Assembly (NCBI GenBank): GCA_034004165.1
Contig: JAVEXI010000001.1
Coordinates: 3,450-67,449 of the forward strand
Length of the DNA: 64,000 nt
Source of the DNA: Gudongella sp.
Lineage (GTDB): Bacteria > Bacillota > Clostridia > Tissierellales > Tissierellaceae
Direction: 5' to 3'
In this document: positions 1 through 64,000 of the stretch, piece by piece
Layout of the letters: each line of letters opens with the position of its first letter
Position numbering within the stretch: position 1 is the first letter of the stretch
The notes under the pieces: generated by a model
Database searches by the model: none
What the model was told of the DNA's origin: nothing
Seen by the model: the letters and a program-made list of their open reading frames with translations, nothing else
Translations under genes and position numbers: made by a program

Positions 1-13
1 GGAGGGGAATTAA

Positions 14-412
14 ATGGCACCTAAAAAAGGCAAAGCAACTCGTGTGAGGAGACGAGAGCGAAAGAACATCGAAAGAGGTCAAGCTCATATTTCTTCATCA
101 TTCAATAATACAATGGTAACATTGACAGACATGCAGGGGAATGTTATATCCTGGGCAAGTGCTGGACAATTAGGATTCAGAGGGTCAAGAAAATCCACTC
201 CCTATGCTGCTCAGCAGGCTGCTGAAGAAGCTGCCAAAAAAGCTATGGAACACGGACTCAAAATTGTCGAAGTATATGTTAAAGGTCCTGGATCAGGAAG
301 AGAAGCTGCAATTAGGTCACTACAAGCATCAGGACTGGAAGTAAGCATGATAAAAGACGTTACTCCAATTCCGCACAATGGTTGCAGACCACCGAAGAGA
401 AGAAGAGTTTAA
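14..412 (+). CDS. rpsK: 30S ribosomal protein S11
   Basis: 132-aa ORF with clear S11-family sequence; GGAGGGG SD at 1-7; heads the conserved rpsK-rpsD-rpoA-rplQ order. Confidence 0.97.
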
Positions 413-430
413 CAGGAGGTGTAGATAAAT

Positions 431-1054
431 ATGGCAAGATATACTGGGCCAACTTGCAGATTGTGCCGAAGAGAGGGTACAAAACTGTTCCTTAAAGGGG
501 ATAGATGTTATTCTGACAAATGCGCTTTAAATAAAAGAAATTTTGCACCCGGACAACATGGAACTTCAAGAAAGAAAGTTACTGAGTACGGTATGCAGTT
601 AAGAGAAAAACAAAAAGTACGTAGATTTTACGGGATTTCTGAGTCTCAAATGTCCAAGTATTTCCTTATGGCTGACAAGATGAAGGGAATTACTGGTGAG
701 AATCTTTTAAGTATATTAGAATCAAGAATGGACAATGTCGTTTTCAGAATGGGTTTTGCTTCATCTAGAGCAGAAGCCAGACAATTGGTAACACACGGAC
801 ATTTCCTTCTCAATGGACATAAAGTGAATATTCCTTCACAGCTTACAACAGTAGGCGATGTTATTGAAGTTAAGGAAAAAAGCAGAGGCAGCGAGAAGTT
901 TAAAGCTCTTGTTGAAAATCACAATGGGAATGCAGTTCCATGGGTGAGTGTAGACCTTGAAAAGATGAGAGGTTCTATAGTAGCAGCATCAACAAGAGAA
1001 GACATAGACCTCCCAGTAGAAGAGCACTTGATCGTTGAGCTTTACTCGAGATAA
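431..1054 (+). CDS. rpsD: 30S ribosomal protein S4
   Basis: 207-aa ORF, N-terminal [15 protein letters not shown] and S4 RNA-binding domain; AGGAGG SD upstream. Confidence 0.97.
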
Positions 1055-1119
1055 TCGATAAAGCCGATATTAGTTGCCCTCGTCCGTTAAAAACCAAAAG
1101 TCAAGGAGGGTTATGATTA

Positions 1120-2067
1120 ATGATTGAGATAGAAAAACCCAGAATAGAGATAATTGAATTAAGCGAAGATGGAAGCTATGGTAAGTTCATTGTTGAACCG
1201 CTTGAGAGAGGATATGGAACTACTCTGGGTAACTCCCTGAGAAGAGTGCTGTTATCATCTCTGCCAGGTGCTGCCATTTCTAGTGTGAAGTTCCAGGGTG
1301 TATTGCATGAATTTGCAACTATACCAGGAGTACTGGAGGATGTTCCTGAAATCATTCTAAACATCAAGGAGATTGCTGCCAAGATGTATACAGAAGAGCC
1401 AGTTACCATGCTAATAGATGCAGTTGGGCCACAGGTAGTAACCGCAGGCGATATCGCTACAGGTATGGAAGTTGAAATCGTAAATAAAGATCAGTACATT
1501 GCTACTGTAAATGAAGATGGAAGACTTAACATTGAACTGGAGCTAATCAGAGGCAGGGGCTATTCCATAGCGGAAAAAAACAAAAAAGATGGACAACCAG
1601 TTGGCGTTATACCAGTAGATTCATCATTTACCCCAGTCAGCAAAGTAAATTATAAAATTGAAAATACTAGGGTAGGACAAATCACTGACTATGACAAGCT
1701 GGTTTTGGAAGTCTGGACAAATGGTACTATGAGTGCTGATGAAGCTACTTCGCTTGGTGCTAAAATTTTGACAGAACACCTGAATTTATTCATCGGATTG
1801 ACAGAACACGTTAACGATGTTGAAATAATGGTTGAAAAAGAAGAGGATAAGAAAGAAAAAGTTCTTGAAATGACTGTTGAAGAACTGGATCTTTCAGTCC
1901 GTAGCTATAACTGCCTTAAAAGGGCAGCAATAAATACAGTGGAAGAGCTTACTCAGAAAACTGAGGAAGACATGATGAAAGTAAGAAACCTTGGGAAAAA
2001 ATCCCTTGAAGAAGTTCAAAGAAAGCTTGCTGAATTAGGTTTGAGCCTCAAAAGCAGCGATGAGTAA
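1120..2067 (+). CDS. rpoA: DNA-directed RNA polymerase alpha subunit
   Basis: 315-aa ORF; N-terminal assembly domain and C-terminal helix-hairpin-helix ([14 protein letters not shown]); AGGAGGG SD. Confidence 0.97.
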
Positions 2068-2091
2068 TCATAGCGAGAAGGAGGGATTGAT

Positions 2092-2433
2092 ATGACAACT
2101 TTAAGAAAGCTGGGACGTCTTACATCTCACAGAAAAGCGATGTTGAGAAATCTGGTCACTTCTTTGTTAAGAGAAGAGAGAATAGAAACCACAGTAACCA
2201 GAGCAAAAGAAGCTAAGAGAATGGCAGAAAAGATGATTACCCTAGGCAAAAGGGGAGATCTCCATGCCAGAAGGCAGGCACTGGCCTATATATATGATGA
2301 AGATGTTGTCAAGAAACTGTTTGACGAAATTGCTCCAAAGTATGCCGAAAGAAATGGTGGCTATACAAGAGTAATCAAAGTGGGACCACGTCGTGGAGAC
2401 GGAGCTGAGATAGCTATATTGGAACTGGTGTAA
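2092..2433 (+). CDS. rplQ: 50S ribosomal protein L17
   Basis: 113-aa ORF with L17-family sequence; follows rpoA as in the alpha operon; GGAGGG SD. Confidence 0.97.
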
Positions 2434-2541
2434 AACGTGGGGGATTAAGTTTGAGGGCTTAGTCCCTTTGTCTTTGATTGAATAACGGGTATCCATATGG
2501 TATATTGTACTGGTAAGATAATAACCGATAGAGGTAGTGCA

Positions 2542-3378
2542 ATGAATGAAAACATTATGATCGACATACAAAAAGTTTGCTACGAATATACTTCATATAT
2601 TGATGAAAGCATTCAACTGGCAGTCAAAGAACTTAGCCTGCAGATTAAAAGAGGAGAATTCATCGCTATTTTAGGACATAACGGCTCTGGCAAGTCTACT
2701 CTTGCAAAGCTGATTAATGGCCTTATTTTGCCGTCCAGTGGGGATGTCTTTGTAAATGGAATAAATACCAAGGATGAAGAAAGAATATGGGACATTAGAT
2801 CGACAGCAGGTATGGTTTTCCAAAATCCTGATAACCAGATAGTTGCAACAATCGTGGAAGAAGATGTTGCTTTTGGACCTGAAAACTTGGGAATTCCACC
2901 ATTAGAAATTAGAAAAAGAGTTGACGAAGCATTGGAGACTGTTGAAATGAGTGAATATAAGTCCCATGCACCGCATCTCTTATCTGGTGGACAGAAACAG
3001 AGAGTTGCCATCGCAGGTATACTTGCTATGGAACCAGAATGTATTATATTTGATGAACCAACAGCAATGCTAGATCCAGTTGGCAGGCAGGAAGTAATGG
3101 ATACCATAAAGAAGCTTAATAAGGAAAAGAATAAGACAATAATTCTAATTACTCATTATATGGACGAGGCTGTAGAAGCCGACAGAGTAATGGTTTTAAA
3201 CGAAGGAGAGGCCGTATTAATGGGCGCTCCCAATGAGATATTCAGAAAAGTAGAGCTATTAAAATCTCTTGGACTTGATGTGCCTCAAGTAACAGAACTG
3301 GTTTATGAAATAAACAAGGAAGGGTACTCTTTTAGAGATGATGTTCTATCTGTAGAGGAGCTGGTAAAACTATTATGA
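2542..3378 (+). CDS. ecfA1: ECF transporter ATPase component A1
   Basis: Walker [10 protein letters not shown], signature [12 protein letters not shown], Walker B IIFDEPT. I prefer ATG 2542 (GAGGT SD at 2531-2535) over the track start 2497. Confidence 0.9.
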
Positions 3379-4238
3379 TAATCCAGATAAAAGAACTCAA
3401 TTTTGTGTATAATCCAGGGACTCCTTTTGAGAAAAAGGCTCTAGATGACATAAACCTTACTATTGAAGAAGGCGAATTCATAGGGCTAATAGGGCATACC
3501 GGCTCTGGAAAGTCTACTTTGGTGCAACATCTAAATGGACTTATTAAGCCTACTTCTGGAGAGATTATTATTGATGGAGAGAGCCTTTCTGACAAGAATA
3601 CTAAAATGCGAAGCATAAGGCAGAAAGTAGGTCTTGTGTTTCAGTATCCAGAACATCAGCTGTTTGAGGAAACAATTTATAAGGATATAGCTTTTGGTCC
3701 AAAGAATTTAGGTCTTTCACAAGAAGAGGTGGATGAACGGGTTCGTTACGCCATGGATCTTGTTGGTCTCGACTTTGAAGAGTTGAAGGAAAGATCTCCA
3801 TTTGAACTATCCGGAGGACAGAAGAGGAGAGTAGCAATAGCTGGAGTAGTTGCTATGAAACCAAAGGTTCTGGTACTTGATGAGCCTACAGCAGGTCTTG
3901 ACCCTAAGGGAAGAGATGACATTCTCGAAGAGATAAGAAACCTCTACGAAAAAGAAAATATCACAATTATACTTGTTTCTCATAGCATGGAGGATATTGC
4001 CAGGCTTGTAAACAGGATATTTGTAATGCATAAAAGTAAAGTCGCTATGGATGGGACCACGAGAGAGATTTTTAGGAAATCTGATGAACTGGAGAGCATG
4101 GGTCTTGGAGTACCTCAGATAACAAAATTTATGAAGAGATTCAAGGCACTGGGGCATCCAGTCAGAGATGACATCCTCACTGTTGAAGAAGCTAAGATAG
4201 AGATGCTGAAATATTTGAGAGGTAAGAAAGATGCTTAA
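3375..4238 (+). CDS. ecfA2: ECF transporter ATPase component A2
   Basis: Walker [29 protein letters not shown]; 4-nt overlap with ecfA1. Confidence 0.9.
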
Positions 4239-5031
4239 AGACATAACTATAGGTCAATATTTTCCGGGCACTTCGATTGTTCACAAACTTGACCCGAGGG
4301 TCAAAATCGTAGTGACTGCAATGTTTATCGCTTCGTTATTCTTTATTACGAAGTTTTATCCCTATGCTCTGATAGTATTGTTTATTGGAATGGTAATTAA
4401 CAATGCAAAACTTCCAATTAAATTTATATTAAAGGGCTTAAAACCATTGATGTTCATAATACTGATTACTTTTGCGATCAATCTCTTTATGACTAAAGGA
4501 GAGGTACTAGTAACTTTAGGACCGCTTACAGTCACAAAAGAAGGTCTGAGACAATCAGTATTTATGGCTTTGAGGCTAGTATTCCTAATAACAGGTACAT
4601 CGCTTCTGACTCTCACAACATCGCCAATAGCTCTTACAGATGGAATAGAAAAACTACTTTCACCATTCAAAAAAATTGGACTGCCTGCTCACGAGTTGGC
4701 TATGATGATGACTATAGCGCTGAGATTTATACCTACGTTGCTTGAAGAAACTGATAAAATTATGAAAGCACAAATGGCAAGAGGTGCAGATTTTGAATCG
4801 GGAAACATATTAAACAGAGCAAAAAACCTGGTACCGCTATTAGTTCCTTTATTTATCAATGCCTTCAGAAGAGCAGATGACCTTGCGACCGCAATGGAAG
4901 CCAGGTGTTACAGAGGTGGAGATGGAAGGACAAGACTCAATGAATTGATGTTTAAGAAAAGCGATTATGTCATACTTACTGGGATGATAGCATTTTTCGG
5001 AGTATTGATATCTACCAGGTATTTTGGGTGA
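4231..5031 (+). CDS. ecfT: ECF transporter transmembrane component T
   Basis: 266-aa polytopic membrane ORF with the EcfT-type ...MARGADF... coupling motif; overlaps ecfA2 by 8 nt. Confidence 0.9.
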
Positions 5032-5035
5032 TAAT

Positions 5036-5785
5036 ATGAGAAACATTAAACTCTTGATAGAGTATGATGGCACAAGATACAATGGATGGCAGTATCAGGA
5101 AAATGGCATATCTATCCAGCAAGAAATAGAAGATGCTTTTTATAGAATTACTGGAGAAAAAGTTAAACTAATAGGTTCTGGAAGAACTGATGCAGGAGTT
5201 CATGCACTGGGACAGGTGGCAAATTTTTTTACTGATTCAACTATTCCTGGGAAGAAAATCAAATATGCACTCAATAATGAATTGCCTGATGACATCAAGA
5301 TAATTGACTCAGAAGAGGCAGAATTTAAATTTCATTCACGCTTTGACGCAACACATAAGAGATACAGATACAGAATATACACTGGCGAAGTGGAAAGACC
5401 AATGTTGAGGAATTATACCTATCATTTTAAATATCATCTGGATGTAGAACTTATGAGAAATGCAGCGAAAGATTATATTGGAACTCATGATTACGCTGCC
5501 TTTAAAGGTCGCAGAAGTGTGACAAAGACAACCATAAGGACAATAAACAGCATAGACATTGTCAAAAAAGGAATGATAATTGAAATTATTATTGATGGTA
5601 ACAGTTTTATGAGAAATATGGTTCGAATAATGGTGGGAACTCTCATAGAAATAGGAAACGGTCAACGAGATAAAAACTCGATTTCCAGACTATTCACATC
5701 GGGAGATAGAAATCATTCGGGGTTTACAGCTCCAGGGAAAGGATTGTTTTTAGATAGTGTATTTTATGATGAAATCAACTGTTGA
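5036..5785 (+). CDS. truA: tRNA pseudouridine(38-40) synthase
   Basis: GSGRTDAGVHA catalytic-Asp motif; the usual gene after ecfAAT. ATG 5036 preferred; a TTG at 5024 is the alternative. Confidence 0.9.
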   Translation: MRNIKLLIEYDGTRYNGWQYQENGISIQQEIEDAFYRITGEKVKLIGSGRTDAGVHALGQVANFFTDSTIPGKKIKYALNNELPDDIKIIDSEEAEFKFHSRFDATHKRYRYRIYTGEVERPMLRNYTYHFKYHLDVELMRNAAKDYIGTHDYAAFKGRRSVTKTTIRTINSIDIVKKGMIIEIIIDGNSFMRNMVRIMVGTLIEIGNGQRDKNSISRLFTSGDRNHSGFTAPGKGLFLDSVFYDEINC

Positions 5786-5886
5786 CATCAGTATTTCATT
5801 GTATTAGAATATATAAGTGTGTGTAAGAAGAACCCGGAAACTTCTTATTAACACCTTTAGAAAAGTTGTTGCAAGGAGGGAAAAAT
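5782..5886 (+). promoter_or_regulatory. rplM-rpsI promoter plus structured leader (candidate L13-type autoregulatory leader)
   Basis: TTGACA 5782-5787, 17-nt spacer, TAGAAT 5805-5810; leader hairpin TAAGAAG/CTTCTTA 5824-5847 ahead of the AGGAGGG SD at 5874-5880. Confidence 0.45.
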
Positions 5887-6315
5887 TTGAAAAGTTACAT
5901 GGCTAAAGCCAGCGAAGTAGAAAGAAAATGGTATATCATAGATGCTGAAGACAAAGTACTCGGCAGACTTGCAACAGAGGTGGCTACTATTTTAAGAGGC
6001 AAGAACAAGCCGGTTTACACACCTCATGTTGATACAGGAGATTATGTAATAATAATAAATGCTGAAAAAGTTAAACTTACAGGTAAAAAGCTAGAGCAAA
6101 ATGAGCACATTTACCATACAGGACATCCCGGAGGTTTGAAGCGAGTTCCTTATCAAAGACTTATGGAAAAGAACCCAGAGAAGATAATTGAACTTGCTGT
6201 AAAGGGAATGCTTCCCAAAAATAGCCTCGGCAGAAGTATGTACAGGAAATTAAAGGTATACAGCGGGACAGAGCATGGACATGAAGCTCAAAAACCCGAA
6301 GTATACGAATTTTAA
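5887..6315 (+). CDS. rplM: 50S ribosomal protein L13
   Basis: L13-family sequence. A TTG start at 5887 gives the typical N-terminus (M)[15 protein letters not shown], 6 nt after the SD; the track start 5866 is probably too long. Confidence 0.95.
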
Positions 6316-6339
6316 TCTGGTTAGAAGGGAGGACTGTAA

Positions 6340-6732
6340 ATGGCTGTAACACAATTTTTAGGAACTGGAAGAAGAAAGACATCTGTTGCTAGAGTCAGAC
6401 TTCTACCTGGAAATGGAAATTTCACAATTAATAATAGAGATATTGAAGAATTTTTCGATTACGAGACTCTGAGAGTAATAGCCAGAGAACCGCTGACCAT
6501 AACTGATACTCTTGATAAATACGATGTATTTGTCAACGTATATGGCGGAGGCTTCACAGGACAGGCAGGCGCTATCAGACACGGAATCGCCAGAGCACTT
6601 CTCGAAGCAGACGGAGAGCTGAGACCTTTACTTAAGAAGGCTGGGCACCTCACAAGAGATCCGAGAATGAAAGAAAGAAAGAAATATGGACTTAAAAAAG
6701 CAAGAAGAAGTCCACAGTTCAGCAAGAGATAA
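6340..6732 (+). CDS. rpsI: 30S ribosomal protein S9
   Basis: 130-aa ORF with the S9-family C-terminal ...[12 protein letters not shown]; GGGAGG SD. Confidence 0.97.
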
Positions 6733-6743
6733 TGAACAAGAAA

Positions 6744-6771
6744 ACGCCATTGTTAGCAATGGCGTCTTTTT
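6744..6771. terminator. Bidirectional rho-independent terminator (rpsI / convergent AKR gene)
   Basis: Stem ACGCCATTG (6744-6752) / CAATGGCGT (6757-6765), loop TTAG; T-run 6767-6771 and an A-run on the other side. Confidence 0.8.
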
Positions 6772-6799
6772 ATGCTCAAAATTATATGTTTTTGATTAA

Positions 6800-6841
6800 T
6801 TATCCACTGTGGATTGTGGATAATGTGGATAATGTGGGAAA
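6800..6841. promoter_or_regulatory. Cluster of five abutting DnaA boxes
   Basis: TTATCCACt (6800-6808, +). On the - strand: cAATCCACA (6816-6808), TTATCCACA (6823-6815, perfect), TTATCCACA (6832-6824, perfect) and TTtcCCACA (6841-6833). Confidence 0.6.
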
Positions 6842-6877
6842 ATATTTGCATAAATCATGTGTTTGTTAAGAAATTTG

Positions 6878-8002
6878 CTATTGTAGTGCGTTGTGAGCCT
6901 CTTTTAATAGGTCGATTATTGGAAGCTGCTGTGGACAAATTGCTTCACATTCTCCACACTCTACGCAAGAAAGAGATGACTGACCTCTTTCATCAAGTAA
7001 TTGATAAGATTGCTTTGATTGAGCTACTTCACCAAATACACTCATATTGTTATATAAGCCAAATATCTGGGGTATTTTAACACCAGAACTGCATGGCTGG
7101 CAGTAATTGCAGCTTGTACATCCAACCTTAACTCTATTCTTAAAATAATTCTCTGCTTTATCAACAATCTCAAGCTCTACACTGGATAATGGTTCTAAGT
7201 CTGAGCTTATTTTAATATTCTCATCCACCTGCTCAAAGTTGGACATCCCACTTAAAACAACCTTAACTCCTTCAAGTCCCTGAACCCATTTTAGGGCGTA
7301 TTCAGCTGGAGTTCGTTCTCTGTTAGATTCAGAAAAGATATCATGAAGTTCTTCAGGGACAACAGCAAGCCTCCCTCCCTTTAGAGGCTCCATAACTATA
7401 ACATCAATCCCTTTAGATCTGGCATACTCAAGACCTTTAATGCCAGCCTGATATTCTCTGTCTATGTAATTGAGTTGAATCTGGCAGAAGTCCCAAGGAT
7501 AGGAGTCAATAATCTCCTTAAAAACTGGAAATTCGTCGTGAAAAGAAAAACCAATATTTTTGATTTTTCCAGTTGCTTTTGCGTTCTCAATAAATCCAAA
7601 TACATTTAAAGATTTAATTTTTTGAAAACTTTTTTGATCAAGTGAGTGAAGAAGGTAAAAATCGACGTTTTTCGTCTGTAAATTAACGAGTTGCTCGTCG
7701 AGATATTTCATAAAATCGTCATGTTCTTGCGCAAGCCAAACAGGGTTTTTTGTGGCTAGATATACCTTATCTCTCAGGCCGCGGGACAGAACATGACCCA
7801 CAAATTCCTCTGATTTTCCGCTATGATAAGGATATGCGGTATCAAGATAATTAACACCGTTTTCTATGGCATACCTGAGCATTTTTTCGGAGGCCTCGTA
7901 ATCAATTTTAGAATTGTCTCCATCAAGTACGGGAAATCGCATACAACCAAAGCCTAATAGTGAAACATTTAACTTTTTACCTGTAATCTCGCGGTATTGC
8001 AT
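6878..8002 (-). CDS. Aldo/keto reductase family oxidoreductase with C-terminal 4Fe-4S ferredoxin-type domain
   Basis: 374-aa ORF; AKR TIM-barrel N-terminal part (LGFGCMRFP...DTAYPYH), C-terminal CTSCNYCQPC and CVECGECEAICP cluster motifs; AAGGAGG SD. Confidence 0.85.
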   Translation of the reverse strand: MQYREITGKKLNVSLLGFGCMRFPVLDGDNSKIDYEASEKMLRYAIENGVNYLDTAYPYHSGKSEEFVGHVLSRGLRDKVYLATKNPVWLAQEHDDFMKYLDEQLVNLQTKNVDFYLLHSLDQKSFQKIKSLNVFGFIENAKATGKIKNIGFSFHDEFPVFKEIIDSYPWDFCQIQLNYIDREYQAGIKGLEYARSKGIDVIVMEPLKGGRLAVVPEELHDIFSESNRERTPAEYALKWVQGLEGVKVVLSGMSNFEQVDENIKISSDLEPLSSVELEIVDKAENYFKNRVKVGCTSCNYCQPCSSGVKIPQIFGLYNNMSVFGEVAQSKQSYQLLDERGQSSLSCVECGECEAICPQQLPIIDLLKEAHNALQ

Positions 8003-8153
8003 ATAAAAACCTCCTTATGTATAATGAAATCATACTACCCTTTAAGAGTTGGAACAGCTGTCTTTTGGTTTTCAAGATTAAAGAAATACCGAAAGGGTAG
8101 AATTAGTGTAGCTCAATGAAATTATACCACAATTAAAAGGAAGGAGTGATTAG

Positions 8154-9254
8154 ATGGACGCAAAAAAGACCCCACTATATGACAAACATGTTGAGTTGGG
8201 GGGAAATGTTGTCGACTATGCAGGGTGGTTTTTACCTGTAGAGTACAAAGGATTGGTACCTGAACATCACGCTGTAAGGAATGCTGTTGGAATGTTTGAC
8301 GTATCTCATATGGGTGAGATAACTGTTAAAGGTAAAGACGCACTTGCTTTTGTGAATTATCTTGTTGCCAACGACATATCAACTCTTGTCGACAAACAAA
8401 TACTTTATACACATTTTTGCAACCCTGAGGGAGGTGTAGTTGACGACCTCTTAGTGTATCGCTTTGGAGAAGATGACTTCTATTTGGTTGTAAACGCATC
8501 GAACACTGCTAAGGACATGGATTGGATTACGAAGCACAAAGGCAGTTTTGATGTAGAAGTGGAGAACATATCTGATACTGTTGGAGAAGTTGCAGTACAG
8601 GGTCCACTGGCTGAAAAAGTTGTACAAAAGCTTACAGATTTTGACCTGTCACAAATTAAATTCTTCTTCCTAGAAAGAAATGTCAAAATTGCTGGTGTAG
8701 ATTGTATGGTATCGAGAACTGGTTATACAGGAGAAGATGGATTCGAGATCTACACTGACAACGAAGGTATACTCAAAGTATGGGATGCTGTTATGGAAGC
8801 AGGAGCCGAAGAAGGAATAATGCCTTGTGGACTGGGATGTCGTGACACTCTTAGATTTGAAGCTTCACTTCCACTTTATGGGCACGAGTTTGATGACACA
8901 ATAACTCCACTTGAGGCAGGATTTAAGTTCTTCGTAAAACTTAAGAAAGAGTCAGATTTCATTGGTAAAGAAGCTCTTAATAAGCAATGGACTGAAGGAC
9001 TTGAAAGGAAACTAGCAGGATTTGAACTAGTAGACCGAGGTATAGCCAGGGAAGGCTATGAAGTCTATAAAGATGGAGAGAAAATTGGTCACGTAACTAC
9101 AGGGTACATGAGCCCATCTGTAGGTAAAGTTATCGGTAATGCTCTGATTAAAACAGAATTTACAGAGTTAGGTACAGAAATTGATATTAAGATCAGAAAC
9201 AAATTCGCGAAAGCGAAAGTAATAAGCAAAAAATTCTTGGATATGAAAAAATAG
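8154..9254 (+). CDS. gcvT: Glycine cleavage system T protein (aminomethyltransferase)
   Basis: 366-aa ORF with GcvT-family sequence (TPLYDKH...MFDVSHMGE); first gene of the gcv operon. Confidence 0.95.
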   Translation: MDAKKTPLYDKHVELGGNVVDYAGWFLPVEYKGLVPEHHAVRNAVGMFDVSHMGEITVKGKDALAFVNYLVANDISTLVDKQILYTHFCNPEGGVVDDLLVYRFGEDDFYLVVNASNTAKDMDWITKHKGSFDVEVENISDTVGEVAVQGPLAEKVVQKLTDFDLSQIKFFFLERNVKIAGVDCMVSRTGYTGEDGFEIYTDNEGILKVWDAVMEAGAEEGIMPCGLGCRDTLRFEASLPLYGHEFDDTITPLEAGFKFFVKLKKESDFIGKEALNKQWTEGLERKLAGFELVDRGIAREGYEVYKDGEKIGHVTTGYMSPSVGKVIGNALIKTEFTELGTEIDIKIRNKFAKAKVISKKFLDMKK

Positions 9255-9265
9255 GAGGGTAAATT

Positions 9266-9649
9266 ATGAAAGTTGTTAAAGGTTTGTTGTACACCAAAGA
9301 TCACGAGTGGATCAAAGTAGAAGGTGATGAAGCTTTTGTAGGTATTTCTGACTATGCACAACATCATCTGGGAGACATCGTATATGTTGAGCTGCCAGAA
9401 GTAGACGACGAACTTGAAAAAGGTGAAGCTTTTGCAGCTGTTGAGTCAGTAAAAGCAGCTTCAGATGTCTACCTTCCTGCAGGTGGAAAAATTGTTGAAG
9501 TAAACGAAGAATTAGTTGACGATCCAGCGCTTTTGAATGCTGATGCATTTGAAAACTGGATGGTGAAAATTGAGCTTGCAGACAAAGCAGATCTTGATGA
9601 TCTTATGACTAGTGAGGATTACGAAAAGTTTTTAGCTGAGGAGGTATAG
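9266..9649 (+). CDS. gcvH: Glycine cleavage system H protein
   Basis: 127-aa ORF with the lipoyl-lysine motif ESVKAASD. Confidence 0.95.
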
Positions 9650-9650
9650 T

Positions 9651-10994
9651 ATGCATCCTTATATACCTGCAACTCCTGAGGATATCCAGGAAATGCTGAA
9701 GGCCATTGGCCTAGAAAGCGTAGACCAGCTATTTGATGATATTCCTAAAGAGGTACATCTAAAAGATGGCCTGGATATTCCAGATTCAAAAAGTGAATTG
9801 GAGGTTGCCGCTTATCTGAAGAACCTGGCAGAAAAAAACTGTTCAATGTCTCAGATGACAAGCTTTCTGGGAGCCGGAACCTATGATCATTACATTCCGG
9901 CAATAGTCGATAGACTTATATCGAGAAGCGAATTTTATACATCGTATACACCTTATCAGCCCGAAATCAGCCAGGGTACATTGCAGTATATATTTGAGTT
10001 TCAGACACTGATTTGCAATCTGACTGGAATGGATGTAGCTAATGCTTCCCTGTACGATGGAGGAACAGCAATCACTGAAGCTGCGCTAATGGCTGCAGCA
10101 TATTCAAAGAAGGATGAACTGATAATATCCAAGTCAGTTAAGCCTGATGCGAGAAAGATACTTCACACTTATGCACATGTTCAGAATCTAAAAGTAATTG
10201 AAGTTGACATTAAAGATGGAGTAACTGATATAGAAGCACTTGAAGGACTTGTATCCGACAATACTGCTGCAGTTATCGTTCAGAGTCCAAACTTCTTTGG
10301 TATAATTGAAGACTTAAAGGCGATAGGAGAGGTTGCACACAAGGGTAAAAAGACTACTTTTGTAGCTGCAGTCGATCCAATATCACTGGGAATTCTAAAG
10401 AAACCAAGAGATCTTGGAGTTGACGTAGTAGTAGGTGAAGGTCAATCTTTAGGAATTCCTGTAAGCTTTGGAGGCCCATATCTTGGATTTATGGCAGTAA
10501 GAAGCGAGTACGTCAGGAAACTGCCTGGCAGAATTGTTGGACAAACTGAAGACCTTGACGGCAAGAGATCATTCGTATTGACGCTGACGGCAAGAGAGCA
10601 ACATATTAGAAGAGAAAAAGCTACATCTAATATTTGTTCTAACCAAGGTTTGAACTCCCTTGCAGCTACTATTTACATGGTTACTTTAGGCAAGGAAGGG
10701 CTTAGGGAAGTTGCATCACAGTCCGCAAAGAAAGCACATTATGCTTTTGAACAGATGACTAAATCAGGAAAATTCAAACCTATGTTTGATAAGCCATTCT
10801 TCAAAGAATTTGCTGTGAAGTCCGAAATGGATCCTTCAGCAGTAAACGAAGCTCTAAAAGAAGAGAAGATAATTGGTGGATACAACTTAAGTATTGATTA
10901 TCCTGAGTTAGAGGGCGGAATACTCTATGCTGTAACTGAAAAGCGTACGAAGGAAGAAATAGATAAGCTGACTGGCGTATTGGAGGGAATATAA
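9651..10994 (+). CDS. gcvPA: Glycine dehydrogenase (decarboxylating) subunit 1
   Basis: 447-aa ORF with P-protein alpha-subunit sequence; tightly coupled to gcvH and gcvPB. Confidence 0.95.
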
Positions 10995-12448
10995 TGAGAA
11001 ACTATGAACATCTGATATTCGAACTTTCCAAACCAGGAAGAAAAGCTTATATGCTGCCACCACTTGATGTTGAAGACAAAGAGCTTAGCAGCCTTATTCC
11101 CGACGAATTCATCAGCAAAGAGGAGCTTAAACTTCCTGAAGTTACAGAAGTTGACATAATCAGACACTATACAAATCTATCTAATAAGAACTATGGAGTT
11201 GATACAGGTTTCTATCCATTAGGATCCTGTACAATGAAATATAATCCAAAAATAAATGAAGACGCTGCCAGATACGATGGATTTGCCAATGTGCATCCTT
11301 ATCAGGCAGAGGACTGTATTCAAGGTTCATTGCAATTAATGTATGAGCTTGAAAAGCATCTGTGTGAAGTTGCTGGTATGGATAGGCTAACTATGCAGCC
11401 TGCAGCGGGAGCACATGGAGAGCTTACTGGGATAATGCTTATAAAAGCTTATCATGAAAAGCGAGGCGATTTTGAAAGGAATAAAATAATAGTTCCTGAT
11501 TCAGCCCATGGTACTAACCCTGCAACAGCTGCAATGGCGGGATATAAGATTGTAGAGATAAAATCTACAAAGGATGGACTTGTAGATCTTGAGGCTCTTA
11601 GAGCAGCAGTTGGAGAAGACACTGCAGGTCTTATGCTGACAAATCCAAACACTTTAGGTATATTTGATAAAGGTATCCTGGAGATCGCTAAGATTGTACA
11701 CGATGCTGGCGGACTTCTTTACTACGACGGAGCTAATGCAAACGCAATAATGGGTCATGCGCGACCTGGAGACATGGGATTTGACGTAGTGCACTTTAAC
11801 CTGCACAAGACATTCTCAACACCTCACGGTGGCGGTGGACCTGGTTCAGGACCTGTTGGTGTAAAGAAAGAACTGGTCGAATTTCTTCCAGTTCCGATGG
11901 TAGAAAAAGATGGAGACAGGTATTTCCTGGATTACGACTATCCTAACACTATCGGGAAAGTAAAAGACTTTTATGGTCACTTTGGAATACTCGTAAGAGC
12001 ATTCACCTATATATTGACTCTTGGTGGAAACGGTCTGAAGAAAGCGTCTGAAATGGCTGTATTAAATGCGAACTATATTTGCAGTCAGTTAAAAGACGAT
12101 TACTATCTACCTATTGACACTATATATAAGCATGAGTTTGTGTTAGGTGGCTTAGGAGATTCTCTAAGTGAAGTTACAACTCTGGACATTGCTAAGAGGC
12201 TGTTGGATAAAGGTTATCATCCTCCGACAATATACTTCCCACTGATAATTAATGAGGCAATGATGATAGAACCAACAGAAACAGAAAGCAAAGAAACTCT
12301 GGATGAATTTATTGTAGCTATGAAGGAAATTGCAAAAGAAGCCAGAGAAAATCCAGAAATGGTCAAATCTGCACCCCATAATACTGTAGTCAGAAGACCA
12401 AATGAGGTCAAGGCTGCGAGAGATATCAACGTTAAGTACGAAGGGTAG
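10994..12448 (+). CDS. gcvPB: Glycine dehydrogenase (decarboxylating) subunit 2
   Basis: 484-aa ORF with the PLP-lysine motif FNLHKTF; 1-nt overlap with gcvPA. Confidence 0.95.
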
Positions 12449-13873
12449 GTGTATCTTTTGACAAAAAGAATTGCAATAATTGGTGCCGGTCCCGGCGGAT
12501 ATGTAGCAGCTATAAGAGCTGCTCAGCTTGGGGCTCAGGTTTACCTTATAGAGAGCAGAGAAATAGGGGGAACCTGTTTAAACAGGGGTTGTATTCCCAC
12601 CAAAACCTACTTCAGAAATGCTCAGATGATGGCTGATTTGAGGAATGCTCAAGAATTTGGTATTACCGTTGATGGATACAGACTTGATGGGAAACTGCTA
12701 TTTGAAAGGAAAAACAAAATAGTTGGCGATCTTGTAGGCGGGATTGAGAAATTGCTTGGATCATATCCAAATATCGATCTTATACACGGGAAAGCATCTT
12801 TCAAAGAGGGAAAACTCATTAACGTTGACCTGAATGACGGTGGTTCCAGGGATGTAGAAGCTGATGCTGTGATAATCGCAACTGGATCATTCCCTCAGAT
12901 GACTGAAACTAAAGGGGTTGACCTGGAAGGCGTAATCACCTCTGATGACCTTCTTGAGCTGGATCACATACCAGAAACTCTAATTGTAGTAGGCGGGGGA
13001 GTAATAGGTCTGGAGTTTGCAAGTATATACAAAGAACTTGGTTCTCATGTAATACTGCTTGCTTCAAGGATACTAAAAGATGCCGATAAGGAGATTTCCA
13101 AGAGGATGACTCCGCTACTCAAAAAACAGGGTATAGAAACCTACGTTGACATTAGAGCTAAGGAAATTGTAAGAGAAGGAAATAAACTCAGAGTTGTAGC
13201 AAGGTACAAAGAGAAAGATGAAGAAATAGAAGTAGTTGGAGATTACGTACTAATTGCATCAGGCAGAGGACCACTTATAGATGGCTTAAATCTGGAAGCT
13301 ATCGGTGTTGAAAGTACCGGAAGAGGTATTAAAGTAGATGATAATTATGAAACTACTGTTCCTGGTGTATATGCAATAGGAGATGTAAACTCTAAAGGAA
13401 TTCAACTGGCTCACGTTGCTTCAGCTCAGGGTGAATTTGTAGTCGAGACCATAATGGGGAATACTCCAGAAGTAAACCTTGAACACTGGCCAGCCTGTGT
13501 ATTTACAATGACTGAGGCTGCTCAGGTAGGCTATACTGAAGAGCAACTTAAAGAAAAAGGTATAGATTATAGGTCAGGTAAGTTCATGTTTTCAGCAAAT
13601 GGGAAAGCTATGTCTCTAGGTGAGACGGATGGTATCATAAAGATACTGGCTTCCAATGAAGACAATAAAATCCTTGGGGTTCATATTATTGGGCCACATG
13701 CAAATGACCTTATACACGAAGGTGCACTGGCTATTTCTAACGACCTGGATCTCAATGCCATTAAAAGGACGATACATGCGCATCCAACTCTGTCTGAGGC
13801 ATTCTTTGAAGCTGCTTTAGGTACGGACGAGGCTGCGATACACATCGCACCAAAGAGAAAGAGAAGAAGTTAA
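12449..13873 (+). CDS. lpdA: Dihydrolipoyl dehydrogenase (L protein)
   Basis: GAGPGGY FAD site and redox-active GGTCLNRGCIPTK. GTG start directly after the gcvPB stop; alternative TTG at 12458. Confidence 0.9.
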   Translation: MYLLTKRIAIIGAGPGGYVAAIRAAQLGAQVYLIESREIGGTCLNRGCIPTKTYFRNAQMMADLRNAQEFGITVDGYRLDGKLLFERKNKIVGDLVGGIEKLLGSYPNIDLIHGKASFKEGKLINVDLNDGGSRDVEADAVIIATGSFPQMTETKGVDLEGVITSDDLLELDHIPETLIVVGGGVIGLEFASIYKELGSHVILLASRILKDADKEISKRMTPLLKKQGIETYVDIRAKEIVREGNKLRVVARYKEKDEEIEVVGDYVLIASGRGPLIDGLNLEAIGVESTGRGIKVDDNYETTVPGVYAIGDVNSKGIQLAHVASAQGEFVVETIMGNTPEVNLEHWPACVFTMTEAAQVGYTEEQLKEKGIDYRSGKFMFSANGKAMSLGETDGIIKILASNEDNKILGVHIIGPHANDLIHEGALAISNDLDLNAIKRTIHAHPTLSEAFFEAALGTDEAAIHIAPKRKRRS

Positions 13874-13878
13874 ACATT

Positions 13879-13910
13879 AAAAAAACAACGGGGAAACCCG
13901 TTGTTTTTAT
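13879..13910. terminator. Bidirectional rho-independent terminator (lpdA / ABC operon)
   Basis: Stem CAACGGG (13886-13892) / CCCGTTG (13897-13903), GAAA loop, flanked by an A-run and a T-run. Confidence 0.8.
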
Positions 13911-13917
13911 TTGCAAA

Positions 13918-15735
13918 TCATCCTAATATAGCTTTGCTTTTTTCATCCATAAACTGATTACTGTAGAGGTTATAATAATACCCTCGTGCTTTAATAAGCT
14001 CTTTGTGAGTGCCGTCTTCGATAACTTTTCCATCTCGTATAACAAGTATTCTATCAGAATTTTTGATAGTTGAAAGTCTGTGAGCAATTACAAAGCTCGT
14101 TCTGCCATATAAAACTCTTGATATTGCATCTTGTATGATTTTTTCGGTTTCTGTGTCTATAGATGAAGTCGCTTCGTCTAATACAAACAATGAAGGATTT
14201 CTTACTATTGCTCGAGCGAAAGATACCAGTTGTTTCTGACCAGTAGAAAGAAGATTTCCTCCTTCGCCAACCTCTGTATCGTAGCCGTCTTTCATTTCCA
14301 TAATGAACTCATGAGCATTTACAAGCCTGCAAGCTTCTTCTATTTCCTCGTCTGTCGCATCCAACTTTCCATATCTCACATTGTCCCTTATAGAACCGCT
14401 AAAAAGGTGCGGCGACTGTAGAACATATCCCAGATTATCGTGAATCCAGTTAAGTGGCATCTCTCTATAGTCAGTTCCATCAATTGTGATTATTCCTTCA
14501 ACTGGTTCATAGAATCTGCAGAAAAGGTTTACTATAGTTGATTTACCGGAACCAGTCTCTCCAACCAATGCAATAGTCTGTCCTGGATTTACGTGAAGAT
14601 TAAAGTTTTCTAATACAGGCTCGTCTTTTTGGTAGTAAAAACTTACATCACGAAATTCAATTTCACCTTTAATTTTTGGCCACTTCCTATTCTCATGAGA
14701 GAATAGTCCGCCAAATTTTGCTACTACATCATCTGAATCGATAATTTGTGGCTCTTCTCTCAGGAGTGAAAAAACTCTTTCTGCAGAAGCCTGAGCACCT
14801 TGTATTTCAGCAAATATTACTGCTATCTGCCTTACAGGCTCAAATAGCTGAGCTGCAAAAGAAATAAACGCGACAAGTGTTCCATAAGAGATAATATCTC
14901 TTAAAATGAAGTCCCCTCCATAAGTAAGTGCAAGCGCTGTTCCTATACTTCCAAGTGCTATTACGATTGGAAGATAAATAGATGACAGTACGGCTGCTCT
15001 TATGGCGTTTGTCCTCATCGAGTGTGTCAACTCAGAAAATTCGCTGAGATTAAGCTCTTCACGAACTAATGTCTTCGTGGTCTTTGCTCCTTGTATATCC
15101 TCATTGTACGCTCCTGTAATCTGAGAATTTATTTTTCTAACATCCCTCTGAGCTATTAGTATTCTCTTTTGAAAGAATGCGCTTACAATAGCGAGAACAG
15201 GTACAACAATAAGGGTAATCAGAGCTAACTTAACATTTAAAATAAACATGTAAATGGTTACGCCCGTCATCATAGTCAGGCCCCAGGCTATATCCACAAG
15301 ACCCCAACTTATAGTTTCGCTGAGCCTGTTGATATCTGAGGTCATTCTCGCCATAAGCCATCCTACAGCTTTATTATCATAATATGAAAGCGAAAGTTCT
15401 TGCAGTCTTATGAATCCAATTCTTCTTATATCGTGAGCCATTGAAGTCTCTAGTTTTCCTGCAAGCTTGATAAAAAAGTAGATAATCAGGCTTAAAGCAG
15501 CAACAGCAGAAAAATAGACAATAATAAAGCCCGTAATACCATCAAGTGATTTGTTTTCGATAAATTTGTCTACCGCAAACTTTGAAAGCAGTGGAAATGT
15601 GCTGTCCATTAAACCGAGTCCAGCCATGATTCCTGTCAATTTTAAAAATTCAGACTTATAAGGTTTGAGGTAAGTAAAGAAGTCTTTCCATACCTTGAAT
15701 TCAACTTTTGTTGTCTGCACATTTGATTCTTCCAT
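13918..15735 (-). CDS. ABC exporter permease/ATPase half-transporter (consensus nucleotide-binding site)
   Basis: 605 aa; 6-TM domain plus NBD with [16 protein letters not shown] and Walker B LFVLDEATS (catalytic Glu present). Confidence 0.9.
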   Translation of the reverse strand: MEESNVQTTKVEFKVWKDFFTYLKPYKSEFLKLTGIMAGLGLMDSTFPLLSKFAVDKFIENKSLDGITGFIIVYFSAVAALSLIIYFFIKLAGKLETSMAHDIRRIGFIRLQELSLSYYDNKAVGWLMARMTSDINRLSETISWGLVDIAWGLTMMTGVTIYMFILNVKLALITLIVVPVLAIVSAFFQKRILIAQRDVRKINSQITGAYNEDIQGAKTTKTLVREELNLSEFSELTHSMRTNAIRAAVLSSIYLPIVIALGSIGTALALTYGGDFILRDIISYGTLVAFISFAAQLFEPVRQIAVIFAEIQGAQASAERVFSLLREEPQIIDSDDVVAKFGGLFSHENRKWPKIKGEIEFRDVSFYYQKDEPVLENFNLHVNPGQTIALVGETGSGKSTIVNLFCRFYEPVEGIITIDGTDYREMPLNWIHDNLGYVLQSPHLFSGSIRDNVRYGKLDATDEEIEEACRLVNAHEFIMEMKDGYDTEVGEGGNLLSTGQKQLVSFARAIVRNPSLFVLDEATSSIDTETEKIIQDAISRVLYGRTSFVIAHRLSTIKNSDRILVIRDGKVIEDGTHKELIKARGYYYNLYSNQFMDEKSKAILG

Positions 15736-15746
15736 CAGCTCACCTC

Positions 15747-17540
15747 CTAAACGGCGTCCAGTTCGTCATCCAGAGAAGTCTGAATGTCGTAGACTCTTTT
15801 ATATAGACCGTCAATGCTGATTAATTCTTGATGCGTACCTTCTTGGACTATTTTGCCTTTATCCATGACGATGATTTTATCTGCTTCTGAAACAGTTGAA
15901 ATCCTATGCGATATAATGATTGTGGTCGACCTTCTGCTCTTGTTTAAAAGTGCTTTTCTTATTTGAATGTCAGTTTCTGTATCAACTGCTGAAAGAGAGT
16001 CGTCAAATATAATAATAGGAGTATTGCTTATTATTGTTCTGGCAATGGACATCCTTTGTTTCTGTCCACCAGATAGAGAAACGCCTCTTTCACCAACGAG
16101 AGTGTCGTATTTTTTATCGAAACTATTTATGTCATTGTGTATGGAAGCAGCTTTTGCTGCATTAAATACCATACCTTCGTCCAAATCAGGATTGGTAAGT
16201 CTAATATTCTCTCTGATAGTCTTTGCATATAGGAAAGGTTCCTGTAGTACAAGACCGACATTCTTTCTAATCCATTTTCTATCTATTGTACTTAGTTCAC
16301 GTCCATCTATTTTAATTGAGCCACTGCTGTAATCGTACAACCGAGGTAACAGGTGCACCAATGAGCTCTTACCTGAACCAGTTGATCCAATAATTGCAAG
16401 GGTTTCACCTGGTTCTGCCGAAAATGAAACTCCATCAAGGACTATTTTATCATCTTCGTATGCAAAGCTGACATTTTCAAATTCTATTCGACCTGATATA
16501 GGGGGTTCCTCACCATTTTCAACCAGATTTTCAACTGGTATTGAGAGAATCTCATCAATTCTATTAATTGAAACCAGAGCCTTTCCCATATCAGAAAGGG
16601 TTCGCCCTAATTGTCTTATTGGCCAAACTAGCATATTGACATAGCTAATAAATGAAATGAGTACACCAAGACTTAAATTGCCTCTTACTACCATGATAGT
16701 ACCTGTTATAATGGTAACTCCTACTTGCAACATGCTTATGAAGTCTGAAAGAGACCAGTACATAGCAAGGTTAATTATAAGTCTTTGAACGTACTTTTTG
16801 TAATCTCCATTACGTTCATCAAACTTTGACAACTCATGTGATTCTCTTGCAAATGCTTTGACAACTCTTATACCAGTTAGATTTTCTTGAAGAGTGGTAG
16901 TAAGTTTTGCCTCAGCTTCATCGGCGATTAAAAAGTCTTTTTGTATTTTTTTAAAGAATATTATTGCAAATATAAAAGTAAAAGGCAGTAATGAAACTGA
17001 TGCCAGTGCAAGCTTTAGATTCAGACTAAGCATGACCTGCATAATAAAGATGAGCATAAAAATAGATCCTGCAACCTCTATTAATTGAACAGAAAGAAAT
17101 CTCTTTACAGTTTCTACATCGGATGTACATCTTTGTATCAGATCTCCTGTGTCTCCTTTTACATGATAGCTATAAGGAAGTTTTTGAATATGATCGTACA
17201 TATCATCTCTTATTCGCATGGAAACTTCTTCTGCAGCCTTGGCAGAAAGGTATCCCTTAAGGTATAAAAAAATGCCGCGAAGTGCTGTGTTTATTACGAT
17301 AACAACACCAATAATCCATAGATGTGCAGTCAGAAAGTCTATGCCGCCTAAGTATGATACAAATTTAGCAACAACAGAAGATTCTATGGGTTTTGTCCCA
17401 ATTACAGAGTCTACAGCAACACCTATAATGAGCGGTCCCAGAGTATTAAAGAGTTGTGATATGACAACTGAAAACATTCCTACAAAATAAATAGCTTTAA
17501 GGCCTTTGGCAAATTGTAATATTTTTTTCGCTTCTTTCAT
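15747..17540 (-). CDS. ABC exporter permease/ATPase half-transporter (degenerate nucleotide-binding site)
   Basis: [17 protein letters not shown], Walker B IIIFDDSLS (Asp replaces the catalytic Glu). ATG 17540 with a GAGAGG SD is preferred over the TTG at 17555. Confidence 0.9.
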   Translation of the reverse strand: MKEAKKILQFAKGLKAIYFVGMFSVVISQLFNTLGPLIIGVAVDSVIGTKPIESSVVAKFVSYLGGIDFLTAHLWIIGVVIVINTALRGIFLYLKGYLSAKAAEEVSMRIRDDMYDHIQKLPYSYHVKGDTGDLIQRCTSDVETVKRFLSVQLIEVAGSIFMLIFIMQVMLSLNLKLALASVSLLPFTFIFAIIFFKKIQKDFLIADEAEAKLTTTLQENLTGIRVVKAFARESHELSKFDERNGDYKKYVQRLIINLAMYWSLSDFISMLQVGVTIITGTIMVVRGNLSLGVLISFISYVNMLVWPIRQLGRTLSDMGKALVSINRIDEILSIPVENLVENGEEPPISGRIEFENVSFAYEDDKIVLDGVSFSAEPGETLAIIGSTGSGKSSLVHLLPRLYDYSSGSIKIDGRELSTIDRKWIRKNVGLVLQEPFLYAKTIRENIRLTNPDLDEGMVFNAAKAASIHNDINSFDKKYDTLVGERGVSLSGGQKQRMSIARTIISNTPIIIFDDSLSAVDTETDIQIRKALLNKSRRSTTIIISHRISTVSEADKIIVMDKGKIVQEGTHQELISIDGLYKRVYDIQTSLDDELDAV

Positions 17541-17561
17541 GCTTACACCTCTCAATTCTGC

Positions 17562-17590
17562 AAAAAAAATCCATAGGTCTTGGCCTACGG
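17562..17590 (-). terminator. Terminator-like hairpin plus U8 inside the ABC operon leader (candidate attenuator)
   Basis: On the - strand: CCGUAGG-CCAAGA-CCUAUGG (7 bp including one G-U) followed by A then U8. The U-tract ends 8 nt before the SD of the first ABC gene. Confidence 0.4.
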
Positions 17591-17627
17591 CTTTAGTCTT
17601 TTACACTTCCAGAGTATTCCAATTACA

Positions 17628-17655
17628 ATTTTATACTAAAACGCCTAAATGTCAA
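17628..17655 (-). promoter_or_regulatory. Putative sigma-A promoter of the ABC exporter operon
   Basis: On the - strand: TTGACA (17655-17650), 16-nt spacer, TAAAAT (17633-17628). Confidence 0.4.
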
Positions 17656-17816
17656 CATTTATTTTGTATTGAGAACATGGTTTTGGCAATTAAATCAATA
17701 ACAAAGATAAATAATTTGAAAATTCAAGTTTTTTTTAATAATCTTTGAATTTGAAGAGTTACAGGGGTTATGTATGGGTATCATAATTTTATAATTGATA
17801 TCAAAGGGGAAGTGCA

Positions 17817-18101
17817 ATGAACGAGATTCTACTTATTAACAGAGTAAATTTTAAAGACTATAGTGGAAAAAAGCAGAGAGTATTTTTTCTAATAGGCGGA
17901 ATGAATCTGCCTAAAGTGGAGGAGACGCTTGCCCAGATACTGGATAGCTCAAGGCTGGTAGATAAAGAAGATGTAGTATTTAAATACAATGGAGTTGAAG
18001 TGAGCATTTTAACCCAGTCAATACCAATTCTTATAAAAGCCATGTCTGATCATAACCTTTCTTTGTACTCGGTTTATTCTCCTTATGACCCAGGGCCATA
18101 A
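17817..18101 (+). CDS. Hypothetical small protein (94 aa)
   Basis: ORF with an AAAGGGGA SD 6 nt upstream; coding-like composition; I recognise no motif. Confidence 0.45.
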   Translation: MNEILLINRVNFKDYSGKKQRVFFLIGGMNLPKVEETLAQILDSSRLVDKEDVVFKYNGVEVSILTQSIPILIKAMSDHNLSLYSVYSPYDPGP

Positions 18102-18239
18102 TTGCAATAATTACTGTTTTGTATGATAAATCATGGGTATAACTAATAAGTGCAAATCGAAATAGCATTGCACATATTGGTGTAATAGCTATGTCGATGA
18201 TTTGTTTTATAAAAATAAACTAAAATATGGAGGTATGAC

Positions 18240-18722
18240 ATGAGCGAAAAATTATTGAAAGCATTGAATGATCAGTTTAACTTTGAACTATTATCGGGGT
18301 ACTATTATTTGGCGATGGCGGCATATTGTGAAGCTGAGAATATGAAGGGTATGAGTCATTTCCTGGTAGAACAAGCTAAAGAAGAGTATGAGCACGCAAT
18401 GAAGTTTTACGAATTTATTAATGACAGCGATGGGAGAGCGACAATGCAGGCTATAGGAGAACCAAAAAATGAATTTGACTCATTCTTGGAAGTATTTGAG
18501 ACAGCTCTTCACCACGAAAAAGTTGTTACTTCAAGAATCTATAATCTTCTTGAGATGGCAATTGAAGAAAAAGCACACTCTACCGTTCAGTTCCTACAGT
18601 GGTTTGTAGAGGAGCAGGTAGAAGAAGAAAGTACCATGAAAGATATAATTTTCAAGCTTGAGAGAGTTAAAGATCACTTCCAAGGCTTGATGATGATAGA
18701 TAACGAATTAGGAAAGAGATAA
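18240..18722 (+). CDS. Non-heme ferritin
   Basis: 160 aa; ferroxidase-centre residues in the ferritin pattern (E..Y, EEYEHA, ...E..H); GGAGG SD. Confidence 0.85.
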   Translation: MSEKLLKALNDQFNFELLSGYYYLAMAAYCEAENMKGMSHFLVEQAKEEYEHAMKFYEFINDSDGRATMQAIGEPKNEFDSFLEVFETALHHEKVVTSRIYNLLEMAIEEKAHSTVQFLQWFVEEQVEEESTMKDIIFKLERVKDHFQGLMMIDNELGKR

Positions 18723-18732
18723 TTATACTGTA

Positions 18733-18768
18733 AAAACAGCTCATGAAAAAAATGAGCTGTTTTTTGTT
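18733..18768 (+). terminator. Rho-independent terminator after ferritin
   Basis: Stem ACAGCTCAT (18736-18744) / ATGAGCTGT (18752-18760) followed by TTTTT. Confidence 0.85.
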
Positions 18769-18778
18769 TGTTTTTTCC

Positions 18779-18807
18779 TTGACACATATATGCATATATT
18801 CTAATAT
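18779..18807 (+). promoter_or_regulatory. Promoter with a perfect 14-bp palindrome in the spacer (candidate ArsR-family operator)
   Basis: TTGACA 18779-18784, 17-nt spacer, TAATAT 18802-18807; ATATATGCATATAT at 18786-18799 is its own reverse complement. Confidence 0.5.
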
Positions 18808-18856
18808 GGTGATATAAAGATATTGTTTAATTAAATAGGAAAGTAGGAGATACAGG

Positions 18857-19144
18857 GTGAAGTACGATAAAAAAATACTGGAAGAGAAGGTTGCTTTATT
18901 AAAGCTAATGGCTCATCCTGTCAGACTCTGCATTTTAAGAGGCCTTGTGATGGAAGGGACAAACAATGTATCTTATATGCAGGACTGTCTTGACATTCCC
19001 CAGTCGACTATTTCCCAGCATCTAGCCAAGTTAAGACTTGGTGGGCTAGTAAGGGATGAAAGAAGGGGTACAGAGGTTTTCTATTCCGTATCAAATGATG
19101 AAGTATTAAAAATTATTAACCAATTGTTTGTAGAGGAGGAATAA
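18857..19144 (+). CDS. ArsR/SmtB-family transcriptional regulator
   Basis: 95 aa; winged-HTH pattern ...AHPVRLCILRGL...QSTISQHLAKLR..GLV; Cys25 and Cys44; GTG start 6 nt after an AGGAGA SD. Confidence 0.85.
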   Translation: MKYDKKILEEKVALLKLMAHPVRLCILRGLVMEGTNNVSYMQDCLDIPQSTISQHLAKLRLGGLVRDERRGTEVFYSVSNDEVLKIINQLFVEEE

Positions 19145-19147
19145 AAA

Positions 19148-20884
19148 TTGTCCAAAAAAGTTGTCATCGTAGGAGGAGTTGCAGGTGGAGCGACAGCGCT
19201 TACCAGGCTCAGAAGGCTTGATGAAAGTGCTGAAATAGTTTTATTTGAAAGGGGCGAATACATTTCATTTGCAAATTGTGGTCTTCCTTACTATATTGGA
19301 GGAACAATCGAGCAAAGAGATGCATTATTAGTAAGCACCCCAGAAGCAATTATGAAAAAGTACAATGTCGATGTGAGAAACCTTTCAGAGGTTACTAAAA
19401 TCGACAGAGATAACAAATCAGTAGAAGTTAAAAACTTAAAGACAGGTGAAGTATATAACGAAAGTTATGATTATCTTCTGCTGTCTACTGGTTCCAGCCC
19501 TATTAAACCACCAATACCAGGAATAGATGCTCCAAATATTTTCAGTCTGTGGAACATACCTGATACTGATGCAATAAAAGCTTATATTGACGAAAAGAAA
19601 CCGAAGTCAGCTGTTGTTGTAGGTGGGGGCTTTATTGGCCTTGAAATGGCTGAAAATCTATATGATCAGGGATTAAATGTTGCTGTTGTCGAAATGCTAG
19701 ATCAGGTTATGGCACCTATAGATTATGAAATGGCACAGATTGTACATGAACATATGAAATCAAAGGGAGTGGACTTGCACCTAAAAGACGGAGTAAGCAC
19801 TTTTGAATACGAAAATGGAACAACAGTTATAACTCTTCAATCAGGAGAAAAAGTTTCAGGCGATATGATAATTCTCTCCATAGGAATTAGACCAAATGGG
19901 GAGCTGGCAAAAGGTTGTGGGCTTGAACAAAACCAGCGCGGAGGAATTATTGTAGACAAATATCTTAAGACATCAGATGACAATATATATGCAATAGGTG
20001 ATGTAATAGAAGTAGAAGACTACGTTAACAAGGTTCAAACAATGGTACCACTTGCAGGTCCCGCTAACAAACAGGGACGTATTGTTGCCAACAACATCCT
20101 TGGCTCCTATAAAGAGGAATACAAGGGAACACAGGGAACCAGTATTGCAAAAATATTTGACCTGACTGTAGCAAGTACTGGAGTTAACGAAAAAACTCTT
20201 ATTAGGATGGGCAAAGAATATAAAAAGGATTACAATCTAACTCTTATACATCAGAATGCACATGCGGGTTATTATCCTGGAGCACTTCCAATGACTATGA
20301 AGATGATTTTCGATATGGATGGAAAAGTATTGGGCTCACAGATTGTTGGATATGAGGGTGTCGACAAGAGAATAGATGTAATTGCCACCGCCATAAGATT
20401 TGGTGGAAAAGTGGAGAACTTAATCGACCTTGAACTAGCATATGCACCACCTTACGGTTCAGCGAAGGATCCAGTAAATATGATAGGCTTCGTTGCAGAT
20501 AACTTGATGAGGGGAATGACAGAACAAGTTCTCTGGAGAGAACTAGATGAACTTGATAAAGATGAATACAAAATTCTTGATATTAGGGAAGATGTAGAAA
20601 CTGAGATTGGTTCAATGGAAAATTCTATTCATATACCTTTAGAAGAGCTAAGGGATAGGTTGGATGAATTGGATAAAGACAAAACCTATATCACTTTGTG
20701 CTCGGTTGGTTTGAGAGGATATTTAGCAGAAAGAGCTCTTAAAGACAGAGGATATAAGGCTCTCAATCTGGCTGGTGGATTTACCACTTATAAAAATATG
20801 TATATGCAAAGTGACACACCACAACCTCAGGAACCAAGAGCATTTTCAGATTCGGGGGTTGCAAATACATCGCTGGGAAAGTAG
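19148..20884 (+). CDS. CoA-disulfide reductase with C-terminal rhodanese domain (CoADR-RHD, CoA-persulfide reductase type)
   Basis: 578 aa; GGVAGG FAD site, active-site SFANCGLPYY, rhodanese loop CSVGLRG; TTG start 7 nt after a GAGGAGG SD, 3 nt after the arsR-like stop. Confidence 0.9.
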   Translation: MSKKVVIVGGVAGGATALTRLRRLDESAEIVLFERGEYISFANCGLPYYIGGTIEQRDALLVSTPEAIMKKYNVDVRNLSEVTKIDRDNKSVEVKNLKTGEVYNESYDYLLLSTGSSPIKPPIPGIDAPNIFSLWNIPDTDAIKAYIDEKKPKSAVVVGGGFIGLEMAENLYDQGLNVAVVEMLDQVMAPIDYEMAQIVHEHMKSKGVDLHLKDGVSTFEYENGTTVITLQSGEKVSGDMIILSIGIRPNGELAKGCGLEQNQRGGIIVDKYLKTSDDNIYAIGDVIEVEDYVNKVQTMVPLAGPANKQGRIVANNILGSYKEEYKGTQGTSIAKIFDLTVASTGVNEKTLIRMGKEYKKDYNLTLIHQNAHAGYYPGALPMTMKMIFDMDGKVLGSQIVGYEGVDKRIDVIATAIRFGGKVENLIDLELAYAPPYGSAKDPVNMIGFVADNLMRGMTEQVLWRELDELDKDEYKILDIREDVETEIGSMENSIHIPLEELRDRLDELDKDKTYITLCSVGLRGYLAERALKDRGYKALNLAGGFTTYKNMYMQSDTPQPQEPRAFSDSGVANTSLGK

Positions 20885-21639
20885 CATCCCCAGCAGGGGA
20901 GATCATCAAGCTTAATGCTTGCGGTCTTTCCTGTCCGGGGCCTATAATACAAGTTGCTGAAAGATTTAAAACTCTTAATGATGGTGATATTCTCGAAGTA
21001 TCAGCAACAGATCCAGGATTTTTAAGTGACATAAGAGCTTGGTGCAGAAATACTGGAAACACTTTTATAAGCGATGAAAAGCAAAAAACACAATGGGTTG
21101 TCCGACTAAAAAAAGGACTTGGCGGAGAAATTGAAAACACTGCAAAAACTATAGTATCTGCTCCAACAAAGAAGGAAAAATCAATGATTGTATTTAGTGG
21201 AGACCTGGATAAGGCCATAGCTTCATTCATTATAGCGAATGGAGCAAAGGCAATGGGTAACGACGTTACGATGTTTTTCACATTCTGGGGACTAAATATT
21301 CTTAGAAAGCCTGAACCTGTGAGCGTCAGCAAAGATTTTATTAGCACGATGTTTGGGAAAATGATGCCAAGAGGAAGCTCAAAACTAGGGCTTTCCAAAA
21401 TGAACATGGCTGGAATTGGACCTAAGCTAATAAGAAAAGTAATGAATGATAAGAACATTTCTTCTCTTGAAGAATTAATAAAGACAGGAATCGATTCAGG
21501 CATAAGAATCGTAGCATGCCAGATGTCAATGGACGTTATGGGAATAACAAAAGAAGAACTCTTTGATGGAATTGAAATTGGAGGAGTTGCAACCTATCTG
21601 GATGCAGCAGACGAATCTAACGTAAATCTATTTATTTAA
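20881..21639 (+). CDS. TusA-like plus DsrE/DsrF-like sulfur-carrier domains in the -1 frame of the preceding gene, with no start codon of their own before Met 21184
   Basis: The frame is open from 20815. It reads ...KLNACGLSCPGPIIQ... (TusA CPxP motif), then MIVFSGDLDKAIASFIIANGA...IVACQMS (DsrE-like). There is no ATG/GTG/TTG in frame between 20815 and 21184. Confidence 0.6.
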   Translation, partial: VASPAGEIIKLNACGLSCPGPIIQVAERFKTLNDGDILEVSATDPGFLSDIRAWCRNTGNTFISDEKQKTQWVVRLKKGLGGEIENTAKTIVSAPTKKEKSMIVFSGDLDKAIASFIIANGAKAMGNDVTMFFTFWGLNILRKPEPVSVSKDFISTMFGKMMPRGSSKLGLSKMNMAGIGPKLIRKVMNDKNISSLEELIKTGIDSGIRIVACQMSMDVMGITKEELFDGIEIGGVATYLDAADESNVNLFI

Positions 21640-21643
21640 AGAT

Positions 21644-21680
21644 AAAGCGGAGTGAATTTACTTTTCACTCCGCTTTATTA
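21644..21680 (+). terminator. Rho-independent terminator after the DsrE-like ORF
   Basis: 13-bp stem AAAGCGGAGTGAA / TTCACTCCGCTTT with a short T-rich tail. Confidence 0.65.
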
Positions 21681-21800
21681 CGCTTTTGTATACTAGACTT
21701 GATTATGAGAATAATGTATAATATGCATAGTAATCAATAAATGAAATGATTACACCGTTTTGTTAATAATTAAAACTTAAACATCAAAGGAGGATCTACT

Positions 21801-22346
21801 ATGAATGTAATGACACAAGATAATCTCAGATCTGCATTTGGCGGAGAAAGCCAGGCGCACATGAGATACAGAGTATGGGCTGAAAAAGCTAAAAAAGATG
21901 GTTTTCCAAACGTAGCAAGGCTTTTTATGGCTACTTCCGATGCTGAACAAGTTCACGCTACTCTCCACTTTAAGGCTCTTAAAGATATTTCAGGAGGTTT
22001 TACTGTAGTTTCTGGTGGAGAATTTGGTCTTGGTACAACTTCAGAAAACCTTGCAGGAGGCATAGCAGGTGAACTACATGAAGTTACCCAAATGTATCCA
22101 GCTTACATATCAGTTGCAGAAATGCAAGGAGAAAAAGCAGCTGTTCAGGCAATGAGATATGCAGTGGCAGCAGAGCAGGTACACGCTGACTGTTACCAGG
22201 TTGCTAAGGATTTTGTTGATGCAGAAAAAGATCTTGAAGCTAAGGTTATAGAAATGTGTCCAGTATGCGGATATATTACTCTTACGGGAGAAGAAGAAAA
22301 CTGCCCAATCTGCAGCGCAAAGAAAGCTCTATTTGTTGAATACTAA
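21801..22346 (+). CDS. rbr: Rubrerythrin
   Basis: 181 aa; diiron four-helix part with E..H motifs, plus a C-terminal rubredoxin-like CPVCGY...CPICSA. Confidence 0.9.
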   Translation: MNVMTQDNLRSAFGGESQAHMRYRVWAEKAKKDGFPNVARLFMATSDAEQVHATLHFKALKDISGGFTVVSGGEFGLGTTSENLAGGIAGELHEVTQMYPAYISVAEMQGEKAAVQAMRYAVAAEQVHADCYQVAKDFVDAEKDLEAKVIEMCPVCGYITLTGEEENCPICSAKKALFVEY

Positions 22347-22352
22347 AGATTG

Positions 22353-22380
22353 ACAGACGCCATTAAGGCGTCTGTTTTTC
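22353..22380 (+). terminator. Rho-independent terminator after rubrerythrin
   Basis: Stem CAGACGCC / GGCGTCTG followed by TTTTT. Confidence 0.85.
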
Positions 22381-22402
22381 AGATAGATTTGGAGGTTAAT
22401 TG

Positions 22403-22969
22403 ATGCTGTTTGAGACACTTGCAGTATCTATAGTCGTTGGTTTAATTAGGAAAGGAAAGTTTAAAAATATTGAATCCATCCCAGTAAAAGGATGGCCTTT
22501 TATAATAGCTGGTTTTCTTGTTTACATATCAACATTAATAATTTTGAAGTATTCATCAGGTGCATTATCGAGTTGGATATTTTCGAATATTATTTTGTTA
22601 GTGAGCACTTATTATCTTTTTATAATTATTGGTATTCTAATATCTTCAATGAGTGTCGGATTCGTCCTTATTTCAACTGGTCTGGGACTTAATGGATTAG
22701 CTTCAATAGTAAATGGTGGTAGGATGCCTGTTTCTGCAGATGCACTAAGAATAGCGGGGTTAGAGGAAAATATAAGCTTTCTTTCTGCAGGTAAGAGTTC
22801 AGTTCATATACTGGCTGACTCTGGCACTAGGCTTTATTATCTTGCGGATATTATACCAGTTCCTTTGATAATTCCTAAAGTCATTAGCATAGGAGATATT
22901 ATATTGGCAATAGGAATTTTTCTAACTATTCAAAAATATATGACTTTATCTAATTCGTTGCATAGCTGA
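22403..22969 (+). CDS. Integral membrane protein (DUF5317-like)
   Basis: About 188 aa and strongly hydrophobic with several TM segments; ATG 22403 lies 7 nt after GGAGG. Confidence 0.55.
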   Translation: MLFETLAVSIVVGLIRKGKFKNIESIPVKGWPFIIAGFLVYISTLIILKYSSGALSSWIFSNIILLVSTYYLFIIIGILISSMSVGFVLISTGLGLNGLASIVNGGRMPVSADALRIAGLEENISFLSAGKSSVHILADSGTRLYYLADIIPVPLIIPKVISIGDIILAIGIFLTIQKYMTLSNSLHS

Positions 22970-23010
22970 GCAATAAGAGATAGAATATAGGTACTGGAGT
23001 TGTTATTCTA

Positions 23011-24231
23011 ATGAAGAGATGGATTCTGCCAATTTTGGCAATTTTACTCATTGCAAGTGGGGTACTTCTCAGCGGTATGGCAGCAGAGAGATTTCAAACA
23101 GGAGAAGCGGCTGTTGATGAAAACGTTATCCTGGAACCTGAAATAGATGGAGAATCGGTTGATGTAGCAGAAGAAGAGTTCGAGCCTGAGCCTTCATCTT
23201 TAAGGATTATTGCCGTCGGAGATATAATGTTTCACATCCCACAAATTAATAGCGCTGCAGACGAAGAGGGCGGATTTAATTTTGAACCTCCATTTACCTT
23301 TGTAAAGAGTTATATCGATGAAGCTGATATAGCCATTGCAAATTTGGAAACGGTTATAGCCAGTAGCGGAGGACCTTACCGTGGGTTCCCTAGGTTCAAT
23401 AGTCCTGTAGAAACCCTCGATGCACTTAAATCAACAGGCTTTGATATACTGACAACTGCGAATAACCATACTCTCGACCAAGGTAAAACAGGATTGATAA
23501 ATACCATAAATGAGATCGAAAAGAGAAATTTTGTTCAAATTGGAACAAGCAAGACAGAGAGAAAAGATTACGAAATAGTCGAGAAAAATGGCATTTCGAT
23601 AGCATTTTTTGCTTATACTTACGGTTTGAATGGGCTGGATAGCTTGCTTTCAAAAGATGAACTATCAACTATGGTCAACCTGATTGATAAAGACAGGATG
23701 GCTGACTCAATTTTACAAGCGAGAGCGGAAGGCGCTGAATTAATTGTAGTTTCATTGCATTGGGGCTATGAATATCATACAAGAGCGTCAACTATACAAA
23801 GAGATCTTGCTGAATTTCTCATCAATAATGGAACCGATATAATTCTCGGGAGTCATCCTCATGTTGTCCAAGAGGTTGAGTTATTGGAAACAGAAACAAA
23901 TACAGGGCTTGTCATCTATTCCATGGGAAATTTTATTTCTAACCAAAGATACGAAACTATGGGTGTATCTGCTACTGAAAATGGCCTTATGGTTATGATA
24001 GATATTGAAAAAGATTTGATTACCGAAAATATTGAAATAACAAGTATCACCCCATTAGTGACGTGGGTGGATAGATACGAGACCAATGGTAAGTATGATT
24101 ATCGTATCGTACCTATCGAAGAAGCTCTTTCAGGTAATTTAGATATGAACTTAACAGATGGGAAAGAAGCAAAGTTAAAAAAGTCTCTTGAAGAAATAAA
24201 TTCTCTAATTGATGAAAATATCACATTTTAA
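23011..24231 (+). CDS. CapA-family (PGA_cap) metallophosphatase-fold protein, membrane-anchored
   Basis: N-terminal TM helix; motifs AVGDIMFH, NLE, ANNHTLD, HWGYEY, GSHPHV. Confidence 0.8.
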   Translation: MKRWILPILAILLIASGVLLSGMAAERFQTGEAAVDENVILEPEIDGESVDVAEEEFEPEPSSLRIIAVGDIMFHIPQINSAADEEGGFNFEPPFTFVKSYIDEADIAIANLETVIASSGGPYRGFPRFNSPVETLDALKSTGFDILTTANNHTLDQGKTGLINTINEIEKRNFVQIGTSKTERKDYEIVEKNGISIAFFAYTYGLNGLDSLLSKDELSTMVNLIDKDRMADSILQARAEGAELIVVSLHWGYEYHTRASTIQRDLAEFLINNGTDIILGSHPHVVQEVELLETETNTGLVIYSMGNFISNQRYETMGVSATENGLMVMIDIEKDLITENIEITSITPLVTWVDRYETNGKYDYRIVPIEEALSGNLDMNLTDGKEAKLKKSLEEINSLIDENITF

Positions 24232-24326
24232 ATCAATTGCAAAAAAACCTGATATATTTATACAAATCAATCAACTTCTAATGTATAATTAAACTGAGTA
24301 GATTACATTAAAAAGGCGGGATCTGA

Positions 24327-25148
24327 TTGCAATACCTTATCGATACATTTGCAAACATCAGAATCAGGGATATCATCGATATCCTTATCGTTGCTGTAGT
24401 TCTGTATAAGCTTTTTACTCTCATTAGAGAGACAAGAGCAGAACAGTTGATAAAAGGTATAGGAATTCTACTTATTCTTACAAAGATTAGTGAGTGGCAG
24501 GAGCTATACACTATAAACTGGATACTGAGTAATGCAATGACTGTTGGTACTCTGGCTATTCTTATAGTTTTCCAGCCTGAGTTGAGAAGAGGATTGGAGT
24601 ACATAGGCAGAAGCCGTTTCTTTTCCAAATCACTTATAGAAATTAGAACAGAAAGCATGTCAAAGGTAGTAGATGAAATAGTAGAAGCTACTGCCTCACT
24701 TTCACGTCAAAAAATCGGCGCCCTAATGGTCCTTGAAAGACAGACTGGTTTAAATGAACTTCTTGAAACCGGAACGAGAATTGGTGGCGCAGTCAGCAGT
24801 GATCTCTTAATAAATATTTTCATTCCAAATACTCCTTTACATGATGGTGCTGTGATTATTAAAGATGATATTATTAAAGCTGCAGCCTGCTTTTTACCGC
24901 TTACTGACAATTCCAATATAAGTAAAGAACTTGGTACAAGGCACAGGGCAGCTCTTGGTATTTCTGAAAGGTCAGATAGTCTTTCGATCGTTGTATCAGA
25001 AGAGACAGGGGCCATTTCGATAGCTGAAAATGGTACTATTTCAAGGTATCTTGATGCAAAAACTTTGAGACAGATTCTTTTAGAAATGTATAAACCAAAA
25101 GGCGGTAATCAGACATTCATAACAAAATGGAGGCGACGGGATGAATAG
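24327..25148 (+). CDS. cdaA: Diadenylate cyclase (c-di-AMP synthase)
   Basis: Three N-terminal TM helices plus a DAC domain (DGAVII, RHRAALG); TTG start. Confidence 0.9.
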   Translation: MQYLIDTFANIRIRDIIDILIVAVVLYKLFTLIRETRAEQLIKGIGILLILTKISEWQELYTINWILSNAMTVGTLAILIVFQPELRRGLEYIGRSRFFSKSLIEIRTESMSKVVDEIVEATASLSRQKIGALMVLERQTGLNELLETGTRIGGAVSSDLLINIFIPNTPLHDGAVIIKDDIIKAAACFLPLTDNSNISKELGTRHRAALGISERSDSLSIVVSEETGAISIAENGTISRYLDAKTLRQILLEMYKPKGGNQTFITKWRRRDE

Positions 25149-26361
25149 GAAAAGCGAAATAACTGCAAAAGTCCTGGTTCTTGTTATAGCCATTTTTCTG
25201 TGGAGTTATGTTATGAGTGAGGTTGATCCTGTCATTACGCCCAGAATCAGAAATGTAAAAATAACCTTTTCAAATACTGCTGCCCTAGAGAGAAATGGTT
25301 ATGTGAATATGGGACCTGAAGAGGTTAAAATTGATGTTTGGATAAAGGGTAAAAAATCTGAAATAGACAAGAAGTTTGATAGTTCGAAAATATTTGCAAG
25401 TGTTGACTTGAGTGGATATACAGAAGGGCAGGTAAAAGTACCCATTATGGTTGGACTTTTGGATCAAACTGCAGAAGTTTTCATCGATAATTGGGAACCA
25501 AAGGAGGCTCTGTTTACAATAGATAAGATCGTCACAAAAGAAGTGCCTGTAACAGTTACAACTTCAGGACAACTACCAGACACATATGTACTTGGCAATA
25601 TAGTTTCAAGGCCTCAGACAGTATTGTTGAGAGGACCTAGGACCTGGCTTAATGAAGTAAGCAGGATAATAGCTATAGTAGACATTCTTGGGAAGACAGA
25701 AACTCTAAATATGGCAGTACCAATAAAGGCCGTTGACGACGAAGGAGAAGAGGTCAGAGGAGTAGAAAGGGAACCTGGAATTGTAGATATGACAGTTCCA
25801 ATATATAAAACTGCTCGTGTACCTATTGAGCTTCTAACTGAAAACGAGCTTCCAGAAAACTTCTCTCTGGTGGATATGGAAATTAGTCCTTCCGAAGTTA
25901 TGATAAAGGGAGATAAGTCGGTTGATACAATATTCAGAGTTCAGACTGTACCTGTAGACGTATTGGATTTGCTTGATAAAGATAGCCACGAGCTAAAACT
26001 TAGCCTGCCAACAGGTATGGAGCTGCTTAATCCTGAAATTAAAATCAATTTAACATATAAAGTTGAAGAGACGATTGAACAAACTATGCAATTTACACTG
26101 GATCAGATAAGGACGGTTAATATCCCTTCAGGTCTTGAACTTGATGAATTGGATAACGACCTTGTATATACAGTTATCCTTAAAGGATACAAGTCAGTAC
26201 TCGAAGAAACAGATATCATTAGAGACTTAAAGCCAACTGTGGATCTTAGGGGTCTCGAAGCTGGATTGCATCAGTTAGAAATTGAATTTATTCAGTCTGG
26301 CAATATAACAGTAGAAACAGTTATTCCTAATATTGTTGAAATAAATCTTTTGGAAGAATAA
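25141..26361 (+). CDS. cdaR: CdaA regulatory protein (YbbR-domain repeats)
   Basis: 406 aa; N-terminal TM helix followed by repeated YbbR-like beta domains; overlaps cdaA by 8 nt. Confidence 0.85.
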   Translation: MNRKSEITAKVLVLVIAIFLWSYVMSEVDPVITPRIRNVKITFSNTAALERNGYVNMGPEEVKIDVWIKGKKSEIDKKFDSSKIFASVDLSGYTEGQVKVPIMVGLLDQTAEVFIDNWEPKEALFTIDKIVTKEVPVTVTTSGQLPDTYVLGNIVSRPQTVLLRGPRTWLNEVSRIIAIVDILGKTETLNMAVPIKAVDDEGEEVRGVEREPGIVDMTVPIYKTARVPIELLTENELPENFSLVDMEISPSEVMIKGDKSVDTIFRVQTVPVDVLDLLDKDSHELKLSLPTGMELLNPEIKINLTYKVEETIEQTMQFTLDQIRTVNIPSGLELDELDNDLVYTVILKGYKSVLEETDIIRDLKPTVDLRGLEAGLHQLEIEFIQSGNITVETVIPNIVEINLLEE

Positions 26362-26371
26362 GGGGGCAAAT

Positions 26372-27454
26372 ATGGAAAAAAAGTATGTTCTGGCAATTAA
26401 CCCAGGATCAACATCAACTAAGGTATCGCTGTTTGAGGGCTTAACAGAGTATAAGTCAAAAAAACTTGACCACTTGACAGAAGACCTTGACAGATTCGAT
26501 GACATTTACAGTCAGTATGATTACAGACTTGAGATTATCAACAACTGGCTGGAAGAAGAAAGAATCAGTATAGAAGAGCTTGAAGCAGTTGTAGGTAGAG
26601 GCGGTCTGTTAATGCCGATACCCAGCGGTACTTATGCGGTGACAGATGCGATGATTGAAGACCTAAAAATTGGTGTTCAGGGTCAGCATGCTTCTAATCT
26701 TGGAGGCATACTCGCAAAGGGAATAGCTGATAAAGCTGGTATCCCTTCGTTTATTGTCGATCCGGTAGCTGTGGATGAGTTTGAGGACATCGCAAGAATT
26801 TCAGGTCTTAAAGATCTTCCGAGAACATCATTGATACACGCTTTGAATATCAAAGCGGTGTGCCATAGATTCTCAAAAGAATACAATCAGCCTGTAGATG
26901 AACTAAATATAATAGTTACTCACATGGGTGGAGGGATATCTGTTGCTCCAATAGAGAATGGGAAAATAGTCGACGCAAATGGAGCCAATAATCTGGGACC
27001 GTTTTCACCAGAAAGAGCTGGCGGACTGCCAGTATGGGATATAGTGGAGATGTGTTATTCCGGAGATTACGAAGAAGGTCAGATTAAGAAAATGATCGTT
27101 GGCAAAGGTGGACTTGTATCCTATCTGGGAACATTTGACGGAAGAGAGGTAGTTTCCAGAATAGAAAATGGTGATGAAGAAGCAAGACTTATTTACGATG
27201 CAATGGCATATCAAATCGGAAAAGAAATAGGCGCTTACAGTACCGTTTTAAAAGGAAAAGCTACTGCTATACTACTGACAGGTGGTTTGGCATTTTCAGA
27301 ATATCTGGTAGATAAAATAAAGCAAATGGTTTCATTTATAGCTCCAGTGGTGGTTTACCCCGGAGAAGATGAAATGACTTCTCTTAACGAAGGCGCGAGA
27401 AGAGTTTTAAGTGGAAGTGAGAAAGCAAAAATTTATGAAGATGAGGTGAGATAA
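26372..27454 (+). CDS. buk: Butyrate (short/branched-chain acyl) kinase, copy 1
   Basis: 360 aa; [10 protein letters not shown]-terminus, ASKHA-fold kinase. The start lies only 10 nt after the cdaR stop. Confidence 0.9.
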   Translation: MEKKYVLAINPGSTSTKVSLFEGLTEYKSKKLDHLTEDLDRFDDIYSQYDYRLEIINNWLEEERISIEELEAVVGRGGLLMPIPSGTYAVTDAMIEDLKIGVQGQHASNLGGILAKGIADKAGIPSFIVDPVAVDEFEDIARISGLKDLPRTSLIHALNIKAVCHRFSKEYNQPVDELNIIVTHMGGGISVAPIENGKIVDANGANNLGPFSPERAGGLPVWDIVEMCYSGDYEEGQIKKMIVGKGGLVSYLGTFDGREVVSRIENGDEEARLIYDAMAYQIGKEIGAYSTVLKGKATAILLTGGLAFSEYLVDKIKQMVSFIAPVVVYPGEDEMTSLNEGARRVLSGSEKAKIYEDEVR

Positions 27455-28350
27455 TGGCAAAAAATTTTGAAGCTTTATTTCAACTTGCTATTGAGAAAGG
27501 ACCTAAGAAAGTAGCAGTCGCTGTGGCACAAGATGAAGATGTTCTAGGAGCAGTAAAAGAAGCTTACCTAAAGGGGATAGTGACGCCGGTTTTAGTTGGA
27601 GATAAAGAAGGCATTGAAAAAATTGCCGGAGCTATCGGGTTTGATCTTACAGGAGTTGAGATAATAGACGAAAAAGACGGTACTGCAGCTGCCAGAAAGG
27701 CCACCAGCCTTGTTAGCAGTGGCTATGCACAGGTTTTGATGAAAGGTTTAATTGATACCTCTGTAATAATGAGGGCAGTTCTTGATGCAGAAATAGGGCT
27801 AAGAACAGGTAATGTAATAAGCCACGTAGCAGTATTTGATGTACCAACATACCATAAAGTTTTTATAGTAACTGACGCAGCTATGATAATAGCTCCAGAT
27901 ATCAAACAGAAAAAAGAGATTATTGAGAATGCTGTTGGACTGGCTCATTCCCTGGATATACCAAATCCAAAAGTTGCAGTACTTGCTGCAAAGGAGAAAG
28001 TTAGCGATAAAATGGAAGCAACAGTAGATGCAAAGACTCTTACGGATATGAACAAAGCTGGCGAAATTAAAGGTTGCATTGTAGATGGACCGCTTGCTCT
28101 TGATAATGCCGTAAGCAAGGAATCAGCGAGAATCAAAGGCATCGATAGCGAAGTAGCTGGAGACGCAGATATTTTGCTTGCACCAGATATCGAAGCAGGA
28201 AATATTTTGTATAAGGCTCTTACGTTCTTAGGCAATGCGAAGTCAGCTGGTCTGATCGTAGGAACAAGTAAGCCTATAGTTTTGACTTCAAGAGCTGACA
28301 GTGAAGAAGCGAAACTTAATTCAATAGTACTCGCCACACTGATGGCTTAA
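27454..28350 (+). CDS. ptb: Phosphate butyryltransferase
   Basis: 298 aa with PTA/PTB-family sequence; start overlaps the buk stop. Confidence 0.9.
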
Positions 28351-28363
28351 GGGGAGACGTTGT

Positions 28364-29437
28364 ATGAATAATTTTAAGATGCTAATAATTAATCCTGGAA
28401 GCACGTCCACTAAGATTGCTGTTTTTGACAACGACAAGATGTTATTCGAAGAAACTCTTAGACATGATGTGGATGTTTTATGTGCTTTTGACAGAGTGAA
28501 CGACCAGATGGATTTTAGAAAGAACATAATAATGGAAGCTCTAAGCAAGAATAGTGTTGATAAGAAAACGCTTTCAGCAGTTGTTGGAAGAGGTGGTTTA
28601 CTTAAACCAATAGAAGGCGGAACCTATGAAGTCAATGAAGTTATGATTAAAGATTTAAATAATGGCGAGAAAGGTGAACACGCATCTAATTTAGGTGGAA
28701 TACTGGCTTATGAGATAGCGAAGGAAATTGGAGGAAGAGCTTTTATAGTTGATCCCGTGGTTGTTGATGAGATGCAGGATTTGGCTCGAATATCTGGGCT
28801 TAAGGGAATCGAAAGACAAAGTATATTCCATGCTTTAAATCAGAAAGCTGTAGCAAGAAGATACGCTGCTTCAATTGGCAAAAAATACGATGAACTAAAC
28901 CTTGTCGTAGTGCACCTGGGTGGTGGAATTTCCGTTGGAACCCATAAAGAAGGCAGAGTAATCGATGTGCCTAACGCATTAAATGGAGAGGGTCCATTTT
29001 CTCCAGAAAGAGCAGGGGGACTTCCTATTTGGGATCTTGTTGAACTATGCTTTTCCAGGAAATATACAAAAGAAGAATTAAAGAAATTACTCGTTGGCAA
29101 AGGTGGAATTGTATCTTACCTTGGAACGAACGACGCCAGAGAAGTCGACAGAAGGATTGAAGAAGGAGATGAGTACGCAGAGCTGATATACAAGGCCATG
29201 GCATATCAAGTGGCTAAAGAAGTTGGAGCTTCAGCTGCTGTACTAAAAGGAGATGTCGACCAAATAATTGTTACAGGTGGCATCGCATACGATAAGATGT
29301 TTATTGAGTGGTTAAAAGAGAGAATTGAATTTATTGCCGGAGTTACAGTGTATCCTGGTGAGGATGAATTACAGGCACTTGCAGAAGGCGGACTGAGAGT
29401 TCTTACAGAAGAAGAAAAACCAAAGATATATAGTTAG
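28364..29437 (+). CDS. buk: Butyrate (short/branched-chain acyl) kinase, copy 2
   Basis: 357 aa; a paralogue of 26372..27454 that aligns along its whole length (INPGSTSTK, GGLPxWDxVE, YPGEDE). Confidence 0.9.
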
Positions 29438-29446
29438 GAGAATTTC

Positions 29447-30121
29447 ATGCTAAATGACAAAAGAATCAGAATCGTAATAGGTCATTACGGTAGTGGAAAA
29501 ACAGAATTCAGCGTAAATTACGCTGTAAAACTCGCAAAAATGGGAAAAAGAGTTGGACTGGTTGACCTGGATGTCATCAACCCTTATTTTAGGTCGAGAG
29601 AGAAGACAGACATATTAAATGAAATGGGGATAAAAGTACTAGGAAGCAACCTTAAGGGCAATGCCCTTGATATTCCAGCTGTTTCAGGGGATGTTTTAGT
29701 GCCCATTCAGGATGCAAGCTACGAAGCGATATTTGACGTAGGCGGAGACCCAGCGGGTGCCAGGGCTCTGGGAGTATACCATGAGCTTTTAGAGAAAGAC
29801 GGATACGATATGTTTTTTGTTCTCAATGCAAATAGACCTGAAACTCAGTCTGTTGAAAAGGCAATGGAATATATATACAAAATAGAAGCTACATCAAGAG
29901 CAAAAGTGACAGGCATAGTGAACAATACACACATGCTTAAATCGACAACCGCAGAGGATGTCATCAGGGGTTATGAGCTTGCTGTTAAGGTTTCCAAGGA
30001 ATCAGGGATACCTCTTAAGTACAACACATGTCTGGAACATCTGGTGGATACGCTGCCAGAACAAATTAGGGCCACTATCTTCCCAATTGAACTTTTCATG
30101 AGGGAAGAATGGATGATATAA
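29447..30121 (+). CDS. Uncharacterised P-loop NTPase (SIMIBI/MinD-CooC-like)
   Basis: 224 aa; Walker A GHYGSGKT near the N-terminus, DVGGD Walker B/switch-like motif, NNTH. Tightly packed between buk2 and the oxidoreductase genes. Confidence 0.6.
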   Translation: MLNDKRIRIVIGHYGSGKTEFSVNYAVKLAKMGKRVGLVDLDVINPYFRSREKTDILNEMGIKVLGSNLKGNALDIPAVSGDVLVPIQDASYEAIFDVGGDPAGARALGVYHELLEKDGYDMFFVLNANRPETQSVEKAMEYIYKIEATSRAKVTGIVNNTHMLKSTTAEDVIRGYELAVKVSKESGIPLKYNTCLEHLVDTLPEQIRATIFPIELFMREEWMI

Positions 30122-30141
30122 AAAAGAGGAGGAAAAAAAGT

Positions 30142-30369
30142 ATGGCGAAGGTCAAAGGAAACGTTACGTTTGAAGAGGACCTATGCAAAGGATGCGGTCT
30201 TTGCGTATCCGTATGTCCTGTCAATATTATCACATTAGATACTGGCAGAATGAATAGAAAGGGCTACTATCCCGCTGCAATTGCGGCAGAAGATATGGAT
30301 AAGTGTATTGCATGTGTAAACTGCGGTATGGTTTGCCCAGATTTAGTTATTACTGTAGAGAGATTGTAA
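30142..30369 (+). CDS. 2-oxoacid:ferredoxin oxidoreductase delta subunit (2x[4Fe-4S] ferredoxin)
   Basis: CKGCGLCVSVCP and CIACVNCGMVCP. ATG 30142 after an AGAGGAGG SD is preferred over the track start 30109. Confidence 0.85.
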   Translation: MAKVKGNVTFEEDLCKGCGLCVSVCPVNIITLDTGRMNRKGYYPAAIAAEDMDKCIACVNCGMVCPDLVITVERL

Positions 30370-30382
30370 AGGAGGGTTACAT

Positions 30383-31447
30383 ATGACTAAAGTTCTCATG
30401 AAAGGGAACGAAGCTGTTGGAGCTGCTGCAATCGCTGCAGGATGCAAGTATTTCTTTGGATATCCAATAACTCCACAAAGTGAGGTTCCCGAGTATTTTG
30501 CAAGAGAGCTCCCCAAAATAGGCGGAGTATTTGTTCAAGCTGAATCAGAAGTTGCTGCAATTAATATGGTATATGGAGCTTCAGGTGCGGGTGCCAGAGT
30601 AATGACATCATCATCAAGCCCTGGTATAGCACTAAAGCAAGAGGGTATTTCATACCTGGCTGGAGCAGAATTACCAGCAGTAATAGTAGACATGATGAGA
30701 GGCGGCCCTGGGCTTGGCTCAATTCAAGCTGCACAAGGGGATTATTTCTTAGCTACTAGAGGCGGTGGAAACGGAGACTACAGGCTAATTGTTTTGGCTC
30801 CTGCGAATGTACAGGAACTGGTTGACCTGATTATTGACGGATTTGACCTTGCAGACATTTACAGAACACCTGTAATGATACTTGGAGATGGTATGATTGG
30901 TCAGATGATGGAACCAGTAGAATTTACTGAAAGAACGCCAAGAGAGATTCCACCAAAAGACTGGGCTACAGTTGGTACAGGTGGCAAAAGAAAGCCTAAT
31001 ATCATAAACTCAGTTTATCTTGCAGCTGAAGACCTTGAAGCTCACAACCATGTGCTACAAGCAAAATATGCTAAGATAAGAGAAAATGAGAAGAGAGTAG
31101 AAACTTATAATATTGAAGATGCCGACATCGTAGTAACTGCTTATGGAACAACTTCAAGAATTGTGAGGACTGCTATTGCAAAGATGGAAAAAGAGGGCAT
31201 GAAGGTTGGATTTATCAGACCAATAAGCTTGTATCCATTCCCAAATGAAGCATATGAGAGTATCAACCCATCATGTAAGGCTGTTCTTACTGTTGAAATG
31301 AGTGCTCACGGACAGATGATTGACGATGTAAGGCTTTCACTGAACGGTTCGATGCCAACATATTTCTACGGAAGATCAGGTGGAATGGTACCAAGTCCCG
31401 ATGAGATCATAAATGAAGTTAAGCAAATTCTTGGAGGTGAAAAATAA
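30383..31447 (+). CDS. 2-oxoacid:ferredoxin oxidoreductase alpha subunit
   Basis: 354 aa; VOR/KOR/POR alpha-family sequence (MKGNEA...GYPITPQSE). Confidence 0.9.
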   Translation: MTKVLMKGNEAVGAAAIAAGCKYFFGYPITPQSEVPEYFARELPKIGGVFVQAESEVAAINMVYGASGAGARVMTSSSSPGIALKQEGISYLAGAELPAVIVDMMRGGPGLGSIQAAQGDYFLATRGGGNGDYRLIVLAPANVQELVDLIIDGFDLADIYRTPVMILGDGMIGQMMEPVEFTERTPREIPPKDWATVGTGGKRKPNIINSVYLAAEDLEAHNHVLQAKYAKIRENEKRVETYNIEDADIVVTAYGTTSRIVRTAIAKMEKEGMKVGFIRPISLYPFPNEAYESINPSCKAVLTVEMSAHGQMIDDVRLSLNGSMPTYFYGRSGGMVPSPDEIINEVKQILGGEK

Positions 31448-32193
31448 TGGCTGTTGTTTTTGAAAAGACTAAAGGTTTGACAGATAAACCTTTCCATTAT
31501 TGTCCCGGTTGTACACACGGCGTAATACACAGACTGGTAGGAGAAGCATTGGTAGAGCTTGGAGTATTGGAAAATGCCATTGGAGTAGCTCCTGTTGGTT
31601 GTGCCGTACTAGCTTATGATTATTTTAATTGCGATATGCATGAAGCAGCTCATGGCCGTGCGCCAGCAGTTGCTACTGGAATTAAGAGAGTTCATCCAGA
31701 CAATTTTGTGTTCACGTATCAAGGAGACGGAGACCTCGCAGCAATAGGTACAGCAGAAATTGTTCAAGCTGCACATAGAGGCGAAAAGTTTTCTACAGTA
31801 TTCGTAAACAATGCAATATATGGAATGACAGGTGGTCAAATGGCTCCTACTACACTGGTAGGACAGAAAGCTACAACTGCTCCTTATGGAAGAGATGAAT
31901 CAACCACAGGACAGCCAATAAAAATGTCAGAGCTACTTGCTACAATCAACGGCGCTGCATTTGTGGAAAGAGTTGCAGTAAATACTCCTGCAAATATAAG
32001 AAAAGCTAAAAGAGCTATACTTGAGTGCTTCAAAGTCCAACTTGAAGGAAAGGGCTTTGGAATAGTTGAGGTATTGTCAACATGCCCAACAAACTGGGGA
32101 TTGACACCTAATGAATCAATGAAGTGGCTTGGAGACAACATGATACCATATTTCCCGTTAGGTAACTTTAGAAAGCCAGAGGAGGTTGAATAG
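31447..32193 (+). CDS. 2-oxoacid:ferredoxin oxidoreductase beta (TPP-binding) subunit
   Basis: 248 aa; CPGC..H at the N-terminus and the TPP motif GDGD...NN. Confidence 0.9.
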   Translation: MAVVFEKTKGLTDKPFHYCPGCTHGVIHRLVGEALVELGVLENAIGVAPVGCAVLAYDYFNCDMHEAAHGRAPAVATGIKRVHPDNFVFTYQGDGDLAAIGTAEIVQAAHRGEKFSTVFVNNAIYGMTGGQMAPTTLVGQKATTAPYGRDESTTGQPIKMSELLATINGAAFVERVAVNTPANIRKAKRAILECFKVQLEGKGFGIVEVLSTCPTNWGLTPNESMKWLGDNMIPYFPLGNFRKPEEVE

Positions 32194-32747
32194 TGATGAA
32201 CGAAAAATTGATTATCGCTGGCTTTGGCGGACAGGGAGTCATGGCGATGGGACAACTACTTACTTATTCAGGAATGATTGAAGATAAGAATGTATCCTGG
32301 TTGCCATCCTATGGTCCTGAGATGAGAGGCGGCACAGCAAACTGTAACGTTACAATATCATCAGATGCAGTAGGTTCGCCTGTAGTTGTAGATTCGACAA
32401 CTGTAATAGTTATGAATCTTCCTAGCTTAGACAAATTTGAATCCAGTGTTGAACCAGGTGGAAGATTGTTTATAAACTCATCTTTGATAAGTAAAAAATC
32501 AACTAGAGATGACATTGAAGTTTACTACATTCCTGCCAATGACATAGCTAATGAACTTGGAAATACAAGAATAGCTAACATGGTAATGTTGGGAGCTTAT
32601 CTTGGCGTAACTGATTTGGTAAAATTCGAATCAATTTACGAAGCGTTTGGGCAAGTATTTGGAGAGACAAAAGCACATTTACTGCCGATAAACAAAGAAG
32701 CTCTTGCCAGAGGAGCAGAACTTACAAGAGAAAAAGCAGAAGTATAA
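32193..32747 (+). CDS. 2-oxoacid:ferredoxin oxidoreductase gamma subunit
   Basis: 184 aa; GFGGQGV motif. GTG 32193 or ATG 32196 are both possible starts, both after GGAGG at 32181-32185. Confidence 0.9.
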   Translation: MMNEKLIIAGFGGQGVMAMGQLLTYSGMIEDKNVSWLPSYGPEMRGGTANCNVTISSDAVGSPVVVDSTTVIVMNLPSLDKFESSVEPGGRLFINSSLISKKSTRDDIEVYYIPANDIANELGNTRIANMVMLGAYLGVTDLVKFESIYEAFGQVFGETKAHLLPINKEALARGAELTREKAEV

Positions 32748-32753
32748 AACAAA

Positions 32754-32786
32754 GAAAAGCCAGACTTTATCGTCTGGCTTTTTTCT
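32754..32786. terminator. Bidirectional rho-independent terminator
   Basis: Stem AGCCAGAC / GTCTGGCT with an A-run before and a T-run after, between convergent operons. Confidence 0.85.
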
Positions 32787-33834
32787 ATGAGAAAAGTTCT
32801 TCTATTAGCTGTTTTACTGAGATAATTTTATCGATTAGATAGCCTTTTTTCCCTATAAATATCAATCCATTGTCTGTATCACCTGTTACTGACCGAATTA
32901 AAGCATTAGTAATACAGTACTGAGTAGTTGCTGGATTACATGGTTCAAGACAATTATAACATTTAGTAACTTTTTCTCTTTCGAGGGCGACACGCTTGAC
33001 AAAATCGTTTAGAATAGCCTGACCTGGCATACCTACAGGACTTTTAACGTATCCTATATCTTCTATACTTGAATCAACGTAAGCTTTTTTAAAACGAATA
33101 TCAGCGTCACATTCGTCTGTGGCAACGAATCTGGTTCCCATTTGGACACCGTCGGCTCCTGCACTTAATGCCTCTTCAACATCAGAACGACTGAAAATTC
33201 CTCCAGCAGCTACGACTGGAATCTTTGTTGCCAAATCTGTTTCCATCGGTACCAAAGCTTTTTTGACCTCTGCAATTAACTCAGGTATCCTTAGAAGATT
33301 TCCTGATTTTAATACATCCATAGGAAAACCAAGATGTCCTCCAGCAAGAGGACCTTCTGCTATAATAAGATCAGGAACGTAATTATGTCTTTTTGACCAC
33401 AACTTGGTAATTACCGCAGCTGCTTTACCTGAAGATACGATTGGTGCTGCTTTAGTCTTTGTTCCCTTGACTAAAGAAGGTAGATCGCTAGGCAAACCAG
33501 CTCCAGAAATTATCAAATCAATTCCCTCTTCAACTGCAGTTTTGACCATTTCTTTATAGTTTTCAATTGGAACCATTAGATTAACGGCAAGTATTCCATC
33601 TGGGCTCAGCTCTCGTGCTCTCCTTATTTCTTTTTGTAGTGCACGAATATTAGCCCCTTTGGGGTCTTTACCAAAATCAGGCTCCCTAAAGCCTATTTGA
33701 ACTCCTGATATGGTACCAATGCCTCCGCAGTTAGCGACTGCTGATGCAAGTCCAGAAAGCGACACACCAACACCCATCCCTCCCTGAATCAGAGGTATAC
33801 GGCTGGTCTTTTCGCCAATTATTAATTGTTTCAT
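32785..33834 (-). CDS. Nitronate monooxygenase / FabK-like FMN oxidoreductase paralogue with Cys-rich C-terminal segment
   Basis: 349 aa; IQGGMG FMN-barrel start, GVQMGTRF, and CYNCLEPCNPATTQYC near the C-terminus. Lies downstream of fabZ on the - strand. Confidence 0.8.
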   Translation of the reverse strand: MKQLIIGEKTSRIPLIQGGMGVGVSLSGLASAVANCGGIGTISGVQIGFREPDFGKDPKGANIRALQKEIRRARELSPDGILAVNLMVPIENYKEMVKTAVEEGIDLIISGAGLPSDLPSLVKGTKTKAAPIVSSGKAAAVITKLWSKRHNYVPDLIIAEGPLAGGHLGFPMDVLKSGNLLRIPELIAEVKKALVPMETDLATKIPVVAAGGIFSRSDVEEALSAGADGVQMGTRFVATDECDADIRFKKAYVDSSIEDIGYVKSPVGMPGQAILNDFVKRVALEREKVTKCYNCLEPCNPATTQYCITNALIRSVTGDTDNGLIFIGKKGYLIDKIISVKQLIEELFS

Positions 33835-33854
33835 ATAAAGTCATCCTCCAACTA

Positions 33855-34301
33855 TTATTCAATTGCAAACAGGAATTCACCCTCTGCTGCAATTTCTTCT
33901 CCAACATAGGCTTTGCCCTGCCCAATTCCTATACCTGCTCTGACTTTGGTTATTTCAACATCCATCCTAAGCACATCTCCGGGAACAATTTTTCTTTTGA
34001 ACCTGAATTTGTTAATACCTGCAAAATACGCGGTCTTGCCTTTAAAATCTTCCTGCGAAAGTAAGATTACAGCACCAGCTTGGGCCATAGTTTCAACTAG
34101 GATTACTCCGGGCATAACAGGATTTCCTGGGAAGTGTCCAGTAAAATAGCTTTCATTTATAGTTACATTCTTGTAGCCAGTTCCCTTAAGACCTTCCTCT
34201 GACACTTCAACTTTGTCGATAAATATGAATGGGTTTCTGTGTGGTATTATTGAAAGAATTTCGTTTATTCCGTATACTTTTATTGTTTTCACCTCCTCCA
34301 A
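33855..34301 (-). CDS. fabZ: 3-hydroxyacyl-ACP dehydratase
   Basis: 148 aa; hot-dog fold motif HFPGNPVMPGVL; GGAGGAGG SD. Confidence 0.9.
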   Translation of the reverse strand: MEEVKTIKVYGINEILSIIPHRNPFIFIDKVEVSEEGLKGTGYKNVTINESYFTGHFPGNPVMPGVILVETMAQAGAVILLSQEDFKGKTAYFAGINKFRFKRKIVPGDVLRMDVEITKVRAGIGIGQGKAYVGEEIAAEGEFLFAIE

Positions 34302-34471
34302 TTATTAATGGCTTCTTAGAAAAACATTGCTAAATTTTTAAATATGATTTATACTATTTCTAAGTTTGCAATCGCCTATAGACAATCTTAATTTAAATTG
34401 GAGCATTTTGCAAACAAATAATTGTCGGAGGTGTTTTTCAAGACACAACTGTATAATTAGGAGGTGTACAA

Positions 34472-35479
34472 TTGAAGAAAATATCGGTTGGAATAACCGG
34501 TCTGGGAAGCTATGTTCCCAGTATGGCGATGACTAACGAAGATATGTCAAAACTGGTAGAGACCAGTGATGAATGGATTACTTCGAGAACCGGTATCAGG
34601 GAGAGAAGGATAGCTGATGAGAATACTGCAACATCAGACCTTGCTACAAATGCTGCAGAAAATGCGCTTAAAGATGCAGGCATAAATGCCTCAGATATCG
34701 ACCTGATAATCGTAGCCACTGCGACACCTGACCACATGTTCCCATCTACTGCAGCAATAGTGCAGAAGAATCTTGGGGCAGAAAAGGCAGCTGCATTTGA
34801 TTTAAGTGTGGGATGTTCAGGATTTATTTACGCAGTTATGACAGGTTCAAATTTTATTGCCACTGGAATGTACAAAAAAGTGCTGGTAATAGGCGCTGAA
34901 ACATTGTCAAAGATAGTTGACTGGACTGACAGAAATACTTGTGTACTGTTTGGTGACGGAGCTGGAGCTTGTGTTTTGGAACCATGTGACGAAAGTTTTG
35001 GAATTCTTTCTTCAGAGCTTGGGTCAGATGGTCCCAATGGGGACGTTTTAATACTACCTGCGGGTGGATCAAGAAATCCTGCTACGGCTGAAACAGTAAA
35101 AAATAATATGCATACTATAAAAATGGATGGCAAAGAAGTTTTCAAATTTGCTGTGCGTGTTATGGAAAAGTCATCCGTCAGAGTGCTGGAAGAGGCAGGA
35201 CTCACACCGGAAGATATAGATTTTCTTATTCCACATCAGGCAAATATGAGAATTATTGATGCTGCTATGAAAAAGCTGCAGCTGGACAAAGAAAAGACAT
35301 ATATAAACTTAGATAAGTACGGAAACATGTCCGCTGCTTCAGTTCCTGTTGCCCTTGATGAGGCCGTTAGAGAAAACAGGATAAAGAAGGGCGATATTGT
35401 TCTGCTTATTGCATTTGGCGCAGGGTTATCCTGGGCTTCTATTGTCATGCGCTGGAACAGGGGGGAGAAGTATGATTAG
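34472..35479 (+). CDS. fabH: 3-oxoacyl-ACP synthase III
   Basis: 335 aa; active-site CSGF, H..N catalytic residues; TTG start after an AGGAGG SD. Confidence 0.9.
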   Translation: MKKISVGITGLGSYVPSMAMTNEDMSKLVETSDEWITSRTGIRERRIADENTATSDLATNAAENALKDAGINASDIDLIIVATATPDHMFPSTAAIVQKNLGAEKAAAFDLSVGCSGFIYAVMTGSNFIATGMYKKVLVIGAETLSKIVDWTDRNTCVLFGDGAGACVLEPCDESFGILSSELGSDGPNGDVLILPAGGSRNPATAETVKNNMHTIKMDGKEVFKFAVRVMEKSSVRVLEEAGLTPEDIDFLIPHQANMRIIDAAMKKLQLDKEKTYINLDKYGNMSAASVPVALDEAVRENRIKKGDIVLLIAFGAGLSWASIVMRWNRGEKYD

Positions 35480-36431
35480 TACGAGAATTACTGAGATTTT
35501 GGGAATCGAGTACCCAGTAATACAGGGAGGCATGGCTTGGGTTGCCACTCATGAATTAGCATCCGCTGTATCTGAGGCTGGAGGGCTGGGAGTTATAGCT
35601 GCCGGAAATGCTCCAGGAGAATTTGTAAGAAATGAAATCAGAGAATTGAGAAAAAGAACAAGTAAGCCATTTGCTGTAAATATAATGCTACTATCGCCAT
35701 TTGCTGATCAGGTTGCTGAAATTGTGTGTGAAGAGGGAGTGCCCATCGTTACTACAGGTGCTGGGAACCCTGGAAAATATCTTGAAAAATTTAGACAGCA
35801 CAATATTAAGGTAATTCCTGTTGTGCCATCTGTAGCTCTGGCTAAGAGAATGGAGAAACAGGGGGTAGATGCCCTTATAGTAGAAGGCACAGAAGCTGGA
35901 GGGCATATCGGAGAACTGACCACAATGTCTCTCATTCCTCAGGTATGTGATGCAGTAGAATTGCCAGTTATCGCAGCTGGAGGGATTGCAGATGGAAGAG
36001 GATTTGCAGCTGCTTTTGCACTAGGCGCAGAAGGGATACAGATGGGAACGCGATTTGTCTGCTCTACCGAAGCAAAAGTACATCCCAAATACAAAGAGAT
36101 GCTGATAAATGCAGGCGATCGAGATGCTATAGTAACAGGAAGATCTACCGGACATCCAGTCAGGGTTCTTAAGAATCGATTTACTCGAGATTTCCTTGAA
36201 ATGGAGAAAAAAGGAGCAAGCAAAGAAGATTTAGAGAAATCGGGCGCTGGCAGATTAAGACTGGCTGTAGTCGATGGGGATATTGACAACGGCTCAGTAA
36301 TGTCAGGACAGATTGCTGGCATGATAAATGACATCAAAAGCTGTGAAGAAATAATTCACGGTATGACAGAAGAGGCTATAAATGTTTTAACAAGGCTGCA
36401 AAAGGTTGCTGGAGGTGTTGTAAATGGCTAA
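35472..36431 (+). CDS. fabK: Enoyl-ACP reductase II (FMN-dependent)
   Basis: MISTRITEILGIEYPVIQGGMAWV... The ATG at 35472 overlaps the fabH stop by 8 nt. The track's longer start 35397 lies inside fabH. Confidence 0.85.
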   Translation: MISTRITEILGIEYPVIQGGMAWVATHELASAVSEAGGLGVIAAGNAPGEFVRNEIRELRKRTSKPFAVNIMLLSPFADQVAEIVCEEGVPIVTTGAGNPGKYLEKFRQHNIKVIPVVPSVALAKRMEKQGVDALIVEGTEAGGHIGELTTMSLIPQVCDAVELPVIAAGGIADGRGFAAAFALGAEGIQMGTRFVCSTEAKVHPKYKEMLINAGDRDAIVTGRSTGHPVRVLKNRFTRDFLEMEKKGASKEDLEKSGAGRLRLAVVDGDIDNGSVMSGQIAGMINDIKSCEEIIHGMTEEAINVLTRLQKVAGGVVNG

Positions 36432-37377
36432 GACCGCATTTCTGTTCCCAGGGCAGGGTGCTCAGCATATTGGCATGGGAAGAGACTTTTTTGAGCAGAT
36501 AAGAGAATCAAAGGAGATATTCAAAGAAGCGGATGAAGCACTTCAGATGGACCTTTCAGGGCTTATCTTTGAAGGTTCTGAAGAAGATTTGAAAAAGACT
36601 GAGAATACTCAGCCTGCTATTCTTACTGCCAGCATCGCAATGCTGAAGGCTTTGGAAAGAGATGGTATATACTGTGATTATACTGCTGGATTAAGCCTTG
36701 GTGAATACAGCTCTCTTGTGATGAGTAAAGCAATAAGGTTTGCAGATGCACTGAAAATTGTTAGGGAAAGAGGCAGATTCATGCAAGAAGCTGTCCCTCA
36801 AGGAATTGGTGGAATGGCAGCAATTTTGGGTCTGGACAGGGCACATCTTCCTGCTATACTAGAAATGTCAAAGAGTTATGGCGTTGTTGAAGTAGCAAAT
36901 TACAACAGCCCAGAGCAGATAGTAATTTCAGGTATGAAAGAAGGTCTTAAAATAGCCTGTGATAAAGCAGTAGAATTAGGTGCAAAAAAAGCAGTTGAAC
37001 TACCTGTAAGCGCACCATTTCACACTTCTTTATTGTCTTCTGCAGGAGTAAAACTAGAGGGCGAGCTAAGAAAGGTTGAACTGGGTGAGCTTAAAACAAA
37101 AGTCGTATCTAACGTTGATGGCAGAGTTGTCGAAACTAGTGACGAATTGGTATCAAAGCTGGTAAATCAGGTTTCAAATTCTGTTTTGTGGCAGCAGTCT
37201 ATAGAATTTATGATAAATGAAGGTGTAGATACATTTGTAGAGATAGGGCCTGGCAAATCACTTTCGGGTTTTGCTAAGAGAATAAGTAAAGCAATGGGCA
37301 AAGAAGTAAGAATTCTAAATGTATCTTCTGTTGAAAGCTATAAAGAAACTGTTGAAAAACTTACAAAGGGGGCGTAA
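36424..37377 (+). CDS. fabD: Malonyl-CoA:ACP transacylase
   Basis: 317 aa; active-site GLSLGEYS. Confidence 0.92.
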   Translation: MAKTAFLFPGQGAQHIGMGRDFFEQIRESKEIFKEADEALQMDLSGLIFEGSEEDLKKTENTQPAILTASIAMLKALERDGIYCDYTAGLSLGEYSSLVMSKAIRFADALKIVRERGRFMQEAVPQGIGGMAAILGLDRAHLPAILEMSKSYGVVEVANYNSPEQIVISGMKEGLKIACDKAVELGAKKAVELPVSAPFHTSLLSSAGVKLEGELRKVELGELKTKVVSNVDGRVVETSDELVSKLVNQVSNSVLWQQSIEFMINEGVDTFVEIGPGKSLSGFAKRISKAMGKEVRILNVSSVESYKETVEKLTKGA

Positions 37378-37379
37378 GG

Positions 37380-38117
37380 ATGGAAAAAAAGACAGCCCTG
37401 GTCACCGGAGGCAGCAGAGGCATAGGAAGGAAAATAGCCCTTGGCCTTGCAAATAAAGGATATAATGTGGCAATAACTTATGTAAATAACAAAACATTGG
37501 CCGAAGAAGTTGTGGTTGAGCTGAATGCTGCTGGGGTTGATGCTATTGCAGTTAAGGCTGATACATGTGATGCTCTTCAAGTGGATGAGATGGTGAAGAC
37601 AATAGAAAAAAACCTTGGGAAAATTGATATTCTGGTTAACAATGCTGGAATAACAAGAGATAATCTCATAATTAGAATGAGTGAATCAGACTGGGACCAG
37701 GTTATAGATACAAATCTTAAAGGTGCGTTTCTTACTTCTAAAGCAGTAGTTAGGGGCATGATGAAGAACCGATATGGCAAAATAATCAACATATCGTCTG
37801 TAGTAGGAGTAATGGGCAATGCGGGGCAGGCAAACTATTCTGCATCAAAAGCTGGTTTGATAGGTTTGACCAAATCCTTAGCAAAGGAAATGGCTTCCAG
37901 AGGCATCAGAGTAAATGCCATAGCACCAGGTTTTATAAAGACAGATATGACTGATGCTTTAAGTGAAGATGTACAAAATGAAATGAAAAGAGCAATACCA
38001 CTGGGTTACTTTGCAGACCCAGAGGAGATAAGTAATCTCGTGAATTTTCTTGCTGGTGATGAGTCTGATTATATTACCGGACAAGTTATTCAAATAGATG
38101 GCGGAATGCACATATAA
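37380..38117 (+). CDS. fabG: 3-oxoacyl-ACP reductase
   Basis: 245 aa; SDR TGGSRGIG and YSASKAG motifs. Confidence 0.92.
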   Translation: MEKKTALVTGGSRGIGRKIALGLANKGYNVAITYVNNKTLAEEVVVELNAAGVDAIAVKADTCDALQVDEMVKTIEKNLGKIDILVNNAGITRDNLIIRMSESDWDQVIDTNLKGAFLTSKAVVRGMMKNRYGKIINISSVVGVMGNAGQANYSASKAGLIGLTKSLAKEMASRGIRVNAIAPGFIKTDMTDALSEDVQNEMKRAIPLGYFADPEEISNLVNFLAGDESDYITGQVIQIDGGMHI

Positions 38118-38132
38118 TAAGGAGGAATAAAA

Positions 38133-38363
38133 ATGGTATTTGAAAAGGTAGTTAAAATTATTGCAGAACAACTGGATGCTGATGTTGAGGAAATTACAAT
38201 GGAAACATCTCTTATGAAGGATCTTGAAGCAGATTCTCTTGACGCTGTTGAAATTATGATGGCTCTTGAAGATGAGTTTGGAATAGAAATACCTGATGAA
38301 GATGCTGAAAAATTTGCAAATATTGGTGATATCACAAAATATGTGGAGGAAAAGATAGCTTAA
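38133..38363 (+). CDS. acpP: Acyl carrier protein
   Basis: 76 aa; phosphopantetheine site LEADSLD. Confidence 0.95.
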
Positions 38364-38379
38364 TCGATGGGGTGAAAAT

Positions 38380-39615
38380 ATGAAAAGAGTTGTACTGACA
38401 GGCTTAGGAGCTGTTACCCCTATTGGAACAGGGAAAGAAGACTTTTGGAATGCTCTTATTTCAGGAAAGTCAGGAGTTGGATATATAACAAAATTTGATG
38501 CTTCATGTCACGAAACGAAGATTGCAGCTGAAGTTAAAGATTTTGATCCGTCTCAGTACATGGATAAAAAAGAAGCAAAGAGGATGGATAACTTTGCTAA
38601 GTATGCAGTTGCCGGTGCTAAAATGGCTATAGAAGACTCAGGTCTTGAACTAAGCGCAATTAACTTAAACAGAGCTGGAGCTATCGTAGGTTCAGGAATA
38701 GGTGGCATAACATCTCTTGAGTCAGAGAAAGAAAAATTTGACGAAAAGGGACCTGGTAGAATCAGTCCGCTGTTTATTCCGATGATGATAGCTAATATGG
38801 CTGCAGGACAGGTTTCAATGGCTTTTGGATTGAAGGGTGCATCTATGACAATCACGACCGCGTGCGCGTCAGCTACACATGCTATAGGTGAAGCCTTCAG
38901 GATGATAAAGTATGGGAATCTGGATATTGCTGTGACTGGCGGAACGGAAAGCTCGATAACTCCATTATCCATGGCAGGATTTATTTCAATGAAAGCACTT
39001 TCAACAAGAAATGATGATCCAGAAAAAGCAAGCAGACCTTTCGACAAAGACAGAGATGGTTTTGTCATGGGAGAGGGTTCAGGTATGTTAGTATTAGAGG
39101 AACTAGAACATGCATTAGAAAGAGGAGCCCATATTTACGCTGAAATAATCGGTTATGGCGCAACTTCTGATGCTTTTCACATAACTCAGCCAGACCCTGA
39201 GGCTATTGGAGCAACACGTGCTATGGCTCTCGCGCTCGAAGAAGGCGGAGTGAGTGTATGCGACGTTGACTACATCAATGCTCATGGTACCAGTACCTAT
39301 TACAACGATAAACTTGAGACTCTGGCTATTAAAAATCTGTTTGGTGAATATGCAGGGAAGATTAATATAAGCTCTACAAAGTCAATGACAGGACATCTTC
39401 TTGGAGCTGCAGGAGGTATAGAAACTATTGCTACTGCTCTTGCAATTTCAACAGGAGTAATTCCTCCTACAATTAACCAAGGAGTACCTGATGAAGAGTG
39501 CGACCTTAATTATACTCCCAATGTTGCAGTAAACAGAGAAGTTAAATATGCTCTTTCAAACTCTCTGGGCTTTGGTGGTCATAATGCCAGCATACTATTG
39601 GGTAAGTACGAGTAA
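38380..39615 (+). CDS. fabF: 3-oxoacyl-ACP synthase II
   Basis: 411 aa; active-site TACAS, the two catalytic His contexts (NAHGTST, GHLLGAAG). Confidence 0.92.
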   Translation: MKRVVLTGLGAVTPIGTGKEDFWNALISGKSGVGYITKFDASCHETKIAAEVKDFDPSQYMDKKEAKRMDNFAKYAVAGAKMAIEDSGLELSAINLNRAGAIVGSGIGGITSLESEKEKFDEKGPGRISPLFIPMMIANMAAGQVSMAFGLKGASMTITTACASATHAIGEAFRMIKYGNLDIAVTGGTESSITPLSMAGFISMKALSTRNDDPEKASRPFDKDRDGFVMGEGSGMLVLEELEHALERGAHIYAEIIGYGATSDAFHITQPDPEAIGATRAMALALEEGGVSVCDVDYINAHGTSTYYNDKLETLAIKNLFGEYAGKINISSTKSMTGHLLGAAGGIETIATALAISTGVIPPTINQGVPDEECDLNYTPNVAVNREVKYALSNSLGFGGHNASILLGKYE

Positions 39616-39632
39616 ATAAATATGAACATTTA

Positions 39633-39661
39633 AGCTGCCGTCTGTTAAACGGCAGTTTTTC
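39633..39661 (+). terminator. Rho-independent terminator after fabF
   Basis: Stem CTGCCGT / ACGGCAG followed by TTTTT. Confidence 0.85.
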
Positions 39662-39716
39662 CTATGTAAAGAGACTGTTTTATGCTATACTTTACATAGA
39701 ATTATGGAGGAGTGAA

Positions 39717-41066
39717 ATGGAAATTAAAGTACCTAAATATGTAAATAGAATACTGAATGCTCTTGGCGAGGCAGGATATAAATCCTATCTTGTAGGAGGT
39801 TGTGTAAGAGACTCACTCCTTGGGAAAATACCGCATGATTACGATATAGCTACCTCAGCAAAACCTAGAGAGGTTATGGACTTATTTGAACAATATCAAA
39901 CAGTTGAAACTGGAAGGGAATTTGGCACAATAACTATTGTTCAGGATGAAGGAGCAATTGAAGTAACTACATTTAGAAAAGACATAAGTTATTCAGACGG
40001 ACGAAGGCCTGATTCGGTCAGCTTTACAGATGATTTAGAAGAGGACCTTAAGAGAAGGGATTTCACGATTAATGCCATCGCTTACTCTAAAGAAAGTGGT
40101 ATAATAGATTACTTCGGTGGAATAAAAGATATCGAAAACAGGCTTATAAGAGCTGTTGGCAACCCATTTGAAAGATTAAACGAGGACTATCTCAGAATTT
40201 TGAGAGCTGTAAGATTCGCTACTCAACTCGACTTTATTATAGACAGCGAAACTTCAAACGCGTGTATGCAACTTGCCCATGGCTTGGAAAAAGTGAGTGT
40301 TGAAAGAATCAGGGATGAACTCTTTAAAATTCTTCTTTCTGAAAAACCATCCAGAGGGTTTCTAATCATGAGATCCTTAGGTCTTTTGAGAGAGATTATC
40401 CCAGAACTAATACCAGCAATCGGATTTGATCAGAGAAATCCACATCATGATAGGTCTGTTTTTCAGCATACCCTTACAGTTCTCGACAATACTCCTAATA
40501 TACTTCATGTAAGGCTTGCTGCACTTTTGCATGATATAGGAAAGCCTTATACATTTACAGTTGATCAGTATGGCATTGGACATTTTTATGGTCACGACAA
40601 AATGAGCGTAAAAATTGGGAGAGAATTTTTATTAAGACTAAAATGTCCTACAAAGCTCATCGAGAGGACACTTAATCTAGTTAGAGAACACATGGTTCAT
40701 CACCCTGAGCTTAGAAAAAAGGGGTTAAAAAGGCAACTACAAAGAGTTGGAGAAGAAAATATCTACAATCTCATTGATTTGCAAATTGCCGACAGGCTAA
40801 GTAAAAGTGGAAGAAAAGATATTTCAAAATTACTCGACAAGAGACGTGTTATAGAAGAAATTTTGAATGCTGAAGAGCCCTTTAGAAAGCAGCACTTGGC
40901 TATTGATGGGAATGATTTAAAAAATGCGGGGTACGTGGAAGGCAAAATAATTGGTAAGATTTTGGAATACTTACTAAATTGTGTTATAAAGGACCCTGAG
41001 CTTAATGAAAAAGAAAAGCTGATGGAAATAGTCCTAAGACTATATCCACCAGATGACATAAACTGA
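39717..41066 (+). CDS. cca: CCA-adding tRNA nucleotidyltransferase with HD domain
   Basis: 449 aa; GGCVRD...DYD polymerase-beta motif, RRDFT, HD-domain LLHDIGK. Confidence 0.85.
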   Translation: MEIKVPKYVNRILNALGEAGYKSYLVGGCVRDSLLGKIPHDYDIATSAKPREVMDLFEQYQTVETGREFGTITIVQDEGAIEVTTFRKDISYSDGRRPDSVSFTDDLEEDLKRRDFTINAIAYSKESGIIDYFGGIKDIENRLIRAVGNPFERLNEDYLRILRAVRFATQLDFIIDSETSNACMQLAHGLEKVSVERIRDELFKILLSEKPSRGFLIMRSLGLLREIIPELIPAIGFDQRNPHHDRSVFQHTLTVLDNTPNILHVRLAALLHDIGKPYTFTVDQYGIGHFYGHDKMSVKIGREFLLRLKCPTKLIERTLNLVREHMVHHPELRKKGLKRQLQRVGEENIYNLIDLQIADRLSKSGRKDISKLLDKRRVIEEILNAEEPFRKQHLAIDGNDLKNAGYVEGKIIGKILEYLLNCVIKDPELNEKEKLMEIVLRLYPPDDIN

Positions 41067-41089
41067 AAAATGGTCCGGGAGGAATGTAT

Positions 41090-42439
41090 ATGGGTAGGAT
41101 GTTTGGAACTGATGGTGTCAGAGGTATTGCAAATACAGAGTTAACACCGGAACTGGCATTTGAAATTGGCAAAGCAGGAGCTGCTGTAATTTCAGGAGGA
41201 GCAACAGGCAAAGTAATAGTTGGGAAAGACACCAGAGCCTCTGGCGATATGCTGGAAGCTGCATTAACAGCAGGTATTTGCTCAATGGGATTGGATGTAG
41301 AATCTGCAGGTGTAATACCGACCCCAGCCATTGCTTATTTGGTAAGGAAGTATGGAGCAGCTGCAGGAGTTATGATTTCTGCATCACACAATCCTGGCGA
41401 ATACAATGGCATTAAGTTCTTTAATAAGGATGGGATGAAGCTACCTGATGAAGTGGAAGACCAAATTGAGGACATTATAGCTAATAAAAATGAAATCGGT
41501 GACAGACCAATTAAAGACAGGGTTGGAAGGGTATCATTAAGTAAAAGTGCAGGTAGAGATTACATGGATTTTTTAAGACATGTGATGGATTTAGACCTGA
41601 GTGGTTATAAAGTTGCCATGGATTGTGGAAATGGAGCTCTTTTTGAGATAGGACCATCAATTCTGAAGGAGATGGGAGCAGAAGTATTTGCAATTAACAC
41701 AACTCCAGACGGGATGAACATTAATCATAAGTGCGGATCGACCAACCCAGAGCTTGTTCAGCAGCTAGTTATAGAATCTGGAGCTGATATAGGATTTGCT
41801 TTCGATGGAGATGCTGACAGGATAATTGCCGTAGATGAAAAAGGACAGATTATAGATGGAGACCATATTCTCGCAATATGTGGAACCTATTTGAAAAATC
41901 GTGGAGAATTAGAAAAGAATACTGTTGTAGGAACAGTTATGACTAACATGGGTCTGGATGAATATCTGCACGGAGAAGATATAAGAATTATTAAGACTTC
42001 TGTAGGGGACAGATATATTTTAGAAGAGATGGTTCGCGGGGGATATAATTTTGGTGGGGAGCAGTCAGGACACATAATATTCCTAAAACACAATACTACT
42101 GGAGATGGCCTTGCAACTGGATTGCATCTATTAGAAGTAATGTCGGAAACTGGGAAGAAAGCTTCTGAACTGAATTCATTGATGTCAAAATACCCACAGG
42201 TATTATTCAATGCAAAAGTTGATAATTCAATGAAACACAGGTACATGGAGGTCACAGAGATAAAAGACCGTATAAAAACAATCGAAGATACTTTTAATGG
42301 CGAAGGTAGAGTCCTAATCCGTCCCTCGGGGACAGAGCCTTTGGTAAGAGTGATGATTGAAGGAAAGGATTTGGATAGTATTACTGTTGCTGCCAGGGAA
42401 CTAACTGTGTTTATAGAAGAAAAGATTGGACCAAAATAA
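41090..42439 (+). CDS. glmM: Phosphoglucosamine mutase
   Basis: Active-site SASHNP. ATG 41090 gives the typical MGRMFGTDGVRG N-terminus, 7 nt after GGGAGG; the track start is 41084. Confidence 0.92.
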   Translation: MGRMFGTDGVRGIANTELTPELAFEIGKAGAAVISGGATGKVIVGKDTRASGDMLEAALTAGICSMGLDVESAGVIPTPAIAYLVRKYGAAAGVMISASHNPGEYNGIKFFNKDGMKLPDEVEDQIEDIIANKNEIGDRPIKDRVGRVSLSKSAGRDYMDFLRHVMDLDLSGYKVAMDCGNGALFEIGPSILKEMGAEVFAINTTPDGMNINHKCGSTNPELVQQLVIESGADIGFAFDGDADRIIAVDEKGQIIDGDHILAICGTYLKNRGELEKNTVVGTVMTNMGLDEYLHGEDIRIIKTSVGDRYILEEMVRGGYNFGGEQSGHIIFLKHNTTGDGLATGLHLLEVMSETGKKASELNSLMSKYPQVLFNAKVDNSMKHRYMEVTEIKDRIKTIEDTFNGEGRVLIRPSGTEPLVRVMIEGKDLDSITVAARELTVFIEEKIGPK

Positions 42440-42456
42440 AACTGAGGAGTGGTGAA

Positions 42457-43290
42457 ATGAATTACAAAATTGTTGCTGACAGTAGCTGTGATTTAAATGA
42501 GGAACTGCAGGAAAATTTACAAGTCAGCCTTGTGCCGTTCAAAATCGACATCGACAACTATTCATTCATAGATGATGCAGATATCGACATGCAAAGACTT
42601 GTTAGCGTAATGAACGCCAGTCCTAACCCGATAAAATCTTCATGCCCTTCACCTGGTGATTTTAGAGAAACTTTCTTAGAAGCAGATAACATTTTTGTAG
42701 TGACAATATCAAAAGAGCTATCAGGAACTTATAATAGTGCAGTACTTGCTAAAGATATGGTGCAGGAAGAAACTGAAGGAAAGTTCATTCACGTTTTCAA
42801 CTCTAGATCTGCAAGTGTTGGAGAGACTCTAGTTGCAATGAAAATTAAAGAATGTCTCCATCAGAAGCTTTCCAATGAAGCTCTTGTTGAAAAAGTTGAG
42901 GACTTTATTGATAATATGAAGACATTTTTTATATCTGAAGATCTCAGTAATCTGATAAAAAATGGCAGGATATCGAAGACTCAGGGTCTCATAGCAAATG
43001 TATTAAATATTAAACCCATTATGAGAGCAACTTCTGATGGAAATATCGAAGCCCTTGAAAAAATACGCGGAAGCAGAAAAGCTTTTAAGAGGCTTGCAGA
43101 GGTAATTGAAGAAAGTGGTGTAAAGTTTGAAGAAAGAATTTTGGCGATATCTCATGCCAATGCACTTCAAAAGGCCTTAGACCTTAAGAATGACTTAGCT
43201 AAATTAAATTTTAAAGACATTGTCATTGTCGAAACTAAAGCTTTATCTACAGCTTATGTTAATGACGGTGGAGTAATTATTGCATTTTAA
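42457..43290 (+). CDS. DegV-family fatty-acid-binding protein (FakB-like)
   Basis: 277 aa; DegV N-terminal pattern KIVADSSCDL. Confidence 0.85.
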   Translation: MNYKIVADSSCDLNEELQENLQVSLVPFKIDIDNYSFIDDADIDMQRLVSVMNASPNPIKSSCPSPGDFRETFLEADNIFVVTISKELSGTYNSAVLAKDMVQEETEGKFIHVFNSRSASVGETLVAMKIKECLHQKLSNEALVEKVEDFIDNMKTFFISEDLSNLIKNGRISKTQGLIANVLNIKPIMRATSDGNIEALEKIRGSRKAFKRLAEVIEESGVKFEERILAISHANALQKALDLKNDLAKLNFKDIVIVETKALSTAYVNDGGVIIAF

Positions 43291-43319
43291 AGAATTCTAA
43301 AAAAATTTCAAGAAACAGT

Positions 43320-43347
43320 TTGACAAATTGCCTCCCGATGCTATAAT
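43320..43347 (+). promoter_or_regulatory. Sigma-A promoter of tRNA-Leu
   Basis: TTGACA 43320-43325, 16-nt spacer, TATAAT 43342-43347. Confidence 0.6.
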
Positions 43348-43380
43348 GGTTAAGGTAGACGTAATTTGTCTAAACATTAC

Positions 43381-43464
43381 GCGGGAATGGCGGAATTGGC
43401 AGACGCGCTAGACTTAGGATCTAGTGTCATTGACGTGGGGGTTCAAGTCCTCTTTCCCGCACCA
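43381..43464 (+). tRNA. tRNA-Leu (anticodon UAG), CCA encoded
   Basis: Acceptor GCGGGAA/TTCCCGC, anticodon stem CTAGA/TCTAG with loop CTTAGGA, long variable arm, TTCAAGT T-loop, 3-prime ACCA. Confidence 0.85.
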
Positions 43465-43466
43465 GC

Positions 43467-43496
43467 AAAAACCAGTGGTTCTGCCATTGGTTTTTT
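43467..43496 (+). terminator. Rho-independent terminator after tRNA-Leu
   Basis: Stem ACCAGTGG / CCATTGGT (one G-U) followed by TTTTTT. Confidence 0.7.
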
Positions 43497-43590
43497 CACA
43501 TGTAGGAATTTGGAAATCATTATGTTATAATTTAATGATGAAGACACTGCAATCTGAGCATATTTAAATAATATAATAGGGGGTTCATTG

Positions 43591-44883
43591 ATGAAGGCAG
43601 TTTTAGAAAAAAGGGAAAAAAACACGGTACACTTCAGTATTGAGTTTCCAGCTGGAGATTTTGAAGCAGCTCTACAACAAGCTTATTTAAAAAACAGAGG
43701 GAAGTTTAATATCCAAGGATTTAGAAAAGGAAAAGTGCCCAGAAGAATAATCGAAATGAACTACGGCAAAGAAATATTCTATGAAGATGCCATAAACATA
43801 ATGCTTCCGGATGCTTATTCAGATGCTATAGATCAACTGAGTTTAGAAGTAGTTGACAGTCCAAATGTAAATGTAGATGAAATCGTTCCTGGCGAACCTA
43901 TAAACGTGAAATTTTCTGTAGATGTAAAGCCTGAAATAGAGCTTGGGGATTTTAGCGTTATAGAGATGGAAAAGGTTGATTATTCTGCTACTGATGAGAT
44001 GGTAGATGCTGAGATTTCAAGAGTTCAGGATCAAAATGCCAGAATTATCGATGCAGGAGAGAGAGAAATCGAAAACGGAGATATCACTACTATTGATTTC
44101 GAAGGTTTTGTAGATGACGTTGCATTTGAAGGTGGGCAAGCTGAAAACCACGTGCTTGAAATAGGATCAGGCCAATTTATTCCTGGTTTTGAAGAAGCTC
44201 TGATTGGCAAGAAGAAAGGCGAAGATACTGAAGTAAATGTTACCTTTCCCGAAGAATACCATGAAGAATCACTAAAAGGCAAGCCTGCAGTATTCAAAGT
44301 CAGCATAAAAGAAGTTAAAACAAAAGAATTGCCAGAGATTGATGATGAATTTGCTAAAGATGTAAGTGAGTTTGACACTCTTGATGAATACAAAGAGAGT
44401 ATTAAAAAAGAACTCGAAGAGAGCCTCAAAGAGCAGGAAAAAATTGATATAGAAAATCAGATAGTCGAAAAAGTCGTAGAGATGAGTACTTTAGAAGTTC
44501 CACCAGCAATGATTGATTCTCAAGTTGATAACGAAATCAAAGACTTTGAGTACAGAGTGAGTATGCAAGGTTTTGAATTAGACAAATACTTGGAACTAAC
44601 TGGAATGAACTTGGAGAGTCTTCGCGACAACTTTAGACCTGTAGCAGAAAAAAGAGTCAAGGCTGACTTGGTACTTGAAGCAATAGCTAAAGCAGAAAAT
44701 ATTGAAGTAACCGATGAAGATATAGATAACGAGCTGAGAAAGCTCGCTGAGCAGTATAAACAAGATGACGTTGAGAAATTTGTAAATGACATGAAGCGTG
44801 GAGATTTAGATTTCCTCAAAGCGGGTATATCAAACAGTAAAGTTCTTGATATGCTAAGAGAGAGAGTTAAATTTGTTGAGTAG
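43591..44883 (+). CDS. tig: Trigger factor
   Basis: About 430 aa; ribosome-binding GFRKGKVP motif, FKBP-type PPIase domain. ATG 43591 lies 7 nt after AGGGGG. Confidence 0.95.
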
Positions 44884-44894
44884 GAGGTAATCTT

Positions 44895-45479
44895 ATGGCA
44901 TTAGTACCAATAGTTGTAGAACAGACAAACAGAGGAGAGAGGTCATATGATATTTATTCAAGGCTTCTAAAAGATAGGATAATCATCCTCGGTTCTGAGA
45001 TCAACGATGTGGTTGCAGACCTGGTAGTCGCGCAGCTGTTGTTCCTGGAAGCAGAAGATCCTGAAAAGGACATTCAAATATATATTAATAGTCCAGGGGG
45101 CTCAGTGAGTGCAGGCTTCGCAATATACGATACAATTCAGTATATAAAACCTGACGTTGCAACAATCTGCGTGGGCAGAGCTGCTTCGATGGGAGCATTT
45201 CTTCTGTCAGCAGGTACGAAAGGAAAGAGATTTGCTCTTCCTAACTCTGATATTATGATTCACCAGCCACTGGGAGGAGCTCAGGGGCAGGCTGAAGACA
45301 TCAGAATACAGGCGGAGAAGATTATTGAGATAAGAGAGAGAATCAATAGGATATTGTCTGAGAGAACCGGGCAGCCTCTTGAAAGGATTGCTAAGGATAC
45401 AGACAGGGATTATTATATGAGTGCAGCTGAGGCTGTTGAATATGGGATAATCGATGCCATAATGGAGAGAAAGAAATAA
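44895..45479 (+). CDS. clpP: ATP-dependent Clp protease proteolytic subunit
   Basis: 194 aa; catalytic Ser in GRAASMGAF, with His and Asp in conserved contexts. Confidence 0.97.
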
Positions 45480-45490
45480 GAGGTGAGTCC

Positions 45491-46768
45491 ATGGCAAAAA
45501 ATGATGACAAGCAACTAAGGTGTTCATTTTGTGGGAAGCCACAAGATCAGGTAAAAAGACTCATTGCTGGTCCCAACGTATATATTTGCAACGAATGTAT
45601 AGAACTCTGCCAGGAGATAATCGAAGAAGAATTTGTTGACTACCTGTCAGATTTCCAGCTTGATGAAGTGCCAAAGCCAAGCGAGATTAGAGAAACTCTT
45701 GATGAATATGTAATCCAGCAAGAGAGAGCTAAAAAAGGTCTGGCTGTGGCTGTATATAACCACTATAAAAGAATACACAAGAAACCATCAAAAAATGAAG
45801 ATATAGAGCTTCAGAAGAGCAATATACTAATGATAGGGCCCACAGGTTCTGGAAAGACACTGCTTGCCCAGACTCTTGCAAAAATTTTGAACGTACCGTT
45901 TGCAATAGCTGATGCAACTTCTCTTACAGAAGCTGGATATGTAGGCGAAGACGTGGAAAATATTATACTAAAGCTAATTCAGGCTGCTGACTACGATATA
46001 GAAAAGGCTGAAAAAGGCATAGTATATATCGATGAGATCGACAAGATCGCACGTAAAACTGAGAATCCGTCCATAACTCGTGACGTAAGTGGCGAAGGAG
46101 TTCAACAGGCACTTCTAAAAATTTTGGAGGGAACTGTTGCAAATGTGCCGCCACAGGGAGGCAGGAAGCATCCACATCAGGAGTTTATTCAGGTGGATAC
46201 AACAAATATTTTATTCATTGTAGGCGGAGCTTTTGACGGGCTTGACAAGATAATTCAAATGAGAGTTGGCAAAAAAGCGATGGGCTTTGGAGCAGATGTT
46301 AAATCTCAAAGAACTAATATGGGTGAGCTGTTGAACCAGATACAGCCAGAAGATCTTATAAAATTTGGGCTTATTCCAGAGTTTGTAGGCAGGCTTCCAG
46401 TTGTTGCAACACTGGAGGAACTGGATGAAGAGGCTCTAGTGAGAATTCTAACTGAACCAAAGAATGCTCTTGTCAAACAATATAAGGAACTCTTCTCAAT
46501 GGATGGAGTAGATCTGGAATTTGAAGATTCAGCCCTTAAAATAATTGCTAAAAAAGCTATTGAAAGAAAAACTGGTGCAAGGGGATTAAGAGGCATCATT
46601 GAAGAGAAGATGTTAGACATAATGTACGAGATACCTAATAGAGACGATGTTGAAAAGTGCGTAATAACTAAAGACACAATAGAGAAAAACGGAGAGCCTA
46701 CTTTGGTCTTATCAGGTGATAAAAAAAATAAGGCCAAAAATAAAGGCAGTAAGGAATCCGCATCCTAA
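45491..46768 (+). CDS. clpX: ATP-dependent Clp protease ATP-binding subunit ClpX
   Basis: 425 aa; zinc-binding CSFCGK...CNEC, Walker A GPTGSGKT. Confidence 0.97.
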
Positions 46769-46796
46769 GGGCTCACAACTGTGAGCCTTTGCTTTG
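46768..46796 (+). terminator. Weak terminator or attenuator hairpin between clpX and lon
   Basis: Stem GGCTCAC / GTGAGCC, loop AACT, interrupted T tail (TTTGCTTTG). Confidence 0.4.
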
Positions 46797-46815
46797 CAGA
46801 AGAGGAGTGATATTT

Positions 46816-49173
46816 GTGAAACATCCCTATGTAATTAAAAAAACTACTCTGCCTTTGATACCTTTAAGAGGGATATCAATTTTTCCTCATATGGTCATTC
46901 ATTTTGATGTAGGCCGTGAAAAATCAGTTCAGGCTCTAGAGAAATCAATGATGGATGATTCCCTTATCCTCTTGTGTACTCAGATTAATCCGAAACTCGA
47001 AGAACCAGAAGTAAACGACTTTTATCACGTGGGTACGATTGCAAAGGTAAAGCAAATGCTTAAACTTCCAGGTGGCAGCATAAGAGTGCTGGTCGAGGGT
47101 CTGAACAGGGGAAAAGTTAAGAAAATCAAAATGAAAGAACCATTTTTCCTAGCTGAGGCAGAAGAATATATATATAATCCAGATGAATTGGAGTTAAACC
47201 AGGATGTTGAGGCTGCAATGCGCCTTGTAATTGAAGATTTAGAAGAGTATACAGCCCTAAACACTAAAGTTTCATCAGAGGTTCTATACACGATTTCAGA
47301 TATTGAAGATCCTGGCAGACTTGCTGACGTCATAGCATCTTATGTGTTTCTTAAGCAGGAGGACGATCAGCGAATTCTGGAAGCTTTTGATTTCTATGAA
47401 AGACTGGAAATTCTACACCAGATATTGCAGGAAGAAATAGAACTTCTGAGGATAGAGGATAAGATAAATCAGAGAGTTAGAAAACAAATTAGTAAAATTC
47501 AAAAAGAGTATTATCTTAAAGAACAAATGAAAGCGATCCAGAAAGAACTGGGTGAAGATGATGAGCTTTCTAATGAAATAGAAGAGTATGAGTACAAAAT
47601 CAACAAATTGAAGATGCCAAAGGAAGTAAAAGAAAAGGCTTTGAAGGAAGTTGACAGACTGTCTAGAACGCCTTCGCATTCTGCTGAAGTTGGCGTTATC
47701 AGAACCTATCTTGATTGGATAGTTGAATTGCCATGGAGCAAAGAGACTAAAGAGAAAATCGACATTAAAAAGGCTAGAGAAATACTTGATAATGACCATT
47801 ATGGCCTAAAAGACGTAAAAGAAAGAATTTTAGAGTTTATTGCTATAAGAAAACTCTCAACTTCAATCAAAGGTCCAATACTATGCCTGGTTGGGCCACC
47901 AGGAGTAGGTAAAACATCGATTGCTAAATCAATAGCATCATCTCTGGGTAGAAATTTTGTCAGGATGTCCCTTGGAGGGGTAAGAGATGAAGCTGAGATT
48001 AGAGGACATAGGAGAACCTATGTTGGTGCAATGCCTGGACGAATAATTAGCTCAATTAAAAAAGCTGGAACAAAGAACCCTGTATTCCTGTTTGATGAGA
48101 TAGACAAGCTAGCCAGCGATTTTAGGGGAGATCCAGCCAGTGCACTGCTTGAGGTTCTTGATCCTGAGCAAAATTCAACTTTTACTGACCATTTTCTGGA
48201 TGCTCCTTTTGACCTTTCTAAGGTATTGTTTGTAACGACAGCGAATACAACATCAAGCATTCCTCCTGCTCTTTTGGACAGGATGGAGGTAATCAGAATC
48301 AGTGGTTACACTGAGGAAGAAAAAGTCGAAATAGCTAAGAGATACCTGCTTCCTAAACAGAAAAAGGAACATGGATTGGATGACGGGCAGCTTTCGGTTT
48401 CTGAATCAGCTATCAGAGATATAATTAACTATTACACTAGAGAAGCTGGCGTGAGAAATTTAGAGAGAAATATTGCTAATGTCTGTAGAAAAGCAGCAAA
48501 AAGTATAGTGGAAAAGGGCAGAAAAGGTGTAAAAGTTAATTCTGCCAATCTCATAGGATTATTGGGTCCTGGAAGGTATAGATATGACAAAGTTGAGGAG
48601 CTAAATCAAATAGGAGTAGCTAATGGTTTGGCTTGGACTGCAGTAGGAGGAGAGACTCTTTCCGTTGAAGTAACAACGATGCAGGGCACTGGGAAAGTTC
48701 AATTGACTGGTCAGCTTGGAGATGTGATGAAAGAATCAGCTATGGCAGGAATTAGTTATATCAGAGCGAATTCCGAAGAATTAAAAGTGCCTGTTGAATT
48801 CTACAAAGACATGGATATACACATTCACGTTCCAGAAGGTGCCATACCAAAAGATGGGCCTTCAGCTGGAATAACAATAGCAACAGCTGTGATATCAGCT
48901 CTTTTGAATACTCCTGTTCAAAGAGATGTAGCTATGACAGGAGAAATTACCTTAAGAGGCAGGGTACTTCCCGTTGGCGGGATAAAGGAAAAGCTCCTTG
49001 CTGCTCATAGAATGGGAATTAAAAAAGTGCTTCTTCCATCGGAAAACGAGACAGACCTTGAGGAAATCCCAGAAAAAATTAAGAAAAAGATGGAGTTTGT
49101 CCTGGTGAAGAATCTGGATGAGGTGCTTAAAAATGCACTGGAACCAGGTGGTGTCGAAGATGAAGATAATTAG
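46816..49173 (+). CDS. lon: ATP-dependent Lon protease (LonA)
   Basis: Walker [10 protein letters not shown], protease site [13 protein letters not shown] 46816 after an AGAGGAG SD is preferred; the track start 46789 falls inside the upstream hairpin. Confidence 0.93.
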
Positions 49174-49747
49174 CTCAGACTTGCAGGCTATGGCTGTAGC
49201 TCCGACTGGGTATCCAAAGGATGAACTTCCAGAGATTGCCTTTGTAGGTCGCTCAAATGTAGGGAAGTCCTCGTTTATAAATGCCATGTTAAACAGGATT
49301 AACCTGGCTAGGACAAGTGGAAAACCAGGAAAGACCAGGACAATAAATTTCTATTTAATTAACGAACTGTTTAGATTTGTCGACCTTCCGGGGTATGGCT
49401 ATGCGCAAGTTTCATTTACAGAAAGGAACCGCTGGAAAGGTATAATTGAAAAGTATTTGAAGAATAGAAATAATCTGAAAGTTATATGTCTTATTGTAGA
49501 TATCAGACATAAACCTTCTGAACAAGATATAGAAATGTACAAGTGGATTGAGGCATATAACCTGAAAACAATCGTAATTGCAACAAAGGCAGATAAAATC
49601 TCTAAAAGTCAGTGGAAAAAGAGTACTGATGAAATCAAAAAAGCACTTTGTGACAAAATGTGTGATATCGATGTGGTACCATTTTCTTCTTCAAAGAAGA
49701 TAAACGTCGATGAACTTTGGAAAATGTTTGACGGTTATATTTCATGA
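49160..49747 (+). CDS. engB: Ribosome biogenesis GTPase YsxC/EngB
   Basis: G1 [23 protein letters not shown] 49160 overlaps the end of lon. Confidence 0.9.
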
Positions 49748-49768
49748 AACTAATAAATAGTAAAAAAT

Positions 49769-49800
49769 AAGAAAGGCCAGTATTTACTGGCCTTTCTTTA
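49769..49800. terminator. Bidirectional rho-independent terminator (engB / rubredoxin)
   Basis: 10-bp stem GAAAGGCCAG / CTGGCCTTTC with flanking A/T runs. Confidence 0.8.
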
Positions 49801-49817
49801 AGTACATAATCTCGTGA

Positions 49818-49976
49818 TTATTCTTTTTCAAACATGTCCTGACTTGCGCCGCATACTGGGCAAACCCATTCCTCCGGCAGATCTTCAAATGCCACTCCTG
49901 GAGCTATACCTCCATCTGGATCTCCAACTTCAGGATCATAAACATAACCACATGGTCCGCAAACCCATCTGTCCAT
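49818..49976 (-). CDS. Rubredoxin (52 aa; below the ORF-track length cutoff)
   Basis: The reverse strand translates to [52 protein letters not shown], with the two CxxCG knuckles. AAAGGAGAA SD and a TATAAT -10 upstream. Confidence 0.9.
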
Positions 49977-50123
49977 TAAGATTCTCCTTTCGCAAGTTAT
50001 TTTATCGAGTTAACTTATTATACCATATTTTATAAAAATTTAAACCTTATTTTTCTAATTGTAAAAAACATATCAATTAAGATTAATAAATGGCAAAATG
50101 GGTAAAATACAAGAGAATAGAAA

Positions 50124-50531
50124 ATGGCGGATGTGATGGGCATGAATTATTTATATAAAGGATCAGTCAACAGCGATCTGGATACAATCAAATCCTTTAT
50201 AGAAAAAACAGTTGGAATCTTGAATGGAATAATTAAAGACAGAGACCTTATGTTTGATGTGAGGGTCATATTAAATGAACTCATAATGAACGGTGCTCTC
50301 CACGGAAATGAATGTATACAGTCTAAACACGTCTGCCTGACGTTAAGAATGAATAGCGACAGACTTATGATAGAGGTTGAAGATGAAGGTGGAGGGATTG
50401 ATTATGACTTAAGTGATTACAATCCCTATGACCTGAAATCCTGGGGAAGAGGTCTGGTACTAGTTAACGGTTTGTCAGATGAATTCTACGTTGACAGGAA
50501 TAAAGTTGTTTCTATAAAAAGAATTGTTTAA
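50124..50531 (+). CDS. Orphan anti-sigma-factor-like Ser/Thr kinase (HATPase_c, SpoIIAB/RsbW-like)
   Basis: 135 aa; N-box NELIMNGALHGN, G1 DEGGGID, G2 GRGLVLV. Start uncertain (ATG at 50124, 50136 or 50142; weak SD). Confidence 0.65.
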   Translation: MADVMGMNYLYKGSVNSDLDTIKSFIEKTVGILNGIIKDRDLMFDVRVILNELIMNGALHGNECIQSKHVCLTLRMNSDRLMIEVEDEGGGIDYDLSDYNPYDLKSWGRGLVLVNGLSDEFYVDRNKVVSIKRIV

Positions 50532-50555
50532 CTCGCCAGATATTGTATGAAATAT

Positions 50556-50592
50556 AAAAAGGGTGCCGTAATTAAATAAGGCACCCTTTTTT
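50556..50592 (+). terminator. Rho-independent terminator
   Basis: Stem AAAAAGGGTGCC / GGCACCCTTTTT with a T-run. Confidence 0.85.
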
Positions 50593-50690
50593 AGCGCAAT
50601 TTAGATGTCTTTACAAACATGTGATAATAGTATAATATTAACTGGTTAACAAAGAGAATAACACATATAGAAGGGATCTGTAAGAATATA

Positions 50691-52505
50691 ATGAAAAGAA
50701 GCGATATTAGAAACATAGCTATAATAGCACACGTAGACCATGGCAAGACGACTCTTGTAGATAGTTTACTCAAGCAGTCGGGTATATTTAGAGCAAATCA
50801 GCAGGTAGATGACAGAGTTATGGATTCAAACGACATAGAAAGAGAGCGTGGAATTACTATTCTGGCTAAAAACACAGCCGTGATGTATAAAAATGTAAAG
50901 ATAAACATAGTAGATACTCCAGGGCATGCTGATTTTGGTGGAGAGGTTGAAAGGGTTCTTAAAATGGTCAATGGCGTGGTGCTATTGGTAGATGCATTCG
51001 AAGGACCTATGCCTCAGACAAAATTTGTTCTTAAAAAGGCACTTGATTTAAAGCTGCCAGTCATTGTAGCAATAAATAAAATCGACAGACCAGAAGCTAG
51101 GCCAGAAGATGTTATTGATGAGATTCTAGATTTATTTATTGAGTTGGGAGCAGGAAGTGACCAGCTCGATTGCCCATTTGTGTTTACTTCTGCAAAGAAG
51201 GGAACTGCATCTTTAGACATTTCAGGGGATGGAGAATCTATGGAGGTATTATTTGAGACTATTCTCAATTATATTCCTGAACCAGAAGGAGACAACCTTG
51301 GCCCAACACAGATGCTCATTTCTACCATCGATTATAATGATTATGTAGGAAGAATAGGAATCGGAAAAATTGAAAGAGGAGCTCTTGTATCGGGTCAGGA
51401 TATTGTAATTGTAAACAAAGCAATACCTGATCGTATTGTAAAGGCTAAAATTTCAAAACTCTATGAGTTTCAAGGGCTCAACAGAACCGAAGTAGAAACG
51501 GCCGGAATAGGAAGTATCGTTGCCATAACTGGGCCTGCCGACATAGAGATAGGAGATACGATTTGTGATTTACAAACGCCAGAAGCTATTGATTTTGTAA
51601 AGATCTCTGAGCCAACTCTTGCTATGACTTTTTCTGTTAATAACAGTCCATTTGCGGGTAGAGAAGGAGATTTTGTCACTTCTAGACAGATTAGAAACAG
51701 ATTATATAAAGAAGTGCAGACCGATGTAAGCCTTAGGGTTGAGGATACCGAATCGACAGATGCATTTAAGGTTTCAGGGAGAGGGGAGCTCCATTTATCA
51801 GTTCTCATAGAGAATATGAGGAGAGAAGGCTATGAATTTCAAGTTTCAAAACCTGTAGTGCTCAATAAAACTGTAGACGGAAAAGTACTGGAGCCAATGG
51901 AACAGGTAACAGTGGATGTGAATACTGAATATGCTGGTACTGTAATAGAGAAATTAGGTCAAAGAAAAGGCGAACTCATAAGTATGTCAGAAGCGAACGG
52001 CGGTTATGCCAGACTAATTTTCTCAATCCCTGCCAGAGGGCTTATTGGCTACAGACAGGAATTTCTCACAGATACCAGAGGCAACGGGATAATGAATACA
52101 ATTTTTGATGGGTACTCACCATATAAAGGGGATATACCAAGGAGGAAGACAGGCTCCATAATTGCTTTTGAAACTGGAGAGTCAACAGGCTATGGGTTGT
52201 ATTCAGCTCAGGAAAGGGGTATTCTCTTTATAGAGCCAGGTACCAATGTCTACGAAGGTATGATTGTTGGATCAAATCCAAAGGGTCTGGACATCGAAGT
52301 AAATGTAACTAGAAAGAAACAACAGTCAAATGTAAGGGCGTCAGGATCCGATGATGCACTCAAACTATCTCCTGTAAAGAGAATGTCTTTAGAGGAAGCT
52401 TTAGAGTTTATTGAAGATGATGAATTAATTGAAGTTACGCCAATCAGCATTAGGATACGCAAAAGAATTCTTAACTCAGGGAAGAGGTATAAGTCGAAGA
52501 AGTAG
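50691..52505 (+). CDS. typA: Translational GTPase TypA/BipA
   Basis: 604 aa; [21 protein letters not shown]; EF-G-like domain order. Confidence 0.95.
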
Positions 52506-52526
52506 TTGTAGTCAAGGGGTGATATT

Positions 52527-53984
52527 GTGAAGTATATTCTGTCAAATTATATGCTAATAATAGGAAATCTTATCTGGATTAACATCCTATTTGCTATCGC
52601 CCTTGTTTTCTTTGAACGCAGAAATCCTACTTCAACCTGGCTTTGGTTAATGGTGTTGGTTTTTTTGCCTGGCTTGGGTTTTATACTATATTTATTTATC
52701 GGACAGGACATGTCAAAGAAAAAAATGTTTAAATTAAAAAGCGAAGAAGATGATTGTTTTGACATACTTGTATCCGACCAGGAAAAGAATCTTACGACAC
52801 GGGAATTTTTAAAGAATAATCCTGAATATAAAAGATACGATGATATTGTAAAACTTAACCTGATGGGTAGTAAAGCTGTTTACACAGTGGACAATGACAT
52901 AGAGCTATTCTTTAGTGGTGAAGATAAATTTGCAGCTCTCTTAGATAGTATAAGTAAAGCTGAAAAATATATCCACATTGAGTACTATATATTCCATAGT
53001 GATGGAATAGGGAGCAAAGTACTGGAAGCTCTCACTGAGGGCGCTAAAAGAGGCGTTGAGGTAAAATTGCTTCTTGACGGTATGGGCAGTAGGAGGATTT
53101 CAAGGGCTTCTCTTAAAAGGCTCAGAGATGCCGGAGGCGAAACAGCATTTTTTTTCCCGCCGTTTATCCCTGTCATAAATGTTAGAATAAATTACAGAAA
53201 TCACAGGAAGATTTGTATTATCGATGGTAAAGAAGCTTATTTAGGAGGCTTTAATATCGGAGATGAATATTTAGGGCTTTCAAAGAAGTTTAAGAACTGG
53301 AGAGATACGCATTTGAAGATCAGAGGGTCAGCAATAAGTGCCCTTCAATGGCAATTCTTTCTGGATTGGAGATTTGCAACAAATATGGAGATGAAAGGCT
53401 GTCAAAGTTACGTAGGTCTGGAGCTAGATGAAGAAAAAGTAGGTGCTCAGATTGTAAGTAGTGGGCCGGACTCTAAGTGGCCAGGAATTAAAGATGGTTA
53501 TTTGAAAATGATTGCCAATGCAGAGAAAAAACTGTTCATAGAAACGCCGTATTTCATACCAGATGACAGTATATATGAAGCATTAAAAATCGCAGGACTT
53601 TCAGGGCTTGACGTCAGAGTTATGATACCAAATAAGCCTGATCATCCATTTGTGTACTGGGCAAGCTTAAGTTACATAGGAGAACTTCTGGAAGCAGGAG
53701 TTAAGTTTTATACTTATGAAAGAGGATTTCTTCATTCCAAAGTTCTAATAATGGATGATTTGGTTTCTTCAGTTGGAACTGCAAATTTAGACATCAGGAG
53801 TTTCAAGCTTAACTTTGAAGTAAATGCTTTCATTTACGATAAAGAAATTAATTCTAAACTGACTAATAGGTTTTTGGGAGATCTTGCAAATTGTAGGGAA
53901 ATTACTCTGGACGGATATAATAATAGGTCAAGAATTATTAAAATAAAAGAATCTATATCCAGGCTACTATCGCCTATTCTATAA
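52527..53984 (+). CDS. cls: Cardiolipin synthase
   Basis: 485 aa; two N-terminal TM helices and two HKD motifs (HRKICIIDG, HSKVLIMDD); GTG start. Confidence 0.9.
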   Translation: MKYILSNYMLIIGNLIWINILFAIALVFFERRNPTSTWLWLMVLVFLPGLGFILYLFIGQDMSKKKMFKLKSEEDDCFDILVSDQEKNLTTREFLKNNPEYKRYDDIVKLNLMGSKAVYTVDNDIELFFSGEDKFAALLDSISKAEKYIHIEYYIFHSDGIGSKVLEALTEGAKRGVEVKLLLDGMGSRRISRASLKRLRDAGGETAFFFPPFIPVINVRINYRNHRKICIIDGKEAYLGGFNIGDEYLGLSKKFKNWRDTHLKIRGSAISALQWQFFLDWRFATNMEMKGCQSYVGLELDEEKVGAQIVSSGPDSKWPGIKDGYLKMIANAEKKLFIETPYFIPDDSIYEALKIAGLSGLDVRVMIPNKPDHPFVYWASLSYIGELLEAGVKFYTYERGFLHSKVLIMDDLVSSVGTANLDIRSFKLNFEVNAFIYDKEINSKLTNRFLGDLANCREITLDGYNNRSRIIKIKESISRLLSPIL

Positions 53985-54002
53985 GAAAAGGGAGGAATTG
54001 CA

Positions 54003-54824
54003 GTGAAATCAGAGGCCACAATGAAAAAATATGTGTGTAACGGCAAGGTATTTGATACTGAGGATACAAGTGTTTTTGAGAAGATTTCTGGTTCTCCAAT
54101 ATACGAAGTCGTGAGGGTTGTTGGTGGGAAACCCATCTTCCTAGAAGACCATCTTGAGAGAATGTTCAAATCTGGACATCTTATAGGATATGATATTGGA
54201 TTTACAGAAGAAGAAATTAGTGAATTTGCCAACATTTGTATAAAAGAGAACGAGATTAAAGACAATAATATAAAATTTATCTCCGTTGAAGATGACTATG
54301 GTGAAAAATTAATGATTGTCCTCGCTTCTGAGAGTTTCTACCCACCATCCAGTTATTACGAAGAAGGCATCAGGACTGTAATTTTAGAGCATGAAAGAGA
54401 TAATCCAAACGTAAAAATACAGCATGGGGATTATAAAGAAAAGGTAAAAAAAGCTATTGAAAGCACAGGCTCTTTTGAAGTTCTCCTTAAGAATTCTCAT
54501 GGATACATACTTGAAGGAAGCAGATCAAATCTATTTTACATTCTTGAGGGGAAAATATTCACAGCTCCAAGCAGTGATGTCTTATTGGGGATAACGAGAC
54601 GACATATTATTAAATTATGCATGGATCTGGGGTATTCATTTGAAGAAAGAAAGCTTCATGTAGATGAGCTTAAAGATGTACAGGCCCTGTTTATTTCTGG
54701 CACAAGTGTAGGTATTTTACCTGTTTCCTTAGTAGATAACCTGGAAATACCATCTGCTTCAAATGGGATAATTGAGAAACTTCTTAAAGCATATGATGAA
54801 ATGATACACAAAACCCTTGAATAA
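54003..54824 (+). CDS. Class IV (fold type IV) PLP aminotransferase / aminodeoxychorismate-lyase-like
   Basis: 273 aa; class IV pattern with EGSRSN and LLGITR motifs; GTG start 7 nt after GGGAGGA. Confidence 0.75.
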   Translation: MKSEATMKKYVCNGKVFDTEDTSVFEKISGSPIYEVVRVVGGKPIFLEDHLERMFKSGHLIGYDIGFTEEEISEFANICIKENEIKDNNIKFISVEDDYGEKLMIVLASESFYPPSSYYEEGIRTVILEHERDNPNVKIQHGDYKEKVKKAIESTGSFEVLLKNSHGYILEGSRSNLFYILEGKIFTAPSSDVLLGITRRHIIKLCMDLGYSFEERKLHVDELKDVQALFISGTSVGILPVSLVDNLEIPSASNGIIEKLLKAYDEMIHKTLE

Positions 54825-54836
54825 CCAAGGGTTTTA
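54811..54836. terminator. Hairpin between convergent genes (probable terminator)
   Basis: Stem AACCCTTG / CAAGGGTT overlapping the stop codon, followed by TTTT. Confidence 0.5.
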
Positions 54837-54850
54837 TAGTATTTAAAGAT

Positions 54851-56071
54851 TTATTTAGAGATTAATTTCGCAATTTCCACTATAGTCTGTACTGCCATCT
54901 CCATTTCTTCGATTACGGCAAATTCATACTTCCCATGAAAGTTGTAGCCACCAGTAAAGAGATTCGGACATGGAAGTCCCATAAAGGAGAGTTTTGATCC
55001 GTCTGTACCACCTCTTACGGGCTTAATGTCAGGTTTTATACCGATATTTCCCATCGCCTGCTGTGCTAGTTCAACGATATGATAAACTGGCAATATCTTC
55101 TCTTTCATATTGTAATATGAGTCTTTCATTTCTAAATTTGCAACCTGGCCGTATTTGACGTTTATATAATCAACAGCAAGGGAAAGCATAGTTTTTTTCT
55201 TTTCGAATTCCTTGCTAAAATGGTCTCTGATTATATAGCTCATTTCAGTTTTCTCGACGGTACCTTTAAAATCCATTAGATGATAAAAACCTTCATAGCC
55301 TTCAGTATACTCAGGTTTATCAAACTCTGGCAGCATTGAATCCAGCTCTTTTGCAATGTGTATTGAGTTTATCATTTTATTTTTAGCTGTACCTGGATGC
55401 ACATTTCGGCCTTCAATGGTAATTTTTGCTGATGCAGCATTAAAAGTTTCGTATTCAAGTTCACCTACAGGACCTCCATCAACTGTATATGCCCAATCTG
55501 CACCAAAATGATTTACATCAAAGTAATCTGCGCCTCTTCCGATTTCTTCATCAGGAGTGAATCCAATTTTAATGGTACCGTGCTCTATTTCGGGATTATT
55601 TAGAAGATACTCTGCTGCAGTAATAATCTCTGCTATCCCAGCTTTATTATCTGCGCCAAGTAATGTTGTTCCATCGGTTGTTATTATGGACTTTCCAATT
55701 AACAAAGATAACTCTGGGAAGTCTTCAGGGGAAAGCACTATACCAAGTTCATCGTTAAGAACTATATTTCTTCCATCGTAGTTATTATGGATTACAGGAT
55801 TAACATTTTTCCCCGACATATCAGGACTTGTATCCATATGGGCTATGAAACCTATAACCGGAAGTGTTCTATTCGAATTAGATGGAATTGTTGCGGTCAG
55901 ATAGCCATTAGAATCCAAGTTGACGTCATGGAAGCCCAGGTCAGTCATTTCATTTTTGAGAAAATTTGCTAGATCCATCTGGCCGGCTGTACTGGGGACT
56001 GTCGTCGAGCTTTCATCAGATGTAGTTTCAAATTGCACATAACTTAAAAATCTTTTAACAACAGTATTCAT
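54851..56071 (-). CDS. pepT: Peptidase T (tripeptide aminopeptidase, M20B)
   Basis: 406 aa; M20 metal-ligand contexts (AHMDT, GADNKAG, TPDEEIG). Confidence 0.9.
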   Translation of the reverse strand: MNTVVKRFLSYVQFETTSDESSTTVPSTAGQMDLANFLKNEMTDLGFHDVNLDSNGYLTATIPSNSNRTLPVIGFIAHMDTSPDMSGKNVNPVIHNNYDGRNIVLNDELGIVLSPEDFPELSLLIGKSIITTDGTTLLGADNKAGIAEIITAAEYLLNNPEIEHGTIKIGFTPDEEIGRGADYFDVNHFGADWAYTVDGGPVGELEYETFNAASAKITIEGRNVHPGTAKNKMINSIHIAKELDSMLPEFDKPEYTEGYEGFYHLMDFKGTVEKTEMSYIIRDHFSKEFEKKKTMLSLAVDYINVKYGQVANLEMKDSYYNMKEKILPVYHIVELAQQAMGNIGIKPDIKPVRGGTDGSKLSFMGLPCPNLFTGGYNFHGKYEFAVIEEMEMAVQTIVEIAKLISK

Positions 56072-56219
56072 TTATATCCTCCTCAAAGTATTGTATATAT
56101 CAATTGTACATCTTTTTGGAATTATTTACCCAAAAATTTGCGGTAACAAATAACTATCGATAAGGCTGTTATGCTATAATGATATAAAATGAGTATTAAA
56201 CACACAAGGAGGAAACCTT

Positions 56220-57089
56220 ATGACTATAAAAATTATTACTGACAGCTGTTGCGACCTTTCTGCTGAATTAGTTGAGCAGTTGGAAATAGAGGTTATTCCT
56301 GTTCTGGTTGTAAATGGCGATAAAGAATACAGAGACTACATAGATATACAACCCAAAACTGTCTACGATGGGATGAGAAAAGGCAAAATTTTTAAAACTG
56401 CACAAATTACTCCAATTATATTTGAGGAGTACTTTAAAAAATATGCAAAAGAGCAAACTCCTGCTATATATCTCGGCTTTTCATCCCAGTTATCTTCAAC
56501 ATTTCAATCGTCTATATTGGCTAAGAGAAGCCTGCTTGAAAAATATCCTGACTTGGATATAGAAGTGATAGATACAAAGGCTGCCTCAGGAGGGCTTGGA
56601 TTGATTGTATATGAAGTTGCCAGAGCAGCTCAAAATGGAGCGACAAAAGAGGAATTACTTAAATTGATTGAGCATTACATCGACAATATGGATCACATAG
56701 TAACGGTGGATGACATCGAATATTTATACAGAGGTGGCAGGGTTTCAAGGACTACTGCAGTTCTTGGGGGGATGCTTAATATTAAACCTATACTTGAGAT
56801 GAACCAAGGCAAACTCATACCTATTGATAAAGTAAGAGGAAGAGCCAAAGCTTTGAAGAGAATGTTGGAGCTAATGGAAGAAAGAAACATTGACGATAAT
56901 TTTAAGGATAGAACAATATTCATTTATCACGGAGACGACATCAAAAATGCAGAAAAATTAAGAGATATGGTAATTGAAAAATACGATGTTAAAGAAATTA
57001 AAACAGGAGTGATAGGAGCAGTAATAGGAGCACATTCCGGACCAGGTACACTTTGTATTTTTTATTCTAAGAAGAATGAAAAGCCATAA
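56220..57089 (+). CDS. DegV-family fatty-acid-binding protein (second copy)
   Basis: 289 aa; KIITDSCCDL N-terminus; paralogue of 42457..43290. Confidence 0.85.
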   Translation: MTIKIITDSCCDLSAELVEQLEIEVIPVLVVNGDKEYRDYIDIQPKTVYDGMRKGKIFKTAQITPIIFEEYFKKYAKEQTPAIYLGFSSQLSSTFQSSILAKRSLLEKYPDLDIEVIDTKAASGGLGLIVYEVARAAQNGATKEELLKLIEHYIDNMDHIVTVDDIEYLYRGGRVSRTTAVLGGMLNIKPILEMNQGKLIPIDKVRGRAKALKRMLELMEERNIDDNFKDRTIFIYHGDDIKNAEKLRDMVIEKYDVKEIKTGVIGAVIGAHSGPGTLCIFYSKKNEKP

Positions 57090-57118
57090 ATAGACAGCAT
57101 ATATTGGGAGATGATTAA

Positions 57119-57844
57119 ATGGGAAATATTGCCGCATTTTTCGACATAGATGGCACGATATTTAGAAATTCACTTATGATAGAACATTTTCGAAAACTAA
57201 TTAGCTTTGAGATAATCGATCCTGAGGTTTGGTACACAAAAGTCAAAAGAGCTTACGATGAATGGGAAAAGAGATATGGTGATTTTGAAGAATACTTGGA
57301 GGTTCTAGCAGGTGTATATCTGCAAGAACTTAAAGGCGTCAAGAGAGAACATATAGATTATGTTGCTAACCACGTCATAGAAACCAACTGGGATATGGTC
57401 TACAAGTATTCAAGAAATCAAATTGAGTGGCATAAGAAAATGGGTCATAAAGTATTCTTTATATCAGGCAGTCCCGACTTTTTAGTTTCCAGAATGGCAG
57501 AAAAATATGGAGCTACTGAATATAGGGGCACTATATATTATGTAGATGAGGACAATAGGTTTACAGGTAAAATACTAAAAATGTGGGATTCAGAAAGTAA
57601 GAAGAAAGTGATTGACGAAATCATTTCTCAATACGATGTAGATCTTGATAGAAGCTTTGCGTACGGAGATACTTCAGGAGACCTTTCTATGCTTCGGAGA
57701 ATGGGAAATCCTGTTGCAATAAATCCCAACAGAGAGCTGTTGATGGAAATAAAAAGTGACCCTCAGCTTTATTCGAGAATCACTATCATAGTTGAAAGAA
57801 AAAATGTTATTTATAAATGTGATCCTGACGTAGAGATACTGTAG
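57119..57844 (+). CDS. HAD-superfamily subfamily IB hydrolase
   Basis: 241 aa; motif I FFDIDGT, ISGSP, and GDTSGD motif IV. Confidence 0.8.
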   Translation: MGNIAAFFDIDGTIFRNSLMIEHFRKLISFEIIDPEVWYTKVKRAYDEWEKRYGDFEEYLEVLAGVYLQELKGVKREHIDYVANHVIETNWDMVYKYSRNQIEWHKKMGHKVFFISGSPDFLVSRMAEKYGATEYRGTIYYVDEDNRFTGKILKMWDSESKKKVIDEIISQYDVDLDRSFAYGDTSGDLSMLRRMGNPVAINPNRELLMEIKSDPQLYSRITIIVERKNVIYKCDPDVEIL

Positions 57845-59698
57845 TCAGGACTGTAATTCATCAAGAAATCTTGAACTTTTCAGTTTGGAACCATTAAAAG
57901 TAGCATAACTGATTAGCTCGAGATTTATTTTTGCCCTCGTCATTCCAACATAAAAGATTCTCCGCTCTTCTTCATAAGTAGTAAAGATTCCTTTAGAAAG
58001 ATCTTCCAGACTGGATTGTGAAGGTAATTCTCCCTCTATGAGATCAATTAAAAAAACGTTGTCAAATTCTAGCCCCTTCGCAGAATGAATCGTTGACAAA
58101 GTTACTCCTGTTTGAGTTCTGTTAGCACCTGCAATACTCGTCTCCAGTTCTTTTAGCATACTTGCGAAGTCATCTTTGTCTCTACACCCTCGTGCTACAG
58201 ATTTTAAATGATACAGCATCTCAGATAGATAATCAAATGTATAGCCTGACTTCTGAGAATTTTCCTTTAGATATACAGAATATTGCAGAGTATCAGCAAT
58301 AAAGTCAATGCCTTTTTGGGGGTTCATTCTATTAAGCCTTCTAAAATCTAATTCTAATTCATTGATATGTTTCCTGTAAAACTCAGAAAGCCCAGGGTAG
58401 GTTAGAAGACGCTTAAATACAGTTAAGTTACTATCTCCCTTATTAACGTGAAGCATCATTTTCTTAGAAATATACCCCTTCATTTTAAAATATATGGCTT
58501 CAAAAGAAGTTTCATCTTTAGGATTCTCTGCAAGTTTCAGAAAGTTCATTACGTCATTAACCAGCCAATGACTAAAAAATTTCAATCTACTGTCTCTGAC
58601 ATAAAAGTGTATACCAGATCTTTTGAGTGAATTAGCAAGCCCTACTATCGAAAGATTATTTCTGAAGAGTATTGCACTTCCTGATATCGGGTATTCTTTT
58701 CGCAGCGCATTTACAATATGGTCATATTGATCAGTCATATCTCTGAATTTTAAGATTTTTACTGGATTTTTTGGTGGATTTTGAGTTTGTATAATTTTAG
58801 AGTATCTATTTTTATTCTGGGAGATGAATTTATTTGAAACTGCTACAATATTCTTTGTAGAACGATAATTGTCCTCCATGAAATACAATACTCCATCGGC
58901 AAACACATTCTTAAAATCTAATAGTTCATCTGGATAAGCTCCCCTAAATCCGTATATTGACTGGTCGTCATCAGCTACTATAAATAAGTTGTTATGAGGA
59001 CTAGCCAATAGCTTTAATATTGCAAGTTGAAGTTTAGAAGTATCCTGACCCTCATCAAGTTGAATATATTGGTATTTTATTCTGTATTTGTCAAGAATAT
59101 CAGGAAATTTTAGAAGTATTCTGTGGGCTATGCCCAGCATATCATCAAAATCGATGAGCCTGTTCCTTTTTTTAATCTCTTCGTATTCAGTAAAAATATC
59201 TAGAAAATTCTCTACATCAGTAGATACAGCCCTGCTATACTCAACAGGATCAGTCATCATATTTTTTATATAGCCTGCATGACCAAAAAAATTCTCTAAT
59301 TTTTCCTCAGTAATTGGATAACCATTATGTGATAAGTATAGGTTTTTAACTATATTAAACTTATTGTTCTTGCTATTATCTTCTTCAATAAGTCTGAAGC
59401 TTCTGGATCTTTCTCTTGAGAAGTCCTTTATTATTCTATAGCAGAAGGCGTGTATTGTTGAAAATTCAGGTTTGTTAACCGTCCCAAAAATTTTAATATA
59501 CCTTTGCTGCATATCCATTGCGGATGCACGGCTGAAAGTTATAGATAGAATATTTTCAGGTGTAATCTGCTTATTTGAAATTAGGTTGTGCGTTCTGTGT
59601 ATTAGAACGGTAGTTTTGCCTGCTCCTGGCACTGCAAGAACCAGAGCTGGACCAGCTCCATGTTCAATTGCAAGAGTTTGATTTTTGCTAAATTCCAT
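57845..59698 (-). CDS. UvrD/Rep/PcrA-family SF1 DNA helicase (compact, 617 aa)
   Basis: Walker A AVPGAGKTT, motif II LDEGQD, motif III VADDDQSIYGFRGA, NYRS, TIHSAKGLEFD, VGMTRAK. Confidence 0.85.
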   Translation of the reverse strand: MEFSKNQTLAIEHGAGPALVLAVPGAGKTTVLIHRTHNLISNKQITPENILSITFSRASAMDMQQRYIKIFGTVNKPEFSTIHAFCYRIIKDFSRERSRSFRLIEEDNSKNNKFNIVKNLYLSHNGYPITEEKLENFFGHAGYIKNMMTDPVEYSRAVSTDVENFLDIFTEYEEIKKRNRLIDFDDMLGIAHRILLKFPDILDKYRIKYQYIQLDEGQDTSKLQLAILKLLASPHNNLFIVADDDQSIYGFRGAYPDELLDFKNVFADGVLYFMEDNYRSTKNIVAVSNKFISQNKNRYSKIIQTQNPPKNPVKILKFRDMTDQYDHIVNALRKEYPISGSAILFRNNLSIVGLANSLKRSGIHFYVRDSRLKFFSHWLVNDVMNFLKLAENPKDETSFEAIYFKMKGYISKKMMLHVNKGDSNLTVFKRLLTYPGLSEFYRKHINELELDFRRLNRMNPQKGIDFIADTLQYSVYLKENSQKSGYTFDYLSEMLYHLKSVARGCRDKDDFASMLKELETSIAGANRTQTGVTLSTIHSAKGLEFDNVFLIDLIEGELPSQSSLEDLSKGIFTTYEEERRIFYVGMTRAKINLELISYATFNGSKLKSSRFLDELQS

Positions 59699-59852
59699 AT
59701 TAGATCCTCCTTGTGACAGACCTATTCTATCATAAAATTACAGGGTATGAACAAATAAAATAAGTTCATAAACAGCTAAAAACAGGATATTACCTTTGAT
59801 AAACGGGTAGAAATGTAATATAATTGTTCTATATCAGTCCGGGGGGAAAGGT

Positions 59853-60410
59853 ATGAGAAAGATTTTCAACAGATTTGACAACCATTTTATTCAACTACTA
59901 AATACGCGAATTAAAAATAAGTATTTAGATAGAATTATGTATAGAATTACAGACTTAGGTGGAGCGATATTTACTTCAATATTTGCGATATCCTTGGTCG
60001 TATTTGGCAATCGTCAAGTAAAAGTACTCGGGCTCGAAGCTATAGTAGCGCTATCTTTTGGACAGATATTTGTTCAGTCTCTTAAGAAATTATTTAGTAG
60101 GGAGAGACCTTATAAGATAATACAACAACTTCACACATTTGGTATTGACCTAAGAGATTACTCATTTCCATCAGGACATACTACCGCAAGTTTTTCACTG
60201 GCTACCACCATTGCCCTGAATATGCCTAAGTTGGCTGTTATCGTATTTTTTCTGGCCATTGTGATTGGCATGAGTAGGATTTATTTAGGGGTTCATTATC
60301 CAACTGACGTGGCTGCAGGAATACTTCTAGGAGTTATGGCCAGTGTTACCACGCATTTATATTTCATTCCGTTGGTAGAAAAGATAGGAACGTTCATAGG
60401 AATCAATTAA
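59853..60410 (+). CDS. PAP2-family lipid phosphatase
   Basis: 185 aa membrane protein; KxxxxxxRP, PSGH, SRxxxxxHxxxD motifs (SRERP, FPSGHT, SRIYLGVHYPTDV). Confidence 0.85.
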   Translation: MRKIFNRFDNHFIQLLNTRIKNKYLDRIMYRITDLGGAIFTSIFAISLVVFGNRQVKVLGLEAIVALSFGQIFVQSLKKLFSRERPYKIIQQLHTFGIDLRDYSFPSGHTTASFSLATTIALNMPKLAVIVFFLAIVIGMSRIYLGVHYPTDVAAGILLGVMASVTTHLYFIPLVEKIGTFIGIN

Positions 60411-60442
60411 ATTTTGTCATAACAATAAAGGAGGAATAGCAG

Positions 60443-61252
60443 ATGAACATGATCAATTTTTTGAAGACAAGAAGATCCACCAGAGAATTCAAGAAAAAAG
60501 GCCTGTCAGATACTGACCTGACAAGAGTAGAGGAACTTGTCAGAAGTATTAATGAGGAATTAGCTGAAGTTAATATGACAGTTAGACTTTATGAGTACGG
60601 GCAAAACATTTACGACAGCCTAAAAGGCATAGGCGGATATGCCGGAATAATGATAGAAAGCCCTCATTATTTAGCTTTCGATTACAAGGCAAAAGATGAA
60701 AAGACTATGCTTTATAGTGGATACTATATCGAAAAACTGGTTACCGGACTTTATGATTTAGGACTGGGCACCTGCTGGGTAAGTCTGAATGCACTTGACC
60801 TTGAAAGGAAAAAGGCTGTGTTTGGAGAATCATCAAGCGATTATGATTCTATTCTTGCTTTTGGATATCCACGTCCAAAGAACCTATTTTTAAATCAGCC
60901 CTTTAGTGAAAGACTTGGAGTCGAAGAAATCGTATTTAAAGAGAAAATGGGAAATCCAATTTCAATAGATGAGTTGGAAGCTAGAGGTCTTGGAGATTTA
61001 TTGTTTTACATCAGATTTGCTCCATCAAGACTGAACAAACAACCGTGGAGATACGTCGTTCACGACACTTCCATAGATTTGTATGTATTAGAAAAGGGTG
61101 GAATTAATAATCTTATAGATGCTGGAATAGTCATGTATTATTGTGAAGCTCTTGCCAATATACAGGGCATTAAATCCAAGTGGGAAATAGTAATGGAAGA
61201 TGTTGAATTAGATGGAGAAGCGTTCAGATATATTGGGAAGTTTCATTTGTAG
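60443..61252 (+). CDS. Nitroreductase-family protein
   Basis: 269 aa; N-terminal RRSTREF, later PSRLNKQPW. Confidence 0.75.
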   Translation: MNMINFLKTRRSTREFKKKGLSDTDLTRVEELVRSINEELAEVNMTVRLYEYGQNIYDSLKGIGGYAGIMIESPHYLAFDYKAKDEKTMLYSGYYIEKLVTGLYDLGLGTCWVSLNALDLERKKAVFGESSSDYDSILAFGYPRPKNLFLNQPFSERLGVEEIVFKEKMGNPISIDELEARGLGDLLFYIRFAPSRLNKQPWRYVVHDTSIDLYVLEKGGINNLIDAGIVMYYCEALANIQGIKSKWEIVMEDVELDGEAFRYIGKFHL

Positions 61253-61299
61253 ATTTACTGTATCTGTAATAGCTGCAAATAAGGGAAAGTGTGTTTTTT

Positions 61300-62250
61300 A
61301 TGGCAGTGAAGAGAGATAATTATCGTACTCTGGCAGAAAAATTCTATTATGCTGGAGATTTAGAAAAATCACTTGAAATGTACAAAAAGGCATTAAGTCA
61401 CAAGGGCAATCCCGAGGGGGATTGCCTCTTGATGTTCAATATAGGAGCAATATTTCTGGAATTAGGAAATATCAATGAAGCTAAGTTCTATAATGAGCAA
61501 GCCCTCGAAAAAGATCAAAATTTTAGGGATGCTCACTACCAACTTGGGGTAATATATGAAGAACTGAACAATCAAAATCTTGCTTATAGACATTACTATA
61601 AAGCATCAGAACTGGATCAAACTGATACTGAAAGTCGATATAATATGGCCCTTATAAATGAAAAAATGGGCGATTATTCAGAAATGAATAGATTATATGA
61701 TGAAATTCTAAAAATTAATCCAGATCATTATTACGCTCTTAATAACCTGGGATCTCAATTGGAGTCGCAAGGGAAATATGAGGAAGCTTATTTATATATT
61801 AAGAAGAGCATAGATGCTAATCCAGATTTTTACTTGTCTCACTTTAATATGGCCGTTGTACTAAAAGCTCTTGGTAGAGGAGAAGAAGCTCTTAATGAAT
61901 ATAGTATTTCAAAAGAGTTGGAGCCTTTGCATGGGAGCACATATCTTAATATGTCAGCATATTATATTGAAAACAATATGATAGAAGAGGCTATTGCAGT
62001 ACTTTCAGAAGGAATATCATACGTACCAGATGCTTTTGATCTCTATTATAATAGAGCGTGCTGCTACACAAAAATTGATATGCCTGATAATGCAGTCCGT
62101 GATATAGGAAAAGCATTGGAACAAAATCCCTATCTGGTAGTTTGGGTTAACAGAGACAAGGACTTTGATAGTCTAAGAAACAATTCAGGCTTTATAGCTT
62201 TTGTAGACAAAGCTTTTCAGGCAATAGAGAAAGGAAGAGAAACGAAATGA
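61300..62250 (+). CDS. Tetratricopeptide-repeat protein
   Basis: About 316 aa of consecutive 34-residue TPR units (A..Y...L...P......N.G). ATG 61300 preferred; GTG 61291 is possible. Confidence 0.8.
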   Translation: MAVKRDNYRTLAEKFYYAGDLEKSLEMYKKALSHKGNPEGDCLLMFNIGAIFLELGNINEAKFYNEQALEKDQNFRDAHYQLGVIYEELNNQNLAYRHYYKASELDQTDTESRYNMALINEKMGDYSEMNRLYDEILKINPDHYYALNNLGSQLESQGKYEEAYLYIKKSIDANPDFYLSHFNMAVVLKALGRGEEALNEYSISKELEPLHGSTYLNMSAYYIENNMIEEAIAVLSEGISYVPDAFDLYYNRACCYTKIDMPDNAVRDIGKALEQNPYLVVWVNRDKDFDSLRNNSGFIAFVDKAFQAIEKGRETK

Positions 62251-63008
62251 TTGTAATTAAGACAATGGATGAGATAGAAAAAATGAAAAAAGCAGGCGAA
62301 ATTCTCGCAGACGTACACAAAGAGATTGCAAAGATGATTAAACCAGGAATATCTACTATGGAAATAGACCAGTTTGTTGAGCGCTATCTCGCAGAAAGGG
62401 GTGCTTTCCCCGAGCAAAAGGGATACCAAGGATATCCCTATGCAACCTGTGCTTCAATAAATGACGAAATATGCCATGGATTTCCAAGAGAAGACTTACT
62501 TAAGGAAGGAGATATCCTTGCAATTGACATGGTTGTAAATTACGATGGATGGTTGGCAGACTCTGCCTGGAGTTATGCCGTTGGTGAAGTATCTGAGGAA
62601 GCCAAAATGCTCCTTGAAACAACTAAAAAATCTATGTATCTCGGCATAGAACAAGCAGTTGTTGGAAACAGGCTTGGGGACATAGGACATGCAATTCAGT
62701 CTTATGTAGAATCTAAAGGTTATTCTGTTGTAAAAGATTTTGTTGGTCATGGAATTGGGAGAAAAATGCACGAAGACCCACAGGTTCCTCACTATGGAAA
62801 GCCTGGGAGAGGTGTCAGGCTGGTGGAAGGAATGGTTATTACAATCGAACCTATGATTAATGCGGGAAGATATGAAATGAAGCTAGATGGGAACAAGTGG
62901 ACTGCTAGAACAGTTGATGGGAGTTTATCAGCACAGTATGAACATACAATTGCAATTACAAGTGATGGGCCACTGATACTTACAGACCAGGGAGAGCCCA
63001 GAGATTAA
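62247..63008 (+). CDS. map: Methionine aminopeptidase type I
   Basis: 253 aa; metal ligands in D..D, H, E, E contexts (DMVVNYDGWLADSA, GHGIG, TIEP, YEHT). Confidence 0.93.
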   Translation: MIVIKTMDEIEKMKKAGEILADVHKEIAKMIKPGISTMEIDQFVERYLAERGAFPEQKGYQGYPYATCASINDEICHGFPREDLLKEGDILAIDMVVNYDGWLADSAWSYAVGEVSEEAKMLLETTKKSMYLGIEQAVVGNRLGDIGHAIQSYVESKGYSVVKDFVGHGIGRKMHEDPQVPHYGKPGRGVRLVEGMVITIEPMINAGRYEMKLDGNKWTARTVDGSLSAQYEHTIAITSDGPLILTDQGEPRD

Positions 63009-63023
63009 ACGGGAGGAATTCAA

Positions 63024-63665
63024 ATGACTGGTGGATATACAAAGCGCGAAGAACTTTTCAATAGCCTTACTCACGGTGCAGGTGTCCTGTTTGGAGTTGG
63101 GGCTCTAATAGCTATGCTTGCAATAGCTATTAGAAGCAGGGATGTTTCAAAGATAACAGCATTTTCTGTATATGGAGCATGTATTATTCTGATGTTTCTA
63201 TCTTCAACGCTTTATCATTCAATCTCTAATAAGAAAGCTAAGAAAATCCTCAGAGTCTTTGATCATAGCTCAATATTTTTATTTATAGCAGGAACATATA
63301 CTCCAGTTGTTGTACTTGCCTTAAGAGGAGAAATGAAGTGGTTCTTTCTTGCTGCAGTATGGACAGTTGCCATTGCAGGCATTGTTTTTAAAATTCTGAC
63401 CTATGGAAAATTTGATAAATACAAAGCGATATCGTTGATAATATACATTGGAATGGGGTGGCTTGCCATTCTACCGATAAAGATGATTATACAAGAAACG
63501 TCATGGGGATTCTTTGGTTATATTCTTGCGGGCGGAATTCTCTATTCGCTTGGAACAATTTTTTATGCTATTAAAAAAATCCCTCATCACCACAGCATTT
63601 GGCATTTATTTGTCCTTTCAGCAAGTGTGATACATTTCATAGGTATAATTTATTATTTAAGCTGA
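63024..63665 (+). CDS. Hemolysin III / PAQR-family membrane protein
   Basis: 213 aa; 7 TM segments, motifs SSTLYH, DHSSI, HxxxH (HHHSIWH). Confidence 0.85.
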   Translation: MTGGYTKREELFNSLTHGAGVLFGVGALIAMLAIAIRSRDVSKITAFSVYGACIILMFLSSTLYHSISNKKAKKILRVFDHSSIFLFIAGTYTPVVVLALRGEMKWFFLAAVWTVAIAGIVFKILTYGKFDKYKAISLIIYIGMGWLAILPIKMIIQETSWGFFGYILAGGILYSLGTIFYAIKKIPHHHSIWHLFVLSASVIHFIGIIYYLS

Positions 63666-63705
63666 AACAGGACTCAATCTGGAGGACGACATGGGAGGAT
63701 AGTTA

Positions 63706-64000
63706 ATGGGAAATGAACTCAAACTGACAGAAGGAAATATAATCGGAACGCTTACCCGTTTGGCAATTCCAATTATGGGAACCTCTTTCATTCAAATGGC
63801 ATATAATTTAACAGATGTAATGTGGCTTGGACGACTTGATACAAAAGCAGTGGCAGGTGCAGGAACAGCAGGGTTCTTTCTGTGGTTTGCAGCTTCTCTT
63901 GTGATGATTTCTCAGATAGGCGTAGGAGTTAACGTGTCTCAAAGCCTAGGCAGGGGAGATAGGGAAGAAGCAAAACGATATATTAGTTCAGGATATCAGG
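63706..64000 (+). CDS. MATE-family efflux transporter (5-prime partial, truncated by the window end)
   Basis: MGNELKLTEGNIIGTLTRLAIPIMGTSFIQMAYNLTDVMWLGRL is the typical MATE N-terminus. ATG lies 6 nt after GGGAGGA. Confidence 0.8.
   Translation, partial: MGNELKLTEGNIIGTLTRLAIPIMGTSFIQMAYNLTDVMWLGRLDTKAVAGAGTAGFFLWFAASLVMISQIGVGVNVSQSLGRGDREEAKRYISSGYQ

Follow-up and report, generated by a model that had tools for sequence, protein, structure and literature searches.

A candidate conserved programmed -1 ribosomal frameshift site in a CoADR-rhodanese-TusA-DsrE gene of Gudongella-like Tissierellaceae

To our knowledge, programmed -1 frameshifting has been found in only a handful of non-mobile bacterial genes, dnaX, copA and csoS2 among them. 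At E. coli dnaX a heptamer decoded by tRNA-Lys is followed about 6 nt downstream by a stem-loop and preceded by a Shine-Dalgarno (SD) element at a spacing of 10 nt, and the gene yields two isoforms, tau and gamma. The frameshift in B. subtilis cdd is regarded as incidental and low-level, and we know of no strong structure downstream of the G/GT site of phage lambda. The lambda site is GGGAAAG, and this viral frameshift occurs at about 4% (PMC3296357). The heptamer class of dnaX is cited, and the stimulators of insertion sequences are described, in PMC4066793, where G_GG.A_AA.G ranks among the top three heptamers for -1 efficiency in E. coli; the reference for cdd is cited via PMC5009743.

The locus considered here, from an anaerobe and coding for an enzyme of sulfur detoxification, lies on the plus strand of a 64,000-nt stretch of a Gudongella sp. 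contig (the window), between 19148 and 21639. Its 0 frame is a CoADR-rhodanese ORF of 578 aa (19148..20884; ORF list and Pfam) that ends in CTG GGA AAG TAG at 20873-20884, the UAG stop (20882..20884) directly following a G_GGA_AAG heptamer (20875..20881) whose 0-frame codons are CTG GGA AAG. One nucleotide back, the -1 frame stays open between 20815 and 21639, and its first ATG, GTG or TTG is the ATG at 21184, which leaves the window lineage with 100 codons of this frame without a start codon. The first-pass annotation had given these ORF ends, the extent of the -1 frame, the lack of a start codon before 21184 and the X_XXY_YYZ phase of the heptamer, all of which hold on re-reading of the sequence. 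It had also projected a fusion of about 830 aa with TusA and DsrE domains. Translated conceptually, the -1 fusion comes to 830 aa, and Pfam finds both domains in it, in the order Pyr_redox_2 (3-297), Pyr_redox_dim (334-437), Rhodanese (467-550), TusA (587-656; E = 6e-19) and DrsE_2 (676-829; E = 1e-65). Coding sequence after a slip would run from 20881 to 21639 (252 codons plus stop; translation and Pfam), comprising a linker, the TusA domain (~20905-21114, catalytic Cys codon at 20932-20934) and the DsrE/DrsE_2 domain (~21172-21633). The junction of the conceptual fusion reads ...SLGK-VASPAGEIIKLNACGLSCPGP, the stretch across it ...NTSLGKVASPAGE..., and the TusA region of the -1 frame encodes the peptides VASPAGEIIK and LNACGLSCPGPIIQVAER. 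Immediately upstream of the CoADR-rhodanese ORF lies a gene for an ArsR-type (HTH_20) regulator (18857..19144, plus strand; ORF list), probably its operon partner; the syntenic regulator gene carries HTH_20/HTH_5 (Pfam) at all related loci.

The short product alone resembles known enzymes. The best relatives of the 0-frame protein in the PDB are 3ICR (CoADR-RHD; E = 2e-192), 3NTA and 8A56 (CoA-persulfide reductase; E = 7e-149), two-module enzymes that it matches over residues 2-550, and it combines the Pyr_redox_2, dimerisation and C-terminal rhodanese modules that define CoADR-RHD and CoA-persulfide reductase enzymes. Its motifs SFANCG and LCSVGLRG are presumably catalytic. The NCBIfam model TIGR03385 scores 521, below its cut-off of 578.8, and the CoADR-rhodanese protein falls short of an equivalog assignment. 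Stand-alone CoADR-RHD homologues of 577 aa are known (L130), and the family also contains CoADR-RHD-TusA forms of roughly 661 aa; CoADR-rhodanese on its own is a viable enzyme architecture. P0155, among the truncated homologues P0155-P0158, was considered as another frameshift at the same site and rejected, being a genuine stand-alone CoADR-RHD.

The locus shares with lambda G/GT an identical GGGAAAG, Gly-Lys in both frames, a 0-frame stop just downstream and a long fusion that would come from the slipping ribosomes; it differs in being a chromosomal gene for a redox and sulfur enzyme, and in the predicted stem-loop of roughly -31 kcal/mol that follows the site. With dnaX it shares its place in a cellular gene, a heptamer of the X_XXA_AAG type, a predicted stem-loop beginning some 6 nt further on, possibly an SD-like element upstream, and two predicted isoforms that differ by C-terminal domains. 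However, the shifted product of the frameshifted alleles would be the long one, whereas that of dnaX is short; G_GGA_AAG takes the place of A_AAA_AAG; and the SD-like element stands 15-16 nt away, further than the 10 nt of dnaX. (A slip on the in-frame Gudongella alleles would, as read from their sequence, yield a short product of the dnaX kind, 585 aa long and ending in GK-GGNPIR*.) The OrfA/OrfAB transposase of the IS3 family and B. subtilis cdd (CGA_AAG) are further bacterial parallels, one from a Firmicute, in which a -1 slip on xxA_AAG is accompanied either by a structure on the downstream side or by an SD ahead of the site and the fusion is the shifted product, but insertion sequences are mobile, and the present site belongs to a housekeeping-type gene and is conserved across a clade. 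The domains and their order match those of in-frame CoADR-RHD-TusA-DsrE orthologues, from which the window clade differs in needing recoding to join TusA-DsrE to the rest. In the literature searched we found no published link of frameshifting to a CoA-disulfide or CoA-persulfide reductase or a pyridine nucleotide-disulfide oxidoreductase.

The heptamer by itself is not rare: GGGAAAG occurs 18 times on the two strands of the window. Only two of the copies in the window are both in slippery phase and preceded by 100 or more open 0-frame codons, and the one at 20875 is the only copy there with a 0-frame stop no more than two codons away and an open -1 frame of 254 codons. What goes beyond chance is this conjunction of features together with its retention in relatives, not the heptamer alone. 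In every frameshifted lineage examined G_GGA_AAG is invariant and in phase while the flanking codons vary; NNG GGA AAG is followed either by TAG or, one codon later, by TAA after CAG. Also invariant are the pattern xxG GGA AAG and the rare codons CCG and GGG, which sit in the 3' arm of the downstream stem-loop. The SD-like GGGGGU at 20854..20859, 15 nt before the heptamer, has counterparts in all frameshifted lineages (GGGGG or (A/U)GGAG/AGGAA, 15-16 nt before the heptamer), placed inside codons for S-G-V that are conserved family-wide; it is a possible upstream stimulator. We rejected the heptamer as a family-wide feature: the linker between rhodanese and TusA is hypervariable, and its V/L-G-K motif is confined to the Gudongella-like clade.

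Alongside a programmed frameshift, the first-pass annotation had offered a simple 1-nt loss, by assembly error or as a recent pseudogene. The site does adjoin short homopolymers, and the wider family is overwhelmingly encoded in single ORFs: distant members have ORFs of about 820-840 aa, and 73 of 80 species-representative family loci keep a single frame open over 780 codons or more, a split at the rhodanese-TusA linker being seen among these 80 only in three clade members. Yet the split arrangement recurs on over 50 contigs, which come from independent samples, runs and assemblers (Logan, ENA, NCBI and JGI assemblies) and in at least 10 diverged lineages of the Gudongella-like clade, which show 77-84% protein identity and saturated synonymous divergence. 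Among clusters formed at 90% identity and at least 76% identical to the window protein, 15 of 18 are split, with products of 578 or 579 aa ending in ...[VL]GK or ...GKQ, and GTDB species representatives are split in the same way (L032, L037, L038). In the six distinct lineages whose sequence is complete (window/L001/L024, L004, L022, L037, L038, L124, L127) the -1 frame is open to the end of DsrE, its 250 downstream codons contain no further stops or indels, and it is under strong purifying selection. We therefore assign next to no probability to an artefact or a recent inactivating deletion. The part of the earlier suggestion that stands is historical, in that a nucleotide was indeed lost relative to an ancestral fused gene. 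Alignment of orthologues, which the first-pass annotation had proposed as a check, shows an identical heptamer and stop in close relatives and a single ORF in distant ones, and in-frame orthologues carry exactly the peptide that a -1 slip would give, GK-AVTPAGETVKLNACG. Gudongella oleilytica WP_320405139.1 has equal domain content and order in one frame and is 85% identical to the conceptual fusion. An orthologue with an independently initiated, complete TusA was not found among the relatives compared.

Over residues 579-678, in the -1 frame, the comparison of L004 with L022 gives Sd = 32 and Nd = 4 (P = 6e-17), and other frameshifted pairs have pN/pS of 0.15-0.42 with P from 4e-5 to 1e-9; across frameshifted genomes pN/pS in the -1 frame ranges from 0.04 to 0.42. 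The signal is weaker between the window and L001 (P = 0.0065), and the TusA segment in the window's own lineage has only 6 synonymous and 3 non-synonymous changes. Because divergence within the window lineage is small, the strongest evidence for selection comes from sister lineages. The 28 codons that precede any internal Met, including that of the catalytic Cys, are constrained as well. These substitution patterns show purifying selection acting on the -1 frame among frameshifted genomes. Synonymous variability in 7 frameshifted sequences, which averages 0.81 gene-wide, falls to its gene-wide minimum across the site, the 12 lowest windows all lying at residues 572-591 (0.12-0.28), and is lowered also at upstream residues 556-574 (0.40-0.54).

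These patterns weigh against a gene fission without recoding, by which the deletion was fixed, the upstream frame would give only the 578-aa protein, and the downstream part, if expressed at all, would start internally, at Met 21184 in the window to give DsrE alone and at a Met within TusA elsewhere, leaving the N-terminus of TusA as dead sequence. Gene callers do begin the downstream ORFs at an internal Met (21184 in the window, position 5818 at other loci), and the family tolerates other architectures such as the stand-alone CoADR-RHD and the roughly 661-aa CoADR-RHD-TusA described above. However, the stretch from the heptamer to the first internal start codon holds the catalytic C-P-G-P, is fully conserved as protein and differs among frameshifted lineages mostly at synonymous positions, and the window lineage has its 100 codons without a start. 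Nor would fission explain why the heptamer is invariant, why a stop lies nearby, or why there are a stem-loop and a minimum of synonymous variability, and we consider it very unlikely.

The first-pass annotation had pointed to a small hairpin at 20887-20900. We rejected this hairpin as stimulator: another fold has the minimum energy, and the hairpin as such varies between lineages, with a 3' half of GGAG or GGTG, for example, in others; its sequence belongs to the 5' arm of a longer stem-loop, which is conserved instead. That 53-nt stem-loop (20888..20940), predicted by RNAfold to start 6 nt after the heptamer, is the candidate stimulatory structure. It consists of a 5' arm CCCCAGCAGGGGAGAUC, an apical hairpin AAGCUUAAUGCUU and a 3' arm GGUCUUUCCUGUCCGGGG that codes for the Cys-Pro-Gly-Pro motif of TusA, and its folding energy of -31.4 kcal/mol (z = -4.36) was equalled in none of 200 shuffles. 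All 10 frameshifted lineages are predicted to form an equivalent stem-loop, with energies of -23 to -41 kcal/mol, whereas the predicted folds of L028, L033 and L034 lack it, a loss seen in the in-frame L028 and in outgroups. An A at 20892 in the window mismatches the stem, where sister genomes have G (-33.2 against -39.0 kcal/mol). The RNAalifold consensus has 20 pairs, of which 2 show compensatory changes; the support from covariation is thin, since both arms lie in conserved coding sequence, and part of the nucleotide conservation could be driven by the protein. A covariance model built on the stem-loop matches only the Gudongella-like clade among 86 family loci, with scores that drop with phylogenetic distance, which speaks for clade specificity and is not independent proof of structure. 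A search of 20600-21200 against Rfam 15 gave nothing, even with the threshold relaxed to E <= 10.

Selection on the -1 frame would equally be kept if the frame were restored in the mRNA, through slippage of RNA polymerase that lengthens the G3 or the A3 run by one base, or if termination were followed by reinitiation at a non-canonical codon to give a separate TusA-DsrE, a mechanism that suits the very short distance from the stop to the conserved frame. But transcriptional realignment needs A or T runs of about 7-9 or more, and 20875-20880 offers only runs of G3 and A3; as for reinitiation, ATG, GTG and TTG are absent near the stop in every lineage. Neither mechanism requires a heptamer in X_XXY_YYZ phase or a stem-loop exactly 6 nt downstream, and we regard this pair of explanations as very improbable indeed.

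An in-phase heptamer, an overlapping -1 ORF without a start of its own, a predicted structure 6 nt downstream and conservation with synonymous suppression, features by which frameshift sites are recognised, are all found at this locus. We conclude, with a probability of roughly 0.85, that the CoADR-rhodanese-TusA-DsrE gene contains a conserved programmed -1 ribosomal frameshift site, one of the two readings that the first-pass annotation had offered, and one that gains support from the recurrence of the split in independent assemblies and diverged lineages and from purifying selection downstream. Ribosomes in the CoADR-rhodanese frame would arrive at G_GGA_AAG and be hindered there by the stem-loop; a fraction would slip with tRNA-Gly and tRNA-Lys one base back, from GGA AAG to GGG AAA, and proceed in the -1 frame to make the 830-aa five-domain enzyme, while the remainder would stop at UAG and release the 578-aa CoADR-rhodanese, the proposed short isoform. 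It is important to note that the slippage itself, how efficient it would be and what the two isoforms would do are matters that we infer. The only tRNA gene in the window is one for tRNA-Leu.

As to origin, the split arose by loss of 1 nt directly behind a slippery heptamer that was already there in the ancestral, fused gene. The loss is old and fixed, and is compensated by the slippery site, and the arrangement has since been maintained in many species of the Gudongella-like clade of Tissierellaceae, reverting now and then. In NJ trees the frameshifted lineages lie at the base of the clade and are dispersed within it, and the frame has been restored by two distinct insertions, GGA AAA GCA in L028 and GGA AAG GCG in the G. 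oleilytica group; because of this scatter and the two different restoring insertions, the site seems to tolerate both the in-frame and the frameshifted state. With the first 9 sequences two independent deletions looked most parsimonious, and with more lineages an ancestral frameshift and about 3 reversions (4 events) are favoured over 5 independent gains, counts that come from NJ trees of one gene without support values.

In-frame and frameshifted alleles have been interconverted several times at this one site, and the two kinds of allele could be two settings of one switch, one giving mostly the long and the other mostly the short isoform. We also considered that the frameshift might act as a sensor of sulfur status rather than as a device for a fixed ratio. 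Frameshifting on GGGAAAG rises in E. coli when U34 of tRNA-Lys(UUU) lacks its 2-thio group (PMC3296357). The slip would rely on tRNA-Lys(UUU) decoding AAG, and if thiolation of tRNA-Lys in these anaerobes tracks the supply of sulfur or persulfide, the fraction of the CoA-persulfide reductase that bears TusA-DsrE would shift automatically. We think this extension unlikely.

Annotation pipelines call the locus as a truncated oxidoreductase and an N-terminally truncated DsrE or TusA fragment, and because they annotate two truncated genes the five-domain enzyme is missed in the Gudongella-like clade. If the programmed frameshift is real, it would add to the rare conserved cases one in a gene for a redox and sulfur-trafficking enzyme, a case whose signals are of textbook form and whose evolutionary record is unusually clear. 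One gene would then provide CoADR-rhodanese as a defined mixture of two forms, one bearing a covalent TusA-DsrE relay and one lacking it, a mixture that would bear on how persulfide sulfur is handed over between modules.

Comparative evidence (recurrence, selection and signals at the site) strongly supports the programmed -1 frameshift that the first-pass annotation proposed at G_GGA_AAG (20875-20881); we put the probability of this reading, which predicts a trans-frame protein, at roughly 0.85. The 0-frame CoADR-rhodanese ORF (19148..20884, 578 aa) ends in CTG GGA AAG TAG, and the -1 frame, which reads ...GKVASPAGEIIKLNACGLSCPGPII..., is open from 20815 to 21639 with no ATG, GTG or TTG upstream of ATG 21184, all as originally described; with a -1 slip on the heptamer the two frames would make a protein of 830 aa, in agreement with the earlier estimate. 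Pfam assigns to this fusion Pyr_redox_2, Pyr_redox_dim, Rhodanese (467-550), TusA (587-656) and DrsE_2 (676-829), and the frame junction falls within the rhodanese-TusA interdomain linker. The heptamer alone is common (18 copies of GGGAAAG in the window), but only the in-phase copy at 20875 combines a 0-frame stop no more than two codons away with a long -1 frame, open over 254 codons. The sole other in-phase copy within a long ORF of the window, in an ABC transporter gene at 16587 (minus strand), looks like an ordinary occurrence because its -1 frame closes within 7 codons.

The split is not peculiar to this contig. Exact-sequence and cluster look-ups recovered four sequence variants of the 578-aa form, on contigs from NCBI, JGI, ENA and Logan. 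Searching with the 578-aa product alone gave 18 close clusters (clustered at 90% identity, at least 76% identical to the query); 15 of the 18 are truncated to 578 or 579 aa and end ...[VL]GK or ...GKQ without exception, and only P0001 (which includes Gudongella oleilytica), P0003 and P0002 are in-frame. In the DNA of frameshifted lineages, NNG GGA AAG is followed by TAG or CAG TAA, and TusA-DsrE runs onward in the -1 frame. Over 50 contigs, drawn from various sequencing runs and assemblers, show this anatomy, and so do three GTDB species representatives (L032, an uncultured Gudongella sp., L037 and L038); an assembly artefact, one source of the 1-nt loss raised at first reading, is therefore excluded. 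A trivial indel was likewise rejected, as the split recurs across lineages and the -1 frame is intact and constrained. When orthologues were compared, as had been proposed from the window alone, close relatives carried heptamer plus stop and the wider family a single ORF. The best 120 matches to the conceptual fusion came mainly from Tissierellales and other Clostridia. They comprised 119 single proteins with lengths of 817-842 aa and a partial one of 756 aa, sharing the five domains; the window's own 578-aa product was the only split entry in that search. Among 80 species-representative family loci, 73 have a single open frame that is 780 codons or longer. Because the wider family encodes a single ORF, we take the fused gene to be the ancestral state.

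The -1 frame is open through the end of DsrE in all frameshifted lineages with complete sequence. Selection was examined on codon alignments of virtual -1-fused coding sequences, over residues 579-678, a segment free of start codons in the window. Between L004 and L022, two frameshifted relatives, 32 differences in this segment are synonymous and 4 are non-synonymous (P = 6e-17 against neutrality); pN/pS lies at 0.29-0.42 for six more divergent pairs (P 4e-5 to 1e-9), and the window differs from L001 by 6 synonymous and 3 non-synonymous changes (P = 0.0065). Also constrained are the 28 codons from the heptamer to the first internal Met (the gene-caller start in other lineages), which encode the catalytic Cys-Pro-Gly-Pro. 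Such constraint at synonymous divergences of 0.5-0.8 per site is unlike an untranslated remnant, and the TusA-DsrE frame downstream of the heptamer is, on this pattern of substitution, evidently translated. The peptide produced by a -1 slip is exactly that of in-frame orthologues (GK-AVTPAGETVKLNACG).

The heptamer, recognised at first reading as a -1 slippery sequence, is in phase, and codons 577-578 are GGA AAG in every lineage; codon 576 ends in G throughout (CTG, TTG or GTG), while neighbouring codons vary freely (window usage is AAG 34% of Lys, GTG 12% of Val and CTG 17% of Leu). The 0-frame stop always lies one or two codons past the heptamer. All frameshifted lineages are predicted to form the same extended stem-loop (-23 to -41 kcal/mol), which begins 6 nt past the heptamer and by folding does not form in in-frame L028 or in the heptamer-less outgroups L033 and L034. 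The 5-bp hairpin of the first-pass annotation exists, not as the whole structure but as a portion of the 5' arm. Segment 20882-20946 of the window has a predicted folding energy of -31.4 kcal/mol (z = -4.36), and none of 200 shuffled sequences was as stable. RNAalifold finds 20 consensus pairs across 10 lineages, and just 2 of these pairs show compensatory changes, few because both arms are coding. Two rare codons are invariant in the 3' arm: CCG, which makes up 8% of Pro codons, and GGG, 13% of Gly codons; L028, L033 and L034 have CCA/CCT and GGT/GGA there. At 20892 the window has A and its closest relatives (L001, L024, L116) have G; in the predicted stem this A would face a C, a mismatch (-33.2 versus -39.0 kcal/mol) that may reduce frameshift efficiency in this genome. 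Among seven frameshifted sequences, synonymous variability averages 0.81 per site gene-wide; it is lowered across residues 556-602, and all 12 of the lowest 15-codon windows (0.12-0.28) lie at residues 572-591. All lineages have an SD-like GGGGG or GGAG 15-16 nt upstream of the heptamer, whose role is uncertain because the same bases encode a conserved S-G-V. The site has no Rfam match. A covariance model scores frameshifted loci at 95-122 bits, in-frame Gudongella at 86-93, L028 at 60 and Soehngenia longivitae and Tissierella at 26-39, with no significant match in about 70 other family loci encoding the same TusA motif.

In kind, the predicted site belongs with the standard bacterial -1 frameshift sites. 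The dnaX site, with its xxA_AAG heptamer, 6-nt spacer, stem-loop and upstream SD, is mirrored here by the heptamer, the spacer, the predicted stem-loop and a possible upstream SD. For efficiency, G_GG.A_AA.G ranks in the top three -1 motifs of E. coli, provided a stimulator is present (PMC4066793). It is also the slippery sequence of phage lambda G/GT, where, as in the window, the heptamer encodes Gly-Lys in both frames and a stop lies just downstream, and where tRNA-Lys(UUU) lacking its 2-thio group causes more frameshifting (PMC3296357).

In single-gene neighbour-joining trees of both protein halves, computed without support values, frameshifted L124 and L127 are basal in the clade and the other frameshifted lineages are intermixed with in-frame forms. 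The frame has been restored in two ways, by an extra A in L028 (GGA AAA GCA), where the stem is lost, and by an extra G in the G. oleilytica group (GGA AAG GCG), which keeps the heptamer and part of the stem. Most simply read, one base was lost ancestrally at a slippery site, with a few later reversions; several independent losses are a less simple alternative. Under one or several losses, both states have been repeatedly tolerated, the outcome expected if ribosomes frameshift efficiently at the site. A slip in in-frame alleles would, as read from their sequences, yield a short product ending GK-GGNPIR*, and therefore both allele types could make both isoforms, in inverse proportions.

Other interruptions occur in the family. 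In Tissierella praeacuta DSM 18095 (L052:2400-2520), the CoADR-RHD-TusA frame terminates in ...NAKKKLMK*, at an A9 run (GCT AAA AAA AAA CTA ATG AAA TAG), and DsrE lies in the -1 frame without a start codon, the orthologue in L034 being in-frame (NAKKK-TNEIVSS). A sequencing error in the homopolymer, slippage during transcription and an A_AAA_AAA frameshift are all possible causes of this second, different break. The truncated homologue P0158 (582 aa), represented by one member on 2 contigs, ends ...SGEKKDKKKNR*; relatives have ...SGEKKDKKKTDD... at this point, and an additional A within an A-rich stretch of the same linker would fit the difference. Members from Anaerosalibacter and Dethiothermospora (P0160-P0167, P0171-P0177; about 661-668 aa) end past TusA and lack DsrE by Pfam, which suggests that the cut point of this multi-domain protein varies naturally.

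In architecture the short product resembles stand-alone enzymes that are already known; its best PDB matches are 3ICR (a CoADR-RHD), 3NTA and 8A56 (a CoA-persulfide reductase), each spanning residues 2-550. To this the long product joins TusA and a sulfur-carrier module of DsrE type, with 3PNX matching residues 676-830. In a related clade (P0155, 72% identity) the CoADR-rhodanese (577 aa; L130:1564-3943) genuinely stands alone: the genes called next are a 38-aa ORF and rubrerythrin, and TusA-DsrE has been wholly lost. The short architecture is therefore viable alone. In all lineages the gene is preceded by an ArsR-type HTH_20 regulator and lies near ferritin and rubrerythrin genes, a context in keeping with a redox or reactive-sulfur role. 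The putative function itself is assigned by family membership. Gene order is conserved between window 17817-22969 and L001, L004, L014, L124 and L127: a 94-aa ORF, ferritin, ArsR/HTH_20, the frameshifted gene, rubrerythrin, DUF5317, a PGA_cap protein and CdaA. Upstream, L127-L129 also have genes for a separate TusA of 70 aa, for a Sulf_transp (YeeE-like) protein and for a Se_S_carrier. Most probably, frameshifting would supply the reductase both with and without a tethered sulfur relay, at a ratio that is either fixed or tunable. Since CoADR-type enzymes are dimers, mixed short/long dimers are conceivable. The literature searched contained no description of frameshifting in the CoADR-rhodanese-TusA-DsrE enzyme family, and a conserved frameshift in a chromosomal metabolic gene would be notable.
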